In this document: positions 1-64,000 of the stretch, one piece after another
How positions within the stretch are numbered: position 1 is the first letter of the stretch
Layout of the letters: each line of letters begins with the position of its first letter
Assembly (NCBI GenBank): GCA_964016885.1
Contig: OZ024743.1
Location: 368,776,001-368,840,000, forward strand
DNA length: 64,000 bases
Direction: 5' to 3'
Source of the DNA: Eledone cirrhosa
Taxonomy: Eukaryota
The notes under the pieces: model-generated
Told to the model about the DNA's origin: nothing
Database searches by the model: none
What the model saw: the letters and a program-made list of their open reading frames with translations, nothing else
Translations under genes and position numbers: made by a program

Positions 1-68
1 ACCTTGAATATAAGCCATCGATTTTTTTTTTTCCACATATTTCTCAGATTATATACAAGTATATAGAG
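1..68 (-). mobile_element. End of a Tc2/pogo-type MITE, cut by the window edge
   Basis: The reverse complement (tatatacttgtatataatctgagaaatatgtgg...cttatattcaaggt) matches the left end of the MITE at 751-1232. Confidence 0.6.
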
Positions 69-750
69 TAAGTTAAGAGTACATGCATTTATGGAATGCT
101 CAGCCTCATGTAGGTTAATTTCATGAGAAGGCTGTTTCATTGATCAAACATCTGGGACACATCTGGTTTGAATGTCTGTGTGTGTGTAAGTTCACTTTTC
201 ACTATCCCTTGATTGAACTCCCACAGCCAAAATGTTGTCGCGTCGCTATGTTTGCAACTTAACTCTGAACAATATCAAAAGCTAAAATGGTGTACTTCAT
301 AGACTTTAAATATTTCAAATGTGAAACAGAGGCGATGTTAGGCCAGCTTTAAATTTGAAACAATAGCTATCTATAGTTCTTTATGCTTTAAATTAATATT
401 ATATATCTGTTTTCTCAGTTTGCAGATTTTCATAGATTTTTATTAGCTTTATTTTGATACTGTGACATCCCATTGCTTCTATATTTTCCTTTTGACATGA
501 TATTTATTGAAAATAAAGCACATTAAAAATTAGATTTGTTTTTAAATGTTCTTGTTTTAAAATATTTTCTTCAGTGGGAGGAGCATTAAACAAAGGACTA
601 GCAACCACTTTTCATAGAATAACTAATATACCACAGAAACCATCATAGGATTGACCAATGTGCAGCCTAGTACAGAATAGTAAAAACAATAAAACAAAAC
701 TTCATGTATTCAGTTTATTACTTTTATTTTCATATCTATATTAAGAATTA

Positions 751-1232
751 TTGTATATACTTGTATATAAGACAAGAAATATGTGACAAAAAAAATGGTA
801 AAATTGGGGTGACTTATATTCAAGGTCAATATTTTTCCGATTTTCACCAACTTCAAAATTCTATGTGATTAAGGTTCTAAAATATTTTCACTTTCAAAGT
901 AAATATGATACCAGTTTCATTTTGAAGGTAAATATTACACCGATTTCACTTTTGACATGAAATTCGTATTTTCTATTGTATTTTTTATGTTTTGACGGTC
1001 AGATATTGGTAAAAAAATCATTACTTAAAGGAGTTGTGAAACAAAAACAATACTCTAAATGGCACTTAAAAGACTTTAAATATCAAAACATTAAAACTTC
1101 ATAAATATATTTTCAAAACTGCACCATCTAAACATAATGTATTGGTTATCTGCTTCTGATTTTTTCCCATTTCTCAAACATAGGGGGTTGGCTTATATTC
1201 AGATCAACTTATATTCAAGTATATATATATAG
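751..1232 (+). mobile_element. Non-autonomous Tc2/pogo-like MITE (~480 bp)
   Basis: Imperfect TIRs gtatatacttgtatataag / cttatattcaagtatata, flanked by TA. Colinear with the copy at 40971-41463. Confidence 0.7.
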
Positions 1233-1239
1233 TAATTAA

Positions 1240-1886
1240 CTTCCTAGTGCCTATTTAATGATTGGTGCAGTGGATGTTCCTGGCTGATCTCTGCAGAAAT
1301 GCTTTCACCATCTTGTTTGCAAGGTGCAGCTGAAATGTACCACTCAGACAAGAGTGTAGAGATCACACTTCTCTCTTATTAAACACTTTCTCTTGATGTC
1401 TGAGGTTTGGATTTAGGGCTTAATGCTAAGCTTTTGGGGGCAGGTTGAATACAATATGGTTAAAACACAACATGGAAATGCTTGAATAAAGGTGGCACAA
1501 GACCATCCATTTCTGAAGAACAGGGGATAATATAGAAGTGTGGGAGCAGAGGTTAATGTAGTGATACAGAAGGCAAAGATAGGAGAGAATATGTGTGTAG
1601 GCCAGATTTTGGAATGTGTTGTTGAGCATTTTATGCAAATTAGCTGAGGGGGCCATGTTTGAGGATATTGTTTAAGATATCTATGTGTAGCAGCAGAACC
1701 ATCCCAGATGTGAAGGCAACATTCCATTGTGATTCTTAACTGAACTTTTCAGAGAGTTTGTTGTAGTTGGTAGGGTCACTGCAAATGTAGCTCAATGGAA
1801 TAAAATTCTAAAATACCAGGTATTATCAGCAACATATTCTTTCTTCAGATTGTGGTGTTTCAGACATTTAGGGGAGCTAAGCTATC
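1240..1886 (-). mobile_element. Possible, heavily decayed I/ingi-group LINE fragment
   Basis: Minus-strand remnants such as ILSPVL, STLLSE and QEHPLH weakly resemble the post-RT region of I-group LINEs. Many stops. Confidence 0.3.
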
Positions 1887-1901
1887 ATTATTAAGATTCT
1901 T

Positions 1902-2090
1902 GGCGGTGGATTGGCAGTATCAGTAGAGGGTCGGACGCCATTCTTTGATGCATAGAGTTACGGCCCTTGCCATTCTGAGTTCAAATCCCGCCAAGGTTAA
2001 CTTTGCCTTTCATCCTTACGGGGTCGATAAAATAAAGTACCAGTAATGCACTGGTAATTGCTGGCCTTGTGCCAAAAGTAGAAACAATTA
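1902..2090 (+). mobile_element. tRNA-derived SINE, short variant, with target-site duplication
   Basis: A-box-like tggcagtatcagt, B-box gagttcaaatcc, core gcctttcatccttacggggtcgataaaataaagtaccag (Meta/MESC-like). TSD attattaagattcttg at 1887-1902 and 2087-2102. Confidence 0.9.
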
Positions 2091-2294
2091 TTAAGATTCT
2101 TGTCATAGTTCCGGCTCACCTTACCGATGTCATGGATGACTGAGGCAAAGATAAATGGTAATATTGCAAGTGTGTTGGTTTGTTTAAAAAAATTATTAGA
2201 AGAAAACTTCAGTGCCCCTTTTCATGGCATGATGGAATGTTCATGTCTTCTCCCACCTTTGTTCTCCTCATTTCTTTAAATAAATTGTATTTCT

Positions 2295-2610
2295 TCTTTT
2301 TTTTCTTCACCTACTTATTCCTGGGTAGGTCGTTGGGGGCAGACTCCTCAAACATGCTTTCCAGTGAGTCCTCTCAGAAGCAACCATTTTTAATTAATCT
2401 GGTTGGGTCAGCTGAGCTTGTAGATATTATCCAATCATCTTGCCTGGGGTTTACTCCTGGGTCTCTTGCATGTAGGTTTTGCCTGTAAAATCTGTTCAGT
2501 GATTATTTCCTGAGACATTCTAATCACGTCTGTAATATTGGGGCTGTGATCTCTCAATTCAGAGAAGTGGTGATTCTACCTGACTCTACTGGAATGACTC
2601 TCTCATCTCT
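2295..2610 (-). mobile_element. RTE-clade LINE 3' end (Expander/Rex3-like family)
   Basis: Reverse-complement homolog of 3470-3830, ending in a (GAA)-like tail. Confidence 0.7.
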
Positions 2611-3469
2611 ATGCATGATTATATGAAATCAGATTATGCTTTTACTTTCACAAATAAGCAGTTAATATTCATGCCCACATTAAATAGACCAAAGGCATTT
2701 CAATTGTAACCATTTGATCTTGTTCTCAAACAATGTGTTTAAAACTATTTTATCCAATCTGAATTTCCATTTTTTTTTTCAGATGGTATGGGGTGATTTC
2801 ATGAAGATTTGACTTTTTTTTTCAAACAAGTTGTGAGTACAGTATAGATTCTTCCATATTTGTTTGTTTGCAGTTGAGTGACTGGGAGTAAGAGGTGGAG
2901 CATTCAGCTGTAGAAGCAATTGTTTTAACTGCAAATGTCCAGATTTTCAAAAGATATCCCACCCATGCTGTAAAACATTTTTTCTTTGTAAATAAAAACA
3001 TAATACTCTGAACAAATTATATAGTTTATTGAATTACTTTTTTATTATTATTCATGGCATTGTATTACCATTGTCTTATTTATAAAGGTAATATTTTATT
3101 TGATCTCTGACGATTTTCTTACGGCTACTTTAGTGCAAAACCCGACAACGAAAGCTCTTGGCATTTAATTGATTTTATAACTATAGTTCAGACGTCTTCT
3201 ATTTCTGTGTGAATTCAGTTTAATATCCCTCTGGGGTCATTTGATTGAAAAACAATTTCTCAGTTTGCGTTATTAAATAGAAACTTGATTTGATTAAAAC
3301 AGAAATGTTTCAAACGAAAATTTATTGTCAGCATAAATTTGACAGGAACTAAGAGCGATATTTATTTTGTATACATCTTGAAAACTTATTAACGTTGGCT
3401 TTAAAAAAAAAAAAAAAAAACAGTTCTATAGATTTACATACACTTTTATTTATTTATTTATTTATTATT

Positions 3470-3830
3470 TTGGAGTAACGTTACTTGATAGAGTGTGTAG
3501 CTCAGAGACAAGAGAGTCACTCCAGGTGGAGCTGCTACTTCTCCGAATTGAGAGATCACAGCTCCAATACTATGGGCATGTGGTTAGAATGTCTCAGGAA
3601 ATAAGCGCTGGACAGATTTTTACAGGCAAAACTAGCTGGCAAGAGACCCACGAGTAGACCCCAAGCAAGATGGTTGGATAACACCCATAAGCTTGACTGG
3701 TCACGCTTGGGGATCCAGATGGATCAGCTGGAGATGGTTACTTCTGACAGGACCCTCTTGAAGAAGTGTTTAAAAACTCTGCTCCCATGACCCTCTCAGG
3801 AATAAATGGGTGAAGAAGAAGAAGAAAAAG
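3470..3830 (+). mobile_element. RTE-clade LINE 3' end (Expander/Rex3-like family)
   Basis: Translates GVTLLDRVCSSETRESLQVELLLLRIERSQLQYYGHVVRM, an RTE C-terminus. (GAA)n tail. Confidence 0.8.
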
Positions 3831-4894
3831 AAAAAAAAAAGATTTATTTATTTTGTTTGTACCGGTCATATTTTCTATTAGCAGAAATATTGTTATGACT
3901 TGCCAGGATTCTCACAGGTGCAGTGCCCCACTGATGAGGGCAGAGAGTTCCCCTACTCTTGACCTGATGATTGGTTCCTCTGCTAAGTAAACAAGCACTG
4001 AAAACTGAGACAATTGTTTATTGGTGTTTACTTTTCAGCACAATCACGATTCCTGTTTCCCAAATGGATCCTTGCAAAACCCAACATGGGCAGCTGCCAG
4101 GTACTATGCCTTGTCAAAGAGTAACCTGGGATTTGGTCTTGGACTGCTTATTCAATATATTCACAGCTAACCTGAATGTTGTTCCTCTCTCTGCCACCTG
4201 AGAACCCAGTGTTATGGGAGTTACCTTCTCCATAACATCAGGCAGCAATGCTGGACAGGGTGAGCTAGAGGAAGAGCTTCATCATGGAACCAGTAACGGA
4301 TGTGTAGAAGAATAAGATTTATTTATTTATTTATTTATATTTTACATTGTAGGTACCAGGAAGTAGATGGTAAGGTCCAGGTTCTTGCAAATCAAAATTT
4401 TTTAGACAAAGTTTTCATTTCTACTTGTCGCCAGTTCACTTTACTAAGTTACTAAGTATGTTGAGAATTGGTAGAGTACACCATGACAGATGACATTTCT
4501 CATTTTCTACCGTTATGGTAGATAGAACAGAGCCAGGAAAGGAATTAGGGGAAGTAACAGATGTCCTCACCAGAAATGGGGTTCAAAAGAGTTTAAAAAA
4601 AATTAAAATTCAATGATAGTAACAATGACAATGATAAATAATAAATGGGTAAATAATAAATATATTGTTTAATCCATATCACCATGGCAAAAACAACAGA
4701 TGTTAAATGATGACGATGGCAATAATAATGAGGATGAGGATGAGGATGATGACGACAAAGACGATGACTTCTCTTTCCCTTGTTTTCAAACTCCAGAAAC
4801 AACCACCTATTGATGGACAGCAATAACAACAATAACAAAAGAAAAGAAACAGACGTTTTATTTTGTATTTATTTTATTTTATATTAGTTATTGT

Positions 4895-5045
4895 ATCTAT
4901 GAGTAGACTGCAGCCATACCGAGACATCTCCTTGGTTGGATTGGTCATACCAACCCCAGTATGTATTTGTCTAAAGTTTGGTACTTATTTTTATTGAGAA
5001 CAGTTTTTATCGAACTAGTAAGTTAGGGGACATAAACACAAACAG
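4895..5045. mobile_element. Decayed SINE-like dispersed repeat
   Basis: ctgcagccatac...ggtacttattttat...gaactagtaagttaggggacataaacac resembles a common octopus interspersed repeat (from memory). Confidence 0.4.
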
Positions 5046-5103
5046 TTACAAACATAAATATCGACATGGACACACACACATAGACACATATATACATATA
5101 TAT

Positions 5104-5387
5104 CAGGGGCGAAGGGTGCGTGCATGCAACGCATGCAATGCAGGCATTATAGAATCTTGAGTTGATCAATTGGGTCAGTTGAAGCAAGCAGAATTTTGGC
5201 TGCTTACTAAATCGTAGACACATAAAAAGATAACACACACACACTAGATAACACTACATGCGGCTTTGACCGGGAGGGTCATTTAGAGGGAATTGGAGGG
5301 GGGGGGGGGGGTAAGGCTGCACAGCCCCACTTTCCACCATGGCGATTGGACTGCATGTCCTGCTTTCCAGGTTACCCTTCGCCACTG
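5104..5387. mobile_element. hAT-type MITE
   Basis: TIRs caggggcgaagggt / acccttcgccactg (1 mismatch in 14), with 8-bp atatatat on both sides. Confidence 0.75.
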
Positions 5388-5529
5388 ATATATATATAAA
5401 AGAAGTAGCTAGTGTTGCCTGGGTTAAAGAAAATAATGAAAATTTATTCAAAACTTGATATTTGCTGATATATGTATTGTGATTAGTGATCCTAACATTT
5501 CCAGCATAACTAATTTTGTGAGATCAAGA

Positions 5530-6025
5530 TCATCATAATCATCGTTTTTACATCAGTTGTTCCATGCTTGCATGGGTTGGATGGGTCCTTTCCAGTACAG
5601 CATCTCACCTCTTGTTGCATTCCTTCTTCATCTCTTCTGTAAGTCTTAGCGATTTAAGACCAGCTCTCACCACCTCTGTCCTAGTCTTTCTCAATCTACC
5701 TCTACAGTGGCTTCCTTCCACTGGTATTTCCTGGTACTTCTTCACCCAGTGATCACCATCCAAGTGCCTCACATGTCTATACCAATGCAGTCTTCTCTCC
5801 TACACACTGCTTCAGATTCCGCTTAAACCCAGCTTCTCCCTCAGCTCATCCAAGCTCTGTCTTTCTCCAACATTTACATTGCAGATCCAATGAAATATGG
5901 CTGCTTCATTTCTCTCTAGTCTACACATGTCCTCCACAGTCACAGCCCATGTATCACTACCATGCAGCATCACACTTCACACACAGGTGTCATACAGTCA
6001 TCCTTTTGTACATAGAGAGAATGAG
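5530..6025 (-). mobile_element. RTE LINE 3' fragment
   Basis: Minus strand resembles the RTE C-terminus at 7.2-8.0 kb and ends in catgcaagcatggaac...aaacgatgat. Confidence 0.7.
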
Positions 6026-6593
6026 GACTCACTACATTAACTTTCAGTTATCTTTCGTAAACAGCAACAAAAGGCTACAGAAATGAATATGTAAAAAGAT
6101 ATTACAGGTTTCACAAATCTTATTTTCAGTAGTGTTTCCATAAATCAAAACACGTGTCACTCACTTTCTTTGCTTTCTTTATCTCTGTTTGTTTTACTCC
6201 TTGTTCATTTATGCTTAATTCCTATTTTGCTTTCGTGGCTATATGAAAAAGATATATATATATATACACGGGCTAAATATTAAGTAGATATAACCACATG
6301 GAAGAGATATAAAGAAGGTATGACCACACATTCTGCAACTGATAAAGGAGAGGATGGCTAATATGTTGATTGAATGCAGGAGAGGGAGCGACGTTTGAAT
6401 GCACATCGCTCACTTTCTTTACTTTCTTTATCTGTTTCTTTCTCTCCATGACTACCAACGTTATTTTTCCAAACTCAGTCTAAGAAACATAAACAAACCA
6501 ATATAGGTCCAAATCTAAAGAACTCACATGCCAAGTTTGAACATGATTGGTTTTTAAATGCAATGGAGACAAACCAACAAACAAATGAGCTAT

Positions 6594-7052
<459 letters not shown>

Positions 7053-7095
7053 AGTATATATATATATATTTATATATATATACATATATATATAT

Positions 7096-7149
<54 letters not shown>

Positions 7150-7151
<2 letters not shown>

Positions 7152-8358
7152 CTTGTCTAAGACTTAAGTTCTATTATGTAGGAAGAAGAATGGGGCACTG
7201 GTCCCTTCTGGGAAATGCTCAGTGTGTAGGAAAGGAGTAGGCAGAAACTCCATTTTATGTCCCAAATGCAAAGTATGGGTGCATAAAAGATGTAGTGGGA
7301 TCACAGGTAAGCTAACTAAGAATATAGATTTTATATGTGGCCGGTGCTCTGGTGCAATAAGTAGCAGCAAATGCCCACAGAATACTAGCTCATTCCATTG
7401 CCCAGATGGTTCTATAGAAATAGTAGACACTTTCCATTACCTGGGTGACAAAATCAGCAGTGGTGTAGGGTGCTCCGAAAGTACTGTAGCTAGAGTCAGA
7501 ACGGGATGGAAAAAGTTCAGAGAGCTTATACCACTATTGGCCGCTAAGGGTTTCTCTCTAAAAATGAAAGGCAGGCTGTATGATGCCTGCATACGAACAG
7601 CGATGTTACATGGCAGTGAGACATGGGTCTTGTGTGCAGAGGATCTACGCAGACTGGAGAGGAACGAAGCTTGCATGCTCTGAACGGCAAAGCATAAATG
7701 AACTAAGTGAGAAATTAGGAATAAGAGGGATCAGATGCTGTTTACTCGAGAGAAGGCTACGTTGGTATGGTCACGTGATGCGCATGAAAGACGACAGCTG
7801 TATAAAAAAGTGCAGGGTGATCAAAATAGACGGTAGCTACGGAGTAGGCAGACCCAGAAAAACCTGGGATGACTTGATAAATTCCGACCTCACACACTTA
7901 CACCTCTCCAAGACAATGTCACTGGACCGAGATCTTTGGCGCTACGCAGTAATACAGAAGACCCGTCTTGCCTAAGTACAAAGCAAAACCTACAGTCAGT
8001 AGGCACCTCTTAACCAAAATACACCCCTGTCCCACTATCCCTATCCCCACAGCCATCTACACCACCCCTTTCGATGTAAAGCTATGTTGGTACCACAACA
8101 TCCAGTCCTAAATAAATGAGGTCGTGTAGGTGTCACGACAAAAAAACACAGTCCATGCTGTAATGTGGCCGTGTAGGTAACACGGTATAAACCTCCCAGT
8201 TCACACTGTAAAAGTGGTTGGTCTTAGGAAGGGCATCCAGCCGTAGAAAACCCGCCAGACAGTCCCGAGCAAGACAACCAATCTTGCCTCAAGTGGGACA
8301 ATTCCCATCCAGACCCATGCTAGCGGGGAAGATGGACGTTAAACGATGATGATGATGA
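7150..8358 (+). mobile_element. 5'-truncated RTE LINE (Cys-rich insert, RT thumb, C-terminus, 3'UTR, (GAT)n tail)
   Basis: ORFs 7222-7683 and 7580-7975: CRKGVGRNSILCPKCKVWVHKRC, FHYLGD, LHGSETW, RRLRWYGHVMRM, GRPRKTW. Tail ggacgttaaacgatgatgat. Confidence 0.92.
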
Positions 8359-8379
8359 TATATATATATATATATATAT

Positions 8380-9386
8380 TTCAATTGCGCAGAGGGTTCT
8401 ATAGAAATAGTGGACAGCTTCCGTTACCTGGGCGATAAAATCAGCAGTGGGGGAGGGTGCTCTGAAAGTACTGTAGCTAGAGTCAGAACTGGTTGGAAAA
8501 AGTTCAGAGAGCTTATACCACTATTAGCTGCTAAAGGGTTCTCACTAAAAATGAAAGGCAGGTTGTACGATGCCTGCATACGAACAGCAATGTTGCATGG
8601 CAGTGAGACCTGGGCATTGTGTGCAGAGGATATACGCAGACTAGAGAGGAACGAAGCTTGCATGCTCCGCTGGATGTGTAACAGTAATATACGTGAACGG
8701 CAAAGCATAAACGAACTAAGGAAAAAATTAGAGATAAGAGGGATCAGATGTTGTTTACTCGAGAGAAGGCTACGTTGGTATGGACACGTGATGCGCATGA
8801 AAGTCGATAGCTGTATAACAAAGTGCAGGGCAATAAAGATAGACGGTAGTCACGGAATAGGCAGACCTAGAAAAACCTGGGACGAGCTGATAAACTCCGA
8901 CATCACACACTTACACCTCTCCAAGACAATGTCACTGGACCGAGACCTTTGGCGGTACTCAGTAACAGAGAAGACCCGCCTTACCTAAATATATAGTAAA
9001 ACCTACTCCAGCCAGTAGGCATCTCTAACAAAATACACCCCGTCCCACCACCACCACCCCCACCCGATCCACACCACCCCGTTCTATGTAAAGTTATGTT
9101 GGTGCCGCGCCATCGAGGCCGAAACAAATGAGATCGTGTAGGTGTCACGACAAAAAAACACACAGTCCACGCTGTAATGTGGCCGTGTAGGCAACACGGT
9201 AAAAACCTCCCAGACCCACACTGTAAATGTGGTTGGTGTTAGGAAGGGCATCCAACTGTAGAAAACCTGCCAGACAGTCCTATGCGAGCAAGACAATCAC
9301 TCTTGCCTCAAGTGGGACTACCCCCGTCCAAACCCATGCAAGCGTGGAACACGGACGTTAAACGTTGATGATGATGATGATGATGA
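8380..9386 (+). mobile_element. Second 5'-truncated copy of the same RTE family
   Basis: ORF 8410-8988 is closely similar to the previous copy. Same 3'UTR and (GAT)n tail. (TA)n flanks. Confidence 0.92.
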
Positions 9387-9402
9387 TATATATATATATA
9401 TA

Positions 9403-9930
9403 TCATCATCATCATCATCGTTTTACGTCAATTTTTCTATGCTCGCATGGTTTAGATGAGTTGTCCTGTTGTGTGCAATGCTAGGTCAGGTGACCATGTC
9501 TTGCACATACAGAACTGATTCGGGCTTGATTTCTACAGTCGGATGCCCTTCCTAATGCCAACCTCATTTACAGTGAGTACTGGCTGCTTTTTGTCGTGTT
9601 ACCAACACGACCACTTTACAGTGTGGGCTGGGGCTACACTGGATGTATGCTTCGTACTGCCCTCGTTGGAGATGTATCGGAGGGTGGAGTTGGGTGGAGT
9701 GGTGCATACTGTATATATATGCTTCAGTTTTGGCCTGTATCCATGGGAAGTCAGGTCTTCTGTATTACTGTGTAACACCATAGATCTCTTGAGAGATGCA
9801 ATTGGGCAAGGTCAGCTTTTATCTCCTCAGCCCAAGTCTTCTTGGGTCTCCCTACTCCAAGGCTTCCATCAACTTTGAGCACTCTACACCTTTATATGCA
9901 GCTGTCATCCTTCATATGCATTATCTCAAA
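9403..9930 (-). mobile_element. RTE 3' end, inverted relative to the 8380 copy
   Basis: (CAT)n then ggatgcccttcctaa, and the reverse complement of the GRPKKTW region. Confidence 0.8.
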
Positions 9931-9959
9931 AATGGCAGACTAAATACACGTGTTTTTTT

Positions 9960-10140
9960 TTCATTTTTTCCCCATTCCTTCCACTTCTCACTCTTTATCT
10001 TTCTATTTTATCTTTTATTTCTAACCCTATCTTCTGATGAAGGATTAATGTCCGAAACGTTAAGACTCTTTTCCCGCCATTCCAAATGTTAAACTGATAT
10101 ATTTCTTCAATGTACTGTGTCATTTGCTTTGTGATTTCTG
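9960..10140 (+). mobile_element. Penelope-like element terminal fragment
   Basis: Pyrimidine-rich flanks around a minimal hammerhead motif. Confidence 0.5.
10030..10065 (+). ncRNA. Minimal type I hammerhead ribozyme (PLE-type)
   Basis: tctt-CTGATGA-a-gga-ttaatg-tcc-GAAA-c-GTT-aaga: 4-bp stem I, 3-bp stem II, palindromic ACGT stem III, NUH = GUU. Confidence 0.7.
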
Positions 10141-10171
10141 TTTACTTTTTACACACACATACATATGTATA

Positions 10172-10252
10172 CATGTCCCCAAAAAATGTACACATACTTT
10201 GATTACCTGTACAGGCAATATTTATTAGAATGCATTTTTTGGGGACACCCTG
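10172..10252. mobile_element. Very short Tc1/mariner-type MITE
   Basis: Inverted repeat tgtccccaaaaaatg / cattttttggggacaccctg, flanked by TA. Confidence 0.65.
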
Positions 10253-10286
10253 TATATATATATATGTATGTGAGTGTATGTGTGTG

Positions 10287-10326
<40 letters not shown>

Positions 10327-10327
<1 letters not shown>

Positions 10328-11410
10328 CATCATCATCATTGTTTAACATCCATTTTCCACACTAGCATGGATTAGACGGGTTGTCCCATTTGAGGTAAAT
10401 TTAGTCAGATGATCGTGTTTTACTCATATACACACTGTTTCTGGCTAGGATTCTACAGCTGGATGCCCTTCCTAATGACGACTAGATTTACAGTGTGTGC
10501 TTTGTGCTTTTTGCCGTGACACCTACAACACCACTTTACAGTGTGGGCTGAATACATTTTGTTCACAATGTAAGGGTGGTGTGGACAGGAGTGGTTAAGA
10601 GGTGGCTACTTGGTGTGTGTTTGAGTCTGTCATGGGAAGGCGCGTCTTCTGTATTACTGCATAATGCCAAAGATCTCAATCCTGTGTCATTATTCAGTTG
10701 CATAAAGTCAGCTTTTATCACCTTGTCCCAGGTCTTCCTACTCCATAGCTTCCATCAATTTTGATCATCCTATACCTTTTTATACAGCTGTCATCTTTCA
10801 TACACATCACATGACCATACCTACACAATCTCCTCTCTAGTATACTGCATCTGATCCCTCTTATACCTAATTTCTCTCTTAGTTCAATTACACTGTGCCA
10901 TTCATGTATATTACTATTACACATCCATAGAAGTATGCATGCTTCATTTATTTCCAGTCTTCATCGGTCCCCTTCAGACAGTGCCTAGGCCTCACTACAA
11001 TGTAACATTGCTGTTCGTATACATACATCATACAATCTGCCCTTCATTTTAAGGGGAAAACCTTTTGTAGCTAGTAGCAGTAGTAGCTCTCTGAACTTTC
11101 TCCATCCCGTTCTTACTATGGCTACTGTACTTTTGGAACACCCTCCTCCACAGCTGATTTCATCACCCAGGTAACAGAAAGAGACGACTATTTCTATAGT
11201 ACCATCAGGGCATTTAAAGGAGCAAGTGTCTTGTGGGCACTTGCTACTTACTTGTATCTGCGGATCGGTTGCATATAAAGCCTATGTTCTTTGATAGCCT
11301 ACCTGTGATCCCACTACATCTTTTATGTACCCATAGCTTGCATTTGGGACATAGGATGGAATTTCTACCTGCTCCTTTCCTACACACTGAGCAAGGCCAT
11401 TTCCCACACG
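10327..11410 (-). mobile_element. RTE LINE 3' part (same family as 7150-8358)
   Basis: Minus ORF 10718-10924 (ELREKLGIRGIRC..LERRL), plus the Cys-rich insert near 11250-11400. Confidence 0.88.
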
Positions 11411-11695
11411 TGATGGTGACTCAACAAAAAGCACCCAGTCCCTCCTGTACGCCAGTCATCCTGGTGACATGACAAAAAACACCCAGTTCAACCTATTAGG
11501 TGGTCGTTTCGGTGCCCTGATAAAAAGCACCCAGTTCACACTGTAACGTAGCTACAGCATCCAGCCGTAGAAAACCAAGCCAAAACAGAGTTGTATAAGC
11601 ATGACATGGTATCTGGACCTGACTTGTCTCATTAAGTAACAACCTATCTAACCCATACAGACATGGAAAATGGATGTTAGATAATGATGATGATA
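11410..11695 (+). mobile_element. RTE-tailed SINE/3'UTR fragment
   Basis: Repeated aaaaagcacccagttc modules, catccagccgtagaaaac and a (GAT)n tail. Confidence 0.6.
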
Positions 11696-11819
11696 CTCAC
11701 ACATACGCATCAACATATATTTCTAGAAAGTATTCAGAAAAATATTGCTATTAAGAAAGATTACTGTTAAAAAAGAACCCAACTTTTTTTCTTTTCTACA
11801 CCAGTCGCTTTTAGGCAGC

Positions 11820-12250
11820 CAACATCTGTGATGATGTCCTACTCTGGATCTGTAGGCTTCAAAAAAACTGGCACCTGCATCATGACATTGCCCCAACTTA
11901 TTTGTCACAGCTGATACAAGATTTCTTGACAAAGAAAGACATTTTCGTTCATTCGCCAGGCTCCCTTCTCTCAAGATATACCTCCGTCTGACTTCTGATT
12001 GTTCCCAAAAATGAAGATGCCACTAAAATGTTCCCGCTTTGAGAGCCGAAAGGACCTCATGTGAACTGCGTCATTGGAATTCAGAGAAGCATTCTATACG
12101 TGTTTCAAATAATGGAAAGGTCTCTAGGCTAAGTACATGGAGGGACAAAGAGTCTGTCTACTTCGAAAGGGGATTAGCAACTGAACTATATCAAGTACGT
12201 AATTTTTCCCCTTTAGACCAAGGTCGGATAGTTTTTCTAGATACCTCGTA
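11820..12250 (+). mobile_element. mariner transposase 3' remnant with right TIR
   Basis: Degenerate HDNAP...QAPFSQDIPPSDF.LFPKMK (cf. YSPDLAPxDF). Ends ggtcggatagtttttctagatacctcg-TA. Confidence 0.75.
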
Positions 12251-13699
12251 TGTACGTGTACAATGTTTGTTTGTAAGCTGAAGATGTCGGTCATAAAATC
12301 GCATCCAGACTATTTATAGTTGTTTGCAACACTCCCCAGTATATTAGACTGATATATAAAAATGTCTGTGGCACACGCTATTCTTTTCACACGATTCAGA
12401 TAATCTATAGCAGCACTATGCTCGAATCAGTCCCATAATAAGACAGACACTAATACACAGACACAGCCCCTCCCTCGCCACACACACTAATTAGACTATG
12501 TAGCCGTCATCAGACAGATTTCTGAATGCCTGTACAACCACTGTTTTAAGAACATTTGTAAGTGTAACCTTTACCGCCAGACAAGCCAAGCCTCTTTAAC
12601 TGCTTTTTTCAGTTTTCTATGTCACAGCTGATCGGCGGATATCTTAAATGTATTTAATTTAGCGAATACTTAAGTGGTAAAAAATCCACAGGAATGATAA
12701 AATAGTAAAAGAACAAATAATTTATTAAAACAAACCCTAAAAATCACTTTCAAAGTTACTAAAAAGAACAGTAGAAGCTTAACGCTATTTCATTCTTAAC
12801 ACTTTTACTACACCGACTAATGTCTCTACTTCCTCACACTATATATCTTTCTATTCTCTATTTTCTTAGCTCGCTTATTTTTCTTTCTATCTTTAATTTC
12901 GACCTCCTCGTTATTTCTCTCGCAAGACTCTTACGTTACACTCTGAAAGAGAGGGAAAGAGAGCCTCTAACACCAAACAAACACTTCTCTTCCCTTTCTT
13001 ACCACAGTAGATTTATTCTTAAAAGCGTTTACGCCGCTACATATACACACATCCAGCAAAAAATTCTAGAAATAGGATTCTGGATCAACTAGAAATACAA
13101 ACTTGACATACTTTTATTTTTACAATTTTTTTCGGCTGTTACGAAAACCATCTGAGCCAAACAACATATTTCGCCCCTCGTCATTTATAAAGAAGAAAGT
13201 TTTACACAAAATCCTACAAAAGAAATTGAATAAATAAAAACGTCCTAAGTTTTTATGTGTTATTTTATATTTTATATTTCAACTGCAATAAACAAATAAA
13301 TAAACTTTCTTTGTGAACAAATCTGAAACAAAGAAGGAACCGAAACAACAACCTGCGTATAGATTAGGTACAGTGTCAATTCGTGTAGGTATAATTAGCT
13401 CGGTGATAACCTACCTAATTTATAAAATATTCAGAAGATTTGACACGTCATTGTTCATTGTTGAACAAACAAAACCCTAGACTTCTAGATGCAATGTATA
13501 AATGCTTCAGGGTGGTTGATAACCAACAAATATTCAGCATGCCAGTTATAATAGTCTAGTTTTGACCATCTCTTGTACTCAGTATATGTCTACTACTATT
13601 TAGATTATCGACTGCTGCAGAAATAAAATGATAAGGCCGTGGCGGCGACCTTGGCATAGGATTTTCCTTCTGTCGGCTGTCTTTAAACTACCCAATCTG

Positions 13700-14030
13700 T
13701 CAACAAGTGATATTTATTATTACAACTTTGCATAATATATTTACACATGAAACAAGCAAAGGAAAGGTAACGAAGAAAACGAAAAAGGAGAATAGTGGGA
13801 CAGATTCTACACCCCAGTCAGAGCGATGATTCGGCCATGCCTCGCAGAGAGAATAATGAAAGCATCGCCACGGAGAATGGCTAACAACACTTGCTGCAAC
13901 AGCCACCCCGCCCCACGAAACTCCTTCCTCAGATGGGCTGCTGTCTTTCCGATTTTGCGGAAGAAATCAGCAGTGTGGGGACCCAAAACACCAGAGTTCT
14001 CGACTGTGACAGAAGTAAAAGGCCAAAGCA
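13700..14030 (-). mobile_element. CRE-clade non-LTR 3' end (restriction-like endonuclease C-terminus)
   Basis: VTVENSGVLGP..ADFFRKIG...WLLQQVLLAILRGDAFII (cf. VETxGxWG...QRGNA). Homolog at 40230-40610. Confidence 0.75.
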
Positions 14031-14555
14031 ACAGCGACCTTGGCAGTGGATTCCCTTTTCGTCGCCTCTGGCTGTTTTTAAACTGCTCAATCTGTTCTCA
14101 TCAATTATACAGTCTAGTCTTGCCTTTCAAAGCCCTCTCATGCGTGTTTGCTTTAGCTGTAGGTGGTATATGTTCTTTTCTTCCTAAAATGAGGTTAAAT
14201 AAGAGCATTAGACCATGATGTTTTACTGGAGGGAAAACTAGTTAGTTTTCTGACAAGAATCTACAACGGAAAGGGTATGGGAAGATTTCAGTTGTTTGAG
14301 TGTGGAATAAAATACATTTTATATCAATAAATAAATAAATAGAAAAGGAATGTTCCTGAGGCCCCATACAATGAACTGTCTTGGAATCTGTGATCAGTAG
14401 AAAGGAAAGGATATTATGTTGATTCCATAGAACGATAGCATTACACACAAACATAAACACTGATAGCATTATACACACACACACAAACACCAATAGCATT
14501 ATATACACACACATAAACACATACACACACATACCGATAGCATTTCCCACACACA

Positions 14556-14640
14556 CAGGGCCGGATTTAATGGGGGCAAAGGGGACAATTGCCCCAGGCC
14601 CCCTGCAGTAAGGGGCCCCACCAGCGACGGCCATAGCAGT
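14556..14640 (+). mobile_element. hAT-like terminal fragment
   Basis: cagggccggatttaa terminus followed by GC-rich gccccaggcccc/ggggcccc subterminal motifs. No partner TIR seen. Confidence 0.45.
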
Positions 14641-14764
14641 TTATCTGTGCCCTTATATACTTATATGTGTGTGCATATACATACAGATATATACCTGTAT
14701 GAATGTATATGTATCCTTGCTAATAGGGAAAGTAGGTGTTAAATTATGATGATGAAGATGGTAT

Positions 14765-14960
14765 TATCATCATCATTTAACATCTATTTTCCTAGCTTGA
14801 ATGGGAGGGTTGTCACATTATGAGACATGAGAAGGGTTGTCACGTTATGAGACAAGTCAGATCAGATGACCACGTCTTGCTCATACAGTTCTGTATTTTG
14901 GCTTGGTTTCTATGACAGGATGCCCTTCTCAATGCCAACCATGTTACAGCGTGGTCAGTG
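14765..14960 (-). mobile_element. RTE 3'UTR/tail fragment
   Basis: catcatcatttaacatc...ggatgcccttc. Confidence 0.6.
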
Positions 14961-14980
14961 ATTTTTCACTACATACATAT

Positions 14981-15170
14981 AATAATTGTTTCTACTTTTG
15001 GCATAAGGCCAGCAATTACCCCAGTGTATTACTGGTACTTTATTTTATCGACCCCGTAAGGATGAAAGGCAAAGTTAACCTTGGCGGGATTTGAACTCAG
15101 AATGGAAAGGGCCGTAACTCTATGCATCAAATGGCGTCCGACCCTCTACCGATACTGCCAATCCACCGCC
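14981..15170 (-). mobile_element. tRNA-derived SINE, short variant
   Basis: Near-identical reverse complement of 1902-2090. Confidence 0.9.
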
Positions 15171-15419
15171 ATTTGCCAGATACATTCTTAAAAGTACATC
15201 ACAAAACCAAACAGTACTATACATGATCATTAAAATATTGTAGAAAGAGAGAGATACCCGCTTGATAAGGTGTTTTTAACAAGTCTAAGGACACTAATGA
15301 AGATGATAGACACTGCCAAATGATGGAAAAATCCAGAAACTCACTTTCACACTCTCCAAGAACTTAATAATTAATGATAAACTCACATAAAAAAATCTAC
15401 AGGTATGATAAAATTAGGT

Positions 15420-17195
15420 AAAGAAATTTAATTAAGACCTAAGGAAATTATGAACCAGATTAAATTAATCAACTTTAATCATATTGACTAATGGCGGCTG
15501 TACTTGCCAACGTATAGGAGACAACAACAATCCTGGACAGTAAAAATAAAGCAAGAAAACTGGACAGCATCGAGGATGGAACTGCTGATCCAAACAAACC
15601 AGGAGAATATAGAGGCCATCCTTGATGTGATAGAGTTCAACAACGGCACCTACCTACCCGTAACCATCCAGGGTAGAAAGCATATATGCCACATCTGTTG
15701 TGAGAAAAACCACCTAAAGGCCTTCTGCTCGAAACAAAGGCAGAGGTGCAACCAAACAAACCGTGACAAAAAAAGCGTAGCATCAGCATCAACAACAGCA
15801 ACAACAAAACACCCACCTCCATCACCAACTGCAACATCAATGCTTGTTGAAGACATACCCCTCCCAATGTCACACAATTGAACACAGATTGTGACGAGGA
15901 TGAGGGATGGAAAACAATCATGAAAAAAAAGAATTCCCCCTTTACCCCCCCCCCCATAAAAAAGGGGGGTGAAACAAACAAAAAACCCTCAAAACTTCAA
16001 TGCCTCCACCATCAACATAACAACAACCCAAACAAAAACAAACCCTCATCCTCTACACCAACAAGCTCAAATCCAACAAAATGACACAACTGTCATGCAC
16101 TACACAGCAATAAACACGCACAAAAAAAGAAATTACTTAACTACATACAGCAGAACACTAGCATTACAGAAAAAACTACACAACACCCAAAAAATTCAGA
16201 CTACCCTCACATATAAAAATGACAGAAATAAACCAAAAAACATACACGCTTTTAAAAAATAAAATTACCTGATTCAATTGGAGACTTCCGCGAAACCCAC
16301 TCCAGAAGAATATACAGAGACATCCTTGTGGGGAAGGCCACAATTAGCCAGACAGACGAAGCAACTGCTCCTTCACCAGAAAGTCAGGAGTAAGTTCAAT
16401 TGTTTCCTCCTTCATTAAACATGGCCTCTCTCAGAATAGGCATTATAAATACACATGGCCTGGGGTTGCCTTGAAAGTAGGGTCACCTGCTCAATGACCT
16501 CAGGTCACTAAACATACTTGTGGTGGCCATCAGCAAGACCAGAATCTCCAAAGCACAAGCCTTCACATCAATTTTCAGTGGCTATGATGTGTACGCATCT
16601 CCAAACTGTCTGGGATCTGGAGGCAGAGGAGCTGTGTTGTTTCGGAGAGGTCTGGTTCTCGCGACATGGGCCATTTTCCTAGACACAGAAGGTAAGTTGG
16701 TGGTGCTTGCTGGAAGTGACCAGCAGCAAAGGGCACACTTTCAGGTTAGTGGCTGTCTATGCCCCAACAGGAACAGGGTAGCCTGATTTCTTCTAGCACC
16801 TGGAAACCTTCCTAGGAACGTCTCGCTCTTTAGTGATTGGAACAGGATCTTGGATGCATGCTGGTACTGTGTGTGACTAGCAGGCAGGGAAGGAGGGTGT
16901 AAAAGCCTCACAAACCTTGCTCAGATGCTTTCAACTATCTGACAGGTACCAACTGGATTTCCTGAATATGTCAATGTGGACATGGACAATCTGCATTGGG
17001 TCATCCAGATCGCATCTAGATAGGAAATTTTGTAGGGAAATAGATAAGTCTAGCATAGGTTGTCCACAATTCAAGCTAGTTGGCTACATGGATCACAAAT
17101 TTGTGATCTGTGTGGTCAATCTAGATAGGCTATTGGAAATTGAACGCGTCACTCCCAGTGCACAAAGCCTACAGTGACCAGATTAGTGAATTAGT
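15420..17195 (+). mobile_element. Tx1-clade LINE 5' part: ORF1 zinc knuckle and APE endonuclease, decayed
   Basis: ORF1 CHICCEKNHLKAFC. ORF2 start MASLRIGIINTHG near 16421, with VVAISKT, SRSHLDR and DHKFV APE motifs. Confidence 0.8.
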
Positions 17196-17593
17196 TTGTG
17201 GCAAGCTACTTTCCTTTGGCGCATTTGTAAACTTTCTTGTTGAAATTGTGCCAACGTGGCATAGTGTTGTTTTACTTCAATAAATTGATGAACCTGCCGT
17301 AGGAAACATTCCTTTAAAAAAAAAAATTTGCAGTATTTCAAAAAATTACAGCACAAGAACATTTTTTTTTTCAAAATGGCTTCCATTAACATCAACAGCG
17401 ACAACTCTGGTAAATCACTACCATAAACCACACGGAAAAATGTTTTCAAAACGACAACTTCGTCACCTTCAGCAGCAACTGACGCAACAGCACCAACGAT
17501 GTGGCAGCGTTATAGTTATACCACTGAAACCACCACCTCTACGAATAGCAGGATCACAGCTACAATTATGTCATCAATGACTACGACAACAGC

Positions 17594-18206
17594 TACTGGT
17601 AAAACATTTACCACAACAACTACAGCTACACAGCTCTGGTAAAACATTTACCACAACAACTACAGCTACACAGCTCTGGTAAAACATTTACCACAACAAC
17701 TACAGCTACACAGCTCTGGTAAAACATTTACCACAACAACTACAGCTACACAGCTCTGGTAAAACATTTACCACAACAACTACAGCTACACAACTCTGGT
17801 AAAACATTTACCACAACAACTACAGCTACACAACTCTGGTAAAACATTTACCACAACAACTACAGCTACACAGCTCTGGTAAAACATTTACCACAACAAC
17901 TACAGCTACACAGCTCTGGTAAAACATTTACCACAACAACTACAGCTACACAGCTCTGGTAAAACATTTACCACAACAACTACAGCTACACAACTCTGGT
18001 AAAACATTTACCACAACAACTACAGCTACACAGCTCTGGTAAAACATTTACCACAACAACTACAGCTACACAACTCTGGTAAAACATTTACCACAACAGC
18101 TACAGCTACACAGCTCTGGTAAAACATTTACCACAACAACTACAGCTACACAGCTCTGGTAAAACATTTACCACATCAACTACAGCTACACAACTCTGGT
18201 AAAACA
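17594..18206. repeat. 40-bp tandem array, about 15 units
   Basis: Unit ctctggtaaaacatttaccacaacaactacagctacaca(g/a). tggtaaaac recurs every 40 bp from 17597 to 18197. Confidence 0.97.
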
Positions 18207-19100
18207 CTATAAACAGCATCATCATTGACAACAGCTATTGGTAAAACATTTACCACAACAACAAACAATTAATGCAAGAACAGCAACTTTAAAAACATTT
18301 CACACATTTTTTGCCCATGTCAGACTTTATTCGTTTTCTATTAAGACCCCAGGTGGTCATGTTATAAATAGCAAACAGCTAGTCATTTGACACAGCGGCT
18401 TACATAACACTGGCCCTTAGAGCCTCATTCACAATTTTCTTCTTGCATTCATTCTTTCATTCATTTTTTTTCATTGATGTGCTCTTTTTCAGCGTTTTCA
18501 TACTGGTGACCTATGCGAATTCAATTTGTTCTTATTTATCACCCTTCCGGTTTAAACAGTGGGTATTGGTGCATTTGTAAACTATTTGTGTGTGATTTGG
18601 CTAAGTCAGGCCAATCGTGAGTTGTGCACAAATATATTTTACCAACTTCTGCCTAAACAGAGATTTTCCCGCTTACTTTCGATATACTGTCTCTTGCAGC
18701 TTTGATCATGGACAGGTAAACACCATTTTTCTTTTGCCGTTCGACCACTAGCCAATATGTAACGACAACAATATAACTACGGCCTGGCCAGCACCTCAGC
18801 CAGTCGACCGTACCTTCTAAACTCTTAATTTGTTTATTCTTTTGTTTGGTATGCCAACTCAACCTTTGTAATCGGTTTGTAAATAAAATATGTAAAAACA
18901 TTGTAAAGTCTTGTGATGCTATTACCACAGCCATAGCCTTTAAATGTGATATGGAAAGATCCTTTTCAGAGTTATTATCACTGCAGCAACCGAACCTGGG
19001 ACTTACAGCCGAACCTCAATTCAACTAACATTGCCATATAACAAAACTGTTACATTTATTGATATAACCAAACCATACCTTTCCTGTTACAAACTACATA

Positions 19101-19292
19101 GTGAATTGGCAGTATCGGTAGAGGGTCGGACGCCATGCTTTCCAGCATAGTTACGTCCCTTTATGATCTGAGTTCAAATCCCGCCGAGGTTGACTTTGCC
19201 TTTCATCCTTACGGGGTCGATAAAATAAAGTACCAGTAATGCACTGGATAATTGCTGGCCTTGTGCCTAAAGTAGAAACAATATTATTATTG
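19101..19292 (+). mobile_element. tRNA-derived SINE, short variant
   Basis: Same A/B boxes, core and (ATT) tail as 1902-2090. Confidence 0.88.
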
Positions 19293-19411
19293 TTGTTGAT
19301 ATTCCTATAATTAATATTTTCTGCTAAACTGGTAACAATTAATTAAACTGCTATATTGGTGATCCCTGTTGATACACATATTATTATACTTATTAATCCT
19401 TTGCTATAAGT

Positions 19412-21395
19412 TAATGGTGGTTCGCCCTGAAAAGAGCGATTATAATAGAGTCCATTAGGTTCAGTAAGGCTGCAGTGATAGAGAAAAATAGAACTGAGAA
19501 AGAATTAGTTAGAAAGTTAGATGAGGCACTTAGTAAAGGCATCGCAACTGACGTGCTTGTGGCAAGATTCACTCTTGACCAATTCTTCAATGCTGAGCAT
19601 GAAAGCTGCATTGTCAGAGCTAGGGAGCGTGCTCTTAGACATGGAGGGGTGAAAACCATTCAATGCGCCTGAGTGGCAGAGGATCAGCATGACAACAAAG
19701 CCACAATCTAGTCTCTGGTGCACCATGATAGGCGCATGTTACTCGATCCCAAGCAGATGTGTGCAGCCTTTCAACAGCACTTTGCTCAATTGTTCGGAAG
19801 CAGTGGCAGGTCGAATCATGAGATGGACTTCATTACCTATCTTGACGGCCTACCACAGCTCTTGACGATGGAGGTGAAGTGCTGCAAAAAGCTGATAACA
19901 GGCACTGAAATAAGGGATGCAATAACTAACTGCATAAGGGGTAAATTGCCTGGTTTGGATGGTCAGCTGTACGAGCTTTATGTTCACATGCCCAAGTTGT
20001 TTGGCAATCTTTTGGCAAATGTCTACTGCAACTGACAATAGAACAGGAGAATTCCCAGTTCTGTGAGTTGAGCGATGATAGAACTGCTGAGAAAAGATCC
20101 TAACAAGGAAGACTGCACAGAAATTTCAGACCCATAACACTGCTAAACAGAGAGTTCAAAATTTTGGCCAATGTGTTAGCGACAAGGTTGGTACTTATCG
20201 TCGGGAGTTTTTTGGGAGAGGTGTAGACATGAGCCATTACAGACAGAACAATCCACAGCAACCTCCACTTCATGTGATACATCATAACGAGGGTAGCTAA
20301 GGAACCTGGCACATGTGCGGTTGTGATCAACTTGGATCAGTCAAAAGCATTCCATAGGGTCAATCAATACCTGGTGGTGGTACTCAGGGTGGCTGTCTTC
20401 AAGGTGGCCATCCTCAGGGAAACTGGTTTGGGGCCCGTTTTTACACTGTGAATTGCTGCAATGCACAGCGACATCTGCTCTGTGGCGAGAGTGAACGGTC
20501 ACCTATCGGAGCCATTCAACATCATGCTCTAGGTTCGCCAATGTTGTCCCCTCTTGTCCATCTTATATGTATTGAATCTAGATGTTGAGGGGCATCCGGC
20601 GTGAACTAGGAGCACTTGGTGATAGAATGCCTTCAAGCACTCACAGTCCTCAGCCAATTGAGCACTACAATCCGTGGAAAATCCACCTTGGCATTCTATA
20701 GAAGATTAGTGATGGATAAAAGCAATGATGTTCTTGAGGAAACCCTGGGCTTTGATGAAAATCAACTAGCTATTTTCTTCCATAGGACTTTTGGTCCAGG
20801 GCCTATAGATAACTTCTAGAAATCCCTGGCCTGGCAGTGCTACCAGGGAGCATTGCCACTCCAAGATAAACACTACAAGCATGGAAGTGCCATTAGCCGG
20901 GCCTGTCTGAGATGCATGCAGGTGATGAAACTGTCGTGCACGCACGAGAATCGCTGGCTTGTGGGTTTATGTCGAACACCTGCTGTCACATGAGGGATGG
21001 ACCCAACTGTCAACTGAGTCCATCGTCAAAATTGCCCTGCTGCCCTTCCTTAGCCAGGAAGGGTAGGTTGTTTTTATCTGTTTGGTGGCCATGGCGAAAG
21101 AAGTCTTATGGTGGATGCATCTGCAAGGGCTGAAGACGGGCACTTTCCTCTTCAGTGACCCCCTGATTAACTCCTTCAGGTTTCACTTGAAGAGTAAAAT
21201 CTGGGTGGAGAAGGAAGTGCTGCCTTCAAAACAATTTGTTGAAAGAGGTAAGAATGGTCCAAGTGAATGGGCTTGCTCTGAGCATGTGCCTGTAGATTGA
21301 GGGAGAACACCTGGGAGAGGGCACATGCCCTGGCACTTGGGGTGACTGTGACTTTTGTGGGCTTTCTCAATGAGTAACCCTTGGAAGTCTCCGCC
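19412..21395 (+). mobile_element. Tx1-clade LINE ORF2 (RT and C-terminus, internally deleted) plus 3'UTR
   Basis: KLPGLDG, NFRPITLLNREFKILA, LDQSKAF, FGPGPIDNF. The 3'UTR gggagagggcac..gccctgg matches the 47214-49782 copy. Confidence 0.85.
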
Positions 21396-21399
21396 AGTG

Positions 21400-21870
21400 T
21401 TACTAATGCCACAGACAATAACAACAACATCACCACCAGCACCCAGGCAAGACATCAGCGCCAGAGACAATAACAACAACACCATCAACTGTACTCTGGC
21501 AAGGAAAAATGAAAGCTTCGAAAAATATCTTCCTACTTTATCATCTTCACAATCGGTAAAAATCAAAAAAACGCCACCACCACCACCACTGCCACAACCA
21601 CCACCACTGCCACCACCACCACCACTGCCACCACCACCCCAACTGCCACCACCACCACCACTGCCACAACCACCACAACAAGAGGAAAAAGTGTAACAGA
21701 AACAAGTAGGAAAAGCAGCAATAGTGATAGCACTAACAAAAACAATGACAACCAAAACAATAACAGCAGCAAAACAAACAGCAACACAACCAGTAGCAGC
21801 AGCGGAAACCACAATGTGAACAACAACACAAAAATAAACAACACAACCAGCAACAACAACACATTTGCTG
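21400..21870. repeat. Low-complexity (CCA)/(ACA)-rich tract
   Basis: Direct reading. Similar tracts follow the Tx1 ORF1 fragments at 15.8 and 53.0 kb. Confidence 0.8.
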
Positions 21871-22976
21871 CCAAGGCAGCTAAGAAAATGCCATGTTTTC
21901 ACATGGAGCTAACAGATAAAGAACTACGTTTGGCCTAGTCATGGAAGATAATCAAATGTGAAAAAACCTGGGTCAACCTAAATGTTCTGGCTGAGGCAAT
22001 GGAGGCAGTGGAGCGCAGAACAATTATATACAGATGCATTTCAGTGCGGACCCTCGGGCTGAAGTTGAGGCCGCACTGAAGTGCATCCAAGATGACATCA
22101 ACTTCAAGACAAGGGGCAAGCAATTTGACGCCATCTCGGTCCTGTTTGAAGTCTGAAGCTCTTGCTTTGAAACACTCAGTGGCCCTTTGTAGGATGGACC
22201 AAGTCACGATGTACCGTCCCATATGGGCAGAAAGACTGATAGAGTCTGCATTCCTGGGATCCCACCTAGACTAGACTTGTGGTGGCACTCCCTTTCCTGA
22301 AACAAATACACACTTAAACACAGACAAACACACACACACCTGTAAACACACTCCCATTCCCCTCTGACACAGAGTCTCCAGGCACTAGTTCCTCCTCATC
22401 CTCAAGTGAAGATGAGAGGCAACCTCAAGGCACGCCCCCCCCCTCCCCCTACAAAAAAAAAACGAAACACAAAAAGAAAAATGCATCTTCACACACCTAC
22501 AAGCACACAAAACATACACACAGCAAACACAGACACATCTACAACAAAACCAACACCACAACAGTCAACAAAAACACAACCCCAACAACTGTCTCAACTG
22601 CAACTCATGCCCCACATAAGGAAACACATTCAGGCACTAACAACAACAGAAACACCCAACTGTGTTTTACTAAGAAGGGCAAACAAAAAAAACTTATGGC
22701 CCTTGTAACACGAAGTGAAGATATTGAGAAAGAGGGGAAGATTTTTGGCATCTGCACCTTCAAAGTGCCCAAAATATTGCTGATGGTGCAGATCCCAGCA
22801 AACATATAAAAACATTAGAGAGAGCTTCACCAGCAATGTAGGAAACCCTAGTGTGAAAGCCTTGAGTCGGCTATAAAAGGGGTTCTCAAAGGAAACCACA
22901 CCAATCATGGAGGTCGAACCACCTGACCCCCACAAGTCCCAGGAAGATGAGTAGATCTTTTCTTTTAGTCTGCCAA

Positions 22977-24885
22977 CATGGCCATCTTAAGAGTAAAATG
23001 CTTGAATGTTTGTGGCCTGGGTTCATCTTGAAAGTAGGGTCACCTGCTGAACAACCTCAGGTTACTAGACATGGATGTGGCTGCCATCAGCAAGACTAGG
23101 ATTTCTGACATGCACATGCTAGCCCCCATTTTCAATGACTATCAGATCTTCGCATCTCTTAGTCGGCCGGGAAAGGGTGGAGGGGTGGCAGTACTGGACC
23201 AACCGCATAGGGTCATCTAGATCGTATATAAATAGGATTTTTATTAGGTCAATAGGTAAGGATAGTATAGGTTGTCCACATTTTCAAATGGTCACCTATT
23301 CGGATCACAAGTTTGTGACCTGCATGGTTTACATAGATAGGACATGAAGGTTAGGACCTGGTTACTGGAAGCTGAACATGTCGTTCCCAGCACTTAAAGC
23401 TTACAGGGACCAGGTCAACAATTTAGTTAAGCAAAAGTTGACAAGGGGGTCGTCAACAATAGGTGGTGGCGGACTCTCAAAGGAGAGATTGGAGTAATGT
23501 CGATAGGTTTTAGTAAAGAAGTAGTGTTAAAAAATAAAGAAAGGAGGGAGAGTTGGTAGCTAAATTAGACATGGCTATTAGTAGTGGCATTGCGACTGAT
23601 GTACTAGTGGCGAGAATGGCATTAGACCATTTCGTCAATGCCAATCACGAAGGTTGCATTGTCAGAGCTAATGCACGTGCTCTAAGAAACGAGGGAACAA
23701 AACCTGTTTGATGGGCCCGCATGACAGAAGCACAACACAGTTATAAAACCACAATTTGATCTTTGACGAACTGAAACGAGTGCAAGCTGATCAATTCCAG
23801 GCAGATATGTGAGGCCTTTAGCGAGCAATTGCTCAGCTGTTTTGGGGGAGCAGGGGGCCGGAGTCAGTGGTGGATTTCAGTTCCTACCTCAACAGCCTAC
23901 TCTGTCTCTCTCCACCCAATGCTGGACACTGTGAAAGGCTGATAATCCAGCCAAGATTTGGGATGCCCTAGTCAGTTGCTCGAGGCACAAGCCACCTGGT
24001 TTGGATGGTCTGCCCTACAAGATTTATGCAGACATGCCAGACTTGTTCTCCAATCTCCTCAAAGCACTATTCTGCAACTGACAGCAGAATAGGTGTATTC
24101 CCAGTTCTGTGAGCCAGAGCATAGTGACACTGATAAGGAAAGACGAGAACAAAAGGGATATGTTAGACAACTTCAGGCCCATAACTTTGCTAAACACAGA
24201 GTTTAAGATTTTGGTCAAGGTGTTAGCAAAGAGGTTGGCGCTTGTCATCGAGGATTTAGTAGGAGAGGCACACCCATGTGCAATCCTGACCAGGCCCATG
24301 CACAACAACCGCCATCTCATGTGATACATCATAGAGAGGGTAGGGTGTAAACCTGGCTTTGGTGGGGCTCTGATCAATTTAGATCAATCGAAAGCTTTCG
24401 ATAGGGTCGACCATCAATATACGGAGGCTGTCTTTAAGGCAGCTGGCTTTGATCTCATCTTCAGAGGCTGGATCAATGCAATGCACAGCGGCATCTACTT
24501 GGTGGTCAAAGTTAATGGTCAGCTTTTGGAACTGTTCAGATCCCTCGATCGGTCCATCAAGTGTGCCCTCCTTCTTCTCTTCTGTAGGTATTGACTCTCA
24601 AGCCTTTAATGCAGAAGCTGGTGCTGTTGCATGGGATCGCACTTGAATCAGGAATGGAAAGGCTATGTTGGCATATGCAGACGACATCCCCGTGATGGTG
24701 TCAATCACCTTGGAAATTGAGGTGGTCGGCACCTTCTTGGAGGAATATAAAAAGTTGGCCTGAACAAAACTAATCCTTAAAATCAGTGAGCTTGCAGCTT
24801 GGCACCTGGAGAGGCAAGTTCATGCAGACACTGGACAGATGGACCGGTAAATTTGCTTGGGGTCTTTTTTGGACCAGACCTCCAA
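22977..24885 (+). mobile_element. Tx1-clade LINE ORF2 (APE and RT), decayed
   Basis: SRSYINR and SDHKFV; DNFRPITLLNTEFKILVKVLAKRL; LDQSKAFDRVDH; AYADD. Confidence 0.88.
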
Positions 24886-26490
24886 GAAAGTTGTGATCTC
24901 AGGTGCTATGTGATACATTTCTAGTGTCTTTATGGTCCATGAATGAGGTACGCTCTTGAATGCCTTCTTGTAGTCTATCCAGGCCATTGACAGGTTTTTC
25001 TTTTTCTGTTTACAGTTTTGTCATGAGTCTATCTATCAGTAGCTCATCTTTGCACCCATAACTCTTTCGTTTGCAGCCTTTTTGTTCAGGTGGCAATAAA
25101 TCTCCACAGACGGGGTAATTGTAGACCCTGTTGGTAATCACTGATATAACGACATTGTAAATTGTTGGGAGACATATAATTGGTCTGTAGTTTTTTGGAT
25201 TTTCTGAGCATTCAATCTTTGGTAGAAGATACGTTACGCCAGTTGTCATCCCCTTTGGGACCTCTCTTGGGTTTGTTACAATCCTGGAGAATTCAGCAGC
25301 CAAGGCTTCATGGAGCATATCCAGATGTTTCAGCCAGAAACTTTGCAAGCCATCTTTGCCTGGGATTACCAGTTTCCAAAATTTCTGACTGTTGTCTTTA
25401 TTTCTTGGGAGGTGATCTCATTCCATTCCTGTGTGCAAGCAGGGATTTCCAATTGTTCCAGCCATGGGACATTGGATTTGTAGTCATTAGCTTTTTCCTA
25501 GATATTTGCCCAAAAGTTTTCAACCTCAACAAGCTCAGGTGGTTACCTTATTTCAATATTTTTCTAACCTAACTCCCTGTAAAATCTTTTGGCATCTTCG
25601 GCAAAGATTTTGTTGTTTAAAGAAGTTAGCTATTTTTTTACATCTTCTTAATCTCTGCACCTTTATTTGCATCATTTGCTTGATTGGTTCAGCAATTTCT
25701 TTCAAGTCTTCTTCCCAATTAACCTTGTATTTCTTCCTCAGCCTAGAAAGCTTGTTGCTGTTTATGTCAGTTCCCTTATCTATTTCAGACTCGAGAGAGA
25801 CATCTCTCCTCAACTCTGTAATTTTGTTCTCCAGCTGTCTGCCATTTTGGTTTTGCATTTGTGTTTATATTCCTTGTTTGTATTTTGGAGTGCAGCTTGC
25901 CAGCAATCATGGTTGCAGTGGTATATGGCAGCTGGTTAATGCCATCAAGTGTCAGTGGTTTTCTGTGTTTGCCTCTGATTACCTCTATTGCTTTGTTAGC
26001 TAGGTTGACCCTCTTCTTTAGCTGATGCGTCACTTTGGGCACTTTCTGGAGTTTTGTTCGATCTATCAAGTCCTGCATTTTCAGAATCTCCCACTCATGC
26101 AGAATATCTTCCTTCATGGTCCAGATAGTAGCATCAACCAGTGAGCCTTCACCTACATGTTCATGTTCAGGGAGGTTATCATCTGTGGAAGTTTCAGCAA
26201 TACTCTCACCATCTGCTGCTTCTGTTGTATGCAGGTCTCCTTCTTGACTGGGGTTGTTATGTTGCTCACTTATCTCTGCTTTGATGGTTTCCAGTTCAGT
26301 GAGTCTTTTGCTCCTCATAATGTCTCTTCTCACATTAGCTAACTTTTTCATGTTCATGTACTCTCTGGAGTTAGGGTTAGAATTCCTCCAGATACCATAG
26401 GTTTCTTGCGTTGACGAGTTCTTCCTTAGAAACAGGATGGCAGTATATTATGCAGCCATCACTGCATTGTATTCCTCTCTGGTCCATGTT
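24886..26490 (-). mobile_element. R4/Dong-clade LINE, N-terminal region and start of RT
   Basis: KTWTREEY Myb-like start; MNMKKLANVRR; FWLKHL; GVTYLLPK; NYRPIICLPT; EQKGC..SYGCKDELLID. Confidence 0.85.
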
Positions 26491-26506
26491 TTATTATCAT
26501 TATTAG

Positions 26507-26764
26507 GGCGGTGGATTGGCAGTATGGGTAGAGTGTCAGACACCTTGCTTCGCGACTGAGAGTTATGGCCCTTTATGTTCCGAGTTCAAATCCCACCGAG
26601 GTTAGCTTTGTCTTTCCTCCTTACGAGGTCAATAAAATAAAGCTCCAGTCAGTACTGGAGTCGATTTGTTCGACTTTCCCCAACCAAAATTGCTGGCTTG
26701 TGCCTAAAATAAAGTACCAGTAATGCACTGGATAATTGCTGGCCTTGTGCCTAAAGTAGAAACA

Positions 26765-26801
<37 letters not shown>

Positions 26802-27273
26802 GGGCAGTGGATTGGCAGTATTGGTAGAGCATCGGACACTGTGCTTATGGTCTGAGTTCAAATCCTGCCGAGGTTAGCTTTGCTTTTCATCCTTATGGGG
26901 TTGCTAAAATAAAGTACTTGTAATACACTGGGGTCAATTTAATCGACTTTTCCCTCCCCTTCAAATTGCTGGCCTTGTGCCTAAAGTAGAAACAATTATC
27001 ATTAATTATTATTGTGGATTGGCAGTATCAGTAGAGGGTCGGATGCCATGCTTTGCAGCATAGAGTTACAGCCCTTTACGGTCTGAGTTCAAATTCCGTT
27101 GAGGTTAACTCTGCCTTTCATCCAGTAATGTACTGGAGGATAATTGCTGTCCTTGTGCGAAAAGTAGAAACCATTAACTTTGCCTTTCATCCTTACGGGG
27201 TCGTTAAAATAAAGTACCAGTAATACACTGGGATAATTGCCGGCCTTGTGCCAAAAAGTAGAAACAATTATTA
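26507..27273 (+). mobile_element. Cluster of about 5 full or partial SINE copies in tandem
   Basis: Repeated tggattggcagtat heads and ccttgtg..agaaac tails, separated by (ATT)n. Confidence 0.88.
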
Positions 27274-27954
27274 TACTAATCAATACTTTGAAGTTCTGTT
27301 TTATTCCCAAGCCTGTCATGTTCTGCCTTTATTTCAATATCATATTTATAATTTTATTGTCATATTTTATAAAACTTATTATAATTATAATTTAGTGTCT
27401 TGTTTATTATGATTTCAACCTAGATCACTATAGTATTTGATATAATTGATACATTATAAGTTTTATTATCAGAACTGAGTTGGCCTAGCCAGTTTGTAAT
27501 ACTGAATGGAGTCTATTCCTTAATTTAAATATAAAAGACTGATATCCAATATGTCCTGATCAAATGTAGTCATGTAATGAACAGTTTTTAACTCCAAACA
27601 TAATATTGATTTCTTGTTTGGATATATTGGCATACTTATTGCAAACAGAAAATGAGATGGTGTGACATTCATGATTTTCTCATGGGTATTCATTGTGAAA
27701 ATGAATTGAAATAGCTTTAAATAAGAACAAAAACTTTCAGACTCAGATGTTTGAGAGTATTTTCTCTTTTATCATATCTCTTTTATCATGTTCTTTATAA
27801 TGAATGTTTTTTTAGACATTTATTGGTGGATCTCTGCCACTTGCAACGAAGAGTTTTCCAGTTGTTTGATCATGAATTTTACTGTATTGCTGAACATTCC
27901 ACAGATATTTGTATGCTTAACATAATTCTCAGAGAGATCCAGCATGACAGAGTG

Positions 27955-28160
27955 TGTGGCAAGGCTGGTTTTTCCAGATACATTTCATTTGACAGGCATC
28001 CAAACAATTTTTGCCTACCCAATTTACTCACAAGGCAATGGGTCAACCCAAGGCTATGGCAAATGAGACTTGCTCAAAACGCTACACAGTAGGATCAAAC
28101 TCAAGAACTAATGATTGCAAAGCAAACATCTTACATCTTCTGCCATGCTGCCTCGACTAG
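27955..28160 (-). mobile_element. Decayed second SINE family (CORE-like)
   Basis: Minus strand reads gagcaagtctc..ccatagccttgggttgaccc..gccttgtgagtaaatt, with a B-box-like gagtttgatcc. Confidence 0.5.
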
Positions 28161-28409
28161 CCATTTACAGGGACAAGGTACAGGGACATTTTTTGAAATA
28201 GTAGATTGAATAAGTCACATAATATTACTGGTACTTATTTTATTGCTCCTGGATAGATGGTAGACTCAGTTGATCCAGATGGATTAAAATGTGCAGAAAA
28301 CAAAAATAACACTAAAGTTACTATGCTACAAATTTTTCAGGGGGTGAGTCAATGGTAATTGTAATGTTTATCCTTAACTCAAAACAATTAGTTAATTTTT
28401 TCATGACTA

Positions 28410-28840
28410 TATATCTACACTAGTCATGTATTTCAATTAATTTGGAAAATGAACAAGAATTTGGAGGGATTTAGTAAAATAATTTTGTCATTATTGTGTC
28501 GGTATGGATTGGCAGAATCATTAGAGTGTTTGCATCATTTAGTTACAGCTCTTTATATTCTGAGTTCAAATCCCTCCAAGGTCAATTTTGCCTGTCATCT
28601 TTCTGGGGGCTGGTAAAATAAAGTACCAATCAATTTATGGGGTTGATATAATTGATTTTTCCCTCTTCACAAGTTGCTAGTCTTATGTGTAAATCAAAAA
28701 CCATTATTAAGCTGGTGGAACATTACTTAACAAGGGTTTATTACATAAATTATGATGGAAGGTTTAAATGAACCCTTTAAAATAGGCAATATTGTATCAT
28801 AGAAAAAGAGACAGTCCCAGGTAAACTAGTATTAAAATGC
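28410..28840 (+). mobile_element. piggyBac-type MITE remnant interrupted by a diverged SINE (about 28500-28710)
   Basis: Flanks are homologous to 42300-42545. The insert carries gagttcaaatcc and aaagtacca. Confidence 0.5.
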
Positions 28841-28989
28841 TTGCATTAAGAGGATAGGTTTCAAATGGAATTGAAACCACAATCCAAATTCAATTTATAA
28901 AAACTTCTACAAATCTTGCCTTTTAAATAGAATAAGGTTAACTTATTTCTTTAATAGGTCTTCTTTCTTCTTTTTGTATAAATCAGCAA

Positions 28990-29460
28990 TCATGTGGTAT
29001 CCCCCAGGGGCTTCAACCAACTCACGGTAGTGGTATTAGGGTGCATAAAGTCCACATTCTCAGATGGGTGGGGATTTGGGCATTCATTCCATTTGTGTTC
29101 TGCAGCCTGCTCTGGTGAGTCACACTGGCAAGCTGTTGATGGCAGCAACTCTCAGTAGTGCATGATTACATTGAATTGGCTGACACTTGTTAGAAATGAT
29201 TCAGGCACACCCACTATCTCCAAGAGAGGTTAGCACTGATAGGAGGGCTGTACTGGAGTTGACATTCAGTTGGGCGGGTCAAGATATCTGTTGCCAGCTA
29301 GCTCTTCATGTCTGAAGTATGTTGCAACTTCAGTTGTGCAACTTTGCTGCATGACGAGATAAAGGGCAGCAGGTATCAGGCACTGTTGGTCTAGTAGCTG
29401 GGAATCCTCAGCCATGTCATGGAATGGATGACTTGGGTCTATCAACCACAGCCTCAGAGG
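28990..29460 (-). mobile_element. I/ingi-group LINE 3' fragment
   Basis: IDPSHPFH followed by the CCHC knuckle CQCDSPEQAAEHKWNECP. Confidence 0.55.
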
Positions 29461-30189
29461 CAAATTTTTAATAGGTGAGTCAGAGGAGGATGTGAAGGCT
29501 CGTGGGATTTATAGGCCTTCATACACTAGTAAAATTGATGAGGTTAAGTCAATGACCAACAATCTTCTGAGTGCTGATGCCACAAAAAATACACCAAGTA
29601 AACCTTGTAAAATGGTTGATGATAGAATGAGCAGCCAACCATAGAACACTTGCCAATCAAAGTCTTTGGGCGGGGTTGGATTGGGGGTGGACTCTTCAGT
29701 TATGTCAAATACATGGCAACCTCCTTAGTGTTAGTGCAATGATATCTCAGTGTAAAGATAACACGCTCACACAATATTCAAGAGATACTGGGTTCAATTC
29801 CTCGTAGACACCTCTGGCTACTTTTTTTGTATCTCTTGCAGTAATTTATGTGATTTTCTCAGCTATTATCTACAGAGATCATCTGTTATTACAATTAGTT
29901 TCTGTGTTTGGGATTCTCACTTTCCCCAATTTTCAGATTACAAACACCCAGTGGTTTGATAATTCATACATATATATATATGTATGTGTGTGTGAGTGTG
30001 TGTGTGTATGTGTGTGTGTATGTGTGTGTGTGCACGCATGTGTGTATTACATATATATACATATACATACATATACACATATTTAATATAAACACCTCAA
30101 CACACGCGTATCCTCATTCAAAAAACACATCGACATATGTAGAAACATCAACCTACGTATTACCGTCACCATTAAAGCCAGTAATAGAA

Positions 30190-30570
30190 ATGTGGACAAC
30201 TTAAGAATTTAGGAAGCCTTGCTCATACGTTGACTCAACCCACAAATAAATAATAGATTAGAACTCGGCACACAGTACTTGACATAAAAAGACACACCCA
30301 CAGGCACACAAACTAAATATCTCATACAAAAAAGAAATACTATATTGGTAATTGACGTCATTCATGTGGAAAGCAAAATAACCATTGAAAAACGCTTGAA
30401 AAATACTTTGAAAAAATTTTAATCAAAGTCAAAATTTTATCACAAAGAGAGGTTCCTTAAACCCTGATGAAGGGACTTTTAGGTCCCGAAATATTGGACA
30501 GATAAAAGAACAAGAACAACAACAAAACAAAGATTACCAGGTAACTTTTACTTTTCGTTACCTCATCTTA
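30190..30570 (+). mobile_element. Penelope-like element 3' end
   Basis: LRI*EALLIR*LNPQIN (GIY-YIG C-terminal E..I...P..N) followed by a hammerhead-bearing 3' region. Confidence 0.7.
30462..30497 (+). ncRNA. Minimal hammerhead ribozyme (PLE-type), stem I weak
   Basis: cc-CTGATGA-a-gggac-ttttag-gtccc-GAAA-t-ATT-gg: 5-bp stem II, palindromic ATAT stem III. Confidence 0.6.
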
Positions 30571-30889
30571 CAGTCCATTTTGCATTATTTGGTCTATCTC
30601 TTTCAACGTTATATAAATATATATATATATCAAATGTTAAACTAATATATATCATCATTGTACTGTATTGTTGTTCTCCTGTGTTGTTTTTCCTTGTTGA
30701 ATATGTATAAATGTGTATGTATGTATGTTCTGGTTTTATGATTTTATAAATTTTTTCCAGTAGAGAGAGAGAGTCGATTTCTAACATGGACACAAGACTC
30801 TTTCATTGGAATTTAGACATCATCAACTAGGTAGATATGAATGTATGTCTGCGTGTGTGTGTGTGTGTGTGCAGGTATGGATGTTATTG

Positions 30890-31032
30890 TATATGTGGAT
30901 GTGGATGTTCTATTAAATGATTTTACTTGTAATTTCCTAACTAGTTGTGTTATTTCTGGTTCTTTGAAGCCCAGCTTCTCAAGATTTGTGCTGAGGCAGT
31001 TACTAACATATCCCACTGCCCCAATAATCACA
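30890..31032 (-). mobile_element. R4/Dong LINE extreme 3' fragment
   Basis: IIGAVGYVSNCLSTNLEKLGF. Confidence 0.55.
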
Positions 31033-31087
31033 GGTATGTATGTATTTATGTATGTATGTTTGTATGTATATATGTATGTATGTATAT

Positions 31088-32147
31088 CAGTGCTACTTGA
31101 ATGTGCTCATCTAACTCATATGGGGATCAGACAGCATACCTTCAAGATGGACTGTTCACCTTTGACTGCATCGACTCTACTGCCATATGGAGATAATTGG
31201 AAATCAAACAAGTACCTCAGAAGATCATTGCACTCCTATACATGGCTTATGTTGGTTCAGCAAGCCTTGTCTGGATAAGAAATGACCTCTCCAAGGAATT
31301 CATCATCAGGACAGGCATTCGACAAGGAGATGTAGTCTCACCTTGATGTAGTGTTCAATATTATCATTAACATCATGCAGCGAATTTTCAAAGGACGAAG
31401 TGGTGTACAGTTTGATGCCAACAAATCCATGACCAACCTCATGTTTGCCGATGACAGTGCCATTTTCACCAACAACAGAGATCTTGCACAACATTGTCTG
31501 CTTCACTCGGTCTTATAGTCTCAGGATCAATGCGGAGGAGACAAAAGTTCTAACAGATGGCTCGTCGGCAATTGTGCATCTTGATGGCATTCAGATTGAG
31601 CAGGTTTGGGAGTTCAAATATCTTGGCTCACAGGTTGCAGAGAAGAAAGGGGCATCTATATTAGAGATCAACTGCCAAATCAGTCTGTGACTATCTCCAA
31701 ACAAGACCTGAACAAGCTCGAGGTCTTCCAAATGCAATGTTTTCATCAGATCCTTGGTGTCTCTGTACTGACTGAATCACAAACAACATCTGAGAACAAT
31801 GCCAGTTGCAGCCGACTATTAAAGACTAAATCCAGCAACACAGGCTACAGTTGTTTGGTCACATTGGCAGGATGAACACCGGAAGACTACCACACCAACT
31901 TTTGTCATGACAGCAACCCATGCCCTGGAGAATCCAGTACAGCACACCAAAGAAGACATGAGCAAAACAAATTGAGGAGGACCTGAAATTTCAGCACTTC
32001 AACCTCAACCATCTTAAGATCAACGCTATGGGTAGAAAAGTGTGGAAGAACATAATTATCAGAGTCTATCATCCAGCAGCACCCACGTCAGCATATTGAT
32101 TGAGAGGACAGCCTCCCCCAATCGCCAGCTAGGGATAAAAGAAGATG
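31088..32147 (+). mobile_element. RTE LINE RT and C-terminus, decayed
   Basis: GIRQGDVVSP, LMFADD, INAEETK, EFKYLGS, LEVFQMQC, FGHI.RM. Confidence 0.8.
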
Positions 32148-32279
32148 TAAGTATGCATGTATGTATGTATGTAGGTAGGTATGTGTGTTTGTATGTATAT
32201 GTGTATGTATGTATGTATGTGAGTGTGTAGCTATGTATATGTGTATGTATGTATGTTATAAAATATTGATATATAATAA

Positions 32280-32392
32280 AATAATTGTTTCTACTTTTGG
32301 CACAAGGCCAGCAATTACCCAGTACATTACTGGTACTTTATTTTATCGACCCTGTAAGGATGAAAGGCAAAGTTAACCTTGGCAGGATTTAA
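32280..32392 (-). mobile_element. SINE 3' half
   Basis: Reverse complement of the SINE core and tail. Confidence 0.85.
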
Positions 32393-32429
32393 ATAATATA
32401 CAATATGTATAGAAATAAGGAGGTAAATG

Positions 32430-32960
32430 AAATAAAGTGAATTTAAAAAAACATCTCTTAATATAGGAATTGACCCCAGAAACCTAGAAAGTCTCGTAGT
32501 GGATTATTCTACCTGGCATTCAAAAATATGGGATGGTGTGAAAATATTTGAGCAAAACAGCCTAACAAAATAAGAGAAAATAAGAAAAAAGAGCCAGTAA
32601 TGGCATATGAAATTAATAGAGCTATTTCTACTTATACAGTTTATGGCAGAATCTGCCAGTCAAAGACTAGACTTCAATCTCACTTAAGAGCACACAATAG
32701 AGCACTCTCTACTGACTATAGAATATACAAACCTGTTCACCCTTATCAATGGCACATATGCCACAAGATCAGCAAATCTCAAGTAGGTATAAGAGACATT
32801 TCAAAGTTCATCAAGATACACAGGTAGTCCATGCTGCACCAAAGCTGATATGGAATTTATGTGGATGGCTTTTTAAAAGTATGTGTGGTCTAAAGAGCCA
32901 CATAAGATCTCATGCCAGAACTGAGCATCATGTACACTGGAGTGGTCAAGCTTTATATTG
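32430..32960 (+). mobile_element. RTE (BovB-like) C-terminus with three degenerate C2H2 fingers
   Basis: LKK.L..GIDP..W..FE followed by GRICQSKTRLQSHLRAH, HICHKISKS..RHFKVH and NLCGWLFKSMCGLKSHIRSH. Confidence 0.65.
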
Positions 32961-33069
32961 AGCAGACAACCGATATATATGTTTGTATGTTCTCTCTTTC
33001 TCTTAATTTCGAGTATATTTTTGACCGGCCACCTTCCTGGTGGCAAGGTTGTAAAAGAAAAGAAATTGT

Positions 33070-33528
33070 CATCCTTGAATCGCAAGAATGTTTTGCAAAT
33101 TTTGAAGGTACCAGCTATCGCAGCCATTTGTAGACTGTGAATTAGGGAGCTGCGCTCTTCGTCCGCAAATTCAACTTCAGTTATACATTGGTCCAAGCGG
33201 GTTGGTATATAACCCGTAGCTCCAATAATGATGGGTATGAAGCTAAAGGTGTATCTTGGATTTGTAAACTCTTCATCAATGGTCTGTAGATGTCCTCCTT
33301 CTCTTGTATTTTTCTGACAACGTTTACATCAAGTGGGCAGCTGATCTCCACAACAGAACACGTTTTCAATGTGTGGTCCCAAACAACAATATCAAGCCAG
33401 TTGTGCTTTAATTTGGTGGCAGTTTTTATTTTCAGGTTCCACCAGTATTCCTTAGTGCCATCTGTCTCAATATATTCTTCCTCGTTTGTTTTTAATTTTG
33501 TTTTCCGAAGTGCATTCCAGATGGTTCT
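33070..33528 (-). mobile_element. R4/Dong LINE restriction-like endonuclease fragment
   Basis: EYWWN..IKT..KHNWLDIVVWD...VVEISCPLD..KIQEKEDIY. Confidence 0.75.
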
Positions 33529-33610
33529 ATGTATGTATGTATGTATGTATGTATGTATGTATGTATGTATGTATGTATGTATGTATGTATGTATGTATGT
33601 ATGTATGTAT
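33529..33610. repeat. (TATG)n microsatellite
   Basis: Direct reading. Confidence 0.95.
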
Positions 33611-33631
33611 CTGCATGTATCTATGTGTATG

Positions 33632-33908
33632 TCAGGTCACCAGTTGGTGCTACTGGTAACATGTATCCCAGTACAAACTGTCTCATGGTCGGGTCGTTGG
33701 CGACTAAACTGGCAACCCCATCAAGGTTTCTTGGTGAGGAGGGTGACTTTGGACATCCTGCAGGACTAAAAACAAAACCTGTCAAAGGGCAAAGGAGCTC
33801 TTAAGAGTCAATGGCCATCCAAAATCACCGGGAGAGATGACCCCTTAGCCTTTGTCAAGGCAGAATTCTAGGAGAAGGAAAACTCTGAAATAACACCTGC
33901 AACTCTGA
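33632..33908 (+). mobile_element. Dispersed repeat, probably an RTE 5'UTR
   Basis: Homologous to 36361-36645 (ctaaactggcaacccc; aggagaaggaaaactctga). Confidence 0.55.
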
Positions 33909-34344
33909 TGGTATCCAATGATGTTGACTTGTTCTTCTTTTTGGTAAATATCATCTTGGTTAAGAGAGTGGGACTGGCTTTGTGCAGTGCCTTTGCTCAC
34001 TATAAAAGCTTCACAGCACAGGCATTTCTTTATATCTGGAGATCTCTCTGCACTTGTCATCACAAGGTACCATGGGCCCAGCATTATGTGTCAATAATTG
34101 TCACAAGTGTAGTGTTTGTACCAGAGTTTTCAAGTCGCTGGCTGGACTAAAAAGTCACACTTGTTCAGCGCATCAGTAGGGGTTCTCCTACATGGATATA
34201 AAGTAGTGGCCGTACTCGAAAACGAGTTGGCAGCCACCATGTATCTGTGTATGTATATTAATATGTATCTATGTATGTATGTATATATGTATGTATGTAT
34301 GTATCTATGTATGTATATATGTATGTATCTATGTATGTATGTTG

Positions 34345-36322
34345 CTTGAACTCTGCTCAGAACTCAACTTAACCATCTGCAACACTCTTTTTCCATCAGA
34401 AGCTCAAATATAAAGCTACTAGGTATCATCCAAAATCAAGCATGGACACATGGTTGATTTCATCATCACTCATTAACACGATCTAAGTGATGTGTATACA
34501 GTGCGTATGTTGTGTAGTGTAGAATGTGGCACTGACCACAAATTAGTGCGAGGAAAGTTCAAGATTAGTATCCGCCAAAGAATTTGTATGAGTGGAGTGA
34601 AAGCACCGAAACGCATTGATGTCATCAAACTGAGGCAAGCAGATGTGTGTGCAACACTAACTGAAAAACTTGATGGTCTTGATTTTGATGGAACCTGGGA
34701 AAACTTTAGAGATCAAGTTTACTCAATGGGAGCTGAGGTACTTGGCTTCAGAACCAAGAAACACCAGGACTGGTTTGATGACAACAATCCTAATATCAAT
34801 CAGCTACTGAAAACCAAGCACACTCTCTATGAAACTCTCCTGAATCAGAATCCTGTAGTGCAACCAAAAGGAAAGCCTATAAAGATCACAAGGCAAAACT
34901 GCAATGTGAACTGCGCAGGATGAAAAATGAGTGGTGGAATAGTATCTCTTCTGAAATCCAAAAGGCTTTTAACACTAAAGATTCAAAGCTATTTTACTCA
35001 TTGATACGCCAAGTCATCAGCCCACCAACATCCTCTGTAACTCTTCTGAGATCTAAAAACGATGCCAATATCATAATCAAAGAGCCATAAAAAATCCTTC
35101 AGCGTTGGGAGGAGCATTTTATTGACCTGTTTGACAACCCATCAGCAGTCAATTTTGAGGTGATAGAGGGCCTTCCTCAATGTGAAACAGTCCACTATAT
35201 TGATCAGCCTCCCTCTGCTGGCAGTCAAGCAGGTTAACTCTGGCAAGGCACCTGGTCCAGATGGTATCCCAGTCGAGCTGCTGAAACTCGTTAGTGGTAA
35301 TGTAACAGAAGCAATAAACAACTTCATCACTGATTGCTGGAATGGGACCCCGGTTCCGCAAGACTGGATCAATGGTATTTTGTTATCATTATACAAAGAC
35401 AAAGGTGAAAAATCGATATGTGGAAACTACCTTGGCATCACTTTGTTGGAAGCTGTTGGCTAGGTTCTCACAAGATTTTGGCTCAACAGACTGGCGGAGG
35501 ATATCTGTCCTACAGCTATCCCAGAATCACAGAGTGGTTTTAGAGAAGGAAGGATAACAGTTGACATGATTTCCTCTGTAAGACAAATACAAGAAAAATG
35601 CACTGAGCAGTGTGTCCCTCCAGATCAAGTCTTTATCGACCTAACGAAGGCTTTTGACATAGTTAACAAAGATGCACTCCGGATAATACTTGGAAAAGTG
35701 GGATGTAAACCCAAGTTTGTATGTATGCTAAAGCAGCTACACAGAAATATGAAAGCTCGTGTCACCTTCAATGGCCAACTATCTGGGGGTATCCAAATTG
35801 ACAACAGAGTAAAGCAAGGTGATATTCCTGCTCCTACACTTTTATCCATCTTCTTTGCTGCCTTGCTCACACATGCTTTCCATGATTGTGACAGAGGTAT
35901 TCTTTTATGGTTCAGGGCTGCGCTCACAGTCTTGAAGTCACCAGTAGTTGGACATGCAATTTCTGTCAGCGTGTACTCCTCTCAAAGGCTGGTTATGTTA
36001 ATCACCTGAAGCCACATGAAAGAACAACTACCCACAACATCATTCAATAAAGACCTGGTGAAACAACGTGCGTGATATGCAACAAAGTGTGTAGAGCTAG
36101 TTCCGGACTAAAAAAATACATGGTAGTACATAAAGATTATGTCCCACAGGGTGACCCCACCAGTCCTGTGCAAAGCACAACTCTCTTCTGTGACCTGTGT
36201 CATAAACTGTGCAGATCTACAGCTGGCCTACAAAGTCATCTATGAAGTCATGGCGGCAGATGGGATGATAACGAAGAATCAATAAGAGACAGCAATTGTC
36301 TGTGAAGACGCTGCAATCCCCA
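34345..36322 (+). mobile_element. RTE (BovB-like) LINE: APE end, RT, C-terminal zinc finger
   Basis: CGTDHKLV, KHQDWFD, KAPGPDGIP, FIDLTKAFD, VKQGDIPAP, CDLCHKLC. Confidence 0.88.
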
Positions 36323-36360
36323 TGCATGTATGTACATATGTATGTATGCATGCATGTATC

Positions 36361-36645
36361 TCAGGTCGCTCTCGATTGCTATTGGTAACATGTAACCTAG
36401 TACAACCTGTCTCATGATCGGGTCATTGGCAACTAAACTGGCAACCCCACCAAGCTAGCTTGGGGAGGAAGGTGATATTTGGACACCCTGTGGAATGAAA
36501 TACAAGACCCAGCAAAGGGCGAAGGAACTCAGCAGAGTCAAATTCCATCCAAATAGTAGTTTTTTTGTTTTTTTGTTTTTTTTCACAACACCTTTCTAGG
36601 AGAAGGAAACTCTGAAAAAATACCTGCAGCTTCGGAAGCATCTGA
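36361..36645 (+). mobile_element. Second copy of the 33632 repeat
   Basis: Colinear similarity. Also preceded by a TATG-type run. Confidence 0.55.
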
Positions 36646-37356
36646 TGATGTTGACCAGTTCTCCTTTTTGGGTAGTGTTTTCGATGCTTAGTCGAGTGCA
36701 AGGCCTTTCTCCACTTAAAAAAACCTTCAAAGCACAGGCATTGTTTGTTCAGGATATGTTACAGGTTCGTGTGGCTGGCCGTAGCCTAAAAGTGCACCAA
36801 ACTCTATAATCTGACAAATGATTGCAGTACTCTTAGCAGAATTTGCAACCATCATGTATGTATGTATGTATATATGTATATATGAATGTATGTATGCATG
36901 TATGTCTGTATGCTTGTATGTGTGCATGTATGTATGTCTGAGTGCATGCAAAATATATAATCTATTCCAGACAGTTAAATTTTAATGTATGACCTGTCTT
37001 GAGGATATAAAATTGTTAAATAATATATTTACTCACACACACACATACCCTCTCTCTCTCTCACACACACACACGTTCTCTCTCATACACACATACATGT
37101 ATGTACACGTGAAACAGAGTGTATAAGAAGAAGGTATTGAAGGAGTAAAGGTTGATGGTGAGAATGTCTGAACTATAGTTGAAACCCTGGAGAAATTCTA
37201 ATAAAACGACATTTGTGATAACCAGACTTAATATTAGGCTTTAATCTTTATCTCCAGGCCATTTATTTGGTTACAAAAACTTATTTTTGCTTTTGTTACC
37301 ATAGCCACTGTCAGTAGAGCTTACTTGCTAGCTATTATTATTATTAAGGGTTGAAG

Positions 37357-37588
37357 GGCGGTAGATTGACAGTATCAGTAGAACGTCAGACAATATGCTT
37401 TGTGGCATAGAGTTACGGTCCTTTACTGTCTGAGTTCAAATCCCGCCGAGGTTAGCTTTGCCTTTCATCTTTTCAGGGTCAATAATATAAAGTACCAGTA
37501 ATGCACTTGGGTCAATTTAATTGACTTTCCCGTCTCTCCAAAATTGCTGGCCTTGTGCCTAAGTTAGAAATAGTAATAATTATTATTG
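37357..37588 (+). mobile_element. tRNA-derived SINE, long variant
   Basis: Has the extra gggtcaatttaattgactttccc segment. Confidence 0.85.
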
Positions 37589-39295
37589 CTGTTTCTTCGT
37601 TCAGCTTCTAAGGCTGGAGATATATTACAGTGTTAGTTGTCCACTACCAGTAAACTGTGTTAACACCTCTTATTTTCAAGTACCCTCCTGAGTATTTGAG
37701 CTGTCCCAAGTAATGCTGTTTTTTGTAATAAGTGTTCCATCCGTATTGCAATCCTTATTTGTTAATGTACTTCTCAAGATCTTTACTCACTGTTCCTAAG
37801 ATTCCAACTTTCATTAGTATTACCCCCACCTTTTTCAGTGACCACTACTGCTCAACCTCCCGAGCTAACCTATCATATCTATCAATTTTTTTTCCTTCTT
37901 TATCACATACCTTGTTATCAGCTGGACAGTCTGTATCTACAATCAAACACTGTTTGCTTTCTTTCTCAATTAATACAATCTCTGGTCTCCTATGTTCAAT
38001 CTCATGGTCACTCAGTATCACAAGTTCCACAAGATCTTTGCATCAGGGTTATGTTCATACCACTTTTCTACTCTTTCAAGTGCATATTTGCCACAACGTG
38101 TCCAATAGACTATACTTGCTATGCTGTGATGTCTCTTATATTCTTCCTGGGTTAGTGGTGGGCATTGACTGGTAATATGTCATACAGTTTCTCCATTCAT
38201 GCCACAAATTCTACACTCATCACTTTTTCCTGTGTGGTCTACTCTATGCTTGATGTAGTTAGTTCTTAGTGCTTGTTCTTGGGTAGCAGAGATTAAGGCT
38301 TCTGTTTCTGGTTTTAGATCACTTTTAGCCATCTATAACAACCTTTTTTCTCTGTCTGTCTTATCTTCAACATCTCTATGGAATTGTGCATACATTCTTT
38401 TTTCTGTCCATTTACTCTCAGTTTCATCCATCTTCAAATGCTGTACTGTGTTTTTTTCTTTGCACTCTTCTACTTTTCACAGCCTTGACCTTACTTTCAG
38501 CAACAGCGGTTCTGTGGAATTTTTTATGTACCACACCATGTTATTTTCTTCTGTTCTAATGCTGTTTTCACACCCCATCAGTCCTCTTCCTTCTCTTTTT
38601 CTTGGTACATATAATCTTTCTGTGTCACTCTTTGGGTGAAATACCCCATATCTAGTCAATGTTTTTCTTGTCTTTCAGTCTAAACTGTTTAGCTCTTCCA
38701 CTTTCCGTGTGATCACCCCACCCATATCTAAAGAGTGATATCACCCATGTATTGATAGCTTCCATTTTATTCCGTCCATTTAGTTTCAACTTGAGAATAA
38801 GTCTCAGTGTGTGCATGTATTCCACCCTAAATGTTTCTTTCATTTCCTCCTACATTATCTTAACTTCCAATATCCAATATCCCTAACTACTTCTATTTGC
38901 TTCATAACCTTTCCTGGTGGCAGCAGCAACACCTCAATGCTTTTAATTTTGCCTCTGTTCAAGATTAATCACCACACTTTTTTAATCCAAACACCCTTCT
39001 TATATCAGCACTAAATGTATACATCGTATCAATGAGGGAATGGAGCCAGGATTCATTCTTACCATAAAGCTTGAGGTCATCCAATAAGTGGTTGACTTTT
39101 TGCTGGTGACCTTTGAATTCATACCAAGCCTTAGCTTTTCTCAAAATCATTGTCAGTGTTATCATGCACAGTACAAACATCAGTGGTGACAGGCTGTCTC
39201 CTTGGAATATAGATCTCTTGATTTCTATTGTTCCTAAATTTCTTCCATATGCTGTCAGTTCAGTCTTCCACTCTTTCATACTTTTTCTTAAGAAT
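37589..39295 (-). mobile_element. R4/Dong LINE 3' half (RT and REL)
   Basis: IFQGDSLSPLMF, DDLKLY, FGLKKC, RLYVPRKREGRGL, IEHRRPEIV..CLIVD. Confidence 0.88.
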
Positions 39296-39554
39296 CGCTA
39301 CTGTCTGTCAAGTCACAACAGGGGCCTTAGACAGATAGTACTTTTCTGAGTATATGAACATTGTTTAACGGGGCAATCTTTTGTAAGAGAGCAATTTGTG
39401 ATTCAAGGTCTATTTGCTCAAGATTTTAGTGGTATCAAGCCCAAAACTCCTATCTTGATGCTGTTAGGTAGTTTTGACTACATTCAAGTAATTTAAATCC
39501 CCAAGTCATGTATTTCGTGCATAACTGTGATATCAGATCTGTTGTGTTCAAACC

Positions 39555-39862
39555 TGCAGTCTATGGGGTTCCTCCAAAAGGTCTTTGGAGTAATGTTACT
39601 CAATAGAGTGTGTAGCTCAGAGATCAGAGGGTCGCTCCAGATAGAACCACTACTTCTCCGAATTGGAGATCACAGCTCTGATACTATGGGCATGTAGTAA
39701 AAATGTTTCAGTAAGATGGTTGGATAACATCCATGAGCTTGTCTGGTCTCACTTGGGGTTCCAGCCAGATCAATTGAAGACAGTTGCTTCTGACAGGACC
39801 TGCTGGAGGACCTACTTCAGTGCCCAACAATCCTCCCAGGAATAAGTAAGCAAAGAAGAAGT
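39555..39862 (+). mobile_element. RTE 3' end, third copy of the 3470 family
   Basis: gatagagtgtgtagctcagaga-type match to 3470-3830. Confidence 0.75.
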
Positions 39863-39967
39863 TTGAGGTCATCAACCTTTATTTAAATAATTTGTATGTT
39901 TTGTCTTAGTTTTGATTTTTGTTATCTGCTTCCAGCAATGGTTTAGAATGAATTTCACTAATTCAGA

Positions 39968-39968
<1 letters not shown>

Positions 39969-40033
<65 letters not shown>
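39969..40033. repeat. (TAG)n microsatellite
   Basis: Direct reading. Confidence 0.95.
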
Positions 40034-40034
<1 letters not shown>

Positions 40035-40229
40035 TTTGACAACAGAATTCTCTTTATTAATTGACAAGCAGCCTGTCAACTTTGAAGAGAAAATCTCAGT
40101 AATAGACATCATCATCATCATCATCACCATAATCATTGTCATAGTGAGCAAGTCTCAACATGGTCACTTGACCTACTAGATATAGCAGCCAAATTCTCCT
40201 TAAAACATAACTTATTGACTAAAGCAATG

Positions 40230-40610
40230 AAAAGGAGAGGGGAGGGAAGAACAGGCTCTACACCCCAGTCTGAGCAGTGATTCTGCTGTGCCCCACAGAC
40301 AGAATGATGAAGGCATTGCCACAGAGTATGACCAATAACACCCACTGCAACAGTTACCCCACCTCATGGGGCTTCTTCCTCAGGCAGGCTGCTGTCTTTC
40401 TGATTTTTAGGAGGAAATTAACAGTGCTGGAACCGAGGACACCAGAGGTCTCAATGGTGACCAGTATGGTCAAGCGCCGGTATTTGTTTATCTTACATAT
40501 TCTGGAACCTATATTGCTCCTGCAACTAATGATTATCTGTGGACCTTCCAAGAGTATGGAGCCACCTCTCATACAGCAAATGTAACACAAGCTTGGTGCA
40601 GAGACCATCT
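40230..40610 (-). mobile_element. CRE-clade LINE 3' end
   Basis: VTIETSGVLG..FLLKIRKTAA. Homolog of 13700-14030. Confidence 0.7.
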
Positions 40611-40611
40611 T

Positions 40612-40972
40612 CCAAGGTTCTGGTCAAAAGAAATGTGGCCTCCTTGTTCACCTGATTTTTTGGTATGGTCTATCTTTGAAGAAAACAGCTGTTCAAAAAT
40701 CCATAAGATAGTTGATGACTTAAAGACATCTTTACTGAGTGCTTGGAAAGAAGTAAAGAAATTCCTAAATAAACGTTGCGTGCTTCGGTGAAAGATATTC
40801 GACTGAGGTTAGAGACTGTTATTGCTAAATGAGGGGCCCATTTTGAATAAACTCTATACATTACATTCTAAAGATATTTATGTACAATTACATATATGTT
40901 GCTGGTCAATAAAGTTAGTAGTTTTGTTATTAAAAGCATTTTCATTTGTTTCCAAACTTATGCCCCACCCTG
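40612..40972 (+). mobile_element. Tc1/mariner-family transposase 3' remnant with TIR
   Basis: KEMWPPCSPD...VWS...AW...LRAS...RLE.VI...HFE*. Ends ccaaacttatgccccaccctg. Confidence 0.75.
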
Positions 40973-41463
40973 TGTATTCTCATAGATAAGCCAAGAAATA
41001 TATGATAAAAAAAAAATTGTTAGTAAAATGGGTTGGGGCTGGGATCGATATATATTCGAGGTCAATATTTTAGCAAATGTTCACCAACTTAAAAATTTTA
41101 TGCAAATGAATTGCTAAAAAATTTTCACTTTAGAGGTAAATATATACCGGTTTTACTTTGGAGGGGAAATTTGTATTTCCTATTGTTGTTTATATGTTTT
41201 GATGATTATGGTCTTCACAAATTGGTAAAAATCATTACATAATGGAGTTGTGAAACAAAAACTATATTCTAAATGACACTTAAAACATTTTAAATATCAA
41301 AATATTAAAACTTCATAAATATATTCTCCACTCACGAGAATTTCAAAACCACACCATCTAAACATAATGTGTTATAAATGGGGTTCGGATTTTTGCCTGT
41401 TTCTCAGACATAAAATAGGGGTTGGCTTACATTCGGATTGGCTTATATTTGAGTATGTATGTT
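40971..41463 (+). mobile_element. Tc2/pogo-like MITE, copy of 751-1232
   Basis: Colinear homology (ggagttgtgaaacaaaa; caccatctaaacataatg; ggggttggctta). Confidence 0.75.
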
Positions 41464-41654
41464 AAGTCATCTGATTTTATTTCAAGATAGATATATGGAT
41501 ATAATAAAGAATGTATGTATGTTTATTTGTATGATGTGGGCAAGTGGAAGGGGGATGCAGAGGGACTTTTTTCTTCTTTCTTTTGCATGATTCTGACTGA
41601 TCCAGGGGTGAAATTTGATCCAAACATGGAAATCACTTGTCATTACTACTACCA

Positions 41655-41917
41655 CCAGGAGGAGGGGATGTAGTGGTGTTTAGTAGTGGTGGCAATGATG
41701 ATGATGGTGGTAGTGATTGGAATTGGGGTGGTTATGGTAGTTCCAAGTTATGTTAGGGGTAGTGATGATGGTTGGCAGGTTATGAGGTCACTACCTCATA
41801 ACCTGCCAGCCATCATCACTACCCCTAACATAACTTGGAACTACCCCAATTCCAATCACTACAACCATCATCATCATTGCCACCACTACTAAACACCACT
41901 ACAACCCCTCCTCCTGG
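41655..41917. repeat. Long inverted repeat (fold-back), followed by (TAC)n
   Basis: Arms 41655-41788 and 41793-41917, 4-nt loop cact, 3 mismatches and one 9-nt indel. Confidence 0.95.
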
Positions 41918-41977
<60 letters not shown>

Positions 41978-42299
41978 TTACTACTACTACAGCACTCCCC
42001 CTATCATCAGTACCACCACAAAATATATTGCATATGTAATATATATATATCCTATTCCCTTAAGGATATTTAAGGACTTCTGCTTAGTTTTTGGTTTCAT
42101 GGTCTTAAATACCTTTGTCAATAGAGCAAGCAAAGGAACTTCTATGTAGTTGTGTGACCTATTTAATATATCAGCCAAATCCTCTACATGGTTGCTCAAC
42201 TTGCTAGAAATAACAACCAAATTCACTTAAACCATTAAGGCAGGCACTATGGCTTAAAGTAGGTGATTGTTTGCGGTCATCACATAAATTGTGAACAAC

Positions 42300-42630
42300 T
42301 TAACCCTTTTGTTACTATATTTCTAATGAAAGACACTGCCTGTGATTTTCAAATAATTTTGAAAGTAATCAAGAATCTAAGGAGGTTTAGCAATATAACT
42401 AACTTTCTTATTACTAAGTTGGAACATAACTTAACGAAGGTTCTTGCATAAAATTAACATGGACAGTTTTTAGATAAATCTAAACACTTTAAAACAAACA
42501 GCTTGGTATTGTAGAATGAGGGGCAGTTTCAGGCAGTTTGGGATATAACTTCACAAAAGTTCTTGCCTAAAATTATGATGGATAAATCTAAACACTTTAA
42601 AAAAAGTAGCTTGGTATTGAAGAACCATGA
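42300..42630 (+). mobile_element. piggyBac-type MITE remnant with an internal duplication
   Basis: Starts TTAA-ccctttt. gataaatctaaacactttaaa...agcttggtattg is duplicated. Confidence 0.5.
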
Positions 42631-42769
42631 TATAGCATATGTCCCAATGTGGGATGATGCACCCTCTCAGCAAGCAAGATATAGCTCTCTCCCCTCTAAC
42701 TCTCATCTTAAACACACATCACTCTCATCATTGCCTTTTAAGCCTGATTAAGGACACGGCTAGTGCTCT

Positions 42770-43220
42770 AATGCTGGTGTCAAGATAATATGCACCTGAC
42801 CCACTCTGTAAAGTGGCAGTGTTGGATCCACTATGAAATGTTCCCAGTTCACACTATAAAATGGTAATGCTGATACCGTGATAAAATGTATCCTACCCAC
42901 TCCATAGTGTGTTAGTGTTGGTGCCACAATGAAATGTTCCCAGTTCACAGCATAAAATGGTAGTGCTGGTTCCAAAAAACTCCTAGTCTAGCCTATAAGG
43001 TAGTAGTACTGGAACCACAATAAAATTCTCCCATTGCATGCTGTAAAGTGCTTGACATTAAGAAGGGCATCCAGCTGTAGAAATCAAGCCAAATATAGAA
43101 TATATGATGGACAGTTTTTAGATAAATAGTGGTCACTTAACCAGTCTAGCCTCACAAAATGACAACCTATCCAACCTATACCAGTGTGGAAAATAGACAT
43201 GAAATAGTGATGATGATAAA
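42770..43220 (+). mobile_element. RTE-tailed SINE with about 6 degenerate ~40-bp modules
   Basis: Repeated tgctggtg..aaatgttcccagttcaca, then aagggcatccagc and a (GAT) tail. Confidence 0.6.
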
Positions 43221-44146
43221 TAATCTGGTTTGTCTTGTATTATAATATGCATATTTGTTAATATTTGACTGAGTTTTTCTTTTCTTAAAATTTAAACTAA
43301 AAGTGGGGCAAGGATTATATATTGCATAGAAATGTGTTTATAGTGAGATTTTCTTTTCAATCCTGATGTTTCTTGTCAGATTTACATTTTGATGCATATT
43401 GTTTGGCTAGCCTAGGGCACCAAAGGGGCAAAACGAGTGTATATGGTAGGGTTAACTTTGGGTGTTGAATACCCTAATGCTGGCCTTGCCTGCAATCTTA
43501 TATAGTAAGATCCCATAGATATGAATAGAAAGGATTACATTGGATGAAGTAATCCTATCTATACATATTAATGGGATGCCTTGGGTTAAAGATAGGCCTG
43601 TTTAATCAGGTTGGACCTTGAACTAAACAAAAACAGCAACAAAAAACAACAAAACAGCAACATTTTAAATATCAAGGTTCTTACCATATCTATCCTTTTT
43701 GATACCAAACTACCTGAAACCACCTGATTTTATGATACACAACTCCTTCACTTCTCAGCCCTACCCACACCTATTTATTATAGTCCTCCAGGGCATACCA
43801 AAGGAATTCAAGAGTGGTAGTCTTTGGGAACTCCTATATGCTGATGATTTTATTCTTGTAGAAGCAATACCACTGCCACCACCACCATTAGCAGTAGCTG
43901 CAGCAACATCAACACTGCCACCACCACCACCACTCCCCACTGCTATGGCACTGTAACCATCTTATAATTCCTGAGCTTCATTTTAGCATTGCATTATTAT
44001 TATATAAAACAATGTTACAGCTGTATTAACTGTTATACATTCCACTGTTCTGCATTGTTCTGGTGTAAACAATTGCTGCTACAGAATCAATACCTCAATT
44101 TTTGCTTTACTTTAGAATTAATCTGACATAGTATCATTATTATTAT

Positions 44147-44525
44147 CGGTAGAGGGTCGGACACCATGCTTTGACGCATAGAGTTACGGCCCTTGCATTT
44201 CTGAGTTTAAATCCCACCGAGATTAACTTTGCCTTTCATCCTTACGGGATCGATAAAATAAAGTACCAGTAATACACTGGGATAATTGCTGGCCTTGTGC
44301 CAAAAGTAGAAACAATTATTATTAATGGAAGTTGGATTGGCAGTATCAGTAGAGCATCGGACAGAATGCTTCACAGCATAGAGTTACACCCCTTTACGGT
44401 CTGAGTTCAAATCCTCCCAAGGTTAGCTCTGCCTTTCATCTTTACAGGGTCGATAAAATAGACCACCAGTAATGCTCTGGAGTCAATTTAATCGACTTTT
44501 CCCTCCTCCAAAATAGCTGCCTCAA
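44147..44525 (+). mobile_element. Two tandem SINE copies (short then long)
   Basis: SINE cores near 44230 and 44430, with (ATT) spacers. Confidence 0.85.
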
Positions 44526-44559
44526 AAAATCATTTTTATTAAAGAAAGTTGAAGGTGGA

Positions 44560-47168
44560 GAAGGAAGTGTTACCCCCACCCAGTACATTTGGGATAAAAA
44601 CGAGAGGAAACAACAAAACAAGAAAGATCAGAGCCTTGGTGGAAGAAACAACTGAATGGTCAAATCAAGGAAATGAGAAAAGACATTGGAAAGCTTGAGT
44701 CTTTACTGAATGGGACATTACAAAACATAGACACTAAAGATAGATTGAAAATAAAATACAAAACTAAGGGAAAAGAGCTAAATGTTATCATAGAGGAGCT
44801 GAAGCAATGCATTGTAGCAAAAAGTGCAAAGATTAGGCGGTATGAGAACAGAGTTAGTCAGTATAGATAGAACTGCATGTTTGACAACAACCAGAAGATG
44901 TTATTTGAACAGCTTGAAGGGAAAGAAAGAGGTAATGACGTGATCCCTGAAGCGGAACAGATTAAGGCATTCTGGAGAGGAATATGGGAGCAAGATGTTG
45001 AACATAATAGTCAGGCAGTGTGGATTGATACAGTTCAAAAGGAGATTAGTGAACAAGCACACCAACAAACTGATTTGAGTATCACAGTTGAAACTCTTAA
45101 GGGGCAGGCCAAAGAACTAACCAACTGGAAATCACCAGGCTCAGATGGTGTGCAAGGATATTGGATAAAAAATATAACATCCCTCCACCCAAAACTGACA
45201 GCCATGTTTAATGACTGCTTGGTGTCAGGTGAAGTACCAGAGAGGTTGACAAAAGGTACCACAGTTCTGGTAATGAAAGACCGAATCAAGGGTAATGATG
45301 TTACCAACTATAGGCCTATCACATGTCTGTCCATAATGTGGAAACTGTTAACAAGCATTGTGTCTGAGGAAATCTACTATAACCTCCACATAAACAACTT
45401 ATTACCAGATAAACAGAAAGTATGCCGAAAGAAGTCCTGTGGCACAAAAAACCAGTTACTTATTGATAAGATGGTAATGAGGAATTGCAAGAGGAGGCAT
45501 ACTGGTCTTGCCATGGGATAGATAGATTACAAGATGGGAAGAGGAGAGCTTACCATCAACTACTGCCTCTTCATGGATGATCTAAAATTTTTTGGGAAAA
45601 GTGAGAGGGAGTTGGATGTACTTGTTAACACTGTCCGTATTTTCAGTAATGATATATGTATGGAATTTGGTGTTAATTCGTGTGGAGTCCTAGTGATGAG
45701 GAGGGGTAAATTGAACAGAAGCAACGGAGTCCAGGTACCAACAGGTGAGATGATAAAGGAAATTGACACTGAAGAGGGATACAAATATTTGGGTGTTATG
45801 GAGGCAGATGACATCAAGAACAAAACAATGAATGAATTGATTAGATCTGAGTACATTAGGAGAGTAAAGAACAAACTAAAATCACATCTAAATAGTAGGA
45901 ATGTCATAAGTGCAGTACATTCCCGAGCTGTGTCTATTATTAGGTACAATTTGGTTAACTATTATTAGGTTACAATGAGGTTAACTTTGCCTTTCATCCT
46001 TACGGGGTTGATAAAATAAAGTACCAGTAATGTACTGGGTATTTGCTGGCCTTGTGCCTAAAGTAGAAACAATTATTAGGTACAGTGCGGGAATTCTGAA
46101 ATGGAATGTTGCTGAACAAAAAGAAATGGATAGGAAGCTAATGACCACCTACATCATGTTCCACAAGAGGAGTGATGTTGATAGACTCTACTTAAAGAGA
46201 TCTTATCAGCATAGAGGACTGTGTTCAGGTGGAGAAAAACAATCTGCACATATATGTGTCTGACAGTAGGGAGCCAATGCTCAAAGTTGTACTGAAGAAG
46301 AAGACAATAGACCAGGGAAGAAATAACAACAAGGAGGAAGAGCAACCTTCATGAAAAATCCCTTCATAGCACCTTCTCTAAGAAAACAGAATTCAGAGAT
46401 GCACAGACATGGAACTGGTTGAAAAGAAGAGACCTTAAAAAAAGCTACAGAAGGAATGCTAATGGCTGCACAAGAGCAGGCCCTCAGAACGAAGTGGGTG
46501 AAACACCATATTGACAAGGAGGAGGCTAGCTTTCTGTGAAGGATCTGTGAAGAGAGAGGAGACCAAGGCTCACATTGTATCCGAGTGCAAACACCTAGCC
46601 AGACCCACTATAAAGGCTGGAGACATGATATGATAGGAAAGGTGATTTACTGGCATCTATGCAAACAAAACAATTTGCCACATTCTGAGAAGTAGTATGA
46701 GAATAAACCAGAGTTGGTGATAAAAAACGATCAAGTGAAGGTGCTATGAAATTTCAGGATACAGACGGACTAGAAATTAGAACACAATAGGTCTGACCTT
46801 GTGGTTTTTGACAAGGAAAAAAGATCATGCCTGATTGTAGATGTAGCCTGCCCATTAGACATGAGAGTGCAAGAAAAGGCGAACGAGAAAATTAAGCGAT
46901 ACCAGGATTTAAAGTGGGAGTTAAAAAAGATTTGGGACTGTCATGAGATCAAGGTCGTCCTGATTGTCGTAGGAGAACTAGGTACTATCTCGAAGAGTTT
47001 TCAAGAATGGTTAAAGAAGATTAGTCTAGCCCCGTTTTTTTGGAAACCTTCAAAAGGTATGCTTGCAAGAACCCTCCGATACGTCCTGAGTATCTGAGGC
47101 TGCAGGTAACGGCTAGATGTTCATTTGAACAAACTTTCCAGTTGAATAACATCAATGACTGAGACTCA

Positions 47169-47170
<2 letters not shown>
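44560..47170 (+). mobile_element. R4/Dong LINE (RT and REL, internal deletion), (TAA)n tail
   Basis: NWKSPGSDG, NYRPITCL, LFMDDLK, GYKYLG, AAQEQAL, HNRSDLVV..IVDVACP. Confidence 0.9.
45977..46078 (+). mobile_element. 5'-truncated SINE inserted in the Dong LINE
   Basis: TSD attattaggtaca at 45936-45948 and 46072-46084. Removing the insert restores AVSIIRYSAGILKW. Confidence 0.88.
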
Positions 47171-47213
<43 letters not shown>

Positions 47214-47214
<1 letters not shown>

Positions 47215-49782
47215 CTTTCTTGATTAACCACAAGGGTTTACATAAAGTAGACATTAAGGACAGTACAGGACAACACAGGACGGTACAAATGGGCATTTCT
47301 GCGTGTAAAAAAACAAAAACAGAGGATGTAACAAAAAAATAACAATGAAACATTCCCCAATAGGGGGAGACTTCCGAGGGACATTTGTGGAGAAAGCCCA
47401 TTAAAAGGCCACAGTAATCCTGACCACCAGGGCAAGTGCCCTCTCCCAGTTTTCCACCTTTAATTTACAGACACATACTCAGAGTAGGCCCAATCACTCG
47501 AGCCATACTTGCTTCTCTCACCCATCTTTCAACAAAATGCTGGGAAGAGAGCACTTCCCTCTCTACCCTGATTTTCCAATTTCATTTGAAATTGGAAAAA
47601 GTTAATCAGGGCATCACCGAAGAGGTAAGTGCTCGTCTTCAGCCCTTTCAAACGTGTCCACCATACTATCTCTTTCGCCATGGCCACCAGACAGATAAAA
47701 ACTGCCTGCCCTTCCCGGCTAAAGGAAGAGGGCGGGGAAATCCTCACGATGGACTCAGCTGATAGCTGGATCCGTCCAACACGTGACAGCAGGTGTTCGA
47801 CATAAACCCACAAGTCAGCAATGCTCGGACACTGGACGAGTGCGTGCAGGACGGTTTCGTCGCCCTGCGCGCATCTCGGACATGCCCGGCTGACGGCACC
47901 TCCATGCCTGTAGAGTTTATCCCGAACTGGCAAGGCTCCTCGGTAGCACTGCCAGGCCAGGGATTTCTGGAAGTTGTCCATAGGCCCCGGCCCGAAAGTT
48001 CTTCCGAAAAGATTGGCTAGTTGATTTTCGTCGACGCCTAGAGTTTCTCCAAGTACGTCGTCGCTCTTCCCCTCCACTAATCCTCTATAGAACGCCAAGG
48101 TGGAGTTTCCACCGATCACATTGCCCGATTGGTCGAGGGCTGTGAGCGCCTGAAGACATTCCAGTCTCCAGGCGCTCCCTCTCGGTCTTCGCTTGACCCA
48201 GGACTGCAGCTCCGTCAAGGAGCGAGCTGAGGAAGAGGTGGAGATGTCGGAGCCTGAGCGCGTGTCTGCGCATCATCAGCCACGGCATGCCCAGCCCTCC
48301 ACGTAGCGGGTGTTGACAGCAGATGGACTGCCTGACCATCGGAGTGCGCCCCTTCCACAAAAAGCGAAAGAGCAAACGCCCCAGCGCAGTCAGGCGGGGC
48401 TTAGGACAAGGTAGGGCGGTCAGGTGGTAGGAGATGACGGACGCGATGTACGCGATAGCCACCTCCTCTCGGCCCATTTCTGGGTGAGAGAAGCCACCCT
48501 GCTCGTCACCTCGTCCCAGTTTTTGTCCGTCTGGAGGTCTGGACCGAAACAGACCCCTAGCAATTTAACCGGTCCGTCCAGCGCCCGACGACGCCGTTGG
48601 ACGGCATGGACCTGCCTCTCCAGGTGCCGAGCTGCAGGCCCACTGACTTTTCCTGGTTGATCATTGCTCCTGTCACCGCTTCGTATTCTCTTAGTGTATT
48701 GCCGATCGCTTCGATATGCTTGGCGTTCGACACCACTATGGTGACATCGTCCGCATATGCTGACACGGATCTTCCGCATCCTAGTTCGCGCGGGATCCCT
48801 CTCAACATCTCCAGTTTGTGCAGTAATGGCTCGAGTGTCAATACGTACAAGAGGGACGAGAGGGGACATCCTTGGCGGACCGAGTGCATGATGTTGAACA
48901 GTTCCGAAAGGTGACCGTTCACTATCACCACAGAGCAGATGTCGCTGTGCATGGCAGCAATCCAGCCTCTGAAGACGGGCCCAAAGCCAGCCGCCCTCAG
49001 GACTGCCGCTAGATAACGATGGTCGACCCTATCGAAAGCTTTCGACTGATCTAAATTGATCAAGGACCCACCCGTACCAGGTCCCTAGCTACCCTCTCCA
49101 CGATGTATCGCATGAGGTGGAGGTTGTCGTGGATGGATCTGTCGGGAATGGCGCATGTCTGCGCCTCTCCTACCAGACCACCAACGACTAGCGCCAACCT
49201 CTTTGCTAGCACCTTAGCCAAAATCTTGAACTCAGTGTTTAGAAGAGTTATGGGCCTGAAATTATCTATGTTATCCCCCTTGTTCGGATCCTTTTTCAGC
49301 AGCGCCACTGCTCCTCGGGTCACAGAGCTGGGAATTCTCCCGCTCTGTTGCCAGTTGCAGTAGACGTCCGCCAAGAGGCCTCCGAACAAGTCTTGCATCT
49401 GTACGTAAAGTTCATAGGGCAGACCATCCAAACCAGGCGATTTACCCCTTGTGCAGCCAGTCATTGCCTCCCGTACTTCAGTGGCTGTTATCGGCTTTTC
49501 GCAACACTCCGCCTCAGTGGCCGAGAGCCGCGGCAGTCCGTCGAGGTAGACACTAAAGTCCATCCCTCGATCCGGCCCTCCGCTGCCCCCGAAGTGTCGT
49601 TGAAAAGCTTCACACATTTGCCCGGGATCGAGTAGTATGCGCCCGTCGTGCTCCACCAAAGACCGGATCGTGGCTTTGTTGCCACGACGCGCCTCCGCCA
49701 CTTGGGCTCATTGAACGGCTTTCGTCCCTTCGTGTCTGAGAGGACGCACCCTAGCTCTGACAACGCAGCCTTCGTGCTTTGC
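47214..49782 (-). mobile_element. Relatively young 5'-truncated Tx1-clade LINE (RT, C-terminal zinc finger, 3'UTR)
   Basis: KSPGLDG, NFRPITLLNTEFKILAKVLAKRL, LDQSKAFDRVDH, VRQGCPLS, AYADD, CPRC..ETVLHALVQC. CpG-rich. (TAA)n on both sides. Confidence 0.95.
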
Positions 49783-49783
49783 A

Positions 49784-49839
<56 letters not shown>

Positions 49840-49840
49840 T

Positions 49841-51255
49841 AACGAGAAGAAAGGTTGTTACCGGGGGTCTTACGAATGCAAAAACCAATTTCTCATTAAC
49901 TGCATGATTATGGAAGACTGTCATAAAAAGTATAAAAATCTGAGTACTGCTTGGATTGACTATACGAAAGTGTTTAACAGTGTTCCCCACACATGGATTT
50001 TGAAAACTTTGGATGTTCTGAAGATTTCTCCAGTAATATCAAACTTCTTGAAATACAACATGTCTATATGGAATAGAAACCTATCATTGTCACACAGTGA
50101 TGGAATTATAAATTCCAACAGCAAAAGTATTAACTGTGTATTTTTCAGGGGGATTCGTTTTCTCTTCTGATATTTTACATTGCACTCAGACCACTGTCTC
50201 TCCCACTCAACAAAAAATAATATAGCTACAAAATAGACAGCAAAACCATAAATCACCTGTTTTATATGGATGAACTGTAGCTATATGCCAAAAATGACAA
50301 CGGATTGTAAGAACTATGAAGATAGTTATGGTGTTCAGTAATGATGTGGGGGGAAAATTTGCCAAAGCAAAATTCAGGAAAAGCAGAATGACAAACTTAA
50401 TGGAAATAGATGTGGATACAGTAATTAGGGAACAAGCCTACAGATGTCTAGGGACCAATAAAGGCCAAGATATTCACCATGCCAGTATGAAAGAGAGAAT
50501 CAGGAAGGAATGTTTCCAGAGAGTACATGCTGTCATGAAAACAGAACTTAACTCTTGAAATAAATTATCTTCCATAAATGTGCTTGTATCCTGTTGTTAC
50601 CTACAATATCATGAATTGGAATGTTAAAGAAATTAAGAGAATGGATACCAAAATCAGGAAACTTTTGACCTGTAATAGAATACATCACCCAAATGCAGAT
50701 GTGTATTGCCTCTATCTCCCAAGATAAAATGGAGGTAGAGGAATGATCCAGCTAGAGCTTTCATACAGGATATCAACCATTGGACTCAATCAGTAACTTA
50801 AAACCACAGATGACTGGATTATGAAAATGGTCGCAGTTCATGAAAGGAGGAAGAGGTTACATTCAGTCACAAAGTAAAGTAGGAAGTTTGCGGAAGAACT
50901 GGGAATACAGTTTAAAAATAATAATGGCGACGCTGCAATTAAAGCTGCAAGTAATATCAAAGTGTTGGCAAAATATGAAGGCCAATGGAGACTGTGCACT
51001 AAATGGGAGCAAAAAACCACTGCATGGGCAGTATATTGTCCATAGCAAAGAACCTGATGTAGATCAAGCTTTCACCCATCAGTGGCTGTGGAGTATTGGG
51101 CTAAAGGCAGAGAGTGAAAGCTTTATTTTGGCTGCACAAGACCAGTGTCTCTCAACATGCAGCTTTCAAGCCAATGTGATCAGAAATGGAACTGACCAAA
51201 AGTGTTGATTCTGTGATGAACATGTTGAGACCATAGACCACCTGGTTTCACTAAT
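49841..51255 (+). mobile_element. R4/Dong LINE RT fragment
   Basis: AWIDYTKVFNSVPH, HLFYMD, LHGQY, ILAAQDQ, KC..C..ETIDHL. Confidence 0.85.
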
Positions 51256-51269
51256 TCCCTAATCTGGTC

Positions 51270-52635
51270 TTTGTAGGCGTTGAAGTGCTCTACTGCAACT
51301 GGCAGCAAAATGGGAGTATTCCCAGTTCTGTGATCCGGATGGGGCATAATGACACTGATAAGGAATGACGAGAACAAGAGGGATAAATTAGACAGGCCCA
51401 TAACTCTGCTAAAGACCGAGTTTAAGATTTTGGCCAAGGTGATAGTGAAGAAATTGGTGCTTGTCGTTGAGAATTTGTGCAATCCCAACCAGGTCCATAA
51501 ACAACCTCTACCTCATACGATATGCTATAGACAGGGTGTAAACCTGGCTTCAGCCAATAGGGCTCTGATCAATTTAGATCAATTGAAAGTTTTTGATAGA
51601 ATCAACAATCGATACCTGGAAGCTGTCCTCAAGGTAGCTGGCTTCGGTCCCATCTTCAGAGGCTGGATCACTGCAATGCACAGCTTTCAGAACCCGTTCA
51701 GATCTCCTGATCAGTCTGTTAAGGGTGCTCTCTCTTTTTCCTTCTGTATGTATTGACTCTCGAACCTTTACTGTGGAAGCAGAAGCTGTTGCAGGGCATC
51801 CTGCTTGAATCGGGACATGGAAAGGCTGTTGGCATATGCAAACGACATCACCATGATAGTGTCGAATGGAAATCGAGGTAGTGAGCACATTCTTAAAGGA
51901 ATATGAAAGTTTGATGGGAGCAAAACTAAACTCAGAAAAGTCGGTGGGATTGAAGCTTGGCACCTGGAGAGGCAAGTCCATGCCGTCCAACAGTGTCCTC
52001 GAGTGCTGGACAGCTAGACCGGTAAAGTTGCTCAAGGTTAGGTTTGGACCAGACTTCCAGGTGGATAAGAATTGGGATGAGGTTACGATCAGGGTAGCCA
52101 CTCTCACTCAGAAATGGCCCAAGAGGAACCTGTCCTTGAAAGGTCAAGTGGAGGTGGCGAACGTGTATATTGTGTCCGTCATCTACTGAACAGGTGTGAT
52201 CATCGTTTATGGGGCAGGCCTTTCCGCAGCTCATCTCTTTGACTGAGCTGCAGTCCTGGGTCAAGGAATGTTGCCAGGCGCTCACTGCTCTCTACCATGT
52301 CAATGGATCTTCTATAGAAGATTAATGGTGGGCAAGTGTGACAATGTACTCGACGAGGCTCTGGGCATCGACCAAGTTGAACTGACCAGTCTGTTCCGGA
52401 GGAATTTCAAATTGGGGACTATGGATAACTCCCAGAAATCCCTCGCTTGGCAGTGCTACTGGGGGAGGGGGGGCTGTCAGTTCGAGATAAACTCTACAGG
52501 CATGGAAGTGCTGTCAAACAGACGTGTCTGAGATGTGTGCAGAGCGACGAAAGTGTTCTGCACACACTTATCCAGTGTCCATGCATCGCTGACTTGTAGA
52601 ATTATATCTAACAGCTGTTGTCATGTGTAGAGTGT
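51270..52635 (+). mobile_element. Tx1-clade RT fragments
   Basis: RPITLLKTEFKILAK, LDQLKVFDR, NSEKSVGLKLG, KSLAWQCY. Confidence 0.85.
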
Positions 52636-52639
52636 GAGT

Positions 52640-53560
52640 CATCCAAGTTCCGTCCACAATTGACATCGAGGATGACAGAATCCTGCAAATAATAAAAATC
52701 AAACAGCAGAACTTGTCTGGATCAGCAATGGAGCTCCTGATCCGAATGGAGCAGAAAAGTATTGAACAAATCCCAGATATCATAGACCTCGATGACGGCA
52801 GCCACCTCACCATGAACAGTGAGGGTAGAATGCCAAGGTGTCAGGGAACAAAACCCACCTAAGGGCCTTCTGCACTGAGGAATTGGCCAAAAAATCGAAG
52901 TCACATCTCTTGCCTTTGCCACATCCCCTACTGGCTCCACCAACAACAACAGCAGCAATGGCAGCAGCATTGGTAGCAAGAACACCACCACCATCCATCA
53001 TCCACCATGCAAGAAACAACACTAGCACTACCACCACCACCACCCACCCATATGTGCAACCACAACAAACACAACCATAACAAAACGATAAAACTGCAGC
53101 ACACTACACAGCTTTAAATACAAACAACAAACAATTATTGCACTAAATCCAGCACAACACCAGCATCACAGAGAAAAACTACACAATATTCCAAAAATCA
53201 CACCACCCACACACATACAAATAATACGTATCTCACAAAAGACATACTGTTTTAAAAGGAAAATTCCCCAATGATATTGGAGATTTTCGTGAAACCCTCT
53301 CCAGAAGGATATACAAAGACATCCTTGCAGAGAGGGCCACAACATCAACACCTGTGGCAATAATAAAATCAAACAAAACAGCAACACCAGCTCCACCAAG
53401 ACCAACACCAATAGAACCAACACCACCAGCAACACTAAACCAATACCCACCAAGGACATGCCACTCTCCCACGTCACACTGTCAGGCTTAAATGCTGACG
53501 AGGCTGAGGAATGACAAACGGTCTTACCTAAAAAGAAAAAAGGAAAAACTTTGCCTTTAA
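52640..53560 (+). mobile_element. Tx1-clade ORF1 fragment
   Basis: Homologous to 15500-16350 (atggagctcctgatcc; KTHLRAFC; ttggagattttcgtgaaaccc). Confidence 0.7.
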
Positions 53561-54004
53561 GGGGTGAAAGAGACAAGAAAATATTAAAGGCATCGTAGGG
53601 CACTGAACAGACCGACCGGTTAAATTGTTTAGAGTCTGGTTCAGTCTGAACTTCCAGATGGCCAAAACTGGGATGAGGTGACAATTTAGAAATTCTGGAA
53701 GTTACCAAAACAGTTGGGTGTCTAAGGAAAGACGTAATGTAATTTACAGCTTTTGTGTTTTATTCCTTCTTACAGTTGGCTTGTCAGCCCTGTTAGTTTC
53801 GCTAGACCCAAGAGAAAAAAAAAAAATAAAGCTCACATTTTTTCTTTGTGGGAACGCAGGCTGGCCTCGTTCATATTTTGGATTCGAATTTCCATAATTT
53901 TGAACTTTTTTCACTTTTCATTTTGAACTCAACAAAGACAGACTAGCTGTTGAAATATTGTTCAACCAATAAAATATCTATTGCAATCACATTGTGCTCT
54001 TTGG

Positions 54005-54160
54005 TTGGATGCTATGCTTTGTAGCATACAGTTACAGCCCTTTACGGTCTCAGTTCAAATCCCGCCGAGGTTAACTTTGCACTGGGATCGACTTAATCGA
54101 CTTTCCCCTCTCCCAAATTACTGGCCTTGTGCCTATACTAGAAATCATTATTATTATTTT
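54005..54160 (+). mobile_element. Internally deleted SINE
   Basis: gttcaaatcccgccgaggttaactttgc and a ccttgtgcc..agaaa tail. Confidence 0.75.
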
Positions 54161-54544
54161 TGTTGTTGTTGTTGTTGTTGTTCTTGTTGCTGTTGTTATT
54201 GTTGTTGCTGTTGTTCTTATTTTTGTTATTAACCAAGATTCATTTCTCTTTTCCTTCTCTCTTTCTCTATTTCTTCCTTCCCCCCCTCTCTCTCTTTATT
54301 CCCTTTGTTTTCTCTCTCGTTTCTTTCTCTGTCTAATTTGTCTGGACTCCTATATTATGTCTTTAAAAGAACCCCATCATCACCACCACAACTAGCTCAA
54401 CACCCCTTCTCCAAAAAGCCACCAAGTATGTTTGTTTTTAAACAGACATCAGATGAGATGAATTGATGGAGGGTTGAGTAGAAGAGTAATGACAGTCACT
54501 TACACAGGGTGATGGCTGGGGCAGTGGTTTCATACATCGGATGA

Positions 54545-55480
54545 TGGTAGTGCTGATGGTTGGGTAACAGTCTCATATACTGAGTGGTGGTGGGGGTGAG
54601 GGTGGGGTGGTCTTTTACATAGGATGATGGTGGTGATGGTTGGGTAACAGTCTCATATACTGAGTGGTGGAGGTGGTGGTCTTTTACATAGGATGATGGT
54701 TGTGGTGTTGGTGGTGATGGTTGGGTAACAGTCTCATATACTGAGTGGTGGAGGTGGAGGTCTTTTACATAGGATGATGGTTGTGGTGTTGGTGGTGATG
54801 GTTGGGTAACAGTCTCATATACTGAGTGGTGGAGGTGGTGGTCTTTTACATAGGATGATGGTTGTGGTGTTGGTGGTGATGGTTGGGTAACAGTCTCATA
54901 TACTGAGTGGTGGAGGTGGTGGTCTTTTACATAGGATGATGGTTGTGGTGTTGGTGGTGATGGTTGGGTAACAGTCTCATATACTGAGTGGTGGAGGTGG
55001 TGGTCTTTTACATAGGATGATGGTTGTGGTGTTGGTGGTGATGGTTGGGTAACAGTCTCATATACTGAGTGGTGGAGGTGGTGGTCTTTTACATAGGATG
55101 ATGGTTGTGGTGTTGGTGGTGATGGTTGGGTAACAGTCTCATATACTGAGTGGTGGAGGTGGTGGTCTTTTACATAGGATGATGGTTGTGGTGTTGGTGG
55201 TGATGGTTGGGTAACAGTCTCATATACTGAGTGGTGGAGGTGGTGGTCTTTTACATAGGATGATGGTTGTGGTGTTGGTGGTGATGGTTGGGTAACAGTC
55301 TCATATACTGAGTGGTGGAGGTGGTGGTCTTTTACATAGGATGATGGTTGTGGTGTTGGTGGTGATGGTTGGGTAACAGTCTCATATACTGAGTGGTGGA
55401 GGTGGAGGTCTTTTACATAGGATGATGGTTGTGGTGTTGGTGGTGATGGTTGGGTAACAGTCTCATATACTGAGTGGTGG
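54545..55480. repeat. 81-bp tandem array (10 full units plus 2 altered)
   Basis: Unit ggttgggtaacagtctcatatactgagtggtggaggtggtggtcttttacataggatgatggttgtggtgttggtggtgat. One minus-strand frame is open (27-aa period). Confidence 0.95.
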
Positions 55481-56116
55481 TGGTGGTGGTGGTGGTGGTG
55501 ATGGTAGTAATTAATGGTAGCATACAAAACATGATTCATAGTTCTTTTGTTGATCTCATTGTGTCATCTTTATCACACTACAGCACAAAAAACACTTACT
55601 TAGAAGTTTCTAAGCTTCTGTAGATGCAAGATGAAGAATTCTTTTCCAAATCTTCCTTCCGTTTTTCATCTGAGTAGGAAACAGACTCTTTACAAAATGG
55701 ATGCAGTGTCATGTTCAAATGGATAAACTTTTGTTGTTGTTATTGTTGTTTTCTTCTCCCCTCCTTCTCCTCCCCCTCTCTCTCTTTGCCCACCTCCACC
55801 AATATTCACTGTCCATTTTCATAAAAGTTTATACTCTTTTACTTTCTAACAATTCTATCTACCCTCGGCCCACACACCTACCTACCTATCAACTTATCTA
55901 CCCACCCCCTACCTATCTACCTACCTACTTACATGCCCACCCACTTACCTACCTAGCTACATAATCACCCACCCACCCACGTATCTACCTACCTACCTAG
56001 AAGCCCTCAACTCCTGCTAAAGTCATAGAGGTGTCATTGTCACATACTGTGTTGTATCTTGGGTATTTTAACTTAGCACAGCCCATTCCAGTTTCTTCCA
56101 GAAAAAAAAAAAGGAC

Positions 56117-56290
56117 AAGTAGAAACAACTCCCACTATTGGACTTGTATTTTATTAATCCTGAAAAGATGAATGGTAATATCAACTAGGGAGGTATTTGA
56201 ACTCAGAATACAGAGAGCTGGAAAGAATTCCAATATTCTGCAATGTATTCTATCTGATGTTCTGGTGATTGCCATCAGTTCACCACTTTT
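56117..56290 (-). mobile_element. Diverged SINE
   Basis: atttgaactcagaa B-box reverse complement, plus a degenerate core. Confidence 0.55.
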
Positions 56291-56839
56291 CTACCTATCT
56301 ACTAGCCTACTTATTATATCTGTACACAGCTGTTTAGCACCAAGTTGTTGACCTCCTCATGGTGGGCCCTGGAAACTGATCACTGATCTCTGGTCTCAAT
56401 CAGGTGAACAATAACAACCTGAGACAGCAACAGTCTCATATACAAGAAGGAGAAAAAGCATGAATGAAACGGGTAAGCTCTGACTTGATGAGTTTCTGGG
56501 CTCGGGGTAGGCCTTTACTTTGTTCCATGCTGGTAAAGGGCAGTACTATTCATAAGTCTGACTATGTTGAAACCTAGGAACCCTGCAGAGACTAGAAGGT
56601 CATAATTTGTTTTTTTCTTTTTGCTGAAGCACTGTTACTACAATGAAGCGTCAATGTGAGACTGGAATATCTGAATTCATAGGGGCTTGAGCATGGGTAA
56701 TATGACGGTGTATGTAGAGTTTGTAGAGTAACATCCTTGTGTTAGACAGGGTTACCAACCCTTTTCATCTCCTTTATCCCATAGCAAATTACGAAAAGTA
56801 AATTTCTCTCCACCCTGTTTTGTTCAGTAATTTAAGTTT

Positions 56840-56995
56840 TGGTTTTAGGAAGGGCATCCAGCCGTAGTAAACCTGCCAGATACAGTTCTATATGAGTGAG
56901 ACACGGTCACCCAACCAATCTTGCCTCAAGTGGGACAATCCCGTCTAACCCATGCTAGCATGGAAGATGGACGTTAAACGATGATGATGATGATG
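56840..56995 (+). mobile_element. RTE 3'UTR tail fragment
   Basis: ggaagggcatccagccgtag...ggacgttaaacgatgatgat, close to 8225-8358. Confidence 0.85.
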
Positions 56996-57111
56996 TCTCT
57001 ACCATAATTTGGCAAATGGCAATAAAGAAATGTTAAATTACTGATTTTAATATCATTTTAGGTTCAAATAATAAGAATAGCACAAAACAACCTTATTTTA
57101 CTTACCTAATG

Positions 57112-57485
57112 ATAAACAGATACCAGTACTAAAACCAAATACAGTCAGTCAATTTGAACAACTGTTGATGAACGGATATCAATATTAGGATTAATTACAG
57201 TCAGTCAATGTGACCAACTAATGATGAACAGATACCAGTTCTGGGACCAAATATAGTCAGTCAATGTGAAAGGATACTGGTACTAGGACTAAATACAGTC
57301 AGTCAATGTGAACAGATACTAGTACTAGGACTAAATACAGTCAATCGATGTGAACAGATACTAGTACTAGGACTAAATACAATCAGTCAAATCAATGTGA
57401 ACAGACACTGGTACTAAGACTAAATACAATCATTTAATACTAAAAAATATTGATGAACAAATACTGGTACTAGGACCAAATAAAA
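57112..57485. repeat. Degenerate ~42-52-bp minisatellite
   Basis: About 8 copies of gaacagatactagtactaggactaaatacagtcagtcaatgt. Confidence 0.85.
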
Positions 57486-58810
57486 TTAGTCATCAACTTT
57501 GTGAATCACCAATAAATTAGACTCACAGAGATCAGTAAATTCAAAATAATAGATAAAAAATCTAAATATTTTAATAAATACGATATTTATATTTTAAATT
57601 TTCTTCAGGTCTTTAAAAGGTTTTAGTTATAATTGAAAATAAAAATATCTACAAATCCAGAATCAGAAAAATGAGGATAAATGTAGCCCAAGTTGGGAAC
57701 TATTGTATTAGTTCAAGTTCTTATTTAAATTTCTCTATGTTCTCAAATCATATCAATAACGGTTTATTTGTTCCTTGACTTTACTTTACCTCCTAAATAA
57801 ATGCTCATGTTTCTAAATCTTGTTATAAAGACCTGTCTTAGCATTGATATTATAGTGTTAACTCTTAATGTCCTGTACCACATGAAACCTCATTAGCAAA
57901 ACATTGTTGTAAAATAAAATACTGGGCTATGACAGCATCACAAGTCTTTATTCTAATGCTGCATATTTTTTCAAGGATGTGTCTACTATAAACATGAATA
58001 CACTATAAACATTTGAATTAACAAACCCATTTTTTAAAACATGTTTTCTGTTAAATAATTACAGGATATTATAAATTAATCAGAAGAATGAAAATAGATA
58101 AATCTATCCTTAGATGAGATGCCAGACATTTTCAAGTATTATCCTCTAGAGATCTGCTAAATTTTTCTGACCAAATTTAAGAACATTGGGAGTACTTCAA
58201 TAACTTGCATTCCCAACCTCAGATCACTCAATGGTTTAAAAAAATAAAATGGGAATCCATTCAAGTTACTTACTAGATCATCCGTAAGATTGTACATTTG
58301 TTGGCATAAGGTAAGATAAGGAGCCCTTCACAGCTGATGGAGTCCTAGGGTGTTGTGCTAACATATCTTGAGCATTTTAAATCTGGGTGAGCCCATCGCT
58401 CTCCAGGTTAGAACACACATGATATTTTCCAGAGAAATAATGTTGCCGTTGATGTACAAAGAGGTGGGATGGTTATGGTTACTATACTTTTGATTATAGC
58501 TAACTAGCTATATATATATATGTATATATTATCATTATCATCATTTTTTAACATCTGCGCTTCCTACCTGCAAAAGTTGGATGGGTCTACATAGAGCAAG
58601 TCAACACTGAAGCTGGGGCTACTGACTTCCCAGACAAGCTGGGGGGGGGGGGGGGTCTGCATTGTGCTTAAGTATGGCTTTACACTCTATCGAGTGCCCA
58701 GTGGAAGTTGTCATATCTTTGGCATAACTGAAGGGTCCTCCCAATCCTTTGTTTGGCTAACTTTCTATGGTTGACTGCCCTACCCATCACCGTATGTATA
58801 TATATAAATA

Positions 58811-58868
<58 letters not shown>

Positions 58869-58958
58869 CAAAAAGTTATGAAACGAAAGGAGCTGTGTGG
58901 TTACTAAAAAAACGGTTTAGGGTTAGGACGGAACAGGAGGAGAAAGGAAGAAAGGAGT

Positions 58959-59022
58959 TTCAATCGTCAGCTGTAAATGTTACCCGAACCGATGTTTCGG
59001 CGCTGAATTACAGGACATCGGT
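58959..59022 (-). ncRNA. Candidate non-circularly permuted hammerhead ribozyme
   Basis: RNA: ACCGAU-GUC-CUGUAA-UUCAG-CGCC-GAAA-CAUCGGU-UCGGGUAACAU-UUACAG-CUGACGA-UUGAA. Stem III is 8 bp, stem I is 6 bp, and a possible stem II is 5 bp. Confidence 0.6.
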
Positions 59023-59746
59023 GGAGTTCGGGTGCACCCGAGGTCTTTTATTGGTGCTGGATTACAGGACATCGGTGTAGTTCGGGTGCACCCGAGGCCT
59101 TTTATTGGTGCTGGATTACAGGACATCGGTGTAGTCCGGGTGCACCCGAGGCCTTTTATTGGTGCTGGATTACAGGACATCGGTGTAGTCCGGATGCACC
59201 CGAGGCCTTTTATTGGTACTGAATTACAGGACATCGGTGTAGTTCGGGTGTGCCCGAGGTCTTTTATTGGTGCTGAATTACAGGACATCGGTGTAGTTCG
59301 GGTGTGCCTGAGGCCTTTTATTGGTGCTGAATTACAGGACATCGGTGTAGTCCGGGTGTGCCTGAGGCCTTTTATTGGTGCTGAATTACAGGACATCGGT
59401 GTAGTTCGGGTGTGCCTGAGGCCTTTTATTGGTGCTGAATTACAGGACATCGGTGTAGTTCGGGTGTGCCTGAGGCCTTTTATTGGTGCTGAATTACAGG
59501 ACATCGGTGTAGTTCGGGTGTGCCTGAGGCCTTTTATTGGTGCTGAATTACAGGACATCGGTGTAGTTCGGGTGTGCCTGAGGCCTTTTATTGGTGCTGA
59601 ATTACAGGACATCGGTGTAGTCCGGGTGTGCCTGAGGCCTTTTATTGGTGCTGAATTACAGGACATCGGTGTAGTTCGGGTGTGCCTGAGGCCTTTTATT
59701 GGTGCTGAATTACAGGACATCGGTGTAGTTCGGGTGCGCCCGAGGT
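58999..59746. repeat. 54-bp tandem array, 14 units
   Basis: Unit ggtgctgaattacaggacatcggtgtagttcgggtgtgcctgaggccttttatt, giving an 18-aa period in ORFs on both strands. Confidence 0.97.
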
Positions 59747-59748
59747 CG

Positions 59749-59912
59749 TGCGGTGAATTGGAAGAGTTGTTAAGACATTGAATAGAATGTTTTACGGTAT
59801 TTGTCCCACCTCATTGCACGCTCTGAGTTCAAATACCACCATGGTCAACTTTGCCTTTCATCCTTCCGAGGTCGATAAAAACAGTACCAGTCCAGTACTA
59901 GGGTTGATTCTT
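59749..59912 (+). mobile_element. Older SINE variant
   Basis: ctgagttcaaatacc...gtcaactttgcctttcatccttccgaggtcgataaa. Confidence 0.8.
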
Positions 59913-60048
59913 CTTCTATAGAAAAAATTGGCTGTGTTGGGCTCCGCCAGGTTTAAAAGTGCCCTAGACATGCCATATGACGGTGCCTCTATGACTCCAC
60001 AAGGACTTATGGGATCTTTATCCTTATATATATATATATATATATATA

Positions 60049-60547
60049 GTTAAAAGAATAGAGATGTAACACACAAGTTATTATATATTGGTAAACGGAA
60101 TAGAAAATGCTGACAAATTGTTCACTGTTGAAAAATGGTTTAATTAGGAATGAAAGAGTATTAGTGATTGTATGGGTTAGTATTCAGTTGTGGTTTTAAG
60201 TTTTTAAGTTTTTACCGGTTGCGCATTTCTAAATGCTTTTCAAAAATAATTTTGAGATAGAGTGTCCGTGCTGTTTGCTCTGATCTGATTAGTTTTGGGA
60301 ATTCTACCTGTTTTTATGTTAAAAAAGTGGCTCCAGCGTTATTTTTGTGTTGCAAAAATGCTTGTGGTCAAAACAATTTTGATTGGTCGGTAGAGGTCAT
60401 GTGAATGTAAAAAGTTGATTTTGCGCCAAGACTGTTTTTATGTTAAAAAAGTGGCTCCAGCAAAAATTCTTGGTCAAAACAATTTTGATTGATGTGGATA
60501 AAAAATTGGTTTTGCGCCAAGATTGAGAAATGACTCTTTCACAACAA

Positions 60548-60602
<55 letters not shown>

Positions 60603-60688
60603 TGTGTGTGTGTGTGTAGTAGTAGTAGTAAGGTGTTCGATGCTGCGACAATGGCCAGCAGCGATGTGTGTCAAATGGCTATTAAGAT

Positions 60689-60765
<77 letters not shown>

Positions 60766-60887
60766 GCAGAGTCATTCGAAGGTCAAAAGATATTTTTCAG
60801 CTTTTGTCTTATACGGAGAAGTGCGTGTGTGTGTGTGTGTGTATAAGTCTCTTTGTATGTTGATGTACGCGTGTGTATGTGTTTGTG

Positions 60888-60930
<43 letters not shown>

Positions 60931-61970
60931 ACCAGTATTTTTTTCTTCCCCCTGGTAAAATGGTGTACATTATTCGATTTTTTCAGTAAAATCGGTTCTC
61001 TTAATAGAACATCAAAAATCTTAACAATAAAAGGTGTGAAATGATATTCACTATATATATATATATATACACACACATACATATATTCACTACATATATA
61101 TATATATATATACATATATACATACATATATATGCACATATATTTTTTTGTATTGCACCATAGAGCATGTGTGTTTACGTGTGTCATTGTGTTTATATGT
61201 GGGTAGAGATGTGTGCTGATGTAGGTATGTATGTTGACGTGTGTATGTTGTGGGTTCGTCTTAGGGAGAAGTGTTTAGACGGGGTCCGTATTTGTTAATG
61301 AAGTAAGATTCCTTGCTGATGCGCTGGGTGTGGGTGGCATTATCTTTAAATTTGTAGAGGGGAAAGATTCTGAAGTTGGGATGATTTTGGGCGGCACAGG
61401 TATCAATGTGTTCACTCAGTGGTATTTTCCTGTATTCCCGTATTTTAATTTGGGATCTATGGACAGTCATGCGTTGGCGGAGGCTGTTTTTGGTCTGGCC
61501 TATGTATTGTTCTCGACAACCTGAACAAGTTAATACATATATTAGATTTTCCGATGCACATGTGAAATTGTGTTTTACTATAAAACGTTGTCCATCTTTG
61601 AAATAGAATTCCGAACCCTCTATTAGGTTGATGCAAATGCCACAGTTGGGTCTATCGCATTTTTTTACTGTGGGTTTCGTTGTTGTGGTTGGCAGTACTT
61701 TGGCATGTGTTAAGATGTTTTTCATTGACTTGGATTGTCTTTTGCTCTTTATGATATCGTGTGTTCGTAGAATTTGGTTCATTCTATGGTCCTTTTTCAA
61801 TACAGGGATGTTCTGGAGGATGGTGTCAAAGGCCTCATTGTTGAGGGGGTTGTGTGTGGAGATGTATGGAAGAGCTTTTAGTTTTGGTTGATTTACTTTA
61901 GGGTGTCTAAGGTCCTGGGTACTGAGTTTTAGGGCACGTTGGATTCCATTGTCAATTAGTGATGCAGGGT
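60049..61970 (-). mobile_element. Penelope-like element, left (minus) arm: linker, GIY-YIG endonuclease and long 3' region ending at (TA)n
   Basis: Reverse complement of 62324-64000 over 60272-61970. The extension to about 60049 is inferred from the (TA)n boundary. Confidence 0.85.
61261..61800 (-). CDS. PLE GIY-YIG endonuclease domain with Cys-rich linker (partial ORF; Neptune/Nematis/Naiad-type architecture)
   Basis: KCDRPNCGIC...FTCASENLIYVLTCSGCREQYIGQTKNSLRQRMTVHR...EH...ESYFINKYGPRLN. Uninterrupted. Confidence 0.85.
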   Translation of the reverse strand: MKKDHRMNQILRTHDIIKSKRQSKSMKNILTHAKVLPTTTTKPTVKKCDRPNCGICINLIEGSEFYFKDGQRFIVKHNFTCASENLIYVLTCSGCREQYIGQTKNSLRQRMTVHRSQIKIREYRKIPLSEHIDTCAAQNHPNFRIFPLYKFKDNATHTQRISKESYFINKYGPRLNTSP

Positions 61971-62044
61971 GTTGAGCCCATTTATAAGGGTGTGAAATTC
62001 TTTAAGTTTTTCGATGTTTTCGTGCCAAAGGATGAAGCAGTCAT
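61971..62044 (-). mobile_element. Inverted PLE RT motif-C fragment
   Basis: Minus strand encodes DCFILWHENIEKLKEFHTLINGLN, which normally precedes TNINFTME. Confidence 0.8.
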
Positions 62045-62049
62045 ATATT

Positions 62050-63166
62050 AACACAAATATTAACTTCACGATGGAATACAGCCATCAACAACTCCCCTTC
62101 CTCGACATCTTCATTAAGATCCATAACAAAAAAATAGAAACAGACATATACTACAAGCCCACAGACTCCAAGCAATACCTCCCCTTCAACTCTTGCCACC
62201 CTAGACACGTTAAAATTAATATTCCCTACAACTTAGCCAAGAGAATCTGTACTATAGTCTCCAATAAAAACATCTGCTACTTACGGCTACAAGAACTAAA
62301 GGACACACTCATAGGCAGGGACTACCCTGCATCACTAATTGACAATGGAATCCAACGTGCCCTAAAACTCAGTACCCAGGATCTTAGACACCCTAAAGTA
62401 AATCAACCAAAACTAAAAGCTCTTCCATACATCTCCACACACAACCCCTCAACAATGAGGCCTTTGACACCATCCTCCAGAACATCCCTGTATTGAAAAA
62501 GGACCATAGAATGAACCAAATTCTACGAACACACGATATCATAAAGAGCAAAAGACAATCCAAGTCAATGAAAAACATCTTAACACATGCCAAAGTACTG
62601 CCAACCACAACAACGAAACCCACAGTAAAAAAAATGCGATAGACCCAACTGTGGCATTTGCACAGAGGGTTCGGAATTCTATTTCAAAGATGGACAACGT
62701 TTTATAGTAAAACACAATTTCACATGTGCATCGGAAAATTTAATATATGTATTAACTTGTTCAGGTTGTCGAGAACAATACATAGGCCAGACCAAAATCA
62801 GCGTCCGCCAACGCATGACTGTCCATAGATCCCAAATTAAAATACGGGAATACAGGAAAATACCACTGAGTGAACACATTGATACCTGTGCCGCCCAAAA
62901 TCATCCCAACTTCAGAATCTTTCCCCTCTACAAATTTAAAGATAATGCCACCCACACCCAGCGCATCAGCAAGGAATCTTACTTCATTAACAAATACGGA
63001 CCCCGTCTAAACACTTCTCCCTAAGACGAACCCACAACATACACACGTCAACATACATACCTACATCAGTACACATCTCTACCCACATATAAACACAATG
63101 ACACACGTAAACACACATGCTCTATGGTGCAATACAAAAAAATATATGTGCATATATATGTATTTA

Positions 63167-63233
<67 letters not shown>

Positions 63234-63552
63234 AATATATGTATGTGTGTGTATATATATAGTGAATATCATTTCACACCTTTTATTGTTAAGATTTTTG
63301 ATGTTCTATTAAGAGAACCGATTTTACTGAAAAAATCGAATAATGTACACCATTTTACCAGGGGGAAGAAAAAATACTGGTCCACCCACACACACACACA
63401 CACACACACATACACACATATATACACAAACATATACACACGCGTACATCAACATACAAAGAGACTTATACACACACACACACACACACACACGCACTTC
63501 TCCGTATAAGACAAAAGCTGAAAAATATCTTTTGACCTTCGAATGACTCTGC

Positions 63553-63593
<41 letters not shown>

Positions 63594-63662
63594 ATCTTAA
63601 TAGCCATTTGACACACATCGCTGCTGGCCATTGTCGCAGCATCGAACACCTTACTACTACTA

Positions 63663-63716
<54 letters not shown>

Positions 63717-64000
63717 CTGTTGTGAAAGAGTCATTTCTCAATCTTGGCGCAAAACCAATTTTTTATCCACATCAATCAAAATTGTTTTGACCAAGAATTT
63801 TTGCTGGAGCCACTTTTTTAACATTTTAACATAAAAACAGTCTTGGCGCAAAATCAACTTTTTACATTCACATGACCTCTACCGACCAATCAAAATTGTT
63901 TTGACCACAAGCATTTTTGCAACACAAAAATAACGCTGGAGCCACTTTTTTAACATAAAAACAGGTAGAATTCCCAAAACTAATCAGATCAGAGCAAACA
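62050..64000 (+). mobile_element. Penelope-like element, right (plus) arm: RT thumb, frameshifted GIY-YIG and 3' region, running off the window
   Basis: INFTMEYSHQQLPFLDI, TDIYYKPTDSKQYL..SCHP, then GIY-YIG to the stop at 63024. Confidence 0.9.

Follow-up and report, generated by a model that had tools for sequence, protein, structure and literature searches.

The 64,000-nucleotide stretch of Eledone cirrhosa DNA considered here (the window) raises the question of why a tandem array of hammerhead cleavage-site strands adjoins a single catalytic core, and whether, as the original prediction proposed, that one core serves the many sites as an enzyme serves its substrates. TRF delimits a 54-bp minisatellite of 13.8 copies with 96% matches at 59002–59745, read on the minus strand. 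Each of its 14 units contains an identical 16-nt segment (stem III arm, triplet and stem I arm), the spacing between successive segments is 54 nt in all 13 intervals, and GAAA-CAUCGGU and UUACAG-CUGACGA follow only the last unit, at the 3' end of the minus strand. Unit spacing and alignment thus confirm the predicted arrangement of 14 tandem units that carry the same site strand upstream of a single terminal GAAA/CUGACGA. The unit is a duplicate of the stretch from AAUAAAAG through the CC immediately 5' of GAAA, and it comprises a distal stem III arm, the proximal stem III arm, GUC, the stem I arm and the CC of stem II; the substrate strand predicted for every unit is complete, distal arm included. 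The duplication junction nearest the core (59045–59066, minus strand) breaks between 59053 and 59052, at a point common to five loci in the genome, and the 5' end of the window copy falls within a unit. The single-copy element has an 8-bp hairpin upstream, in whose loop the duplication breaks.

Two other readings of the array were rejected. The units carry diagnostic letter differences, which argues against an assembly artefact, and a 76-nt contig crosses a junction with no differences (the run may represent the assembly's own sample). A coding repeat would account for two frames that are open through the array, but these are open because 54 is a multiple of three, and nothing further supports coding. 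In one unit variant, seen at 59029–59042 (minus strand) and in units 11–13, GGGUGCACCC creates a perfect palindrome of 14 nt. This palindrome is able to fold into a hairpin or to dimerize, in competition with the distal arm of stem III. Elsewhere in the window, an 81-bp tandem repeat on the element's strand (54496–55563, minus) has an open frame of 355 amino acids with His/Pro/Thr-rich units and could represent either a coding exon or a simple minisatellite, and several decayed LINE reverse-transcriptase fragments lie on both strands at 44871–50170.

The end of the array has the hammerhead anatomy that had been predicted: CUGANGA, GAAA, a cleavage triplet and stems I and III. Along the minus strand, block S (59007–59022; 7-bp stem III 5' arm, GUC and 6-bp stem I 5' arm) is followed by block G (58988–59000; CC as the stem II 3' arm, GAAA and the stem III 3' arm) and then by block C (58962–58976; stem I 3' arm, CUGACGA at 58970–58964, an extra nucleotide at 58963 and position 10.1 at 58962). 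In the terminal unit, the 5' arm of the distal stem III (59026–59032, minus strand) pairs with 58983–58989. The canonical types I, II and III have a cyclic C-G-S order with nested stems, a description that this S-G-C motif does not fit. CGS, GSC and SCG are the canonical orders. Eckert et al. (2023) described type-SGC hammerheads (HRIMA-1 and variants), a non-circular permutation, and showed them to cleave (PMC10085705); by analogy, the window motif is predicted to be cut between 59014 and 59013. A scanner for all six block orders gave one match on both strands of the window, which is the array's terminal motif (SGC, stem I of 6 bp, stem III of 7 bp), and no match at a comparable threshold in 6.2 Mb of Markov-resampled DNA. 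The enzyme/substrate split seen in the original prediction is the ordinary SGC layout, and every single-unit copy has it.

Rfam at its gathering score gives no match in the 64-kb window. The SGC copies in L012, L086, L105, L106 and L107 likewise have no Rfam match, while a canonical type I hammerhead in L067 does score. The best nested fold of the terminal region from ViennaRNA is a different hairpin, nested folding being unable to represent the pseudoknots and crossing stems of the SGC motif. A type I/III reading by way of a second GAAAC past the core was rejected on inspection, as it provides no stem II and at most two stem III pairs. A separate canonical type I hammerhead is found at 5644–5688 (minus strand) of locus L067, with an Rfam RF00163 score of 31.7 bits (gathering score 34). 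The window copy has U at position 10.1 where the family has G; the family letter stands in this place in all 45 covering contigs per run. The G10.1-C11.1 pair of stem II is absent from the window copy, in which only a 2-nt insertion would allow one G-C pair. To judge from the loss of G10.1, the ribozyme of this copy is probably weak or dead, a claim that we soften because some Naiad 3' ends (see below) have no stem II either.

The fold was evaluated across the family with an alignment of 65 natural sequences, 63 from the same genome and two from metagenomes. CUGANGA, GAAA and an NUH triplet are present in all 65, although the letters of the core and the proximal stems were set by the search patterns and their conservation is partly built in. 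Thirteen named pairs, a count that omits stem I pairs 5 and 6 on account of gap placement, form in 93.4% of cells compared with 27–46% when slid. Double changes occupy 38 cells, a value that none of 500 shuffles reached, though in these 65 sequences they represent few subfamily events; the number of pairs with double changes is two, which is no excess (498 of 500 shuffles as high). Pairing is found in 97% of stem I cells and 92% of stem III cells. Stem I pair 5, formed in 63 of the 65 sequences, occurs as A-U (four subfamilies), as U-A (a fifth) and as C-G (the metagenome pair). At stem III pair 6, which 20 of 65 sequences leave unpaired, C-G changes to A-U. A helix of varying sequence recurs distally. 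Stem II consists of two G-C pairs (the first formed in 60/65 and the second in 56/65) with no third pair and no double change. The full SGC test was passed by 22 of 30 BLAST-collected loci. It is likely, at a high level of confidence, that the family carries a real type-SGC hammerhead, for which cleavage is predicted.

The motif might instead be a hammerhead-shaped relic, or a structural signal for binding of a protein or reverse transcriptase, that no longer cuts itself. A stem II of 2 bp would suit such a role, and a reading by eye gives several Naiad 3' ends a stem I and a stem III without stem II. A hammerhead of a Penelope-like element (PLE) cut only in the presence of its protein, with insertion in vitro proceeding without cutting (PMC11167929), and metazoan PLE hammerheads are described as slow (PMC4209133). 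However, families that are unrelated in sequence share all catalytic letters and stems I and III, arranged in one order, and natural SGC and CSG RNAs do cleave (PMC10085705). We therefore regard a motif that has ceased to cut as improbable and treat the family's motif as a predicted ribozyme.

The array belongs to a 5'-truncated copy (58869–59747, minus strand) of a non-coding Penelope-like repeat family that ends at (TA)n. The 3' region of the element with its optional ~40-nt tail occupies 58869–58961 (minus strand), copies stopping at two preferred places, and the 3' junction of the insertion has a (TA)n tract (58793–58868). In the host assembly, which is chromosome-scale, 3.0 Gb in size and rich in microsatellites, a DNA search with the window element returned at least 171 matches from the best 40 of 773 candidates. 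Exact patterns gave 295 near-family copies and 277 sister-subfamily matches, two sets that overlap slightly, with no matches for the reversed-pattern controls. The monomer is ~620–820 bp long and pyrimidine-rich. Head-to-tail tandems of ~800 bp occur in L014, L021 and L026, head-to-tail spacings among the genome-wide pattern matches are 618–819 bp, and inverted neighbouring copies are also present, e.g. in L065. Among 65 ribozyme-bearing rows, (TA)n is reached 32–61 nt past the core in 12, 74–111 nt past it in 37 and later in two, and is absent within 260 nt in 14. The strict family pattern had no matches in metagenomes and a looser one had two; there were none to the family patterns in viral and prokaryote contigs, and a search of viral contigs for related loci gave one trivial 10-residue match with no ribozyme.

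Partial tandems, inverted copies, an optional tail and microsatellite targets are traits of PLE derivatives, and the family has all of them; an optional tail of 30–40 bp, which the two end classes before (TA)n match, is described for Penelope-like elements (PMC11167929; PMC8557442). No ORF could be linked to the family in the monomer and flanks examined, where an ORF of the Naiad kind, with GIY-YIG at its N-terminus and RT at its C-terminus, was also not found. PLE fragments near family copies are set apart from them by (TA)n or other repeats, and searches beside family copies turned up no autonomous partner. A frameshifted Penelope-like fragment with a C-terminal GIY-YIG domain (Pfam E 6e-7) lies 1.5 kb from the array at 61261–62496 (minus strand), with no hammerhead seen when 500 nt surrounding its 3' end were read. 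On balance we favor a Penelope-like element as the mobilizing partner. An RLE-type LINE is a less probable candidate. No 3' end is shared with a LINE beyond a 29-nt ribozyme match to L105, and none of 12 LINE regions from the same genome matches the 3' end or body of the family.

The genome-wide distribution of the array bears directly on its origin. The junction pattern occurs 127 times, and all 127 occurrences fall within five loci and share one breakpoint, with 13 (window), 87, 17, 9 and 1 junctions and 14 (window), 100, 20, 10 and 2 sites, respectively. Because two of the loci, both on C24, have some 3' flank in common, these represent at least four independent array insertions. A T-to-C change beside the junction is present in the units of all five array loci and in none of 24 single copies examined, which suggests from sequence that the duplication likely arose once and then spread. 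In the arrays of 100 and 20 sites, two stem III pairs are broken, one as an A-C and one as a G-G mismatch, and the site blocks are mutated, with six variant alleles inside them. Unit variants of 58 and 53 bp also occur in the 100-site array (L061; G000:C24:17230500-17240499), as do higher-order duplications of ~1 kb. A double change from G-C to A-U leaves the distal helix of L061 paired, although its proximal stem III is broken.

According to the original prediction, the single G plus C module could cut any upstream unit and release 54-nt monomers or circles; as a maintained system, it would cut the units in turn and the array would be kept for this purpose. Several observations are in keeping with such a system: the 5' strand, with its distal arm, is complete in every unit, the duplication breaks exactly before GAAA, looping out one unit would cost ~2 kcal/mol by a log-loop estimate, and in cofolding a free unit strand takes both arms. 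The 13 internal units of the window array vary in 9 of 54 columns, none of them inside the 16-nt segment (hypergeometric P = 0.03; 0.05 without CpG columns), so the prediction that substitutions fall outside the segment holds for this array. It fails in the sister arrays, where the invariance is not kept. Over all arrays, 6 variant alleles lie in the 16 columns of the site block and 31 in the other 38 (p = 0.049), although intact blocks were favored when units were called, but counting columns that vary in any array gives 6/16 and 18/38 (Fisher p = 0.56), and single copies lean the same way, with 3 differences in 16 columns compared with 19 in 38 (9 of which are one polymorphism). Furthermore, the 3' product of a terminal cut is predicted to hold stem I closed, with a probability of ~0.55. 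When other copies were checked for arrays, the same breakpoint was found in the five loci, but at least 295 family copies are single, which speaks against a maintained one-enzyme/many-substrate system. Such a system is made unlikely, and in our estimate very much so, because stem III is damaged in the longest arrays and the window copy has lost G10.1 and with it the G10.1-C11.1 pair. An intact copy may cut upstream units incidentally; selection for this is not indicated.

The alternative that the original prediction itself offered, an array that is a by-product, agrees with the restriction to five loci and with the damaged stem III of the longest arrays, and we consider it most likely, with considerable confidence. 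A by-product could have formed during retrotransposition, by repeated jumps of the reverse transcriptase or by rolling around a 54-nt circle cut between site blocks. The window copy does begin inside a unit, all five array loci are copies of the element, and unit numbers range widely (2, 10, 14, 20 and 100). However, the junction is not at the cleavage site, the largest arrays derive from copies with damaged stem III, and variants that lie in blocks together with ~1-kb higher-order duplications are what DNA-level turnover is expected to produce. Retrotransposition thus seems a rather unlikely source of the arrays, though a single template jump is possible for the first duplication, and DNA-level minisatellite turnover fits better than a cassette system. 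Taken as a whole, our preferred reading, held with reasonable confidence, is a passive minisatellite in a PLE-like retroelement whose 3' region holds a predicted SGC ribozyme.

Comparison with known systems places this predicted ribozyme among the type-SGC hammerheads. The family and the RNAs of Eckert et al. share the site-GAAA-CUGANGA order, the double-pseudoknot core, all core letters and covarying stems I and III (PMC10085705). The published SGC sequences are metatranscriptomic, with none described from genomes of known organisms other than one weak GCS candidate, and the CSG type rests on two metagenome sequences, whereas the window family has hundreds of genomic copies in an animal retroelement. 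It also differs in its 2-bp stem II, one additional nucleotide past A9, a stem III that extends distally and a 9-nt link from stem I to GAAA (7 nt plus CC), which is typically 3 nt in the SGC RNAs; the extra stem I–II helix of the latter was not identified in the family, in which the distal stem III extension was seen. Type I hammerheads of PLEs (Cervera and de la Pena 2014; PMC4209133) likewise lie near the end of a PLE-like repeat and have an additional nucleotide, lying between position 9 and position 10.1, and a G10.1-C11.1 pair. Their order is C-G-S, helix II is long and helix III nearly absent, and they need dimers, whereas the window family has the mirror order, a 2-bp helix II and a helix III of 5–7 bp that can form in a monomer. 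Non-LTR animal retrozymes, proposed to be PLE derivatives, are also non-coding tandem monomers with one ribozyme each (PMC7229834; bioRxiv 10.64898/2026.07.22.740005), but every retrozyme repeat has a type I hammerhead, whereas the ~800-bp monomer of the window family has the SGC motif. Since retrozymes are defined by type I hammerheads, the family would work like a retrozyme without being a member of that group. The 54-bp unit has no catalytic core and does not qualify as a retrozyme.

A homologous motif is associated with LINEs. The looser family pattern identified two metagenome contigs, L105 and L106, in which an SGC motif (404–457 and 118–171, respectively) lies ~230–240 nt past the stop of a retrotransposon ORF and, in L105, also before the next ORF. 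These are the closest sequence relatives of the window family's ribozyme (25 of 29 nt). In both, the distal stem has 7–8 bp, and a 5-bp helix may close the motif. The protein nearest to their ORF, P0001 (89%), has Ulp1 protease and RT domains, and we take these LINEs to have a C-terminal restriction-like endonuclease (RLE) and to belong to a HERO/NeSL-like clade. The Eledone genome contains 146 matches to relatives of this LINE, and in seven of 12 fetched regions a second SGC motif of unrelated sequence lies just past the LINE ORF. This motif had no match in 6.2 Mb of resampled DNA, its pattern has 14 exact matches genome-wide with none for the control, and six aligned motifs show 96.7% pairing with three doubly changed pairs. 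Several of 25 LINE loci in this genome have a different 3' UTR without the motif. The second family is seen in L145 (1501–1558; G000:C2:317451000) and L107–L143, in the 3' UTR of RLE-type LINEs. In L132, a LINE tandem has the motif between units, further variants occur in L116/L141 and L120, and L154 (1450–1680) has two such regions ~100 bp apart with no ORF match, the upstream one degenerate. RLE-type LINEs resemble the ~800-bp family in having an SGC ribozyme between tandem units (L105/L106) and, in several copies of this genome, ends at (TA)n, but LINE copies in this genome have no 3' end or body in common with it.

The LINE-type pattern passed the structure test in none of four matches from viral contigs and in two of 22 from prokaryote-genome contigs. 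The latter two, in bacterial MAG contigs (L165, 1501–1559; L172, 964–1022), have compensatory distal stems and adjoining CCCTAA-like runs, no LINE protein match was found in either contig, and they are possibly stray eukaryotic DNA.

Naiads are PLEs for which Craig et al. (2021) found no canonical hammerhead, reporting only core or half-core motifs and flagging eight 'half cores' (PMC8557442). We read by eye, with no control, the last 420–600 nt of 26 of the 54 consensus entries in File S5, with entry names inferred from the next header and the file order. Fourteen of the 26 could be read by eye as SGC or CSG, and ten of these have three stems: CSG in Parc, Nbra-2, Nbra-3, Hcon, Hpol and Ptep, and SGC in Obim, Ovul, Smim and Sdum, the last with a U3-A8 core variant. 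In Esco, Movir-2, Lpol and Dst-4, a stem I and a stem III in the SGC order can be read by eye, with no stem II, and 12 of the 26 show no clear motif. Seven of the eight entries flagged by Craig et al. are among the 14, several of which were not flagged. Naiads and the window family are alike in (TA)n insertion, the tail, tandem or inverted copies and, by eye, SGC or CSG 3' ends, but Naiads encode GIY-YIG and RT whereas the family has no ORF. A search of the Eledone genome for Naiad-type 3' ends gave no match, and no sequence link was found between the window family and a Naiad.

A mechanism can be proposed from these features. In transcripts through tandem copies, the ribozyme would fold as soon as block C has been transcribed and then cut at GUC|CUG, releasing ~800-nt monomers that are perhaps circularized. 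The partner's reverse transcriptase would prime at (TA)n and begin some 50 or 95 nt 3' of the core. A single copy would have gained the 54-bp duplication and moved to at least four independent sites, where the array would have expanded by DNA slippage or unequal exchange. In an array transcript, the nearest site would be favored for cutting.

The chief result of this analysis is the ribozyme, and the 14-unit array is of modest interest. In the literature searched, mainly titles and abstracts, there is no report of SGC or CSG hammerheads in retrotransposons. We think it probable on the whole that these are common, overlooked ribozymes of animal retrotransposons, comprising the 'missing' ribozymes of Naiads, those in the 3' UTRs of RLE-type LINEs and those that drive non-coding SGC retrozymes such as the window family; the array would then be a construct made by nature, in which a single catalytic half adjoins 14 substrate strands. 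If so, a whole hammerhead topology has been missed by standard descriptors and Rfam, and SGC and CSG hammerheads, earlier environmental with no host known, would gain a biological setting in many copies in animal genomes. This would add a hammerhead to the 3' UTRs of RLE LINEs. It would also revise the statement that Naiads have no hammerheads and spread without them, giving Naiads ribozymes across nematodes, spiders, cephalopods and more, and a scrambled block order would explain why one group of retrotransposons seemed ribozyme-free.
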